Shown here: one piece after another, positions 1-64,000 of the stretch
How positions within the stretch are numbered: position 1 is the stretch's first letter
Layout: the number at the start of each line of letters is the position of its first letter
Origin: Perkinsus chesapeaki ATCC PRA-425
Lineage: Eukaryota > Protista > Perkinsozoa
Direction: 5' to 3'
Assembly (NCBI GenBank): GCA_013115145.1
Contig: JAAPAO010000005.1
Span: forward strand, 124,001 to 188,000
Length of the DNA stretch: 64,000 nt
Made by a program: the position numbers and the translations under genes
Notes under the pieces: model-generated
Seen by the model: the letters and a program-made list of their open reading frames with translations, nothing else
The model's database searches: none
Told to the model about the DNA's origin: nothing

Positions 1-330
1 AAGCAGCATCCTGCTGCTTGTGATGATGAGTGCGCTATCTGCTTATCGGATTATGATCCTAGCGACGTACTTATCCGTTTACCATGTGGTCATGTATATC
101 ATTCACAATGTATTGATATGTTATTGAATGCCCCTTTATCATATGGTGACAAATGCCCTAAATGTCCACTATGCAGAGCACGCCTCGGTAAAGTGGATGA
201 TAATAATGGTGATCATAAACAATCCAACATGAGAAATGAGGAAGCCGTTGTTGCCCTCCCATTTGATAGGGAGTCCATGGCTACTACTATTCACAACACG
301 GCTACCCCTATTACTGTTATTAGTTTATAG
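1..330 (+). CDS. RING-H2 E3 ubiquitin ligase, 5'-partial (array copy 1)
   Basis: Frame 1 from base 1 reads CAICLSDYDPSDVLIRLPCGHVYHSQCIDMLL...CPLCR (C3H2C3 RING-H2); stop at 330. Confidence 0.85.
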   Translation, partial: KQHPAACDDECAICLSDYDPSDVLIRLPCGHVYHSQCIDMLLNAPLSYGDKCPKCPLCRARLGKVDDNNGDHKQSNMRNEEAVVALPFDRESMATTIHNTATPITVISL

Positions 331-805
331 GATTGTTATTAGGGCTGACTAAGGCCTTATTCTGCTATTCATCTCACTCTGAGCGGATGGGCTTCCGAAG
401 TGAAGTCTTTGCGCAATTAATTTTTTTTGTACTGGCTTATTGTTGCTGCTCCTTGGAGTAGCAGCATTTTAGGATTGTAGCTCTGCATTCTTGTGTTCCC
501 ACCAATTTCACTATATAACCTGTGGAATCAGAAGAGTAGTGTTATAATCTTCCTCCTATTCTTTATCCCAGTAATATCGTTAACCTTCGTGACTTATCTC
601 TGATCATATATCGTTATCATCAAAGTGATGATGTACAAGTATTAGTTGTTGTTGTTGAGTTCGCTAGTCTCGTCTATTACTTCTCTATCCTTCCTAGAAT
701 CGTATCATAATGAGTCTCCCTTTATCTATGCTTCTATATTATAATTATCTTGCGTTAATCTACGGTATTCATTCCCCTTCTAGTTTATGTTTTATTACCA
801 TATCA

Positions 806-1642
806 ATGGCTGCGAGTCTGAAGGCACTAGTACGTCGGGAAACGTACGCTCCAGCACTTGAGAAACGGTTCCGTTTTCTTTGGTTACTTTATCTAATAGT
901 ATATATTATTATTGCTGCAGTTATAGTGATAATGGTGCAGTTTAACTATATCTTTATTATATACTGTGTTGTCGCTGCTATAGTGCCCCCTATACTAATA
1001 ATATATTACTGTTATAAAACCGAGAAAAGAGAAGATGAAGAGTATCAAGCTACTATACAAGCACACCTTGACGGTAACGATGAAGATGGTATGAGAAAAC
1101 GATGTCGAAAATGGGTTAAACATAATAGCCGTAAGGTTGACGGTGCGGAACCTTCGCTGACTGGCAGGGTCTGTGCTATATGCCTTGGGGATTATACTGC
1201 TGGTGATAGGGTTTGGATATTACCCTGTGGTCATGCTTATCATAAAGAATGTATCGATGTTATGTTAAAGGAATGTAAACCTGAACATGGTAAAATATTT
1301 AGATGTCCGATATGTCGAGTTCAACTTGGTATCGAAGATCTCCATACTACCAACCAACATCATAATAATACAGAAGGCCAACATCATGATGATACGATAA
1401 CTAATAGGGCAGTGGCGCCCCCAGCACATACAAACGATATGGTGCCAGTAGTGGTCAACTGTGGGAGACGTAATGGCAAGCACACCAATATTATCCATCA
1501 TTCGCATACGGAGTGTGCTCTTGATGAGGATAAAGCTTTGAAGATTGAAGGGTTTTCGAATAGCAGCAGAGGGCGGCGGTGTAGAAGCCATACTGGGTGT
1601 ATTGCCGCGATCGAGAGAGGAGGACGAATATCTGTGCTTTGA
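806..1642 (+). CDS. Transmembrane RING-H2 E3 ligase (array copy 2), intronless
   Basis: Two hydrophobic segments ending IVPPILIIYY, then CAICLGDY...LPCGHAYHKECID...CPICR. ATG 806 preferred over the track start at 710. Confidence 0.85.
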   Translation: MAASLKALVRRETYAPALEKRFRFLWLLYLIVYIIIAAVIVIMVQFNYIFIIYCVVAAIVPPILIIYYCYKTEKREDEEYQATIQAHLDGNDEDGMRKRCRKWVKHNSRKVDGAEPSLTGRVCAICLGDYTAGDRVWILPCGHAYHKECIDVMLKECKPEHGKIFRCPICRVQLGIEDLHTTNQHHNNTEGQHHDDTITNRAVAPPAHTNDMVPVVVNCGRRNGKHTNIIHHSHTECALDEDKALKIEGFSNSSRGRRCRSHTGCIAAIERGGRISVL

Positions 1643-2094
1643 TGAGAGATACAACTGTTGTTTATGTTGTATGGATTTTATACACATTTTAGTATGTATG
1701 TCAGTACTGATCATCTGTAGCAATATATAGTACTTTCACCATCTCAATAGGGTGGTCCGTAAATGTTGTCTACTGCTTGCATGCATCACCCTTGCCGTGT
1801 ATGGTTATTTTATATGAGTATCTTCAAGGCCGGCATTTCTGTCCACCATTCCTCTATCCAATTTGTCCTTTTATATATCCAGTTATTTTATTAACCCTTA
1901 CAACGTGGTCCATCCAAGTGTATGCCGCCCCTCCCCCTAACCTATCAAGCAGCGTTATTCCTACAGCATATGTGACTGCATTTCCACTTCTTTATCTCTA
2001 TTATTGGGATTGCGTTATCCAATTTACCTTTTTTGTTGTGTTTACTGTATCGTATTCCAAGTCTCTTGAAGCTCCTCATTTATCTACACACTAC

Positions 2095-2706
2095 ATGACA
2101 ATATCCTTCCGGCTCTCTAAAATTCATCCTGCATTCCAACGCAAGTATCTGGGTATGTGGTTGGGATGGCTTGTGGCATTCCCTTGTGCTGCTATTGGTA
2201 TAGTTATGACTGCCCCTAGTCAAGGGTATGTATTCCTAGTATATGTTATACTATGTGGTATTGTACCTCCTTTATTAATAATGCAATATGCTCATAACAT
2301 TGAAGCACGAGAACGTCGTTTGCGTGCACTTGAGGGTCTACACAGAAGGTCTACGCGCTCACGACTCGACGTGACTGATAATGAGATGGCCGCGTTGCGT
2401 AAGGAGTGGAATGAGTGGATGAAGGAGGAGTGTCAGGATCTTCATGGTTCTGATTTAAAGAGAGATGAAGAGCCTTGTGCAATATGTCTTACTGATTATA
2501 CTCCTGATGATGAGATTGTGAAGCTACCGTGTGGGCATGAGTATCATACGGATTGCCTCCATCTTATGTTTAATTCTTTTCCCAGGAATGGTACATTGTA
2601 CCACACATGCCCACTATGCAGAGTTCAAATTGGCCATCTAGAGCGTACTAAGTCTGATGGCTCTAAGAACATTGATGTACCAGTCACTTTACCAGTGTCG
2701 TCTTGA
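2095..2706 (+). CDS. Transmembrane RING-H2 E3 ligase (array copy 3), intronless
   Basis: Two hydrophobic segments ending IVPPLLIMQY, then CAICLTDY...LPCGHEYHTDC...CPLCR. ATG 2095 matches the copy-2 architecture. Confidence 0.85.
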   Translation: MTISFRLSKIHPAFQRKYLGMWLGWLVAFPCAAIGIVMTAPSQGYVFLVYVILCGIVPPLLIMQYAHNIEARERRLRALEGLHRRSTRSRLDVTDNEMAALRKEWNEWMKEECQDLHGSDLKRDEEPCAICLTDYTPDDEIVKLPCGHEYHTDCLHLMFNSFPRNGTLYHTCPLCRVQIGHLERTKSDGSKNIDVPVTLPVSS

Positions 2707-2855
2707 CCAGGACTTCAGAGCCAACAGACGGAGCCAGTAGTCGCTATTATACTTTTTCTCGTATAAATTGGTGTATTAGCTTCTGCTCTGCGAATACCTT
2801 TAAGCTTTCTATGTTATTGTGATATAGATTGCCTTCTTTGTTATAAAGCGCCCGT

Positions 2856-3185
2856 TTAGTTTCGTTTTTTTAATAGCATTTCGATTCTCAGCGCTCTATA
2901 ACGGTTTTCCTTCTGGTACTTGTATCTTACTGTATAAATAACAATGTGCTTTAGTTTCGGCCAACTTAAATAATCAATTCGTACCTTTTTGGGTGCTCCC
3001 CTAGGCCCTGTAAGCAAGTCGTTTTCTTCTACTATACTTGACTTGTATTGCCTAAACTCTTTTTCCTGTGTATCGATCACTTTTGTTACATACGTTATGA
3101 TGCTACAGTTGCTCCAACACCTGTTGGTCGCTACAGCAACATCGCTTACTATTAAGGCCTCGAGTTTCTCAAGTTGGTAGTTCAT
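2856..3185 (-). CDS. Hypothetical ORF, possibly the last exon of an upstream minus-strand gene
   Basis: 109-codon ORF of normal complexity; no family recognised. Confidence 0.3.
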   Translation of the reverse strand: MNYQLEKLEALIVSDVAVATNRCWSNCSIITYVTKVIDTQEKEFRQYKSSIVEENDLLTGPRGAPKKVRIDYLSWPKLKHIVIYTVRYKYQKENRYRALRIEMLLKKRN

Positions 3186-5119
3186 AGTTGTTTACAGTAC
3201 TTCAGTGACAATGAGTTGAGTTGTCACATTGAAGGGTGTAATGGGCCAGCATTTCATAATATACAACACTCTAAACCCTCTACCGCACTTGCGGGATTAT
3301 CCTGTTAAGCTCTCGGGACTCAGGCTGTCGGACACAACTCTGTCCCCTTTCGTATAATAAGATAGAAATTTATTTAGATGTCCGAGGCAACGTAATTAAT
3401 ACGATACACGCATTGGAGAGTTCCCTAATATCATCATTATCAACTCGTACGGTATAGATTACCACCAAAGGTGTCATGTAAGAACCCCTTAATAGTAGCT
3501 GTTGCCTATGAGCTAAAGGCATCACAACCAGCAGCTTAGCGATGCTTATCTGCGCTACACTATATCCTCTCAATTAATCTGGGTAACTGTTGTTTAACGA
3601 AACATAATAATAAGATATTGGAAATGTTAGAAGTGATGATGACGAATATTGTTGATGATCTACGACAATAAAAACAGTATCATAGAGCCTACCACACAAG
3701 AAGTAGATAATAAACACACAACAACTTCCTCCTCATGTTACAACAACTGCTGCTGTTGACTTCAACAACTTCAATAATAATAACAACGTATACTGTTGGT
3801 TATGATATTATGTTGGATACAAGAATAAATGAAGAATGCACAAACACAAGTAATATTACAAGTTTATCACCGTAATATCACAACTACTATCCTATATCAT
3901 TTCCAAAATAGAATTACGTTGTTAAGGTTGTTGTTGTTTTTGTGCTTGTTGTTGTTGTTGGTAACACTACAATGCCATATAAAAGGCGGATACATATGCG
4001 ATAGAAACGAAGAGGAACTTGGTAATATGATACTACTACTACAAGTATAGCAGGATAAACGCCATACGTCATGAACATGATACGTTACAGCAGATTGCCG
4101 CTCGAACGACCAGCTAAATATGACGAATAAATCACAAATTATCGATTCGACGATGATAAGTGATTTACCGACAATGATAATAATCGTACATCTATAGAAC
4201 TACTACTACTATTAGTATCGTTAGTAACAAAAAGGGAGGAGGGAGAAACGACCACGAGTTATGGGGGTATGACTAGAAAAAGAAGTTATGTTAACAATGT
4301 TGAATAAACAATATATATGATGAATACTCAACATTGTTAAAGTAGGAGGAGGACATTTAACCACAACCATTACTCCCTCAGAAACAGTCTAAGGTAGCGG
4401 GAGTCGATGATAATGATGATGTTACTGTTGTCATGCTGTAGGATAGTGCTACCATATAATAGTGGCCCATAAGTAACTATTAATAGTAATAACCATCATA
4501 GGTACCGATGATGTTGATGTTAGTTTTGTTGTTGATGACGATATGATGGTTGTTGTTGATGATGATAATCATCACTATCCACTCCTGGTCATGAGTATCT
4601 TAGTCGTAGTAGCAGTAGTACACCGGTAAGGATGATAGAAAGGAATGAATATATACAAGCAAGAACGCTTAACTTCCTTTTTACATACGTGATATGTAAA
4701 AGACACGACAACACATCAACAACACCAATAACAATTACAGCAGCAACAACAACACTATAGGATTGCCCTCCACGGCGGAAGGCAAAACAAATAGAGGAAC
4801 AACAACAAGGATAACATTAGTCAAGAAGGAACGGAAATCAATAACGAGATATCCAAAGATATATTATATATACCTTAGTAGGATACCATGTAGTAGGCAA
4901 ACAACGATGGTAGTAGTAATGATGACCATAATAAATAGTAGTACTACTATTAGACAGGGTGATGGTCGAGGAGGAGGGGGAGGAGCTGGCAGCTAATAAC
5001 AACCGGAAGGATAAATGAAACCCAGTTGATATTAATAATATTATCTTAACCATAGAAATGATAATATCAATGATGCTGCTGCTGCTGCTGCTGTTAACCA
5101 AAAAAGGAATAATAACGTA

Positions 5120-6457
5120 TTACAATGTGACCAACATCTCATCTTCTAATGTAGGAAGATTAGGTAATACAGCTGATTCAGCTACACCACCATGAGGGTT
5201 TGGTTTGAGGAATTCTCTAACAAATGCTCTCATTTCCTCAACACTTGTAACATATTCCTTTGCTTGTACCATAGCTTCACGATCCCTTGATGCATCCTCT
5301 ATAGTCTTCCTTAATGGACCGTATACTCTTTTCTTATTTACATATACAGTACTAACATATCCATAAGGATTCCTCCATACACCAGGAGGAGCACCATAAC
5401 TCTTCCGTCGACCATAACAGCTGCTGCCCATATTACTACTATTAGTTGTACTCATATCATTTATACCGGTATTACCCTGAGGTCTAGGGATACCAGTCGC
5501 TGAAGAAAAAACAAGGATGAAAGTGAGATAAAATAATAAAAGTATTACCAGCTGGGAAGGAGAATGATGGTAATGGTGCTGCTAGTGTTGGTTGTGCCTG
5601 TTGTTGTTGTTGCTGCAATAAAGCTTGATGACCTAATGTGAAATTGTATTGTTGTTGTGTAGTTGGGGTTGTTGTTGTAGCTGTTGTTGAATAGGCAGGT
5701 TGATTGTTGGGAGTAGTAGTAGTTGTTGTTGGGTAAGTATTAATAGTAGGAGTAATACTTGGTGTAGATACACTATTAGGTGTATTACTACCATTAGACC
5801 CATTACTAGTAGCAGCTCCTCCAACTCGTGACAGTAATGCATTATAAGCAGCAGCTGCAGTAGTAGTAGTATTGCCTAACATCATAACATACAATCAATA
5901 CCTTATTATTTTTATTACCAGGATTGCCACCCCTTTGACTATTAAGGAGCTCTAAAAGCCCTAAGCATGCGTTAGTCAACACAGCATTCTCTGCCTCTAG
6001 TTTCTCCGAGTTGGTTCTAGTAAGTGCTAGAGGTTGCTGCTGCTGTGGCTGTGGTGGTATTGCTGGTAAAGCAGCAAGGGAGCTTTGTTGTTGTGTTGAT
6101 GATGTTGTTAAGGGTGATGCAGGCAATGTAGGTGTTGTTGGTAATGGGCTCAGCTGCTGACTACTGGTATTGCTGCTAGCACTTGTACTGAATCCACCAT
6201 CACTTAATGATGAGCATTCCAATGACGACGAAGTTGATGATGCAGTAGTTGCTGGGCTGGTAGCTGAGCAAGGAATAACATATTAATAATATTGTGATAT
6301 GTTGTATATTACGTGGGCTGGTAAACTTAGGGCTACTGCAACAACAAGGTGATGATAGAAGGTTATCATTATCATCATCAAAATTAAGTGTTAATGATGG
6401 ATGATGATTACTTGATAATTGATAATCTTGTCCATTATCCTGTTTATTTGAGAACAT
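5120..6457 (-). CDS. AP2-like domain protein A (putative transcription factor), about 4 exons
   Basis: Last exon RRKSYGAPPGVWRNPYGYVSTVYVNKKRVYGPLRKTIEDASRDREAM fits the AP2-type three-strand plus helix pattern. Upstream S/T/Q-rich exons have GT-AG introns; clear paralog at 11293-12856. Confidence 0.65.
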
Positions 6458-6783
6458 ATTGTATACAGAAGTAATAGGATAGTAACAACAACAACTACCA
6501 CCAACACTTCAAATGATGCTGCTGCTGCTCACAGCAATAACAACAGTATCGCCTTTCACGCTAGCAACGAAAACAATAACAACAGTTCCAGTGCCAAACC
6601 AAGTTACCCTACCAATTCCTCATACAAATTCCTTATTATTATATCCTATATATAATAATACATCCATACCCACAATAATCCCCTTAGGCCTACTATATGT
6701 AACACCAACTACCTCCCCACTCTCTCTATCATTGGTTAATAGCGCTCGCCATTATAATCGATATATGTTCGGCGCAAGGCCGT

Positions 6784-6904
6784 CGGGTTGAACGTAGTAA
6801 CTTTCAGGGTTCAACGTCGTCACTTTCTATAGTGGCCCCTAAAGGGTCCAAAACGCGGGCCTACGGCCCGCTGTCATACCCAGTCCATCGAAGCCTCTCG
6901 AAAA
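6784..6904 (+). repeat. Left terminal inverted repeat, 121 bp
   Basis: CGGGTTGAACGTAGTAACTTTC...GAAGCCTCTCGAAAA, identical base by base to the reverse complement of 10807-10927. Confidence 0.97.
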
Positions 6905-6973
6905 CGCTCTCTACGCTAAGGATTGATAAATGCTTATCCTATGGTTGCTAGTTAAGCGCTCGATGAAAATTCG

Positions 6974-7041
6974 AAAAAACGCTGTCACCGGGGTTCGAAC
7001 CCGTGCCCCCCAAACCAGCCTACAATCACCGACTACCACTA
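6974..7041 (-). ncRNA. Degenerate tRNA-like / Pol III unit (A-box-like, B-box, T6 terminator)
   Basis: Minus strand reads TAGTGGTAGTCGG ... ACGGGTTCGAACCCCGGTGACAGC G TTTTTT. The T-arm is canonical, but the acceptor and anticodon stems do not pair, so it is not a functional tRNA. Confidence 0.4.
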
Positions 7042-8318
7042 TCAAATTATCGAAATTATCAATGCTTCACGATGTTAACGACATACAAGCCTATTCGAAC
7101 GAGCGGGTCGACTTTATCAGACTAAGGATCTTATGTTTCTGGTTGCACGCATGTACAGAAAGGCGCGCCGTAACCCACTATCAATCGATCCCTCTACATT
7201 GTGTATTTGATGAGAAACTGATGTTCCTAATGAGTTGTTGGGATATAAGTGATGCGCATGGTATCGCTGCGAACTTCTCTGTATCCTGTTGTTATGTTGC
7301 GTTCCCGAGTGCGGCGCACCCAGTGCACAAGTGAACTGTGACTGAAACCGTCGTGACGCCGACTCCACCAGTACTGGAACAAACTCAAAGATAAGGAGCA
7401 AGCAGTAGTATGATTCAACAGGCACGCGTACGAGGCATGGCTTTCGGAGGCATGGCTCTTGAAGTATAGGGTCTTGTAGACCCGGTCTACACGGAGCCTC
7501 TGATTGGTGGATATTGTTGGAAACGTGAAGGGTGAGCGTGCCGGCTCATTTGTTACCTAACGGTGGATGAGAAGGAGAAGTGCGATTAGTTCATTTTCAT
7601 GCGTGTCCCGAGCGGAGTTGTCAATAGCGGATGTGGGAAATCAAGGGGGCAATCAGGTTGAAATGGTCACGAGATGCAGCAATCCACACGCTATTTCCAA
7701 CAATTCCAGCCGTGTCCAGGGAAGAAATGCATCAAATCCAGCTTACCTGGAGTCCTTGAGCATCCGATCGCTGATCAAGTCTGCATAACCGTCATCACGC
7801 AAAAATAGAAACGACAAATAAGAGTGGTGGTAATATTTTTTCTACGCCATTAATAACAATAATGGCTGAATGTGGAGAAACTGTATAGTGTCGTTTCTTG
7901 TGAGAATTTGATATTAGGATTCTCACTTTGTAAATATTAGGTTTCTAACAATGAGATTCTGACTAGTAGGGACGATGGTACTCGAAATTATAATTCGTCA
8001 GCGAATATTTTACGTTACGTTTTATTGTGAAGTTAACCAGAAAAGTCCAGGTGATGCGGCTGCCGTTACGGCAGTGCCGTATCACCGCCATACTGGAATA
8101 CGAAATCCCAAGTTCCATTACATCCGATCGTGGCAAAACTGCAAGGTTAATTGTCAATTACAATCAAGTAGTCCTGCAATTTCCAGGCTGGCAATATATC
8201 AATGATTACCAAAAAAGGCTTGCACACCGAAATTTTGTGACGCACTCATTAATGCAATACTTTAAATTGATAACAGCGCTGTCAATCATTAATCTCAGTA
8301 AGAATTCTTACATAATAC

Positions 8319-9629
8319 ATGTCCAGCATCGAAAGCGATCCTCCGCTCGATCCTGAACAGCAATATGCTTTGGAGTACGTGGTTCATAACCTGAATGACA
8401 CGACCGGTGGCAAAAAGTACTTCTATGTCGCTGGTTATGCAGGAACAGGAAAATCCCACCTCCTCAAACAAATTATGGCTACCTTGGCTCCTGAACGGGA
8501 GTCCCTGGCGCTGGCATGGACTGGAATTGCCTCGCAAATTCTCGGGGGTATGACGCTGGTGGCCTTCTGTGGTCTCGAGTTTGACCATACTGGTCATGTT
8601 GCAGACACAGGGTTTATGCGTTGTCGTAGCGAGTTAACCGGTCGTATGATAAGGGGCATGACTGATCGCGGATTGAGGCAAAAAATCCGCGATGGCAAGC
8701 TCTTACTTGTTTTTGATGAGATAGTAGCCATTCATGACTCCGTGCTTGACGCTTTATTGGCGGCCTTCCAAGATCTTCGGAGGGGCCTGATAGGGTGTCA
8801 TGAGCCTTTTGGGGGGATACCGGCAGTTCTCAGTGGAGACCCGTGTCAGCTCGGTCGGATGGAGCTTTACGGGGACTCGCCGAAATTCCCGAGTTCGGAT
8901 TACCCTACTGGTTACTGTTGGGAGGGAATAACCTGGAGTCATATGGCTCCAGATATTCTGTACCTGCAAAAGTTCCACAGAGGTGGTGGTTCGGATACAG
9001 CATATCTCAACCTGTTGGCCGAAATCCGCATGAAACCTCGAGAAGGCGGTGTTCCACAGTTTTCACCTGAAGCCCTCGCCACCCTGGAGAAAACTAGGGA
9101 CAGGGACGGTGGGAAGAAAAAACCAATGTAAGGCTTGCAGGTACGCGTTCTCATGAAAAAAATAAATTCACATTTTTCTATTGCACATTTCTATTTTGTG
9201 TATTTATCTCAGAGAGTACTATACTATAACGTGGAATTTGGTATAAACTATTAATAATACTGTCATATCAGTAATACATAATCATCTAGCAAATGAGATA
9301 ACTATGATAGTGCCACTATCCAGCATTCAAATTCAATTACAACCTAACCGATAGATGATAGAGAAATTCACTTGTGTGAATAGATTCGTGGAGAGACTGA
9401 GACTCAGTCTAAACGCTTCCTACTTTCAGAAAAGATTCTGTTTAGGTTCGACCATGTGACCATATGCCTGACAAACCAACAAGTTGACAAGCTGAACCAA
9501 GAACACCTAAATTCGCTTCCGGGGCAAGAATACTTGCCCGTAACGACTAGAGTGCAGTTCCGTCATGGAACTTCCATCGGAGCACCGTCGCGCACCACGA
9601 TTTGTGTATATCTGCTCTTTGCATATTGA
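8319..9629 (+). CDS. Pif1-family SF1B DNA helicase, 2 exons (8319-9127, 9446-9629), C-terminally incomplete
   Basis: EQQYAL, Walker A VAGYAGTGKS, AWTGIAS..GGMTL, LVFDEI, EPFGGIPAVLSGDPCQL and HR..SDTAYLNLLAEIR are present. A phase-compatible GT-AG intron (9128-9445) adds TICLTNQQVDKLNQEHLNSLPGQEY. No HKSQG motif seen. Confidence 0.9.
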
Positions 9630-10806
9630 CGATTCTACATGACCAGCACAAAACATGTGCACGCGTGCGAAAATTGCGTTACGGCTAGAATACTGTAGAG
9701 CGGTTTCCTCGCTGAATATATAGGTACTTTTCAAGTAGTCACTGCTCCAGCTAAGTCTCGAACGCTCAGTGTAATCTCGATTATTAGTTTCGAGCTGAAA
9801 CTAAATAAAATCAAGTCCCTGCCCGGCTGCTAGAGATCCTTGGGAGCAGGGCACCTTAGCTTAGCTAGCAGTGAACCCTTGAGAGCTACGAGTCATGACC
9901 GGTGACACGGGGTTTTCATTGGGTATCAACTGCGGAATGTATACTACGTAATACGTAGCTACCGCTCCATCGGGGAGAGTCCCGGCCCCATTATGTCCCA
10001 CCCGGGGCATATAGGTCTCCTATCCTAGCCTCGAGGGCAGAGTTTTGCGGGAAAATGTCCCGCATGGCGCAATTTTCTCGTTAATGTCGAATTTACGTTA
10101 GCATAGGGTTTTTAGTAGTATAAGGCGTTTTGAGGAGTAAATGGTTTCTCTAAAGCTTGTGATGACTCGCCACTGGCGGCATAATAACTGTCCCCTTTAC
10201 CTTTAGCTAAGCTTAGGGTTCGCTCAGACCACTCCATATATTAGCTTATACTCACTAAAGTTCAACATTCATTTGAGTCTTATACAAACTCGAGTCTCTT
10301 CTTAAAGTGTCACAACAAACTTCCAACCCAAGAGTTGCAAATGGCATAGAAACCCCTAGCGCATGCGTACAAGTATGCCATTGGTAAACATGAAATAAAG
10401 TGGTGTTGACTAAGACATGCTGTACATAACTGGTTCTCCCGTGCTCTGAGAAATCATCGACGATCGATGCGACAGATGCAATCGAGCATAACAGATACCG
10501 TACGGCGTATGTTGCTGCTGTAGCCCTAAGTGTACGTGCACGAAATTTCGTGCAGTTGCAGGAAGGTGTTAAGAAATGGATGAGTCAGGGCTTCGGTCCA
10601 GGATCTTCCCAATTGATAGAATTTTCTCTGCCCTTCTGCGAGAGAGTCTGAACGTGTTCTGCAGAGCCACACCATCCATCCTCATGTGGCCTCGTCCCGG
10701 AACCTTTCGCAACTTTCACCCAGACTTGGGTTTATTCGATTTACCTGACGCAGGTCAGATATACCACCTTCAAGAGATTGCGGGGTGAGGTTCAGATAAG
10801 GGGGCA

Positions 10807-10927
10807 TTTTCGAGAGGCTTCGATGGACTGGGTATGACAGCGGGCCGTAGGCCCGCGTTTTGGACCCTTTAGGGGCCACTATAGAAAGTGACGACGTTGA
10901 ACCCTGAAAGTTACTACGTTCAACCCG
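10807..10927 (-). repeat. Right terminal inverted repeat, 121 bp
   Basis: Exact reverse complement of 6784-6904. Confidence 0.97.
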
Positions 10928-11292
10928 TGTAGCTCGGCGCAAGTGACCTCTGGGGGTAAAGTACATTCCCGTATAGTACACATTGGACTTGTCTTCTCTT
11001 TTACCTCATTATAACTGTCAGCCATCTTCTTTTTCAGCGGTGTTCCAATTTATCGTTATCATCTGTATTGGTCATTCTGAGCTATTATACGGTTGAGGTT
11101 CATCGTCAGCAGCTAACCTGCACTAACCGGCAATATGCTCCAAGTTAGGGTTGCTCATATCCCCTTACAACTGTTAGTGTGGTGTATCATATACTTGCTC
11201 CATTTTATTGTCGATCCGTGAGTATTGTCTTTTGCACGCATGCACATAGTCTTGTCTCCAAGTTGATATAGGTGACTATATCTGTTATTGAT

Positions 11293-12856
11293 ATGTCATC
11301 ATCATCATCGTACTACAATAGAGCTGATATCAATCAAATGTTTGGTATGGGCAATTTATGTCCCAACACCACCACCACGACAGCAGCTGCTGCTGCTGCA
11401 AGCCCTTTACCAATGCGTATGATTAAATGCGTTTTAATATTACTATTATTAGTTTAGGTACCTCTAGGAATAATGATAATGTATACTTTACCCCACCGTA
11501 TGGTTATTCGGTTGATCCTAGTGTTAATAGATTATTCGCCGACCCTTATAATAGTAGTTATAAGCATGTCAACGGAGCATGCGCTGAAAATAACACAGTA
11601 TATAGTACTACTGGAGAAGGATCTTATCGTAACCTTAGTGAAGCTAATGCTATGCTAACTGCAGCATGTTCCAATTTACTGGAAGCTCTACAAAACCCTA
11701 ATAACAGATATCAAAAGGATCAATGTAAGGTTGTTTGTCTTGGATATATTGTCTATAGGTATTTATATAGGTATAGAGGAAGCCTGTAATGCATTAATAG
11801 TGGGTCAGCAAGTACAAGCAACTGGATGTTCAAATACTAGTATACAACAACCTTGTGCTTTACCATGTACTTCATCTAATCACGCTGCATCATCATCATT
11901 ACTTGACACACCTTACCATACTACTCGTTGGAGCAATAATACCACATCAGCGGCAGCAGCAGCTACTGGTGCTGCTGGATCACCTCATGTTAATAATCGA
12001 CAATCAAGGGTAATGGTGGATCAAGATGGGGGATATCATGGGCACATTGACGATATCCCTTTTACTGGGCAACAGCAGCAGCAGACAATGTTAATAAGCT
12101 CTAGTAGATGTAACGATCCATCAGGTACTATTAACTATTACTTATTATTATTATTATTCAGGCTCGAAGGATACTAACCACCAACACTATCGTTCATCTA
12201 TGAATTCCAAACATCATTATCATGGTGGTTATCATCTTGAAAGTAGATTACCGATCTGCTATGAAAGTTCTCCTTCTACATCGACGTCAGCCACTGGGCA
12301 GCTAATAACAGCAACAACTAATACCACAGCAACAATAACAGGTAGATCACCAAGACGCAAAGCGTATGGTGCTCCTACTGGTGTATGGAAGAACCCTTAT
12401 GGGTTTGTTAGTACTATCTATGTTAATAAACGTCGAGTTTATGGGCCATTAAGAAAGACTATAGATGCTGCTACACGTGATAGAGAAGCATTATTAAGTG
12501 TTAAAGACATTATTACTAGTGTAGAGGAGATGAGGCTATTTGTTAAGGATGTGTTAAAGCCTAATGCTGATGGTGGTGTAACTACTGATGCAGCTTATGA
12601 TATTGGAGGTATAATAGATGAGGAGGAAGATTATACTTATAAAAAGAAAGCAGCAGCTAAACGACGTCGTAATGGTTCATCGTCATCGTCATCATCAGTA
12701 GTAGTAGACGGTATTGTTCTAAGCAATAATCACACAAGAGCAGTAACAGCAGCAGCAGGAGAAGGAGGAGGAGGCAGTAGCGAGGACGCGGCGGCAGCGG
12801 CGCTACCGCCGTCCTCCGGTATTGAAGATAATGGTGGTATGTTCGTCACGTTATAA
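11293..12856 (+). CDS. AP2-like domain protein B (putative transcription factor), multi-exon
   Basis: RRKAYGAPTGVWKNPYGFVSTIYVNKRRVYGPLRKTIDAATRDREAL, followed by a basic KKKAAAKRRR (NLS-like) segment; paralog of 5120-6457. Confidence 0.65.
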
Positions 12857-13085
12857 TAATATGGACTAGGATTAGGAGTTATTGGTAGCCATCGACGTTA
12901 GGCAAAGTGCTTACGCACTTCTACGTTTATCATGTCTTAAAAGCAACAATCGATCATCATCATCATCATCATCAGTTATCATCATCAGTTATCATTATCG
13001 TTTGTCGTCCAGGGATATCACTCAATTTCATAACAATGTTATTATTGGGTTTATATTATAATATTCAATTATTATAGTGTAACTA

Positions 13086-15675
13086 ATGAACAGGCCTGGA
13101 TCAGCATTAAGTAGAAAACGTAAAGTGCAAAGGGCAGGGTCAAACAGTAGGGAGGGAGGGGTAATGCAGCAATATTAAGGTGTAGGTCATCATGACAACA
13201 CAACTGCATCCAAGGCAAACAAAATGAATAAACCTCCACAATTGGCTGATTTTATATATAAGGGCGATTACACCGGAGCCATAGCTTTACTTGAATTTAA
13301 TAAGGAGTAATTATGTTATTAGTGAAGATGATAATAATACCTTTATGGGCTCTATAGGGCTCCACCATCATCATCACTTTTATGGCTGGCATTCTGTTAC
13401 TTCCATATTGGAGGGTATAATAAAGCTATTAGCGTGTATGATGAGATATTAAAAAGTAATGTGATTGCTGGTATAAGAGTTAATAATAATATAGGGGGTG
13501 AAGGAGAGGGAATAGGGAAGGCAAGTATATTGATATGGAAGGCATGCTGCTTGTAGGCATTATTGGGGTTAGTGATGATATGTAGTGGTATTATATTATG
13601 TAGATATGGTGCTTGTGAATATGAAGAGTGTTATTCATTAGCTGAGAGCATTAGTGATACTACAGCACAAAGGGATGTAGTAATAATTAGTGGAGTATTA
13701 CTAGATAATAGTGGTATTATTAGGGTGTTGGACAATTAAGGGAACGATTACTATTACATGCAGCTTATAAAGGGAATGACGAAGCATCATTAATGAAATG
13801 GCATCAACGTATTAGTAAGAATAATACCATACAAGCTGAGGAACAACACTTAACATTGGCTGCTATACAGTAGTAAAGCTATATACAATAACTGCTGCTT
13901 ATAATAGCTTATTATTATAGGTATCTAAGAGGGCATTATCAACAAGCTACAGATATATATAAAAAGTTATTAGGAGATAATAGAGAAGGAGACCATGCTA
14001 TTGCTCATGCTGCTATTAATGTGTACTATTATTAATATTATTATAGGGTTGTTAATGTGTGATAGGTATATGGCTTTATGTTATTATAAAATGGACTTTT
14101 ATGATGTTGCTGCGGAGATGCTACAAGGGTGATGATGATAATAATACCATACCACTCCTTTGTATAATAATCATTGATTAGTTACTTATCAATACATCCT
14201 ACTTCTATAATAGCTAATAATCTCAAAGCATGCTGTCATTATCAATTATATAACGGTAATAATACACAATAGATTACACTGCACTTCAATGCACTGTATA
14301 CCAGGTAAAGCAGCTGAGGCTCAATGGAAGGTATTAAGTGATAGTAGTGGTATAGGTAGTAAGGTATATGATAATGATGACTTATTAAGACATAATAGAG
14401 TGGTATTCCGTAATGGTGAGGGTGCTATGCAGGTGACTGAGCTGAGCCTTTATAGCTAGTTTGCGGCTCTTGGTGTATAGGTGTTGCCACATTTATTGGA
14501 TATTATACCAGAGGCAAGACTTAATCTTATAATATATCATTTAAGGGCACATAATGGTGATCCACAAGAAGCAATGCAACTAGTTAAAGTAGTACTTAGT
14601 GAGATGTTATTATTGGTACTGTTATCATATAGGGTATGGATGCCACCCAGCCAAGGGAATATATTATAAAGGCAGTAGTATATGCAGTAGTAGGACAATT
14701 AGAAGGTAATTATATTATAGTAGGTTTAATAATAATGTATTATAGGTTCAAAGGAGTTTATTAAGACGGCACAACAATTATATCAATTAGTTGGGGCTAG
14801 TAATAATAACACATCACCACCAGCTCAGCGTTATTCTACTTTACCACCACGTTTTGGACTCCTACCTTGTTCTAGTTGCTATATATACCTCTGCTACCTA
14901 CTAGTATCATTCTATGTATTATTATTGTGTGCTCTGTTGCTGCTGCTGCCCCCCTTTCAGGTGCATCTGAGTGTGATACTATACCAGGCAGGCAGTGTAT
15001 GGCATCGTGCTTCTATTTATTAAAACAGTTCGAGGATTCTTTGGTATACTTGAAGAGCATTAAAGCTTACTTCTCCGCTGATGATGATTTTAATTGGAAT
15101 TATGGTATAGCATGCGCCTCAATGGGTGATTATAAAGAGGCACAACAGGCCTTATTATCAGTTCAAAATGAGGCTTATAGAATGGAGTTTGTGTACCATT
15201 ATTACCACTAACCATAACTTAATACACCCAGTAATATTAGGTATCTAACTTGGCTTTGCCGATGCTTTATTATGAATGGTGACTCTATGTCAGCATGGGA
15301 GATATACAATAGTTTAGAGGCGTCATCTGATACATTTAACCTATTGCATATAATAGCTAATGATAGTTATAAACAAGGGCACTTCTTTGTTGCTTGCAAG
15401 GCATTTGATATACTGGAGAGATTGGATCCTGATCCTGAGTTCTGGGATGGCAAACGTGGTGCAGCTGTGGGGGTGTTCCAAATGGTTATAGCTGGTTTAG
15501 CACCACCAGAGCAGCTGCAGGAGGTAGTAGGGGAGGGGATGAGATGGCTATGATTGGGGTATAGGTAGTAAACCTATTAAGGGGTACAAGAGAGCATCAA
15601 ATCCCACAAGTGGAATATATAATAAATAGAGTATTCAAGAAGTGGGCTGCTGATAATAGTGTATTCATTGAATAG
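13086..15675 (+). CDS. TTC26: Intraflagellar transport protein 56 (TPR protein 26), many exons
   Basis: Exons read [24 protein letters not shown]; [40 protein letters not shown]; [30 protein letters not shown]; [15 protein letters not shown]. Confidence 0.9.
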
Positions 15676-15791
15676 CCATGGTTGAGGTTGAGGTGAATGT
15701 TATTGTTAAGAGGGGTATGGTATTGTGTTGTTGTTTTTGTTGTTGGTTATGGGTGGGACAGGTGTTGTGTTATGATTATCTAATCGTATCT

Positions 15792-17466
15792 ATGTTTACA
15801 CCCCCACAACCTCCTAACCCACTTTTACCCTATTCATTCAATCCATTCCAAAGGTTGTTGTTATCCACCAATAGCAGCAGTACAGCAGTAAATGCACAGC
15901 AATATCAGCAGCATGGCTATTCTATGTTACCTCTACAGTCTACCATAATGGCAGCAGCACATGATAGCCCTCCTCATCATCCTATTTCAACTATGGTAGT
16001 GGAAGGTCCTAGAGTTGGCCGATATTATACTGGTATAAGTAATAATAGCAATAACCATGTATTATATCAACCTTCATATCTACTACCTATGACACAATGG
16101 GGACAGTCCATCCCACAACCAATACAACAACAACAGCACGTGGCAGGGCAGCAGCAGCAGCAGCCAAGGGGTAGCCAAGAGAGTGAGGAGGGTATACCAC
16201 TACTACCACCTGATGAGGTTATTATAATAGAACATGATGATAGAAGGGGGAATGATAAGTTAACTAAACCACAATACCCTCAAACAGCTAGGGGACAGGG
16301 TGTGCCATCTGCTGCTGATGGTGGTGGTGAGTCTAGTACAGCATTGGATGGCCTTGGTAAGCAGCAGCAGTAGATGGTGTTGTTGTTGTGATAATGGGTA
16401 TGGTTATAGGTATTAACTACCATACTGGGTCTGATATAATGGAGTTGCAATTAGCTGTACATGCATTGGAGTTGGAGAATACTGCATTAAGAAGGAGGGT
16501 TAAGGATAGGACTAAAGCATTGAATAATGCACAGACAACAGTAAGGGTAATATAAGGGTAATAATAACACTATACAACAATCTTAGATACAATCATTACA
16601 GGAATCACTGGTAGAGGCCGAGCTGAACGGCGGTAGAGGTAGGGGGCTGGTGGTGGTCATATGATAATGTAGTAGTGGCATCAGTGACATTAGGTACTTT
16701 CCCTTCTGCTGTTGTTACTGGTGGTGTAAGAAGCCAGCGCCCCCCCTCACAACAGCACCACCTCATCATTGGTGATGACCTTCGTGATATAGTAGTGCTG
16801 CTGACTAAGGCTGGTGAGGTGTTGAATAAACCTAAAGAGTGTGGTAGATTACTAGTAGAGGTAATGGAGAGGAATGATGATGATTTATTGATTATGTTAT
16901 TTATAGGCAGCAGAAGCAATAGCTGTGATAGATGGTAAAATAAGGAATATATTAACATCCACGGCCATTCCTACTACAAATGGGGTACTAGTAGTTACAG
17001 TAGGAGGTAGGATGTATGGGGTGTGTTAGCTTATGTCCAGTGATGGGGGTGGTGATGGTGATGATATGATAGTATCGTTACAAGATGAGGTAAAGGTATT
17101 AAAAGGCAAGTTAACCGAGGCTGAAAGGATGATAAGTAGCTCACATGCTAGGGAATTTGACTTGGTAATTATAATAGGGTAGATGGTAGTGATGGTGGTG
17201 CTGTTGGATAGCTTAGGACAATCAATGGTGGAGATACTAATAATAATAAAGGGATGGATAACCAACAATTAGGCAATCCAAATAGTCCAGAGAGGGTTGG
17301 GGTAGTAGTAGTAATGATGGTGGTGGTTGTTGTTGTTGTTGTTGAGGAGATGTATTATTATTAATAATAGGTTAGAAGCAGTAGTAGCAGTCAGCAACAT
17401 AGGAAGAGGAACTCTCTCCTAGAGGAGCTGGCTACACATGGTGAACTACCACAAGAGATGACGTGA
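15792..17466 (+). CDS. Hypothetical Q/P-rich coiled-coil protein, multi-exon
   Basis: Long first exon plus GT-AG-bounded exons such as ELQLAVHALELENTALRRRVKDRTKALNNAQ; no family recognised. Confidence 0.5.
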
Positions 17467-17876
17467 GGTGTAATGAAGAGGGTATGGGGAGGTATCAGTT
17501 TTATTAGGTATAATGAACAGCACCAGCAGGCAGTAGTAGCATCAAGAAGTAGTATGCATTCAGCAATAGAGCATCATCATCATCAACCAGAAGTATCAGC
17601 CACTACCACACCAGCAGTAGCAGTCCTTCAACAGCAGCAGCAGCAGCACAGAGTATCATCATATCGTCATCGACGTTGGCCAAGGGATAGCCTTTAGACC
17701 GCCTAGGGGCCTAACCTCCTCATTCATTAGTTCATGTACAGTAACAATAACAGCAACAACAGTGATGGTTGTTATGCAGTATTAATAAGCTGAGATTGTG
17801 TTGATAATATCTGTAATGTTGTTGCCTAATGTAAGCACTTAGGCTGCTTTTTGATTCAATTTGTATCGTTTATATA

Positions 17877-19631
17877 ATGGATTCTTCCTCTGAGGACGAT
17901 TCATATAATGATGTTAACTTTTGGCGTGTATCACCAATGGTATTTATACCTCATGATGGTAATCAACAAGAGCAGCAGCAACAGCAAAGGTAGGTGTAGG
18001 CATCGTACCACCTATCACCATCATTACCATTAGTCAACAACTTAGTCAGCAACCCTACACTGCTGCTGCTGGTGGTGGTGTTACAGAAGGTGATGATGAT
18101 AATAGTCTCAATAATTCAACTGGTGATGTTATATTGGTCATGGATAACCAACATCAAGTCGATGTCTGTACTGCTACTACTACCCCTATACCAGAGGATG
18201 CTTACCAATTGGTCATCACTCGTGATTTCAAGGATAAGACATCTTTATCATCAAGCTTATTATTGGCTAACATACTCAATAGACTTACTCATAACTATCT
18301 ATATCTTGTCGATGATGCTCCTAAGCTTAGTAAAGTGGCTGAGAGGGCTGCAGAGCTTCGTAAGGAGTTGATAGCAGCTCAGAAGGAGGTAATGCTATAA
18401 TGGGCGTGGTAGGGGGAGCGATAGTGGTGCCCATCATCAGTTGGATGGAGTGTCGGGACCGTATGATGATTACTTTGTACAACAATGGAAGAGATCAGTT
18501 GTGAATCAGGTGAAGGGAGAAGTTGAAATAGCTGAGTTGGAACTTGAAAAGATGGGGAGAGACAAGGACCTTCTAGAAGGGGATGATGCAAAGTTGCCTC
18601 AGGAGGAGCAGGTGAAGGTAACACTAGCAGTCAGGCGGGTCATGCCGCATGACTCATGGGTTGTTATCAGAGGTTAACGGTAATGAGAAAGTTTGAAGTG
18701 AAGGCCACACCAAGTAGTGATGCTGCCACTACAGCTACTACATGTGATAGTTTTATTAATCTATTGGCTACTGGAGCTTATGATGGTGGAGGAGGGGATG
18801 GTAATGATATTATTATTAATACTAATAATAATAACAAGTATTGTAGGTCGTGATGCCACTCTTACTAAACATGAGGTGACCTTCCGAATCATATCGGAAA
18901 GGGTAACAGAGAGCGGCATCGATCGTGAAACAGTGGTAGGCAAGTCTTGGCTATAACTTAAAGTCGTCTATATTCCTGTACAGGTGCCAGTTAGCGGGCG
19001 TAAGGTGCAGATGGATAAGAAGGAATTTGAGATATCAATTAATGGCAAGTTGGTTAAGGATTCTCATGTTGTCTGGAATGGTTCCGAATGGAGACCAGCA
19101 GACTCTGTTGCTGATGGTGATTATTATAATATTGCTCATGAGAATTCTGAAGACTCTGCTGCTGCTGCCGCAGTTGAAGTGTCCTTTGGTCAAGGTATCA
19201 CTATGCTGAAATACGCAAGTGTGTTACAAATACTAAATACCATTGCAACAGCCTATCATGTCTTGGACGACGCTAATGATCTCCGTCCGAGTCTTAACAC
19301 CGCCGTGGCGCTGCTGGAATCGTTAGCTTTGGGAAAATGTAAAAGTTTCCCGATATACTATGACGGTGCTTATCTGGCACGTATCCACGTGGCTGCTCGT
19401 CATGTTGTCCATGACGGTCCATGGGCTCGCCAATTGCCTGATGAACTTCGTGCTCGCAGTGCATGCCTATTATCCTGCAACTTAAGAGATATGATACCAG
19501 ACGACACTAGATGCCCCTCTACTATAGAGAGTATGGTAGACCAAGTTAAGAGATCAACAAGTAGCGTTCAATCTGATGATTTGACAAAAAGTGAACGACA
19601 ATTGTTGGATCTTCTAGAGAGATCGTTTTAG
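17877..19631 (+). CDS. Hypothetical protein, multi-exon
   Basis: Successive non-repetitive ORFs (18134, 18441, 18984) separated by intron-like tracts; 215-aa terminal exon. Confidence 0.55.
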
Positions 19632-19786
19632 TGATGACAAGCCGCGTGAATTCTTATTATCCCATCATATTATCGTTAATATCTCACTAGTGTGTGCCTT
19701 GTGTTAGTTAGCAATATCGAAGATATTCCAACAACACAACTGAAGGGCAAATGCAAAAAATGAAACTATTCCACGTTAAAAAGATA

Positions 19787-21654
19787 TCAAATGTGATGGC
19801 ACAATGCGAATGCTTTATGAACTATATCAAGCCTCTCCTTGAGTAGTTGGAAGGCCTGAGCGACATGATTAGCTTCTGTTGCTTAATAAGAAGTAAATGC
19901 TTACCCTTGTATTCTGTGGTACAAGCATAACCAAACCGACCAGACAATCCAGAAGGCATTGTCTCTTCTCCTTTTCGGGTTTAACATCTAACATCATGAG
20001 CATTGTTGCCAAGTGTGTGTAAAGTGTAGAGCTACCGAGTAGATAGGAGTTTGGAAGGAGCTCCAGTCGTAACTTAGTGAAAACAGGCGATTCAAGTAGA
20101 TGCACCAATTGGTCCAATTGCAGGAGGGATTCAGCTCCATCATCAGCTACATCGGGATGAGATGATGAAGTTCGGGTGATCCCTGTTGGAGAGGTTCAGT
20201 TCTGTTATTGTTACCAAACTCACGGCCTTTCCTAACACTCCATGGTACAGCTCCGATGGACACTTGATCTTCAGCAATTATACCAACAAATTTACATGCT
20301 AATGCATATCTACCAACCCACAGACAGAGGGATAGTGCACTAGCTGGATTACTCATCCATGGTAACTAAGAAGCCTGTAATGACACGGCTGCTGTAATAG
20401 TAGACTTACCAATATACGAACGAAAAGGGGCATATCTTCATCATTAGAGCCATTTGAATCGCTCGAGGGTCCAGCTGCGAGATCCATCAATTGTTGCCAC
20501 TTAAAAGCCAATGTTAGTGGTGTGGATGCATCATCATACAACGCCTCTCGTAGAGTGTTAGTCTCCGGTGCTGAGGGTGACATACCAACAAGAGTGAAGC
20601 ATATAAGTTACCAGTGAGTAATATCCAATTGAATAGGTAAACGGCCATACTCCTAAACTCGGCATCCTCGTCATCTTGGAGCCTCTGGGCTATATGCCGA
20701 TAAAAACGCTCAACATCAACATAACAGCAAAGGTGGCGGATAATCAAACGGTATCTACTCAATAGCATCATCGCCACCTTGTTGATGATGATGATGTTGC
20801 TAGCCCACCTTAAAGCCAATGACTGTAACTTCTGTTGATGGGCATTACCTGCCTCATCAGAGTTGGCTGCAGTAGAAGGTAAGCCAGTATCCTCATCCAT
20901 ATCATCATCTGATGGAGTTATGGACTTCCTATTAGTTCGTAACAACTCTAATAATCGAGTGCATACTATTGGGAAGTATCTGCTGTTAGGCAATAACAAG
21001 GCTGATGCTATTATTCTAGCTACTCACTCATCATCATCTGGTAAAGATGCTATTCTACTGAGGACCTGTAGTGCAGCAATGCAGACCTCAGAGCTTGGAT
21101 GTTGCAATGTAGCAAAGACCGAGTCGAGCAGACTTGGTCGATGTTGTCTCTTATCCCCTTCGGACTGGTGCAACTCATGTTGGTCATCAATGCTACATTG
21201 GGCATCTCTCAGCAGCTCTTGAGGGCTTTGCTCGAGTAGTAGGGAGACCCACTGAAGGCAACATGCACCTAACACCCACGTGACGATAGTAGTCGTAGGT
21301 GTGGTGTAACGGTTATGCTGGTTACGTGTAACAGTTTGGTCTAGAGGCCCCGATAAATAATGGCATACAACTGAGATGACTCTATCGTCATTAACATCGT
21401 CACCAGAGAGACAGCTTGTGGAGTAACTGATGGGAGTTGGTGGTGCCCCGATGATAAGGGGGCATACTCGGCTGTCTCATCGCCTTTTGGACTCGTAACA
21501 TTAAGCGGCCTCCCTCCTCCTCCTCCTCGACCACCAATAGCTTCAACAGCACTCAATAATAAAGTATGAGCCTCAACTGCTTTACGGGAGACCTCTGCCT
21601 CTTTAGCATCAACACATCCTAGTATCTGAAACCTTCACATGTTGATCCAGCCCT

Positions 21655-21686
<32 letters not shown>

Positions 21687-23836
21687 GATGATGATTATGC
21701 TACTAACCCCTTCGAGAAGTGTTGGGAGTAATGTCCTAAGATTGCTAGCTGCATTGGCATCCATGGTAACCCTTGGTGAATCACACTCTTCTGGCATATC
21801 CAATACCTAAGGATGGATATGGTAGTCTGTCGTACTGTTCTTGGTTCTTCTTGTTACCGCTTCATCAGTAGGCATGTTTGGTAATAATAGGCCTGGACTA
21901 CTAAGTATGGTGTATAACCAGTTCATGGCTGTTAAACGGGTTAAGGATTCTGTTGAGGGGGAGCTGCTGCAGTTAGATACCACAATAGAGATCTGATAAG
22001 TAAGGTCTCAGACTGACCATCGTTATTATTGGCTACACTCTTTGCTACTATCAACCGTAGTTTGGTCGGGCCTATCGTAGTGTTATTATTATTATCATCA
22101 TCATTAGAGGCAAGAGCTGCTGCCGATGAGGTAAGGTCATCTAGGAACTCCCCCAACACCTGCAGCACGGCAGTAGTGGGCGGCATGGGCTGCTCACGTC
22201 TAACCTGGTCAGCAGTATGGCGCAAGTCACCTCTAGAAGGGTCTCTTTGAAGGGAGAATAGTGTACCAAGAAATAGAGGTAGATGTAATAATAATAGGTC
22301 ACGTGTTGTTGGTAGGGAATGAAGGACCTATTTGATGTAATATTTAATAATAATAAGAAGCCTCATTACTGATATCCATGACATAGCAAGCTGCTTTATA
22401 AAGGGATTAGCTACACGTAGATGGGCTGATATACGACCAATGAACGCTCCCAGATCAAACAGTCCAACACCAGCACCTAAAGGAGGTTATGTCATTTATA
22501 TGTGACTAGTATGATGAAGACCTTGTGACGACGATGATGCTGTTGTTGTTGCCTGTTGTTGTAGATGCATAAGCCTTTGACCTTGTGGTTCACTAGGCAG
22601 TGATGGTGTCTCAGGTGTTGTTATTATATTTATAGGAGTAGCATCAATACTATCATTATCTGTTGATCGATATGGATATGCATCACCACTTGTCGATGTA
22701 GTAGGGGACATGCCTTCAGCTAAGCTGATAGGAGGAGGAGGAGAGGGTATGTAACCGGTGAGACTAGCCGGCCACGATGATTCCGAAGCTGGTGAGGCTG
22801 ATACCTAATAGAGTGATTAATGCTACGCTGTTGTTATGTAGGCTTGTACCTCTGTTCCAGGTTCATAGGGTTTAATCTCTCGTAATATAAATGGTTTATT
22901 AGCAACATCAGATACTATGTCCTTTAATAATCTATCTAAGTACTGTGCACCAGACTTAACCTCTTGATCAACATCAGCAACTAATCTACATACACCATCT
23001 AGTGCCTACTCACCAACACATAATATTAATAAAGATCACCAAGCATGCTGCTGTTACTACCAGACACATCCTTCTCCCTTTTAATAATAAACCCCTGGCC
23101 ACTTTACTTATATTAAACATAGCTTCACATGCATAATAACGGCATCTACTATCCTCATCATCAAATAGATAAAGTACAGGTGATATAAGACTATCCAGGA
23201 AAGGGTCTAGATTCTTATTCTCCAGAGCTATAGCAACACTGGCTAGTCCAAGTAGTCCACCTTTACGGGAATTAGGGTAGGGCGACTTTGTAAAATTAGA
23301 TGACGTAAGGACCTGTACTGTATGATAATATAGCTTATTATCATTGTTATTATTATTGTTACTGTTATAACTGATACTATATTGGCTGTAGCTGTCTGAT
23401 CTTGACCGTAGTAATCCCTTTGCTGAAGAGCTTGTCTAACTCGTGATTCTATCTCATGTGCAGCCATACTCCTCTTTTCATAGCTTCTATCACTCAGTAG
23501 TCGTGATGTACCTATACATTAATTCATACCATATTTCCTCTACATCATACATACTTTGACCAAGTATACTGGCAATATCCAGCTGAGCAAAGTGATAATG
23601 ATCAGCTAGTGGTGAGAATGAATTAACAGATGATCCTGCTGTCCCAGGTCGTGATGCACTTAGTGGGCCAGCAGACCCCTCCGATGAGGATGCCCCGACA
23701 ACTGGTGATGTAGGTACAGCTGCTACAACACCCTCTTCTTGTTGTTGGTCACTAGAAGGATGCAACGGACCAAGTACATCACCAACTAAAGCAGAGGGAT
23801 GGTTACAATATAAAGTGTAGTCCTACGTCCTCTCAT
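19787..23836 (-). CDS. VAC14: VAC14 (PIKfyve/Fab1 complex scaffold), many exons
   Basis: LSDRSYEKRSMAAHEIESRVR; SVAIALENKNLDPFLDSLISPVLYLFDDEDSRCRYYACEAMFNISKVARG; DAEFRSMAVYLFNWILLT; CLVGLVMLVPQ...AFQLLKRRL. Start codon approximate. Confidence 0.85.
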
Positions 23837-23969
23837 GGATAGGTCGTCTTGGTGTCTGTCTGTGATAGATGAGGATCAACCAGCTAACAGAGGAGGAGGG
23901 TATAGTTATTATATATATTAACACAACATCATCCGTTGTAGAATTAAGTGTAGCTGCTGTATTGGAGTA

Positions 23970-25888
23970 TTAGATAAATGGTCCTGATGAGGTAGAATGA
24001 TGATAATGATTAAATGGATGTGGTGAGCCACCGCCGTCATCATATACTGTAGTTGTCCTTCTCCAACCAGTGATAGGGTCATAGGTCTCAGTTGTTACAG
24101 TAGATGTCGATGTGCTATGCCATCCATGATGATGATGATGATGATGATGGGTACCCCAACGGTCATGATCATCAGCCCATAGGTCTCTAGCGCTGCCATA
24201 CTGGAATAAAGATAGTATTATATGATAGTGCTAGTTATCTTACCACATCTGATCCACCTACAGTAGTCTCACCATTATTAATAAGGGATTGTCCCCAACT
24301 ACCACCACCAAGATTGATACCCAACTCCCTTTGCAATTGTTTAGGGCTTTTACGTCTCTTATCATTCTCATACATACCGTACATTAGAGCAGCAATGAGG
24401 CCAAAGTACCTATAGTAAAGAGATAGTATAGGGTCACTGATGATAAAGGTGTTATAAACCATACCCTGCAGAGATGCAAGCCTTCTGAGCATTAGTCATG
24501 TTATAGTAATAAGGTGGCATATCACCAGTACCGAAAAAGCGTTGGTATCTATAAAGAGTCGGATACAGTATTGGTTTATAATAATAATGGTTTATAATAC
24601 GTTGAATATGCCCCACCAAGGAAGACCAGATACATAATAGGAGAACAATAGGGAGTGAAGTATATCATACTACCACATATAGCTAGACCTAAGAGGAAGG
24701 TTAGGGTTGTTGATAAGAGGAATGGGGCGCCTGCATCATTATGAACGTACCTGCTGGCAGGAACCAGTTATTAAGGCTGCCTGCTACCCTGCCACCATCT
24801 AATTGCCCTACAGGTAAGAGGTTAAATAGATTTATCATATAACCAAAATGTGTTAAGGCAAAGGCTAATTGTGAACCTTAAGGGATAATATATAAGTTAG
24901 GTTATTTAGAGGTTGGATAGTACTACTACTACCTGTAGCAGCACCATAGGCAGCTATAGGTAATACACCTAATGAACCAAGTATAGGGCCAGCTAATGCT
25001 ATTAAGGCTTCTTGATAGGCTAAGTATATGATAGAGTAAGGAAGAGGAAGCAGAGGTGCCTACCATTAGAGGGATGTTTACGCATTTCAACTGATGCTCC
25101 CATAAATGGTATGAATACCATAGGCCCAGCTGGCACACCTAGATTCTTCATCATAAGGGCATGGCCAAGCTCATGAATGAATATTAAACCAACCATACCA
25201 ATACCAAATCTGATAAAGGCAACAATACTAAGTCAGTAAAAGTGCTGCTGCTGTTGCCTACTGCCATCCAAACACTGCCCCGTAAGCTAGGGTTGATATA
25301 CACATACTAAGTAATGGGCCGGCCTTTGAGAACTTTAACACTGGTATTAGAATCTTTAAACCTTTAAGCTTCATAACAGCATATCCAGCTGCTGATACTC
25401 CTATAACTTTAGACCACCAATTGCCGCTTGATGGTGGCCTCGGCTGCATATTATTATTATGTGATGATGATGACGACCTATATAACCTTATCTGTTGATT
25501 AGCAGGTACGCCTTTATCATTACCAACCTATCAAAGGTAATGACAATACATATACCATTGACAACAACAACCAACCTTGTTAAATAATAAATTGCTGCTC
25601 ATTGAAAGATATGGTTCTAATGCTGTCGACCGTCGAAGGTCCAGATACTACACGGAAAGACGTATTTGATAATACTACACTGGATGGGATTACACTAGAT
25701 TTAGGGGCCTGCTTGTTGAGGAACCGTGATGGAGTGTTAAAGGGTCTACTGCTGCTTGAGAACTGCCGACTGCGGGAGAATAAAGATAGTCTACGTGGTA
25801 TAACAGACAATGCCCCGATACGTAGGCCAAGGGTAGGGCTGTTGTAGCATGCTGCCGACTTTATCAAAAAAGGAGAAGATGGTATCAT
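23970..25888 (-). CDS. Site-2 protease family intramembrane metalloprotease (peptidase M50)
   Basis: LIFIHELGHAL (HExxH), ALIALAGP and INLFNLLPVGQLDGGRVA motifs; S/R/L-rich N-terminus resembling an organellar presequence. Confidence 0.87.
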
Positions 25889-26039
25889 CTATCATAAACA
25901 TTCACATGAAGGACTTAACGCAACACGATAATATAAAAAGATAACACTATGGTGATGACAACACCATGAGCAGCATCAATACACCACATGTGATGTTTAA
26001 ATATGGATAAGAACAGTAATAACTATTAGTGCATCATCA

Positions 26040-29000
26040 TCATCGACCAGCAGCAGCATCAGCTTGACGTGACATAAAAACAGCAGCGGCTGGTTTAGCC
26101 ATAAGGAGCTCTTCATCTATTATATCACCCCACCCTTTACTCGAGGATGGTAACTCTTGGTGTATTGCTTTGGATGATGATGAGGACGAGAGCCTCTTTA
26201 GCATCTTCGGAGCTTTACTGTTACTGTTCGACAAATTGAAATTATGAGAGAGAAACAAATCTGGCATCGTGTGAGGCAGCATTGCTGTCTGTAATGTTGA
26301 GTGTCTGACTGTTGGCATAGTATCGCTTCGTAATGATCTTAGTATGTTATGTAATGCTGCTTTACTAGCTGGTGTGAGTTGAGTTGGGGATGATAGGTCA
26401 AGTTTAGAGAATCGTACTAGTGCTTGGTACACTCCAGTATTGTTGTTGACTATTGGCCCCCCGTTGTTGTTGTTATTATTGTCGTCTGGGTCTCTAGGCT
26501 TAGAGATTGCCCTCCCTGACCTTAAGGTATTGAATATCTCCAAAGCTCTATTAGTAACACTAGGGCATACTCCACTTGCTATTGCACATTGTATAGGATA
26601 TGATGATTGTGATACTTTACCACGTTCAAGTTTATAGAGGAAGGACAATACTGAACTATCACCAGAGTCGGCTTTGGGAGGGACGACAGCAAGCCGCGAT
26701 GGTACAGCTCTACCAACAGTTAGCTTTCTTGATCGCTTTGTTGGGTGGCCTTGGATACCCTCAACCACACTATGTGTGCTGTCATGAGTGTGTGCGCCAT
26801 TCTCTACCAATCCCCATGAAAACAGTTCAGCACCATAATGGGATGTTAGTATAAGTGTTGGAGACGAGGCTGTCGAGAGGTCTATAGTGGTATATTTGAT
26901 AATACCAGCTAGTAGGCTAACTTCATCTACAGGTGATGTACCTTTACCAAACTCATCTAGTAATATCAATGTGCTTGATGTGCAGTTGGACAATGCCACT
27001 GATACCTGATGAGGCATTGGTGTTGTTGTTGTTGGAATTTAGTCGTATTAAAACAGACCTCATGGGCATCCCTAGTAAAGGTTGATAATAAGCTATTTGA
27101 TCTAACAATATCCTCTAATTGACGTCTTTCTCCAGCAACTACAAATTTAGGTATCTTTTGATCCGAGCTAGCGGTCCTTGCAAATAGCTGGTTTATGACT
27201 CGAATCCGGCATGACTCAGCTGGGACATACAACCCACAGTGTGAGAGGAACTGATAAAGGTAGTATAGACGAAGATGCTGATGATAGTAGTAGTGGTAGT
27301 AGTAGCTTACTGCTGTAATGCCTATCTGTTTCAATAGTACACTCTTCCCAGAGTAATTAGGACCAGTTAAGATATGTGTTTTACAATCTGATGTTATAAG
27401 AATATCATTAGATACCACTAAATGACCACGGTTATCAACGTTAGTCGTATCATCTACCATAAGGGGATGCCATGACCCTTTCAACTCCATAACAATATCA
27501 TCATCATCAGAATCACATGGTATCTATAAGGGAGATTACCTCACCTACTTCCCTTGTGATGGCACTCCTACCAGTACAGGTTTACACCATCCATTTTCAC
27601 GGCTTGCTCTAGCTAAGCCAGTAAGACAGTCTAGCTCCGCAAGTGCTGTAGAGGCTATCGCTAATGGATGGCTACCTATGGCTTCTAGTCTGTCAGCAAG
27701 TCTGTATAGGTACTCGTATCTGATACTAAGTGTGTCTGTGAGTAGGTTTAATGGTGGGTACTCTATGTCCCTCATCTTAGCTTCTATATTCCCTAAATAG
27801 TTATCAAGTCTACATGTTATTGGACTTTTAAAATAAGCTGTATCAGTGGTACGAAACTTAAACTGCCATCCTTCAAGATGCTTGGTTATAATATCAATAC
27901 ATCTTTCCCAACCACTATCACCATCGGTGTGTTCAACAGGAGCAGTAGTGTCCTTAGATGATAGGATTGGTACAAGTACCTCCTCTACATCTGCACTAGG
28001 AAGGGATGCAACAAAGCCCATTTGGGGGAAATACTGTAGCTGTATACGTATTGGTCTATTACTCACCAATGATCGACTAGCACAGCTACTGCCAGTGCTA
28101 CGGCGTGGGGCAGGGTTACCTCTGTTGCTAGTACTCAATGTATCATACCATGGACCATTACTAGGGACACTACCATTAAGGGTACTAATAGGTTTCATAG
28201 AGTTAACTAATATAGAGTTATCAGAAGCATCATCAATATTATTTATTAACATATCTTCTAATGCTTTAGATTCAGCAGCACCCATTCTAGTAAGGATGTC
28301 CTCTAACTTATCATACTGTGATCTTAGCTCATCAAGTTGTGGTATAACACCAGTCTTAACTGATAGTTGTGATAACTTCTGTTGTTGTTGACCTGTTGTT
28401 GCTGCTGCTGTTGCTGACCATGCATCCATATCAAAGCTACCATCTATAAGGTTCTGTATTTGTAACAAAGGTGTTCGACATTCAAGTAGCATACTAATAC
28501 AACGTACATCACTTTTTATTGCTGAATCCGATGGTAACATCTCAATTGCTCTTATAACTTCAGACGCAGCCCTACATGATCGTAATAGTTGTAACCATGT
28601 TGCTACCCTAGATGTACTATCAAGGTTAAAACCTTGTACAACTCTACTTAGTATTCTTGATAAGTCACGATGCTTCTTCAGGTGTTTGCCTATCTCCATT
28701 ATTAACTCAGGTGATAAGCTATCTATAATAATCTCCTGATCTCTAAGCCTTAATTCGATAAGCTTGATATCACAGTGTGGTAGAGCTAACCATCTATGTA
28801 ATAGTAGTCTACCTGGAGGTGATGATATATATCGTTCTAGTAACCTTGCTATACTTGGAGTCATAATACGATGGTTATGACCAGCTACTATAGTAGTACT
28901 ACGCCCAGCACTTGTTATACCTAATGTCCGTAATGTTATACTATCTACTTGTAACATGCCTTGTAGTGACCTAGTAACAACACCAGTAGGACGGTAGCGG

Positions 29001-29644
29001 TTTATTAGACCAGCTTCATCTAAGAATGACAATAACCCTGATAGTGCCCTCCATAGTTGAGCATGGCCACCAGTGATAGGTAATGATAAAGGTGGCTTGT
29101 TATTATTGTTATTAAATCTAGACATCATATCTATAACACGTTGTACACAGGAAGGGTAGTCGTATTGTGTACTGGGACGCTCAATAATACCCAACTGCTG
29201 CTGTTGCTGAGGTAATAATGCTTGTGAGTCCGCTGCTGTATCGTCCATAATCGGTGGGTAGGGCGGTGTCTGCTGCTGCTGGTGAATGCCAGTTATTAGG
29301 TTACGTAAGACTATTGGTGACTTCTTGGGGTGTAGAATAAGACACTTTAATGCATCATCATAAGCACTTGTACCATTGTTATTAGTAACATAGCCTTCAA
29401 CTACTCCACGTAGTGTACTACCAAGTGCATCATCAACCTCAGTAGCCTCAATTAACATTGTATTATTATTATTATTACCTCCACTTCTATTACCAACATT
29501 TAATAAAGCTAGACCAAGTTTAGTAGCATCCATACATACAGATAGATACACATTACTCCTTATATTAGATATGTTAGTATTAGAATCATTAGTGTAGCCT
29601 CCTTGCCTTCGTTGGTTACGTGTGTTAGTAGATGATGGTGCCAT
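26040..29644 (-). CDS. MSH5: MutS homolog 5 (meiotic)
   Basis: GPNYSGKSVLLKQIG, STFTRDAHEVSVAL, LILLDEFGKGTSPVD (GKGT typical of MSH5), LTSHYGAEL, QLQYFPQMGF; no N-terminal mismatch-binding motif seen. Confidence 0.85.
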
Positions 29645-29943
29645 AGGTAGATGATAGGAGGGCTGCTAATATAATGCTATACTTAACACAAGTCTCGATA
29701 ATGATGATGACGGTTATGATAGTGCAGGATAATATCAAAGTAATGTAACACTTGAGATGGGTGAATGGTATTATCTTATATAGGTTATGGTTATATTCTA
29801 CCACCATGTATCTACATGCTACTACGTGCTAGCTCTGTGTTAGGTATATTGAAACATCTTTTTTAGTATTAAACTGTCAATGCTATCTGTTCTAGTATAC
29901 TGTTACTGCTGCTGTTACTGCATTATAAATATTAATCTAGTAC

Positions 29944-32535
29944 TTAGTTATTACTACGTAGTTGATGAAGTTGTATTACACCACATACACTAATAGCATC
30001 ATCAATAAGCTTTAGATTATACCTCCTCGCGTCATCATCCTCATCATCATCATCAACATCATTTACACTACTACCATGATGCACTGCCTCCTCTTCTCCT
30101 TCACTATTCCTCTGTACAGTTGCTGCTGCTGCTGCTGGAGGCGGTATTGTTGTTGTTGATGATGTATAACTCATTGGTGTTGATATAATGCTCTCAGGTG
30201 TCTGTGTAGTACTACTCATAACACTACCATTATACTCATGTCTCAAGCCGCCGCTCTCATATACTATTGATTTAATATCTCCATCAGGCACCTCAACCTC
30301 CTTAGTATACCCTCTACTACCCCCTCCCAGTCCATCACAATATACACCCTCAGAAACCGCAGGAGCAGCAGCAGCTACTCTACTACTTTGTGACCTCTCC
30401 ACTTCCCTTCGTTGTTGGTCATAGTGAGGATTATGTATACGAATGTTACCAGTATAATGATTAAAGCATACATACTGTCCTGGTCTAGTAGATGCTATTA
30501 GCGGATACTCCTGAACTAGAGGGCTACTGCTGCTCTTGCTGCTGCTGCTGTCATTATGTGCTGCTTCCCTCCTCCTCATCCACCAGTGTACTAATATGCA
30601 ATGATAGCTATCCATTAGTATATGATCCATAATAGCCCTCTTTATATCATTAGATGATAATATATTAAGCTGGGTTAAGTATATCTCACATACACTACAA
30701 TACCAAACACCATCCTTATACAGATCTAATGATGATGGGGAAAGAGGATGATGATGAGGATGATGATGGGACGAGGAGGTCCGGTTGCTATTATTATCAC
30801 CAACTAGTATAGCCTAATATAGAGATCTGCTGCAATAGTGTTGATGATAGTTGTCTGTGCTACTACCACTAAAGCATGGGCATGTGGTCTCATAATATGA
30901 CTCCAAATACGATGCTTATCGACTTCACACATGTGACTCCATATTAGCTTTATGTCCCGTATACTTGGATAAGGCAGAGGAGGAGGAGGGTGAGGGTGAT
31001 GGTGATGGGGGTTCATATGAGGGGTAAGTAATAGTACAACACTATAAGGTGTCAGTGATGATGATGATGTAACATAACAATATAATAGGGTATAATGACA
31101 AACAATACAATCATTACCCTTTATCCTCAGTAGTAGTATTACTACTTGAATGATGATGAGGTATATTATAGGTACTACTCTTCAAATTGTATTATAGGAT
31201 ATTACACTACTTCAGTAGTTATCTTTGGTGATGGTGATGCTGATGATGATGGACGATGTATTGTATTACCTCCTTGTCCATCTACTATACCTCCTCCCCC
31301 TGTTTGTATCTATATTACCCATACACCAACATCACCACTACCCTTTTACTACCATCTCATCATCATTGCTATCATCTGTCCGTTGTATTTTCCTAGCTGG
31401 AGATGATGATATCCCGTCATGATCATCATCATCATTATCCTCTATACTCCTCTTTTCGTGTTCCTACAACATACTACTACTATTCATCACCTATACTATC
31501 TACCCCATGTATTACCTGCTCCTCCCCTTCCTCCCCTTTATCCCCTCCTTCTTCTTCCTCATCATGTTCTGCTGCAGCTGCTGCTGCTCTCTCCCTCATA
31601 GCCTCAGCTATTGCTGCTACCCATCTTTGATATGCTCTTAATTGTTCATGATATTGTAATTCAGCTAACTGTCTTGCCTCCCTTGGAGTTAGGTTCCTCC
31701 TTATCTCAGATGCACTAGGCTTATCAACTGGCATATCAGCTAGGAAGGGCTGTGCTGATGCCGGTAGTACTGTAGCTAATGAAAACAACAATATTAAATG
31801 ATAGATGCTCAGAGACCACCACCTTATAGGAACAACACACTACTAGAAGTCTCTTTACACTTCTTGAATGCTGCCTACAGCCTCCTATAGTACTCCCCAA
31901 TTTCAACGGGCTAATGGGGTAATTTAATATACGATTCCCATTTCAGTAGCTTCCGTTCAAACGAAGGGAGGGGGTTATAAAACTTGGAGGGTCGAAGACG
32001 GAGAAGAAGAGGCGTGTTGTTGTATAATACTACTACTACTACCTGGTGGGCTAGGATCCAATACTAATGATTTGGCTGTAGCCTCTTCATGTTTATCACT
32101 AGTAGTCCTTTGATGTAGTAATGCTGCAGCTACAGCTACTGCTGCCGCTGCAGAGGATGATGATGAAGACGAACATGGCTGCTGCTGATGTTGCCCTGAA
32201 GTATCTATATTATATATGATAAGGTTAGAACTAGTACTAGTACTTTCATCATTATTTTGCGTATCTTTAACTGATGGTATAATTGCATTATCATCATTAC
32301 CCTCCTCCCCTTCACCATCTTCCTCTACTACCGTTACGGCAGAGGCAGTGGCAGCAGCGGCTGCTGCAGCAGCAGCTAGGGCTGCAGATCTTCGACGTGT
32401 CATTATACCCTCTTCATTAGGCATCACATCATCGGCACTATTACCATCCTTATTACACACTACTCCATCCTTAGCTACCACACCGTCTAATTGTGGTGGT
32501 GGCGTTGTCTGTATAGTAGTATTATTATCAGACAT
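29944..32535 (-). CDS. Hypothetical low-complexity protein(s), one or two genes
   Basis: Chain of minus-strand ORFs (31975, 31480, 30804, 29944) with S/A/D-rich tracts; boundaries uncertain. Confidence 0.4.
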
Positions 32536-32703
32536 ACTGGGGGGCTCAGGTATGGGCTGATATAGCCTTTGAAAAAGTATAACACTGTAATGGTGGCGGT
32601 AGTAAGGTTATGCTATATTAATGATACTGAAAACTAGGCAAGTGTATATTAGAAACTAATACTGTTAACACTTGTTCTCATTCATGATAGTAGTAGTAGT
32701 AGT

Positions 32704-33759
32704 TTATACTTTAGACCTATTCCTTATATCATTATGAGATACTATAATACCATCATCATCTGAGTATAACCAATCACCTGGGGTAAAAACAACACCACCA
32801 AATTTAACTGGTACCTATTAATAATAATATAATTATGAGATGCAATAATAATACTCAGTTACATCTATATCTCCAATATCTCTTTTATCAGTTTTACGGG
32901 GATGAGTCCCTAAAGCCTTAACACCAATATTCATACCATTGATAGCTGCAGAATCCCGTATATATCCAAACACTACTATACCTGAAAAGTAGTGATAATA
33001 CTATACCTTATTATATAGGTAATAGTACTATACCTTACTATATAGGTAATAGTACTATACCTTATTATATAGGTAATAATACTATACCTTACTATATAGG
33101 TAATAGTACTATACCTTATTATATAGGTAATAGTACTATACCTTACTATATANNNNNNNNNNNNNNNNNNNNNNNNNNNNNNNNNNNNNNNNNNNNNNNN
33201 NNNNNNNNNNNNNNNNNNNNNNNNNNNNNNNNNNNNNNNNNNNNNNNNNNNATACTATACCTTATTATATAGGTAATAGTACTATACCTTACTATATAGG
33301 TAATAGTACTATACCTTACTATATAGGTAATAGTACTATACCTTATTATATAGGTAATAGTACTATACCTTACTATATAGGTAATAGTACTATACCTTAC
33401 TATATAGGTAATAATACTATACCTTATTATATAGGTAATAGTACCTAGTATTACCTGCCCATCCATTCTTTACAGCTGATGCTGCTATAAGATCTCCAAC
33501 AAGTGCTCTACGATTACTACCACCACCATCTATTACTAATACCTATATCAATATAGAATTTTATAGTGTATATAAGTACCTCTCCTCCTTGAGACGGTGT
33601 CCCTAATAGCTTTTTAACAAAGCTATTATCCTCGTGACATTTAACAGTACGTATCTTACCACAGAATTGTTTATTAATACCATAACTATTAAATATAGGA
33701 TCAACATATTCAACATTATCACCACACCAATCACATATATCAGCTGTAGACCATTCCAT
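32704..33759 (-). CDS. rraA: RraA family protein / HMG aldolase-like, 4 exons
   Basis: [91 protein letters not shown]. Confidence 0.9.
32998..33443. repeat. 27-bp intronic minisatellite spanning an assembly gap (N at 33153-33251)
   Basis: Unit TACTATACCTTAYTATATAGGTAATAG; roughly 5.5 copies before and 7 after the gap. Confidence 0.95.
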
Positions 33760-33938
33760 AATAATAAGGATGATGATAAAACAATAATAAAACAATAAAT
33801 TCATCCCCAACCCATAACGGCATAATAGTTTCGCTCCGCTGAACTTCTAATAAAGTTGCGCAGCTGAGACTTGCTGCCGCCGCCATCGTCGTGGTCTTCC
33901 TTATTCTTTTTGGTTCCTAAGAGTAGTTCTTCCTAAAT

Positions 33939-34266
33939 ATGTTTGAAACATTCTTTGACTATATAACAAGCTTGTCATCAAAGGAATCGGTATATGGTCA
34001 GATAGTTAGTGGTGTACCTGATACCTTGAGACCAGGTAATATTATAATCCATACCATTTATCTATTATAATACCTATCATCAGTTATAGTAGTATTGATG
34101 TTCCTACATATAATAGCATTTACTATATGGGGTTTAGTGTTCTTTAAGGATTGGTAATAATATAGGTATATTATTGTTATTCATACCACTCTTTAGTTTC
34201 ATCAAAGCACCTAAGCCACCAGTATTAAGCGATGCTGAAACATTACAGCATAAGAAGACTAAGTAA
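33939..34266 (+). CDS. Small single-pass membrane protein, 3 exons
   Basis: MFETFFDYITSLSSKESVYGQIVSGVPDTLRP | VIVVLMFLHIIAFTIWGLVFFKD | FIKAPKPPVLSDAETLQHKKTK*, joined by GT-AG introns. Confidence 0.55.
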
Positions 34267-34340
34267 CTGTTATGATACTACCTTTCTTAATAAGGATGTA
34301 GTATTGTGTTATAGTGAATCTTATTATGATAGTATTATCT

Positions 34341-37300
34341 ATGTCTTATCGTCGTGTGGATGAGGAGGGGGAGGAAGTGGTAGATCTAGAAGAGGAAGAG
34401 GAAGAGGAAGAGGAAGCTGAAGTATATGATTTAGAAGAGGATGATAGGAATCTAGAAGAGGAACTGCACTGTTCAGTAGAGGTAGTAATATAGTAGTATT
34501 TGAGGGTATAATGGTAGTAATAGGGATTGGGATGCTGGCATACTATTGATAATGAACCAGTATATGTAGCACCACATGATGCATTTGAATGCATAAGGGA
34601 TTTATTAAGGGCATTTAGAGATGATATTGGTAATAATAGTATATAATATAGTGTAGGTAAATATAGGTACATCAAGGAGAGTACATAGGTTACTGGGTAA
34701 ATGGGATGTAGTTAGACAAAAGCTAGTACCAATGCTAATAAGCCATAGAGATGATCTCGATGATAAATGCTTTCAAATATTAAAGTTATTAGTTATACTT
34801 ACTATGCCTGTTAATAAAGGTAGTAGTATAGGGTTGTATATGGAATATTATAGGATGTTAAACAGATACACCAGAGTTAGATACACATTTACAGTATCTA
34901 CAGAACTATAAGACAGCTATAGGGGTTAATGAGGATGTATTAACTATATTTATGACTATTCTAGATCAATGTGTTACTACGAACCTTACTATTACACAAC
35001 AACCACAAGAGCAGCAGCAGGCATCAGCTAGTAGTAATACTGTAAAGGGTATTAATAATATTATAGTAGGTAATATAGAAGTAGATGAGAGTACTAGACG
35101 GTTAAGGCTCCAACAACAGGAATTGGTACTAGTTACTAGGTGGATATTACATAGTAACCACAAGCGGGCCAGGTATTTACATTAGTACGTAATCTACTGG
35201 AAATACCAGACCCTCGACCTGGGGACCCAGGCTTTAATCCAACACATCAGAATCTACAAATGACTATGTTACAGGAACTACATGAATCTGGTTTCTTAGA
35301 CTTTGCTGTACTTGTTATAGAAGAGGCTATAAGTAGGGTATAATAAGGTGGTGGTAGTAGGATGATGATGATGATGTTAGGTGGACCAACACCATCTATT
35401 AATAGGAATAAACATTTAATATGGTTATACTTTGAGATATTATACCATGCTTGTGCTAAGATACGACCAAAGGACTTAGTAACAAGACAGGCAATGATGA
35501 TGTTATTGTCGATAATAGATAACTATTGATGCTCGATTTAAACCAGATCTAACAGCACTTATTAATAAGAGTATAGAAACTCATGCTGCATCATTACCTA
35601 TATTGACTAGACATAACAGATTTGGTAAAAGAGTGGCAGTTAATAGTAATAATAATATTACATTAATATATATTAATATATGCCCTTAGTGCCAGAAGGT
35701 GGTGGTGGAGGAGGAGGATCTTCAATGGGATCTAATGCTACAAAACAGCTAATGTAATGAGCTAGAGGGTAGTGTTGGTAATAATAATAGTTTTTATATT
35801 TAGAAGCGGTAGACAACGACATTACCGTAATAAGCTTGTCGATGAGGCACCCAATGTCTTCCAGGTATACTAAATGTAATGTATATATATGATATATTTA
35901 TTATTAGGATAAAACCTTTACAGATGTTGATGTTGGATGCAAGGTCCCTATAGGGAATATTACCACTGGAGCAGGAGGAGGAGCAGGAGCAGGGGCATTA
36001 GAAGTGTGCTCTTTAGATGGAGGTAGTAGTAGTAGTGGGGTATATAATAGTAACAACACCGTGGTCATAGGTGTAACAACTATCAATTTGGCTGTATGGG
36101 AGAAGTTCTTAAAGAGCTTTGCATCATTTGTTGTGGATATGATTGATAGAGTAATATATATAACTAGTAATAATATATGTCTTTTATTATACTATATAGG
36201 TATTTGCTGGTATAATGTCAGCTGTAATTAAAGCCATTACTGATAGTGAACAGGAACAAGAATATGATGTGGTAAGTAGTAGTAGTAATTGAAGTATTAT
36301 TAGTATTCATTAGGTTAGAGCGCTTAACTTTATAGCATGGTCATTAGATTTTCAAAGGCAAAGTCATGAGTATCATGTAGCAGCTATTAATCATGATAGA
36401 GAGTTAGCTGTAGCAAAGGCAACACAAGCAGGGACACCTATACCACCGCCATTGGAGATTACTGAGGTATATAATGAAGGTATAAGGGATGTTGTTAATA
36501 TGAAGTTAATCAATGTAGATGGTTATTGATATAACATCAGTGGAGCCAGCATTGAATGTGGAGGCTACTGAATTGGTAGCTAGGCAGCTTAGAGTTCATT
36601 CTAAAGAAGCTAAAAGCCTTAAGAAGGGTGGTGCTAGGAATGTTGTAGTATTGAGGGCATTATTAGAACAAATAAGAATGGTAGGGGCTGCTGGTGTTGT
36701 TTTTATAGGGGAATGGGATAGTGGGTATAGATACGGACATGTTTACGATCACCAGATGAAGAGACATCACACGTAGCTGAGATGTTATTAAGTAATGTGC
36801 TATATGAGGATGTACAAACACAATTGGTATGGTTATGCAAGACAGGCTTTAAGAGCACTGTAGCTGATCCTAGGGTTCTAACTCTTAGTAGGCATAATAA
36901 TATTGATAAAGAGGAGGGGTATATTATAGGTGTACAGTGCTTAGCTGAACTACTAAAGGCTATGGAGAAGGTTATGGCAAAAACTGGAAATAAATATAAG
37001 TTTGCAGCTGGGAAGAGGAGAAGGCGTAAGAAAGGTAAGAGTAAGAAGACGAAGAGTAATAAATCAAAAAGTAGTAAATCTAATGGACATCATCATGTTG
37101 AAGGGGGTAATGAAGGTAGAGCAGGTTGATATTAATAGTAAAGGGTAATATAGGTAATGGGGATGATGATGATGAGGCAGGCTCATCAGCTTCATCGTCA
37201 TCATCTAGTGATAGAGAAAACGAAGAGGAAGAGGATAGCGGTGTAGATAATTATGATAATATTAGGGCTGCAGATACATCACAGGAAGCTGTAATAGTAA

Positions 37301-38965
37301 TATATTAATAATTAATAATAATAGTTTTTAGTAATAGATACTAATGGACTTAGCACATACTGATACTATTAATAATCTAATGTATATGTTAGGGGATGGT
37401 TATATAACTAATGGTACATCTATTAATAGTGATTGTGTGTATCTATTATCACAATTGATATCATTAAGGGTAGTAAAGAGTAGAAGTATATTAGTATTCT
37501 TATTCACTTAGCCATGTAATATAGCATTCTTCTTTCAATTGTCGCATTTAATAGTATTCCATAAGATATTAACAGATCCTAAGATATATATTAATCGAAA
37601 ACAGCATCATTATGTTATAAGTAATAATAATAGTAGTAGTACGAGTGGTATATATCTTATATAGAGTTTTGTTCCTTTGTATCAAGGAGGTTCTTACAGA
37701 CTGCTATGAAGAATAGTTGTGTATATGTGGAGGCCATATTCCCTAAATTAAGAGGAGGAAGGTTGGTATTATAATAAGGGGATATAATGATGATGATGAT
37801 GATGGTGGTGTTGTTGTTAGGGGAGGGCAACTTATGTCTATGGAAGCTGAGTTTAATGGTATATTAACAGACTATAATGATGATGATAGTAAGGATATAC
37901 TACAACGTATGCATGAAGGGGAAGCGTAATACTAATAGGATAGGGAAAAGGGATAATAGTAATAGTAGATACGAGGCAATGAAGGCAGCAGCTAGTGGCA
38001 AGATATTGGAGGAAATATCATCTGGCCCACCATGGAGTGAAGATGAAGATGATTTGTTGAGAAGACTATGGGATGATTATAAACATGCACCTGATAGATA
38101 TGGTATAATAGCAATTAATCTACCTATACATGAGTAAGGGGGTAGTAGGTGGTAATGGTGATGAGTGGTAATTAGTGATGGTTATGAGAGATCTGCTACT
38201 GATGTTAAGAGAAGGCTAGCTGAGATTGGTATAGCAACTAGACAGGATAATAATAATGATGAGGATGATGAGGGTAATAATGCTTATTAGTAATGACGTT
38301 ATTATGGTGGAATAGCTCATGAGAACTTACCAGAGGCGGCGAGTGATAGTAGAAGTGATGAGGAAGATAATGCATCATCCCCGCCCTCTCCTGATGATGA
38401 TGATGAGGAGGATGGTTTTGATATTGATAGGATAAGAAGGCAAATGCATGATGGTGAAAGGGGCGCTACTGAAGGGGGAGGGATGGAGGGTACTAGAGAA
38501 TACAGTGATGAGGAGGATGAGGAGGAGGATGGTATAGGGTTTAGTGAGGATGAGGAGGAAAGTGGGAATGAAGAGAATGTACCATCGGAGGCTAATAGGC
38601 CGCCACAAACTGATAAAGTTGAGGAGAATGATGCTGATGTTGATGTTGAGATGCAAGATGTTAGTGATAGCTCAGATCATCTTAGATCATCCCATTCAGA
38701 TGATAAAGTAGTAGTAGGTTTGGGAGGTAATAAGGTGGTGCTAAAACGGTGTTATATATAGGATGTTGTTGTTGTTATAGATAATATGCCTGAATTTGAT
38801 GATTTACGACTAGGCCTTAAGAAGCTGTTGGATGAGATTAATAATGATGATGATAAGGATTATAATAATAGTATATCATCATACTTTAATAAGGTCGAAT
38901 TGGATATACTTGGACCTGAAGGCCTCGCTATGTTAGAGAATGCTGTACATAATAATACTTGTTAA
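34341..38965 (+). CDS. TIMELESS: Timeless/Tof1/Swi1 replication-fork protection protein, many exons
   Basis: EPVYVAPHDAFECIRDLLRAFRDD; LVPMLISH...ILKLLVILTMP; YLQNYKTA; RNLLEIPD; C-terminal WSEDEDDLLRRLWDDYK Myb-like repeat; acidic tail. Confidence 0.8.
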
Positions 38966-39123
38966 TAATAATAATTACACAACTACTCCAATCATACTCC
39001 TTCCTATCATGCATAATCACGTTTCCCTATTAAACCCCCTATTATGTGTTGAAAGAGCGGTATGGCTGACGGCTGACATTGTTGTAAGGTGTATAGTTTG
39101 TCTTTGTTGCTGTTGTTTTTGTT

Positions 39124-41025
<1,902 letters not shown>

Positions 41026-42707
41026 TCGTCCATTTACCTTTCTATCCTTAATTCTCGTTTCTGCTATCCTATAGTATAAGGTACTTCCCATGCTATAGTA
41101 TGCTGTATACTTTATTGTTATATCAACAACAACAACAATAATACTTTTGTTTCTCTATCCTTCACGTAGTTATTCGGTAATGGCCATTACTAAGACTGGC
41201 CAATTCAATAATAAAGTATATGAATTCATTATCGTATACTTATAAGGCCTATGGCTAACAACTGTTATATCCCCTCCCTCCCTCCTGCTGTACACGTTAC
41301 CAGTATTGGCATGTATTGTGCCTGTTGTGCTCCTCTTTTCTACTGTCCTCCGAATACTCAAGTATTGTGTTGTTACAACAGTCCTTCATCAATGTAGTAA
41401 ACTTGGGATATCTCGATTCGGTGACAAATGGTTACTATTCATGGATGAATTTAAAGTTGAGAGCATAATATAATAGTAATTAGCGACGGTTTCTTCTAAT
41501 CTGGTTCGATGTGACAAAGATTAGTCGCACGAGCGAGCGGTGGGCGGCCGTTGGCAGCCTCATGTTTGTTGGGGGGCCGAATTTAATCGCTGGTTCTAGC
41601 GAGCCCGCAACGTAAGAACATGTAAGGATGTAGATATCACTATGTACAGGAAGCCATTTAACACACCTGTCGTGGCTTACAGCTTCACACTGTAAAAGCG
41701 GCGGCCCGCAAGTGTATTGCGGAACTATTGGGATGTTACTAATATAACTTGTGATGCTTCAGATGGTGATGCATGACTAGGATTTTATCATCAAATAGTC
41801 CACCCATTTAGGGGGTCAGGGCAAGGATGATACCGTATATTCTCATCATTAGCATTATCAATGTATGATTCAGACATATAATGTAGCATCCACATAACAA
41901 GTATTCAGATGCATGTCTAAGTATAATTATTATTATCATCATAATCATCATTATAACATTAAACAATTAAGATATCTAAGCTACGGATTGATCGATTATC
42001 AACACCACATATGTGCATGCGTGCAAAACTGCCGACGGCGGAGCGAAGTGCTTACACGTTTTGACATTTTCGAAGTCAGAATTCGCGTCGATCAACGCAA
42101 GATGGTGATGTTAGGGAGAATGGTAGCTGTGTTTATGAACTGTTGCCCAACTTACCACTCTTCCACCAGATATCTGGGGCCTAACATAAGAAATTTGACC
42201 CAGTAGATGTCGTAGGATGGAATTGATGATAAATGATATTCACAAGAGGGCTTCCTATATCAGGTTAGGATTCAGGACGCCTCCACGTTAGGGGTTATAA
42301 AAGGAACTATTATTCTCTGTGTAATTGCTGACGGTAGGATTCCTAATAACTTTTATTTAGGACATCTATGAGTGTAGGATACTGACCTCAGGTAAGCCTT
42401 ATGAAACAGCTTCAGTTAACGACTTTATGAGCATATTATACGGGAAGGCATTCTAAGGACGCCTGTGGTTGGTCCAAACGATAATATCAAACCAGCAATA
42501 GCGTGATTACGCCTTACTGGTGATGACTGAACGCATGTCATTACAGGGGGCCATCATTAACAACGTTGTGAACGGGAAAACTACAATATAACAATCATCC
42601 TCATTGATGTCGCAGTGATCAGGCAGCATACCATGTCTAGGGTTCATCTAACAGATCGGACTTGGTATAGTTGTACACTTGTCAGTTTTTCCGTGGTATT
42701 TATTTAA

Positions 42708-44138
<1,431 letters not shown>

Positions 44139-44224
44139 ATCATGTCCATAATAGTTATAGTATCATGAGTCGACGAAGACATGAATAGACGTGTGTAGAG
44201 TAGCTGCTGCTGATTACCTTACCT

Positions 44225-44511
44225 CATCATCGTATGATTGCTTTTTACATAAGTTGTTTCTAGGATTCACTGCAGCAGTAAGGCTCAGAATTTTGTCCAA
44301 TACTAGTATCATTTGTCGAGTTGATAGTCACTATGGGTTGGACTCCCCTTACCAATGGAAGTGCCCAATATCTGTCCTGTGATGGAGAGTTGTACAATAT
44401 AATAGCACTAAGAGAAATTGAACAAGCAGCCAACAGAAGCAAGTTAAGTGCAGCAGGGTGATATAAGGTATTATACCCTAGGGGGGATATAACCAATGAA
44501 GAGGTATCCAA
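44225..44511 (-). CDS. Hypothetical membrane protein, partial
   Basis: Hydrophobic exon PAALNLLLLAACSISLSAIILYN followed by a GT donor; ends not resolved. Confidence 0.3.
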
Positions 44512-45023
44512 CTACACGTAACCAACTACATAACTTGTATAATACAAGTGTGATGACAGGTGATTACCTCACCTGATTACCCTGTATGGGTGTGTAGTAG
44601 CTCCACACTAATGCTTGTTAGCTTGGCTTAGGTATAAGCCAGTATCGAGTATGAAATAGTATGCACTCATAAATGCTTTACTTTATTCTGCCCCACATTA
44701 CCGTAGTATTATCGTTTGTTAATGGCCAGGTGTGGATGGCCGATGATTAACTATACCGACCGAACCACCAGAGTGTGGATATCTTGGGTTAATGCAAGAA
44801 CCGGCTATGTTGTAATATAATGACGGAAATCCTTTCGATAAATAGATCGCTCCCCCACATGAAGCGGTGTTCTTGGTGAAGAGTAAACCTTTATGGATGT
44901 TAACAGAGTTATATCGTCCTGTACGTAATGACTATTAACACAAAGCTGTGAATGCCAAGTGTCAACGTTTGTGGTAGTACTAGTGGACGACTGAAACCAA
45001 AGATGAAGATGATCAACAACATC

Positions 45024-45507
45024 TCAGATGAGGATCTGTTCAATGGAATCCTTCAAGTCCTGAATCTGAGTCATGAGCTGAGATCCCTCTTTACTGGTAA
45101 TACTGCAAGCGACGACTGGGCGAGATACGCCACAAGCACGTCCGAGAGCAGTCTTAGATTTGACGAACACGTAACTAATAAAATAACAACTATGCATTAA
45201 CCTCCTCAACTGACCTTGAACTTACGGAACGTTCTTATCCTCACAGACAAGAGGGAGATGAAGAATGATCTCCAAAGGCTCAGTATCAGCAGCCAGGACA
45301 ATAACCTCGGCGGTACCACGATTAAGGGTCTTAGTAGCTTCATTAGCACCCTTACGGAGCTGCTTATAGTTGCACGACTAACAAGAATAAAATATACTAC
45401 TATTAGAGTATTATAATCATTACCTGCTGGACAAGATCCATAATAGTGGCAGTTAGGTCCGCAGAGGCGAGAGGATAAGCTTTGGGGTTAACTTCAGCGT
45501 CAGACAT
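45024..45507 (-). CDS. SNU13: Snu13/15.5K kink-turn binding protein, 3 exons
   Basis: [25 protein letters not shown] | [21 protein letters not shown]...[19 protein letters not shown] | [26 protein letters not shown]. Confidence 0.96.
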
Positions 45508-45871
45508 TATTAGTAAACAGGAACAAGGCCCTTCACTTGCCGATCACGAGGGCAACAATTATAGGACTATTACCAATTATTGCCATCTAATAACTTAACC
45601 CCCCCAAACATCACCACCCAAGTGAATATAAACGATGATGAACTAAAGTCATATATTATCCCGGAACCGATAGATGGTGGTGCTTAATGTCACAGGAGCG
45701 ATGACGGTAACCGATGGCGACAGTCCAACATCATTATAATCAACAATATCAATAACAGTGGGCCATTTGCCATAATAGTATATTAGCAATAGTGGCTTTA
45801 TGTCTTCTATGATGAGGTTAATGATAATGAGGCTTCTTGTTATCCTGTTATCAGCAGAATACAGCTTTCGC

Positions 45872-46411
45872 TTAAGCGTTCACGACCTCGGTCTGGAGAC
45901 CCTCGAAGCTTTGGACGGGAAGATACTGTACAAGTGTGTACATCTCCTCACCCTCCTCAGCCTGACGGCGTGAAAGACGGACGCGGACTCTACGAGGGAT
46001 GTTACGGATACCCTTAGACCAGATGTACCTATGATAACATAATAATAATAGTCTTATGATTATATTATTACTTGTTGAGCTTGGTATCGATACGAACATC
46101 CTTGGTCTTCATCTGCTTCTCGGCGAATGCCTTGATAGCACGAACGACCTTAGGAGCGCGCTTCTTGAAGGTCTGCTTGTGAACGATCTTATGGACGTGG
46201 ATCGTATGATCAACAGTCAGAGGCTGCATGATCTTGTTGCCAGAGTCTCCTAATAATAAAACCAATATCATCATAACATCACGTCACTGATCGATAAAAT
46301 ACTCGAATAAACGACTATACGGCAAATACTCATACAAGTGAGGTGTACCCCATAATGTAGAGTAACCCATATAAGGTAATACCAACCGATTCCCTTACTA
46401 CCCTTCGCCAT
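45872..46411 (-). CDS. RPL31: 60S ribosomal protein L31, 3 exons
   Basis: TIHVHKIVHKQTFKKRAPKVVRAIKAFAEKQMKTKDVRIDTKLNK | YIWSKGIRNIPRRVRVRLSRR...GLQTEVVNA*. Confidence 0.96.
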
Positions 46412-46583
46412 CTTAAGGTCACGGTTCAAACGAGGTAAAACAGAGACCAGCTACAGCCTGGATCGATCATATGGGCGAGCGAGATCTTCTGCGCTACCTC
46501 ATCGGCCCCTGCCTCGTCGATCTCCTCGTTATCCACTATATTAAGACATATGTCAACTGACTATGATACATTCAAGGAATAAT

Positions 46584-47186
46584 ATGGATAATAGAAGTCT
46601 ATACTCATTGAATGGGGTCATTGAATCATTTAAGCATATCAATAACAACTCCCCTAGCATCATAATACATGTAATTTATAACATTAAAATTCGGACAGTA
46701 ATCACCAGGTACCGGAAAGGATGACTGAGCTTGCCAGGAGCGATGCTAATAGAGAATGGAACTTACCTAATATAGCAGACAAACATAACCCTATTACACT
46801 AGCTACATCTAAGTAGCACTTGCATTATATATACATTTAAAGCACTATTATAGTTTAAAGGGTATTCGACAACCCGAGTACAAGGGACCACACGTTATGT
46901 TAACCCAGTTTAGGAACAACTATATAGCAAAGAACCATACCAAGCCAAGGGTAACGATGTTTAATGGAATTATATTATTACTGAGCAGCTACCATTGGGC
47001 TTACCTATCAGTAGACAGCATAATAGGCAGAGTCGACATAAGGTTACCACAGGTGAATTATGTATAGCAAAAGCCCTAAGAATGGTTGATGTATTTGATC
47101 CTTTAAAGGTGAGTTATTAATAATATCTCAACTGCTGTACTCCATGTTATTAGGATACCCTCTTTGCTTGGGATAACATGACTTAA
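46584..47186 (+). CDS. Hypothetical protein, short exons
   Basis: Exons joinable through GT-AG introns (MDNRSLYSLNGVIESFKH..., VPERMTELARSDANREWNLP..., GIRQPEYKGPHVMLTQFRNNY...). Confidence 0.4.
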
Positions 47187-47238
47187 TATTATTATTGTTG
47201 TGTTGTTAAGTCTTGTCACTATGGTTTGAGTGTCATTA

Positions 47239-48914
47239 ATGCTACTGACCACGACATGTCTATCTGCATCCTATCGATTATTATCATCAATTAGCAGCAG
47301 CAGCAACTCATGCTTCAGTATAAACCGTACGATGGCTACAGGTAGAGCTCATCCAGCTCTAGCACACGCTGTTGTTTTGTTGTCTCAGCTACTGGATTTA
47401 TCGGTCGACATCATAATCCCTTTACACGTAAACCATTGGTTGCCTTAACTACTACTTCATTACCTTTATCAAGTCGTGTAAGGGTTCGTGTCCTGTGGGA
47501 TACTGGTAGTTTAGATCTACGAAAGTTAAATAATGAGATGAAGGTTGGTTAATACTACTATAATTGTTTCTTATACTATAACAGGAGCGTGGTGCTGAGA
47601 CATGTATATCAAGTCAAGGTGGATGGCTATATGCTAATTTAGCATCATCATCATCTGCCTTTCATACCGATCATCATCCTAGTATGTCATTATTAGCATC
47701 TGTAATTATTTAACCTTTTTAGGAACTGCTGTATTCTTCCGTGATAATGCGTTAGTAACATGGTGTACATCTATAGAGGAGGATGATGGTCTTGCTGCTA
47801 TTGCTGAGGGGTTTAGGTAGTAGTCAGTAACGGTAGTCGGTGTATCCTCCTCTCTTCTACTAGACTTACTGACCCAGTTGATGAGAATGATGATCTATCA
47901 TATCTGTATAATGATGGCAAGGAAGGAGGTTCATTACCATCATCAGCTAGATGTACTACTGTATTATAGGTATATGACGTATAATAATAATGTAGGTGTA
48001 AGTGAAGAAGTTATGGCAGTAGAACAAATAGATAGAACAGCATTGACAATACAACATAGGAAAACGGGGAATAAAAAGGCCAATGCAATAGCATCGACAC
48101 GTAGACACTTACCTCCTAAGATTGATAGCAAAGTTGTTGATGGTGTAGGATGATGATGGGGGGGGGGTGTATATGTAGTAATGGGTTAGGTATTGTTAAT
48201 CACTTCACAAGATATTCAACGATCTAGCGAGTTACTTGTAGCATCACTTGCATTAGCGTCCGCTAGCAGACTTAATTTGGTAGAGGCCAAGATCGAACGT
48301 TTTTTAAAAGTAATGAAGGGGCAGTAGTAGTAGGAGGAGGAAGTGTACCAATGATAGGTTAAGCATACGGAGATGAATTCATTAGCAGCTAACCTTAGAA
48401 GTTGGCATCTTAATTCAGTATCTGATGAGATATTTAAATCAGAGAGGACTATGCATACTTTACGGTATATATACTAGTGCGCTTGTTGTTGTTGTTATTT
48501 AAATCTAAGGTATCAACTAAATCTAGGTGAGGCTGATCTACTAGATGTACCTGAAATATTATGGGAATTTGATGGGTATGTTATTGTTATTATTAGTATT
48601 GATGGTAATGGACTTTATCAGGTCAGAGAGGTTATTTGAGCAAGTTGTTAATAACTTTGACCTTAAACGACGTATTGGATTATTGAATCTACGCTTATCA
48701 TATCATTCAGACTTTATGGCTGCATTTGGTGAGCATGTTAGGCATAGGTGAGTAGTAATATACTATATTATTAATAATGATACTGTTATTCAGGCATTCT
48801 AATAGGCTGGAAAAGATAATAATAATATTAATAGCATTTGAGACTGGTTTAGCGCTATATCATGGGCCACCAGAAGGCCTCTTACAGTGGTATCAACAAC
48901 AACAACAACATTAG
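47239..48914 (+). CDS. RMND1: RMD1/RMND1 (DUF155) family protein
   Basis: GTAVFFRDNALVTW; LALASASRLNLVEAKIE; LLDVPEILWEFD; FDLKRRIGLLNLRL; HSNRLEKIIIILIAFE; presequence-like N-terminus. Confidence 0.8.
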
Positions 48915-49831
48915 AAGCATTAACAAGGGTCGTCTATTATATAATATCACCATTCACCTCACATTACTTATCACTTCATGCTGTTCCTTTTCTTATTTTA
49001 TCGTTTTTGTATTAAGTTTGGTTATAACGTCACCACCGTTGGATGTTATTAGGCAGAAAACTATCCATTGCTTATTTGGAGGCAGAGTCATACATCTCAA
49101 TTCCGACATCACCACCATCATGGAAGGATTATTATACAGCATCAAGTATTTGTTACTGAATGACTTAGGTACTCGAATAACCGCACCACTGTTTCAAAGT
49201 GAAGTATTCTTCCTGAACCCAACACACTTATGATGTTTCCCGCAGCAGTAGGGCTGTATCGAGCTGCTTTTAGAGTAACGTTTTTGAATCGTCCGAGATA
49301 GGCTATCTCAAGTCTAGTGGTAAGGGAATGATAAGCACGATACGACAGTTGAAGTCACGACAGAGAGGTGACCCCACCATTCCCGCCAACTTAGACCCTC
49401 CCTCATTCCAAAAACGATTGTTTACGACATTGTATTAAGATGGGTTGCTAGATAGACCTCTGATGGAAATCAGAGTACTCCGGGGTTAGTGTACATTGTA
49501 CACTGTACAATCGCGGCAAATGGAATGCTGTCTGGATTACCGAGTCGGTAGTTGGACTGCTGGACGTTTTCAAGAACCCGAACATGTCTACCGAACACGA
49601 TTCAGAATCCATGTTGACTCCCAGTGCTTTCCTGTATCATCATCATTACCTCTACTGGTAGTCAACTTCATGTTGTTTATCCAACAGCTCGAAATGGCCC
49701 ACGGGTCACGGAGTTGAAACGATTTGGGCGAGCGAGATTAATATTGCGCCTTCCGTGTAGAAGTGAGGAGACGTTAATAGTAGTATTGATGATGCGTAAA
49801 TGTTGTTGTTAGGTTTGTTGTTGTTGTTTTA

Positions 49832-50496
49832 ATGACTAATTGCAGTACACCTAGAAGCTGTTGTTCTTCGCCTTCCTCTCCGCCTAATGAGGTTATAGCA
49901 TCACCAATAGTTAGGGTTAAGAGAACACACTCTACTGCTATAACACCTAATACTATTGATAGACATAGAGAGGCTAATAGAAAGATTAATAAGAAGGTCA
50001 TACATCACAATAATAGTAATGCATCGCCATCATCACCAATACAAAAATATTACACTGAATCATACAGTAATAAGGTAAGTTGCACCACTGTGATGGTTAT
50101 AACATGATAATGGTGTTATAGGAGAATGATGATAGTTCACCAGCTAGTACAGTATCATCACCAAGGCCTGCTGCACCATTAACAGGACAGGGCGATGATA
50201 TAGGACAAAATGATTATAATTGTCCAGTATGTTGTGAGGTATTGGTTCGGCCAGTTGATGTATGTGACTGTGGTCATCATGTATGCCGTAAACATGTTAT
50301 TGATATGATAACACATAGTCAAGGTAATGGGTTTAAATGCCCATTATGTCGTAAAGAGGTTATTATTGATAACTATAATGATATTACTGTTGATGAGGAG
50401 CTTAAAGCCATTATTAAGGCTGAAGGATTATATGATGATTCTAGAAGATCATCATGGAGATCTAGTAGGAGTGGTACACCACTACAGGAAAGGTAA
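49832..50496 (+). CDS. RING finger protein (C3HC4 variant), boundaries uncertain
   Basis: CPVCCEVLVRPVDVCDCGHHVCRKHVIDMI...FKCPLCR. Confidence 0.75.
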
Positions 50497-50679
50497 GGTT
50501 AAAGCAGTATAGTTTATGTAATAAAGAATGAATCAGGTTTAATAGAGAGTTCTTTGAGGATGAAACTTTTTAGTTTCTCATGGAATCTGTCTATCTGTTA
50601 TAATTTATATACCGTGGTAACTCCATGCATGGTATATAATTGCATTATTAATAATAGTGTTGCGTAAAACAAAGGAGTG

Positions 50680-51517
50680 GAGGGGTGGGAGAAGATACCG
50701 AAGTAGGGTTAGTCTTAAATGAATTATTGGAGATTTATCCGACAGTCTAATGATGATAATAAACCTTATAGTAAGTAGTAGCGGTCTGATAGCTAGTGGT
50801 GACATGGTGTAAGGTACTAAAAGAAAACTAGGGTTATTAGGGAGTATAGACACATCTCGATCAACATTATATAATATAGATGAGGCAGGATATTGGCAGG
50901 CATTCTCAGACTATAGGGCTAAGTAGGCAGAGTTGGGGCTGATGGAGGGGGAAAGAAGAAGCTGGGTTTGACTAGGCGAAAGGAGTTCTTACGACGGCCA
51001 TCGAAGGCAGCATCATTGAAGGGTAGTTCACCATTGGTTATAGCACAGAGATATCCTAATGCATTCAACTTCCCGTATAGTCTAAAGGTACGTAGAGTGT
51101 ATATAGTAGGGGATAATTATAGGACATAGTAGGAATATGAGATGGAAGGGGAATACATGAAACATAGAATGAAGTTGAGAGATATTAGTGATGAAGAAAA
51201 GAGGAAAAGGGAGGTAAGGTAGTAGTGGGTAATGATAGAGTAAGGGTTATTAGGCATTGTTGGAAGCAGAGGCGAGGTTAGAGGATGAACAATTAGCTGA
51301 GATAGAAGGTGGATTTAATGTAGTACTTAAGAAGTGGATAGGGAGGGTTATAATGTGTTATTATTAGACTAGTAGAAGTGGTGGGGGTGGAGGGGCTAAG
51401 ATTAGAGTTATGGCTAAGATAGGAGTAATGCGTAGATTAAGTGCATTAACACCGCAATCAAAAACAATCGAGGAAGGGTTAGAGTTAATAATGCAAAAGA
51501 AAGGAAGAAGAGAGTAA
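50680..51517 (+). CDS. Hypothetical basic/coiled-coil exons (may continue the RING gene)
   Basis: GT-AG-bounded exons such as EYEMEGEYMKHRMKLRDISDEEKRKRE | ALLEAEARLEDEQLAEIEGG. Confidence 0.4.
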
Positions 51518-51699
51518 TAACGGTGGGCGGGAACTATGTCGTTTACACAGTAATTGTTGAGCAGTATTCACGGAGTTGTTATGTCTCAACAACTATTATA
51601 AGCATTTAAGCTGTTATAAGCTGAGTTTTTATGCTTAACGCTTTTACGTCTATCTTCTATTACACAATACTAGACAATGCTCCTACGCTTTTAGTTTTT

Positions 51700-53300
51700 A
51701 TCTGGATCCTATTGGACTAACTAAGGCCACCTCATCCTCTGCATCATCCACACTACACCGACAATTAAGATTCTTACATGAATCTGATCCTACTCTGATT
51801 ACCTTTATAAAGGATGTGTAATATGACTCCTTGCTATTACCATTCCCCATATCACTCGTGTAGATATGGTAATATACGTAAAGTGTGTACAAGTTCAGTG
51901 TTTGTGACAATGCCGGAGCAATCATTTATAAGGTAGTAGTAGTGGGTATGGTGTGTATAGCCTCCTGAGGTTGGTGGTGGTGTATTAGATATCAAGGAGC
52001 TTATATAAAACATCTTATTGGTTTTATACCAGATCCACCTCTAATACGTGAACCACGCTTTACTGATGGTTTAAGGTTATATACATCTAAGGCTTATCGT
52101 CATCTAGTCACGTATAGGTTCCTAGTAACTGATATATCAGAGTTAGATCTAGATGCTGAAATGGATACCTTCATTATAGCAATTGAGAATGCATTGTAAT
52201 AGTAACGGCTTTATGTACCAGTCATCGATCGGGCAATGGCAGGCGAACACATATAAATAGGATACTGGCTGAGGATGCGACAGAGGATGAGAAATTTAAT
52301 ATTGAGATAGATATTAAGGTGAATAGTGACAATGATACATCTGGTGATTGTTACTATTGCTCTAGCTTGGGATGTCCGGTCTCATAAACCTTATACGGAC
52401 AGTAACACCTATACAGATCTCAATGTATCTACAAGAGAGCCAATTAGAAGTAGGATTAGACCAGGGTAGTGTGTTAGGGTTGTGGTAGGAGTTATCTGAT
52501 GGAGAGGCATCACAGTGGGATGGAAGCAGCGCCGAGGAGGTTGGGCAGCCATCAGGCTCTTCTGAGGTATTATGCTCTGTACCATTGTATATATATACTC
52601 GGTTATAGCAGATGATAGTGCAGGATAGTAATAGACATGAAGTATCTAATGGCAATCCTTCACAGACATCATTATTGGCTAAGCAGAGGTTGGGAGATAG
52701 TGGAGCCAAGTAGTAGAGGAGGGGTCTGCTGTACTACTATACTGGGTGGTTAGGGTGGATATTAAGGGTGGACATGCTGCTGTAGAAGATGAGTTAAGGG
52801 AACAATTAACAGCAGCATTAGAGGAACAAGAGAGATTACAATCTTTGGTTATAAAGCTTACACAGTATTATTCTATCATGACTATTACCCTACTATACAA
52901 CAGCACTTGCTTTTAGGGAGCTAGAACAGTCAAGAAGACAAGAAGACAAGGCTATAGTCTTATCACCTACAGTAGAGATAGTCTATCAACTGCCTAATAA
53001 CCAGTATGATAATGTATCTGAAGTTAACTCTACAGGGAGTGAGTGATGATGCTATACTAATATAGTGTTATGGTTACCTCGGTATTAGGTTATACATCAT
53101 CATTAAATGATAATAATAATAATAATAAGCTTATAGACTTAAGCCATGAGAGGGTTATGGCTAGAGTGGTTGTTGATAGTCTTGTATCATCAATAGTTAT
53201 ATCTGTAGAAGATAACACTACAACAGCAGCATCAGCAGATGTTATAGCACAGGATATTATTGCAAATACAATAAGGAAGAGTATTAAATTAACATGTTAA
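51700..53300 (+). CDS. Hypothetical protein, multi-exon
   Basis: Plus-strand exons YQGAYIKHLIGFIPDPPLI, FLVTDISELDLDAEMDTFIIAIENAL, EDELREQLTAALEEQERLQSL; start not resolved. Confidence 0.45.
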
Positions 53301-53667
53301 TGAACTATGAAGGTGCACTATCTAATAGTCCTATTGTCATTAGTTTGTTTATTTCAGTCCAGTAGCATCACTGTTGGTAGTAGGTAGCCTTACACCATAC
53401 AATACAGCATACAACCACCTTTGTAATGCGGCCGCCGGCTGGTAGATATCATTCAGGACAGTCGCCTATTGCCTTTTGGCTACTCTACTTCTTTTTACCA
53501 CACCTATTGCAGGTGTAGACTTAACCATACTATAGTTGCCGATGTCATGCTTGACTACCATGCTATTCCGAATGCCTTATGATTGTTATTAATAATTGTA
53601 ATTGTGTTTGAGAAGAAAGGGTATTGTATAACACCTTATTATAGTTGTATATAGTAGTGACTATTAA

Positions 53668-55743
53668 ATGCCATCAGAAGTTGAGGAAGGGGATACACCC
53701 CCACCCCCACCAGCGGCAGCATCAGTAGAGGCTGCTGATACAGAAGAAGAACAACCACAGCCATCACAACAACAACAACAGGAGACTCCGTCGGATGAAG
53801 GAGCAGCAGTACAACAACAAAGTGAAGTGAAGGAGACTATAGTTAATGAGGATAATAATGAGAGTAAAGAGTCAATGAGACGTCATTCCTGTTGTTATTA
53901 TTTTGGTATAGGTCCTCAGCCACCAGCATCTTCTAGATCATCACTCAGTGCTCCTAGAAGGGGACATACACAAGAGAAGCCTAGAAGTGCTGATAGTGCA
54001 GTAGTAGTACTATAATGGATACTGTTGGTCGTATAAGCACTGTATATAGGATATTAAACCAGAAACAGCTGAAGGTAACAGTCCTAGGAGTAGTGATCAT
54101 CATCATCCTGCTACGACTACACCATCACCACCTAGTACATATAGAGGAGCTATTGTACGTGCTGATGATGTAATAGTTATACTTAATGCTATTGGAGAGT
54201 ATTACTTAGGATGATGATGATGGACATGGTGGTGATGGTAGTAGTAATGACCTCACAACAGTTGTACGTAAGGCTATTGATATGTATCAAAGTATACTAG
54301 GTGAATATGCAAGTGATACAAGGACAGCGGGACATGTAAATATAATAATAGCATCATTATCATTATTCGGATAATGTACTGTTAGACTCGTGCTGTACTT
54401 AATACATTACATAGAGCAGCTGCTGAATTGGGGTTATCTCCAAGTAAAGGGATAACTGATATTGTAATAACGGAAGAAGGCAGCCTATTTATCCTCATTC
54501 GACTATTTAGGATCAATCCTCATCTGCACTTGTATTAGCATCTATGTTACCAATAGCAGGGCCACCACCTACTGCAGATGATATGAAATATAATAGGGCT
54601 ATAGCTGATACATTCTACTTTTATACTATAAAGAATGCGTATATACCTCACGGCAATGGTGATGGTAGGTCTATGAAAAGATAGTAGTACCACCTTTACA
54701 TGTGTAGTTGTTAGTTACATTTGATATAATAGAAGCAGCTAGGCATCAATTACCATTTGCTGGTATATGGAAGATGTCAAAGGATCTCTCCTTAGTGCCT
54801 CATTTGGTAATAAACTTATATTCTATTACATAATACTATTAATAAACTATCACCATGGTACAGGTTAATAAAGAGGAAGTTTTAGAATGCTTCCGATATG
54901 CCTGTAAAGGTGATAGGTGTCTAAATGAACAACAGTTTAGAACATACTTATGTAATGTGGGTAGAATAGGTTTAAGTAGACCACCACATAATGTACCAAT
55001 AGAGGATGCTATGAAGGAATTATGCCGGTAATACAAGCCATGTACATGATATTGACAACATATATTAAAGCATTCTCTTTCTTTAGACGATATCTTATCC
55101 CTGGTTTGGATAAGATGCGTCGATTTGGTGGTGATATTGTACCTCCACTTTCAGCAAGGAAACCCTCTAAAGGTCATCAAGGGCCTTACTACTATTTAAA
55201 CTACGTAGGTGTTTCAGGTAATAAGAGAAGGCCAGCTGGACGTGTAATACGACAACAACAACAACAACAGACTAAGCCTAGCAGTCCAGTGGTATACTCC
55301 CCATCAGATAAAAGACCGTTACTGGTTAAGGCAGGGAGGGTAATGATACTCTGCTCCTCTGTTGCCTTTGTTACGTGGTAGCTGCATTCTCAGTTACGCC
55401 TACTCCAACCTCGTAAGGGTGATAATGGGGCACCTCGACTTGGTACTTAATTCCTTTAACTCGATAAACTAAGTCGCTATATATTCAGGTAATTGGCCTT
55501 TGCATTTGTTAAAGCCTGGAAGATATCATCGCCGAGGTAAGCAAGGTGATGCTAATGATGAGGATGATGTTGTTGATTTGGAAGCTTTAAATGAGAAGTA
55601 GTAGCTTTGTGCTTTATAGTCTCTATTATCATGGTATTGTCAGAGAACGGCGTATAATGGATATGTTGGATCGTAATGAAGATGCTAGAATGGATCGTGC
55701 TCTACATCGGCAAACAACTGCTCAAGAGCGAAGTGGTGCATGA
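53668..55743 (+). CDS. Hypothetical protein, multi-exon
   Basis: Acidic/P-rich N-terminus, then helical exons (AIADTFYFYTIKNA; VNKEEVLECFRYACKGDRCLNEQQFRTYLCN). Confidence 0.5.
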
Positions 55744-56086
55744 TGAACTGCTGTGTTGTGGCTGTCGTTGTTCTTCTAACTATTGGCTATAACTTGTTCT
55801 CCTCCTTTTCTTGTTCTTGTTGGCAGTAGCACTGATGATGTTTACTAGGGAATCTAGTCACACTATAATACTGACGATACTACTATCGTATAAATATATA
55901 CCGCTTATTCTGGTACTCATGCTGGATAATAATAATAATGAACATGGATAATAATAGGTGATGTAACCTACTAATGATGTTAAACCAATAACAGTTCAGA
56001 TTGTGTTAAGTACTATTTATATCTATCCAACTTGAGCCAACCAGCTATACGTCGTTCTTTAGTACGTTTTTGTATTTGATGCTGTA

Positions 56087-58300
56087 ATGTCAACGTCATC
56101 GTCATCGTCATCTCAACGGGATAGTATCGAGGCAGTACCTGAGTCACCAGTCATAGACGAAGCCGCCTCAACTGGTGGTGATGTCGCTGGTGCTGCTGCA
56201 GTAAATGATAATGCCCAAGGGCCTTTATTAGCCAGTTCAGAAGAGCAGACTACACTCTCTGTAAAGACTAAACGATACGTTGATGAGAGTGCTGATGATG
56301 GACCTTTTGGGAATTGGTTCCGGAAGCATCGAATGCATGTTATAGTTTTCACATACAGCGGTAAGTCGTTAAATATATGTTTAAGCAGTAGCTGTACCAT
56401 TCCTTGTTGTTGTTAGGTAAGCCTGTTTATACAAGATATGGCTCCCCAGATGGTGTATCAGCATTCTGTGGTGCCCTAGCTGCTATAGTATCCAAGTTTG
56501 GGCAGTTTTACCATATGTCTGGAGGAGTTAGTGATGACTCTATGAGATCTATCTCGACAACTGGTGGAACACGGTAAGCATTACATCATCCATCACAATC
56601 ATTTATATCAACGTTAATGCTATGTAGGTTTGTGTTCCTAGATCGTACACCACTATGGTTGGTAGCAGTATGTAAGGGACGATCAACAACACATGGAAAA
56701 AAGCAGGCACCTTTACCTATTGTACCACTAGCTCAGCTACGGTCGATGCTTAATGCTGTATATAGGCAAGTAAGGATATTACACAAACCTGCTTCATATG
56801 TTGTTCATATGTGTTCGTTCTGCTTGATAGTTAATTACAGTACTTACATCACAAGTAGAGCGAATGTTATTGCAACGCCCTAGCTATGATGCAAGAGCTT
56901 TGCTGGGTGGAACTGAGAGTGTTCTGGAGAATATTATACGATGGAGTGAGAGAGACCTTATAACACATTGTGATGGTAAGAAGAAGGGGGCTTGAGGGTT
57001 TTATAAGACTATACCTTTCATATCGTTTAGACTTGTCATGTTTCGAACCATTACCATTATCTCGAGCTACGAGAGATAAACTGACTGATACTCTATTGGC
57101 ACTTAAACCAGCAGGATTACTATCCCCTCATTGCTTCTCCGCTATGATATTGGGTGGCCATCGAGTGGCGGGTAAGAATACCTCACCCTCACACCATACC
57201 CTGTATAAGCAACACTTACTACTTTAGCTATGGTATCGGGGCCATCAAGGTTATTGAAACCATGCGATATGCCTACATTCATAAACCTAACCATTGCATC
57301 AGGATCTCTGAGGTCTGGATCATCTTGGTAGGCCATTACCATTCTGTCATCGGTAGTAGTATTGCTGTTGGTATGTTAGGTCCCCTGTATGTTTACCAGC
57401 TGGACTTGACCGCACTTCATTTGTATATTCCTATGTCCAAAAGCTATCAGGCGATGTATTTATTGTTTTCCTATGTGCAAGTCCTGACTCTGATACATTC
57501 TATACTTGCCAAAGAGCCGCTGATCATGTATCTCGTATGCTCACTCCAGTTGGTATAGTAAAGGATGTCCAGTTAGCATCGGATACAGCACCTATTAGTA
57601 TTGCTAATGATCCAGCATTAATACAGACATTAGGCGATATACCAATGGAGGCAAGGCGATACTCTCCGGCACCTGAAGGGGTTAAGATATTGGAGAAGGT
57701 GAATAACACTGCTGCTGTTGTTGTTGTATTGTTGTGTTTGACCGTATGGTGACCTTTTTAGGTTATTCATGTTGCTATGTATCTTCCAGCATCATCTCAG
57801 CTATTCTCATCGAGGGTTGATTACGATATAAGAGGGATATCTAGAGGGCATCTAGTGAAGGAAGTATGGCATAGTCTGTCTATTGCCGGCTGTGAGATAG
57901 TGTTATTCAAGATACATATCCGTTACGGTCAGTGTGTCGAGGTTATGCGATCGAGAGAAAAATCGAGCGGCAGGATGGTAGCTGGTAAAAAGATACTTTT
58001 GCCACAACAGGTGAGCTTGACTATTGCGAGTTAGCTTCTCTTCATTTATTCAATTGACAGGTGTGTCTTTGCACAACATATGAATGTTTTCTAGTTTGGT
58101 GGACTGAGGACTTTCATATGTATTTAACCGTACCGATGGGTACCCCTACGAGTGTTATAACACATGCTTATCAATGGGTAAAGTCAGCGGAAGACTATCT
58201 TTTTTTGGATACGCAGACTCCTATATGGGGTGATAAGCCCAGTGCTACAACAACAACCAGTGGCACCAGCAGCAGCTCTTCCTCGGGCTATTACTCGTGA
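56087..58300 (+). CDS. MON1: MON1/SAND family vacuolar fusion protein (Rab7 GEF subunit)
   Basis: HVIVFTYSGKPVYTRYGS; FCGALAAIVS; PLWLVAVCK; QLRSMLNAVYRQ; SYDARALLGGTESVL; CFEPLPLSRATRD. Confidence 0.82.
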
Positions 58301-58410
58301 CAAGAATCGTGACAGTTTCTAAATCCACCGTGTTGTGTCTAGTGTGGATTGATATACGCTTTCATTCAACTATTCTTTGCTGATAATAGGTTAATGAATG
58401 ATTATACGAC

Positions 58411-61161
58411 ATGCCGTTCCCTCGACCCCCTCCTTCCGTACCACGCTATAAGCTATTATTGGCCTTGTTTACCCTAGTGCCTGTTGCAATATGTTTGATA
58501 CCAATGTACTTGGCACCAGTTGGAGCATGGTATATACCACATATGGTAGGAATTAACCCGCCCCATCGCCTCTTAGTGTAGGATAAATTATCTGAGACGG
58601 GGTTCTCAATGAACCCATGCAAGTTAGATATAGATACTATTCATAAATAAATTCTGGCAATATATACACTTAGGCAAGAACTTGTGATTGACATTGACAT
58701 TATGTCTGATGTTGCATATTACCTTTGTATTGTGTATCAGATCCTTGGGCCTATATGGGCCGCCGTTGCATCTGACTTTGATTACCAATTTTGCAAGAAC
58801 TTCACTCGTAAGGCTGTGGCTGGTGTTTGGGTTGGTGCTACAACTGGTGCTCTAGTACATTACCTTATATCTATTATGAGTGGTACTTATGGTAACCCTG
58901 ATGAATATCCTAGATTATGGGCTGTATTTCTGCAACTTCCCTTCACGTTTATATTTTGTATGGCTCGTGGTAAAGCAGGATGTAAACTTAGTGATGTGTT
59001 CTTCGGCCAGCATGCCCTTATCGTATCTTCGATACCCACTGAGTTCTTTACTGTCAGTGCCTACGGTGAAGACCTCGTATATGCTGTATCTGGTACAGTT
59101 GGTCTTGTCTTATCCTTCGTCTTAATCACTCTTCTTAAACTCCTTCATTGGCTACCGGTAGCAGGATTGCCACCTTTCGAGCAATTCAGTTACCAGGCTG
59201 CTGCTTTCTATGACGTTTTGACCTCGTATGCGAATTCTGGCAAAAACCAACAGAAGATCATAGATGCTACATATAAAGACTTTGTTAAGGCATGTGTTGG
59301 TATTACAAAAGGTGCAGGCGGCCCAAAGGAGATATATGGCCCTGCTTGGCAAATGGCCGGTTTTCTGTTCTCTCTGCGTCAAGTAGAGCTCCGAGGGTGC
59401 TATTCTGATTTCATTATGGAACATTACTGGGACCCTCTAGCCAGCGAGATATTCAAGTTACGGTCTAATGTTGGTGCGGTACTTCGTAATCTTTATGATG
59501 CTAATGCAGATAGTGATATCTTATCTATCGATCTACGTGCCAGATCACGAATATTAGAATCTAAGCTACTACAAGTTGATAACATGGCTGAAAGAGGATA
59601 TATGGAGGGGAGATTTACACCTCCGAAGAGCTCCGAGTTCATGAGGTTCCAGTTCATGATAGGATCCATTATGTTCTTCGCAGTACGGGCTGAAGAATTC
59701 AAGGAAGCTGTTCTCGAACATAGAAAGGGCGATAAGTCCAAGAAGGTAATAGCTTCTATAGGATGTTCATCTTTATCATAGTGTTTCCTTCAGTCGAAGA
59801 ACATTTTCCGTGTGTTTTTCGAGGACTTTGTTGATTTCTGGAAGACCTGGTGGAAGAAGCCTTTCTTTAGTCGTACCGCTGAGGAGCATAGTATTCAACC
59901 ACAGTTAATGTTCGCATTAAGATTCACACTTGCTATCGTTGTAGCATCAGTTGTTCTAATAATTGGTGGATGGTACAGTTATGGTGTGTATCGTCATGCA
60001 CGATGGGCTATTGTTCCTCTTTACGTTTGCTTTATGCCTACTGTTGGATCATCTATACTAAGAGGAACAAGGCGTGTGCTCGGTACAATGGCTGGTGCCG
60101 CTCTTGGTATGATATGCATTGTGGCAAATTCTCATGATCGTGCTGCTGTATTTGTAGAAGCAATGGTAGTTGGTTTTGTGGGTAAGCTGGCTAGTATTTA
60201 TCCACCAATAGAATATGCTGGTAGACAGTTTATGAATACATGGTATGTTGTATGCCTTGATCTTGCATTATCTACTACAGACACTAAACGTGAAATGGTT
60301 ATAGCAGCCGCATGGAGAGTTGGCCTTACAACGGGTGGTATATTATATTGTACTATTCTCTCTGGAACATTATTCCCAGAATTCGCTTCCAATCAAATGA
60401 GGCTGCGTGCTGCCCATGCTATATCTCGTGCTGGTGAAGGAGTTGAGAGAGCTACTAATCAACTCGTAGCATCGAGGGAGTCTGAGGATGAGGCCGCTGA
60501 TGTACATGATTGTCGTCCACAATTTGGAACTGAAGTATTCGATAATATGCGTACTGTCATGGCATGTAAAGGTGATGCTTCTGCAGAGGTCGTTGCTCTT
60601 GATCATACCATGCTTATACCTGATATGTCAAAAAGAGTATATAGGAATATGGATGATATATTACGTCTAACCCGATACTCTTTAGTGCTACATAATGCAT
60701 TGGTATCAACTACGTTAAGGGTTAGTGGTCGTGCAGTGGAGATTCTGGATCCTATTATTCAACCACTACAGCAATTCAGTGCGGCTTTAGACGCATCTCG
60801 ATCTCATTTGGTAGAGGTGATGGTTAAACCTGAAAAAGAGAATCTTTCACCTCCTCCATTAGATGATATCAATGTTACGATGCAAGAATGCGTTGATGCG
60901 TTTTTAGCTGCTAGAAGAGATCTGGTTAAAGATGCCCTAAGTGGTTCTGATCGTGCCATAGAAGTTACCAATGGTGGTGGGTTTCGTGTGTATCATTTGG
61001 TTTATGCTTTATCAGTATTTGCTGATTTCTGGACTGATGTAGAAACGGAGCTCATTGGAAGGCTCAGACCATGTGAAATGATACGTCTATCAACTGATGC
61101 TGGTCAATCGAACCTGATAAGAACAATGTCCAGTACGAGAGCAACTGGTACTGGTCAATGA
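58411..61161 (+). CDS. FUSC / aromatic acid exporter / ALMT-like multipass transporter
   Basis: FALRFTLA, WAIVPLYVCFMPTVGSSILRGTRRVLGTMAGAALG and AAWRVGLTTGGILY...LFPEFA match the FUSC_2/ALMT pattern; an N-terminal hydrophobic half-repeat is also present. Confidence 0.75.
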
Positions 61162-61679
61162 AGCCTGATGACACCTACTATTAGGGGCCATTAGTGCAGG
61201 CCAATCAAGCCAAAGGGCAATGGTGCATAGTACGAGATAACTTGGTCGTGAATCAAATCTGTTAAAATCAACGTGTATAATCCCGAGAGAGTCCCTACTC
61301 TATGATACCATAGCCCGGAGGAGCTGGTAACCCATCGTATCGCCTACTACCAAGAATAGGACAATGAGTAGGATAAGCAGTAATGCAATGTGTAGATGTC
61401 CTCACCATACACCGTGAGGTGATTTCTCATTCGAGCAGCTCCATCTTTGAAGCAATATAAAATACCATACCTGATCCGGGATTCCTTGAACTAGTGCCAC
61501 CAATATCCAGCAGCTAATTGTTAATAATTTTCAATCGACTTGTGGTATTGTGTGCTTTGTGCTTTAGTAGTGGCATGGGGTCGATGAATCAGGGCTTCAA
61601 GGCCCGCACTTGTCTTTGGTTCTTAGCAGATAACGGCTTGTATCCTTGCTAAGGTAGTGTATGTCCCTTATGCTGATAA

Positions 61680-62365
61680 ATGTCTGCTACATCCTCTAAC
61701 GATGAGAGATCGCCTAAGCGTCTCAATGGCGCCAGCGTTAAACATACTACAGGAGACTATTCAGTAAGTAACTTATTCTAGACCGTTCCTTCCAATTACC
61801 TATTTTTCAGAGACTATCCTCAGATCAACAGCATGCATTGGATGATATTGCCAATATATGGACTACTCGTCATGCTGATGATATCACCAATTGTAGCTAT
61901 TGGATGACAGATGAAATTAGAAAGAGCATCCTGACGGGTGAACTGGTAGGAGGGTGTATCTCTCAGGACTGTCCTCCATGTTCCTTCACAATCCATCGTG
62001 GCATGTATGCTCTTCTTTACGATCAGAGTACTGATGGAGTTACTCCACGTGATGTTTATGATAAGTTTTACGATATTTATTTGGGATTAGAAGAGCAACA
62101 GGCAGCTAAAGAGAATGCATCTGGTAAGGTGGTCATTATTGAAGAGAAGCATTATCATATACTTTCAGTTCGAGATAGATGGAAGTGGGCGGTTAACATT
62201 AAGGATATGTGTTATAATATAAATGCTAGATTAAAGGATAGCGTAGACCTACTGGATGATGTGGATGTTGAGCGTGAGGAAGTTGTTGATAAGACAACAC
62301 AGCTACATAAACGCTGTGAGACCATGATGCGGGTGAGCGAGGGCTGGCAACAGGTGGTGAGCTAA
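61680..62365 (+). CDS. Hypothetical protein, 2 exons
   Basis: MSATSSNDERSPKRLNG...GDYS | RLSSDQQHALDDIANIW..., in frame across a GTAAGT...TTCAG intron. Confidence 0.55.
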
Positions 62366-63133
62366 GATTAGGCTTAGTTGAAATTAACTGCATTTATTTA
62401 TCTGTGGTATACTTGAATGGCTCCCGGAGTCTATTCAAAACTCTACACAGGACCTCACACATGTGATATCGCTTAACTAGGATGTACTGGATTGCAGTCT
62501 GTGGTTATTGAGTCTGAGTCACCAATTGTCACTACTCCACATGCTATATCTAGTTCCTCGGGACTTAATCAATTGCTTAGATCTTGGGCTTGTGAATTTA
62601 GCTTTGAATTTGGTGAAGCTGTAAAGTTGCATGCATACAGAATTGTGACATTGAGTTTTCATTACATACTGACTGGGAGTGTGACCTAATGCATCCACCT
62701 TTAACACAAAATGTAGCGATCTGGAATATATCCAAGTCGACCTCGTGTCCCACCATATGATTGTCGTTGGAGTTTGTGTTTTGGTAAAGCTCTCCACTTT
62801 CCATTATTTCACCATTACTTCATAACCTCAGTGTGTTCTCTCTATCAGGAACATAATAGGCTGGAAACAACCGCGGAGAGTATTTCTTCGAAGCTTGCAG
62901 TTTTTGATGATGTCAACAAAATAACACGGTAACCAATAATAAGTCATTCGTAGTCTGATCGAATAACAACAGCAATCCTCGTGTAGCAAAATGTTTGCTT
63001 AAGTTCGTTTGCTCCACGTGGCATGAGCGTGCGTAAATACATATATATCATGTGTATTACATCGTGTGTGTGTTGCAGCGTGTGTCACGATACTCGAGTT
63101 TCGTACGACACTCATTTCATCTGTTTCAGGCAA

Positions 63134-64000
63134 ATGAGCTTTTTGAGCTCATCCACTACCGATGATGTGTCCAAGTTATTCCCTCCTGGTACGGATCTAG
63201 CCGAGGGTCTAAAGGATCTTTTTGGACGTATCGATAACATAACGACATTTATGGAAGAACACTATGATTATCAAATGGTAGTAGTGCCATCAATAGGCTG
63301 CTGTCTGACAGAGTTGCTGTATTAGGCATCAGCTTGTCTATCTCAAATGTCACACTTACGGTCTCGTGCATCCTTCTCTGTGAGGTCACACCTAATAAGA
63401 CTCCTCGACGAGGCTGCAGCGGAGATATTGGTAACTATGAAGTCATGTTTAGGACATGCGTTATTGTCCATTTAGACCACTGGCAATGATAAAGATGTTT
63501 CCAGTAGCCTATATGAAGGATTCCAGGCAGCACGGACATCTGAGGTCATTTACATTCATTTGTGTATGATAGTTGGAATGTCCTTTGCGCTGTCAGGTCC
63601 GGCCCATTGTGGATGTCCTCTGCGGTATTGCAGGAGAAAATGATGATTATGTAACTACCATTTATGCAGTAAGCCCTGCAGCGTCTAGTATATATCCATT
63701 AGGTTAGCTCCAACTAGGTACATCAGTATTACTGTACAGTGAGACAGAATCCTGTTGCTGATTGGGTAAATACAGTTTTGGATAGGATGTCTGCTAGCGA
63801 GGGTAGAATGGAGGATACTCCAGCTGGGGTTGATGGGAATACTAGTACAGATGATGATACAGAGGAAAGTGATATAATACCGTATACTAGGCATGTAATA
63901 AATTGCTCTGTGTAGTGGAAGTTAGAAAGTTATTATTATTATTCAGGTATGTAGACAAGTGTTGTCGTTAGCTACAAAGGAATGCCAAACTTATACAGCA
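63134..64000 (+). CDS. Hypothetical protein, 3'-partial
   Basis: MSFLSSSTTDDVSKLFPPGTDLAEGLKDLFGRIDNITTFMEEHYDYQM followed by further exon-like segments. Confidence 0.4.

What the first reader, a model, noticed from the sequence alone, without database searches (positions are those of the whole stretch)
6769..10943. Inverted-repeat element with a 10-bp target duplication whose only recognisable cargo is a Pif1 helicase
Seen: perfect 121-bp inverted repeats, a 10-bp direct repeat just outside them, a Pif1/SF1B helicase gene and no DDE, HUH or YR catalytic motif I can recognise. Known: Pif1 helicases are typical of Helitrons, which lack long TIRs and TSDs. SF1 helicases with TIRs occur in Polintons, Tlr1 and transpovirons, but Polinton TSDs are about 6 bp. 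TSDs of 9-10 bp with long TIRs fit Mutator-like and AcademH elements, and AcademH carries an SF2 RecQ-type helicase instead. Inference: the combination fits none of these cleanly. It may be a deletion derivative of an undescribed TIR-plus-Pif1 transposon family, or a Pack-MULE-like element that captured a Pif1 gene. Identical TIRs suggest recent insertion.
Basis: partly seen in the sequence, partly recalled or inferred. Interest (0 to 1): 0.9.

Follow-up and report, generated by a model that had tools for sequence, protein, structure and literature searches.

The report
Deleted copy of helicase-fused Mutator transposon
This 4.2-kb insert in the clam parasite Perkinsus chesapeaki is a crippled copy of a Mutator-like jumping gene, and intact relatives in Perkinsus encode one giant protein that joins a complete Pif1 DNA helicase to the cutting enzyme, a combination I found described nowhere.

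Summary
Window 6779-10933 is a 4155-bp insert. Its inverted-repeat arms are 129 nt long with a perfect core of about 121 nt. A 10-bp direct repeat (6769-6778 / 10934-10943) flanks it. The only recognisable coding content is the N-terminal part of a Pif1 helicase.

The window is Perkinsus chesapeaki contig JAAPAO010000005.1; it is not human and not viral.

Full-length relatives in P. marinus and P. olseni, and on unidentified Logan contigs, have homologous terminal repeats and 9-11-bp target duplications. Each carries one large gene in which the same Pif1 exons continue, across a conserved intron, into the second helicase half, a MULE DDE transposase domain and a SWIM-like motif. In two elements the second helicase half and the MULE domain lie in one uninterrupted ORF.

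The window copy keeps only the first two exons and has no transposase sequence. It is therefore a non-autonomous internal-deletion derivative of a Pif1-MULE fusion family, not a Pack-MULE, Helitron, Polinton or AcademH.

The copy itself is ordinary. The family is unusual: the helicase-bearing DDE transposons named in the papers I could read (AcademH, KolobokH) carry DEAD/Helicase_C- or RecQ-type helicases. I found no description of a Pif1-MULE fusion, but Repbase could not be searched. I rate it a new variant of a known kind.

The parts
6769..6778 (.). Left copy of the target-site duplication (TCGGCGCAAG). The true length is 9 or 10 bp, depending on whether G6778 belongs to the duplication or to the element tip.
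   Evidence: Read directly. The same string lies at 10934-10943. Relatives L004 and L009 have 9- and 9-11-bp flanking repeats in the same position.
6779..6912 (+). Left terminal inverted repeat. It has a 6-nt variable tip (6779-6784), two about-22-nt direct sub-repeats (6785-6806, 6807-6828), and a G+C-rich hairpin motif (6854-6871, 7-bp stem) about 75 nt from the tip.
   Evidence: The architecture and hairpin motif are shared with the ends of MULE-encoding elements in L004, L009 and L010 and with the element end in L006, whose transposase was not detected.
6913..8318 (+). 5' internal region with no recognisable coding content. It is presumed to be the promoter and leader of the fusion gene.
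   Evidence: No Pfam hits for its ORFs, no Rfam or tRNA hits, and no tblastx match to relatives.
8319..9629 (+). Remnant of the Pif1-MULE fusion gene, given as one part because the gene is broken. It holds exon 1 (Pif1 domain 1A; Pfam match aa 10-179 = 8346-8855), a predicted GT..AG intron at 9128-9445 that relatives share, a short second exon, and then read-through to the first stop. The gene is broken once, by a single internal deletion. There are no stops or frameshifts in the retained exons.
   Evidence: Walker A, Walker B and the GD..Q motif are invariant in 12 family members.
9630..10798 (+). 3' internal region with no recognisable coding content and no similarity to the relatives fetched.
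10799..10933 (-). Right terminal inverted repeat. It has a 7-nt variable tip at 10927-10933 and the hairpin motif at 10840-10857.
10934..10943 (.). Right copy of the target-site duplication.
   Evidence: Read directly.

Best explanation
Window 6779-10933 is a non-autonomous, internally deleted copy of a Mutator-like (MULE) DNA transposon family of the genus Perkinsus.

Intact members of this family encode a single protein of about 1,500-1,600 residues. It contains a complete SF1B Pif1 helicase (domains 1A and 2A/2B), a conserved Cys/His-rich region, a MULE DDE transposase domain and a SWIM-like motif.

Shown here:
- The window copy retains both TIRs, the target duplication and the first two exons (helicase 1A).
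- It lacks the second helicase half and the entire transposase.

Inferred:
- It inserted by DDE cut-and-paste with a 9-10-bp staggered target cut.
- It cannot move on its own. It could move only if a cognate full-length element supplied the fusion protein in trans. That protein would probably bind the paired ~22-nt sub-repeats and the hairpin motif in each TIR.
- The deletion arose by interrupted gap repair after excision, as in other deletion derivatives.
- In the parent family the helicase is part of the transposition machinery. Its ATPase motifs are invariant across copies that are 29-53% identical to the window's ORF. It most likely processes or unwinds DNA at the transposon ends, or promotes repair synthesis at the donor gap.
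For: 1. Identity of the window. The exact 270-aa ORF is on P. chesapeaki GCA_013115145.1 contig JAAPAO010000005.1. The JAAPAO prefix is named as P. chesapeaki in PMC11513098.

2. Conserved gene order. Five loci (L003, L004, L005, L009, L010) carry a Pif1-1A ORF followed on the same strand by a homologue of P0008. L008 has the same order but lacks most of the second helicase half. The MULE ORFs of L003 and L005 are 36-42% identical to that of L004.

3. The fusion is real.
- The N-terminus of the 960-aa MULE ORF of L004 (aa 21-134) matches solved Pif1 structures at residues ~270-375, and Pfam MULE lies at aa 740-839 of the same uninterrupted ORF.
- The 937-aa ORF of L005 likewise covers both regions.
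- The second helicase half is open and conserved in five loci.
- Annotated products P0020 (PIF1 3-166 plus MULE 503-601) and P0154 join both domains.
- P0004 and P0009 join exon 1 to the next exons. P0009 aligns to a Pif1 structure across the junction.
- A GT donor sits at the same point after exon 1 in the window, L003, L005 and L010. For the window and L003 I checked by reading that the joins are in frame.

4. The window copy is deleted. It matches L003 only over exon 1 (60% aa) and the short second exon (77% aa). tblastn with P0008 finds nothing in all 64 kb.

5. Homologous ends. The TIR tips of the window, L004 and L006 align. The hairpin motif lies 75-80 nt from the tip in the window, L004, L006 and L009. 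L010 carries the same motif, but its tip was not defined. The strict 18-nt pattern occurs nowhere else in the window or in L004 and is expected 0 times by chance.

6. Target duplications. All three complete elements have one: 10, 9 and 11 identical bases, all compatible with 9 bp. The MULE range is 8-11 bp (PMC6446971).

7. Family limits. About 20 clusters score E 1e-75 to 1e-16, followed by a gap to generic Pif1. Every named member is from P. olseni, P. marinus or P. chesapeaki.
Against: - No full-length element with the window's own TIR sequence was found. The closest Pif1 relative is only 60% identical and sits on an unidentified Logan contig. A trans-acting partner in P. chesapeaki is therefore not demonstrated.
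- Only one copy of this TIR was seen, because the rest of the genome could not be searched by DNA.
- No empty-site allele could be examined.
- The internal 5' and 3' regions show no similarity to the relatives fetched. Descent by simple deletion therefore rests on the TIRs and the two exons.
- Splicing of the first intron rests on gene models and conserved splice signals, not on transcript data.
- The role of the helicase is pure inference.
Confidence: 0.85

Rival explanations
1. Pack-MULE-like element: a non-autonomous MULE that picked up a fragment of a cellular Pif1 gene.
For: MULE-type TIRs and duplication with a gene fragment in between. Pack-MULEs are a known habit of the superfamily (PMC6431247).
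Against: - The fragment's nearest relatives are all element-borne exons that lie upstream of a MULE ORF on the same strand.
- Generic Pif1 proteins score far lower, E of 1e-13 or worse.
- The intron position and the following exon are shared with the fusion genes.
Confidence: 0.04
2. The truncated Pif1-1A gene is itself the point. Either it is a retained or domesticated ATPase fragment, for example a regulator of the family, or the element is mobilised by a helicase-only mechanism.
For: Exon 1 is fully open. Walker A, Walker B and the GD..Q motif are intact. The ORF is annotated as a protein in NCBI.
Against: - A single RecA-like half cannot form the helicase ATP site and motor.
- The copy is a singleton.
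- Open exons are equally expected from a young deletion copy with perfect TIRs.
- No expression data are available.
Confidence: 0.06
3. Derivative of a Helitron, or of a Polinton, Tlr1 or transpoviron-type element that carries an SF1 helicase.
Against: - The window and every related locus lack Rep/HUH, protein-primed polymerase, integrase and capsid matches.
- TIRs plus 9-11-bp duplications do not fit these families.
- Among the 80 nearest non-family Pif1 proteins, no Helitron_like_N appears in the 25 most frequent of 35 matched Pfam families.
- The partner domain in relatives is MULE.
Confidence: 0.02
4. Member of AcademH or KolobokH, the DDE transposon lineages already known to carry helicases.
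For: AcademH makes 9-10-bp duplications (PMC10045372). Both lineages combine a DDE transposase with a helicase.
Against: - Their helicases are of the DEAD/Helicase_C or RecQ type, and in KolobokH the helicase lies downstream of the transposase. Here the helicase is SF1B Pif1 and lies upstream.
- The transposase passes Pfam's MULE threshold: 41.5 and 37.8 bits against a cut-off of 27.6.
Confidence: 0.03

Closest known systems
MuDR / Mutator-like elements (MULEs)
   Same: - Long TIRs (about 130 nt here; 112-579 nt in relatives).
- 9-11-bp target duplications.
- In full-length relatives, a Pfam MULE DDE domain followed by a SWIM-like CxC..CxH motif.
- Frequent non-autonomous deletion derivatives.
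   Different: - The transposase of the full-length relatives carries a complete Pif1 helicase at its N-terminus.
- The MULE survey I could read (PMC6446971) contains neither the word 'helicase' nor 'Perkinsus', nor any word beginning 'alveolat'.
- The window copy has no transposase at all.
AcademH and KolobokH (helicase-encoding DDE transposons)
   Same: A cut-and-paste DDE transposon that also encodes a helicase. AcademH also makes 9-10-bp duplications.
   Different: Different transposase superfamily, different helicase superfamily (DEAD/Helicase_C or RecQ type versus SF1B Pif1) and different domain order. Those lineages are reported from animals, fungi and a red alga, not from alveolates.
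Helitron Rep-Hel
   Same: A Pif1-family helicase fused in one polypeptide to the element's DNA-cleaving enzyme.
   Different: Helitrons use an HUH nuclease and have no TIRs or target duplication. Here the partner is a DDE MULE domain, with TIRs and duplications. The nearest outside relatives of this helicase are generic Pif1 proteins, not Rep-Hel proteins.
Pack-MULEs
   Same: A MULE-ended, transposase-less element with a gene fragment inside.
   Different: The fragment is the element's own 5' exons, not captured host DNA.
Classical internal-deletion derivatives (Ds from Ac, dSpm, deleted P and MuDR elements; from general knowledge)
   Same: Both ends and the 5' part of the transposase gene are kept while the catalytic part is lost. 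Movement depends on an autonomous partner.
   Different: No autonomous partner with the same TIR sequence has yet been seen for this copy.

Membership tests
MULE / MuDR superfamily | DDE transposase with the MULE catalytic domain, in the window element itself | tested here: not met
   No Pfam MULE hit in any ORF tested, and no tblastn match to P0008 in the window. This is as expected for a non-autonomous copy.
MULE / MuDR superfamily | DDE transposase with the MULE catalytic domain, in elements with homologous ends and homologous Pif1 exons | tested here: met
   PF10551 scores 41.5 bits (P0008, L004) and 37.8 bits (P0020, L008) against a cut-off of 27.6. L005 and P0154 score below the cut-off. 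L009 and L010 match P0008 over the same region. Homologous ends were shown for L004, L009 and L010 only; no TIR was found in L008, L005 or L003.
MULE / MuDR superfamily | Target-site duplication of 8-11 bp | tested here: met
   Window 9-10 bp, L004 9 bp, L009 9-11 bp. The 8-11 bp range is from PMC6446971.
MULE / MuDR superfamily | Long terminal inverted repeats | tested here: met
   Arms of 129 nt (window), 579 nt (L004) and 112 nt or more (L009).
MULE / MuDR superfamily | Zinc finger (SWIM type) C-terminal to the DDE domain | tested here: inconclusive
   P0008 is named 'SWIM-type domain-containing protein' by UniProt and shows a CxC..CxH string. Pfam's SWIM model did not report a hit at E <= 0.05.
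Helitron | Rep/HUH nuclease domain; no TIRs; no target duplication | tested here: not met
   No Helitron_like_N or other HUH match in the window or relatives. TIRs and duplications are present.
Polinton / Tlr1 / transpoviron | Protein-primed polymerase (or its inactivated fusion to the helicase), retroviral-type integrase, capsid genes; duplication of about 6 bp in Polintons | tested here: not met
None of these domains appears in the window element or in the 10-15-kb full-length relatives. Duplications are 9-11 bp.
AcademH | DEAD/Helicase_C (SF2-type) helicase with an Academ transposase; 9-10-bp duplication | tested here: not met
   The helicase is Pif1 and the transposase hits Pfam MULE. Only the duplication length agrees. 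No Academ reference protein was available for a direct comparison.
Pack-MULE | Internal sequence derived from host genes | tested here: not met
   The nearest relatives of the internal ORF are the 5' exons of element-borne fusion genes. Host-type Pif1 proteins are far more distant.

The most novel reading that the evidence does not exclude
Perkinsus harbours a previously undescribed MULE lineage in which a complete SF1B Pif1 helicase is fused to the N-terminus of the DDE transposase. This would be a third, independent marriage of a helicase with a cut-and-paste transposase, after AcademH and KolobokH. It would also be the first such case with the helicase type otherwise tied to Helitrons, which suggests that helicase recruitment is a recurrent solution in eukaryotic DNA transposition.
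Probability: 0.55. Interest if true: 0.65.

Novelty: new variant of a known kind. Interest (0 to 1): 0.55.

Why it matters
The window copy on its own is a routine dead-end derivative, useful mainly for annotation. The 270-aa 'ATP-dependent DNA helicase' gene model is a transposon remnant, not a host helicase.

The family behind it is more interesting. Among the transposons named in the papers I read, Pif1 helicases are attributed only to Helitrons, where the helicase is fused to an HUH nuclease. [quoted passage not shown]

That gives a natural comparison set (Helitron, AcademH, KolobokH and this family) for asking what a helicase contributes to DNA transposition. It also shows that several Perkinsus 'helicase' and 'SWIM-domain' gene models are split pieces of one transposase gene.

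Tried and rejected
- tRNA and Rfam scans of the window and of the element found nothing. The tRNA-like string near the left end is not a detectable tRNA.
- Two word-index protein searches with the P. olseni fusion protein, whole and over the MULE region, returned only the query itself. Family distribution therefore rests on the exhaustive search with the 270-aa ORF.
- JGI metagenome scans with peptide patterns of the ORF and with the 33-nt TIR tip found no relatives.
- The viral-contig scan could not run because the alignment had no stretch conserved enough.
- I looked for an empty-site or second haplotype through an exact look-up of a flanking RING-finger gene. Only the same contig came back.
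- blastn and tblastx of the element's non-coding parts against all fetched loci and the rest of the window found no similarity.
- Ten literature searches for a Pif1 or other helicase in MULEs, or for Perkinsus transposons of this kind, found no description. The AcademH paper itself is not held. Repbase and Dfam are not searchable here.
- I ran no structure prediction. The full fusion protein exceeds the size limit, and the Pfam and PDB sequence matches were already decisive.
- The Helitron, Polinton-type, AcademH, KolobokH and Pack-MULE readings were considered and rejected for the reasons given under rivals.
Full report
**Origin of the window.** The exact 270-aa product of ORF 8319-9131 is recorded once, on contig JAAPAO010000005.1 of assembly GCA_013115145.1. 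The accession prefix JAAPAO is given as Perkinsus chesapeaki in PMC11513098. P. chesapeaki is an alveolate parasite of clams. The surrounding genes are ordinary eukaryotic genes: RING-finger paralogues, a MutS homologue and an ALMT-like transporter. The contig is not human and nothing in it looks viral.

**Check of the observation.**
- The repeat finder reports one outstanding inverted repeat, arms 6784-6912 and 10799-10927, 129 nt and 98% complementary.
- By reading, the core is perfect for about 121 nt, and the differences lie at the inner edge.
- The 39-nt tip occurs exactly twice in 64 kb, against none expected.
- The direct repeat TCGGCGCAAG lies at 6769-6778 and 10934-10943.
- The repeat does not touch the perfect inverted repeat. 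Six and seven imperfectly matching bases lie between them.
- The insert is compositionally distinct: 46.2% G+C against 38-39% on either side.
- It sits between two divergently oriented gene calls.

**The helicase ORF.**
- ORF 8319-9131 matches Pfam PIF1 (2.6e-19) only over profile positions 2-153 of 223.
- It matches solved Pif1 structures only over their first ~200 residues. The ORF is therefore the first RecA-like half of a helicase.
- The other ORFs of the insert have no Pfam match above threshold.

**Relatives.**
- A word-index search found six proteins of similar length. The four with a source name are from Perkinsus; two are unnamed Logan proteins.
- The exhaustive search found a sharply bounded family of about 20 clusters (E 1e-75 to 1e-16), and only then generic Pif1 proteins from E 1e-13 on.
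- Every named member is from P. olseni, P. marinus or P. chesapeaki. The rest are unnamed Logan contigs.
- I fetched nine loci that carry family members.

**The key result: one Pif1-MULE fusion gene.**
- In L004 (P. olseni) the Pif1-1A ORF lies inside a ~15-kb element with 579-nt TIRs. It is followed on the same strand by a 960-aa ORF.
- That ORF has the Pfam MULE transposase domain at residues 740-839. Its first ~130 residues match solved Pif1 structures at residues ~270-375, the second helicase half.
- Helicase 2A/2B and the DDE domain are thus in one uninterrupted reading frame. The same holds for the 937-aa ORF of L005.
- The order 1A ORF, then 2A-plus-MULE ORF recurs in L003, L005, L009 and L010; their MULE ORFs are 29-42% identical to P0008. 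L008 has the same order but lacks most of the 2A part.
- The 2A region is open and conserved in five loci.
- The apparent stop that ends the 1A ORF coincides with a canonical GT donor in the window, L003, L005 and L010.
- Joining the window's and L003's predicted exons as they stand keeps the frame and gives the motif that follows domain 1A in Pif1 structures.
- Public gene models already make these joins. P0004 and P0009 run from exon 1 into the next exons. P0020 and P0154 contain both PIF1 and MULE matches in one product.
- Across 12 family members (29-53% identical to the window's ORF) the Walker A, Walker B and GD..Q motif residues are invariant, which argues for selection on ATPase function.

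**What the window copy has and lacks.**
- It matches its closest relative (L003) over exon 1 (60% aa identity) and over the short second exon (77%), and nowhere else.
- tblastn with the 1269-aa P. olseni protein P0008 gives only noise across the whole 64 kb.
- The fusion gene is therefore broken once, by one internal deletion. The deletion removes the second helicase half, the linker, the DDE domain and the C-terminal region.
- The retained exons contain no stops or frameshifts.
- The remaining 5' and 3' internal DNA has no detectable similarity to the relatives fetched, to the rest of the window, to Pfam or to Rfam.

**Ends and duplications.**
- The TIR tips of the window, L004 and L006 align (I use the alignment, not the consensus line the tool printed).
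- L009 and L010 show the same plan by reading: a 6-7-nt variable tip beginning with G (not defined for L010), two direct sub-repeats of about 22 nt, and a G+C-rich hairpin with a 7-bp stem.
- The hairpin lies 75-80 nt from the tip in the window, L004, L006 and L009. The tip of L010 was not defined.
- The strict 18-nt hairpin pattern occurs only in these TIR positions in the window and L004, against 0 expected in the window. In L006 it marks the presumed left end. L009 and L010 carry variants found with a looser stem pattern.
- With the variable tips counted as element sequence, the flanking direct repeats abut the ends in all three complete elements: 10 identical bases in the window, 9 in L004 and 11 in L009. 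All are compatible with a 9-bp duplication.
- MULEs make 8-11-bp duplications and typically have long TIRs (PMC6446971).

**Interpretation.** The element is a non-autonomous internal-deletion derivative of a Perkinsus MULE family whose transposase is fused to a Pif1 helicase.
- Shown: the anatomy, the homology of ends and exons, the absence of the transposase, and the fusion in relatives.
- Inferred: insertion by DDE cut-and-paste with a staggered 9-10-bp cut.
- Inferred: dependence on a full-length partner.
- Inferred: origin of the deletion by interrupted gap repair.
- Inferred: a role for the helicase at the transposon ends or in donor-gap repair synthesis. MULE transposition is reported to resemble that of hAT and Transib elements and V(D)J recombination (PMC5499845, title seen).
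- No partner with the same TIR sequence was seen. The other two P. chesapeaki family members fetched (L002, L007) are divergent. L002 is truncated once, and L007 lies at a contig start with no transposase detected downstream.

**Comparison with known families.**
- Membership in the MULE superfamily is met for TIRs and duplication length. It is met through relatives for the DDE domain. It is not met for the window copy's own coding content, as for any non-autonomous element.
- Helitron and Polinton-type readings fail on their defining enzymes and on the presence of TIRs and duplications.
- The 80 nearest non-family Pif1 proteins show generic architectures. No Helitron_like_N or MULE appears among the 25 most frequent of the 35 Pfam families matched.
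- AcademH and KolobokH are the nearest functional analogues, being DDE transposons with helicases. They carry DEAD/Helicase_C- or RecQ-type helicases and belong to other transposase superfamilies.
- I found no paper describing a Pif1-MULE fusion or this Perkinsus family. Repbase and Dfam could not be consulted, so prior description there cannot be excluded.

- The exon joins for the window and L003 were checked by reading only, across an intron whose GT donor is shared by L005 and L010.
- Slip: three places record the window coordinate at which similarity to full-length relatives ends, which amounts to the place of the break. They are notebook entry 3, the script output and the script output.
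- The 18-nt degenerate search pattern used was made from two natural TIR copies that differ at one base.
- Proposed follow-up is descriptive only.

Noticed in passing
window 6975-7010: A string resembling the T-arm and acceptor 3' half of a tRNA lies just inside the left TIR. ARAGORN and Rfam report no tRNA. P. marinus is known to host tRNA-targeting Dada transposons (PMC3706591), so it may be a relic of such a target or of a tRNA-derived insert.
   Followed up: partly
window 32995-33152 and 33253-33444: Two arrays of a 27-nt tandem repeat (5.9 and 7.1 copies, 93-96% matches), about 100 nt apart.
   Followed up: no
window 34000-40000: Low G+C (0.35) with a very strong positive GC skew (+0.26 to +0.41), unlike the rest of the window.
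   Followed up: no
L004 6427-9973 and 18195-19424: The full-length P. olseni element carries a ~3.5-kb internal array of 16/32/96-nt repeats that runs in frame into the start of its Pif1 ORF. It also has a 1.2-kb array of 42-nt repeats next to the right TIR that is partly inverted-repeated with the left end. This recalls the subterminal minisatellites noted for Rehavkus-type MULEs.
   Followed up: partly
L004 11053-11492: A hairpin-like inverted repeat with 182-nt arms (93%) and a 76-nt loop sits inside the first intron of the fusion gene. It is possibly a nested miniature element.
   Followed up: no
L006 4491-8440: Two Pif1-1A copies lie in tandem in P. olseni, each followed by the same 46-nt palindrome, next to a reverse-transcriptase gene. 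A family-type left end lies at about 1553-1650, but no matching right end was found on the contig.
   Followed up: partly
L004, L008, L009 and L010 gene models: Public annotations split the fusion gene into separate 'ATP-dependent DNA helicase', 'SWIM-type domain-containing' or 'MULE transposase domain-containing' proteins (P0005 plus P0008, P0021, P0011, P0157). Several Perkinsus helicase entries in UniProt are therefore transposase fragments.
   Followed up: partly
P0008 residues ~490-600 (L004) and the matching part of P0154: A conserved Cys/His-rich stretch lies between the helicase and the DDE domain and has no Pfam match. It may be the DNA-binding domain of the transposase.
   Followed up: no
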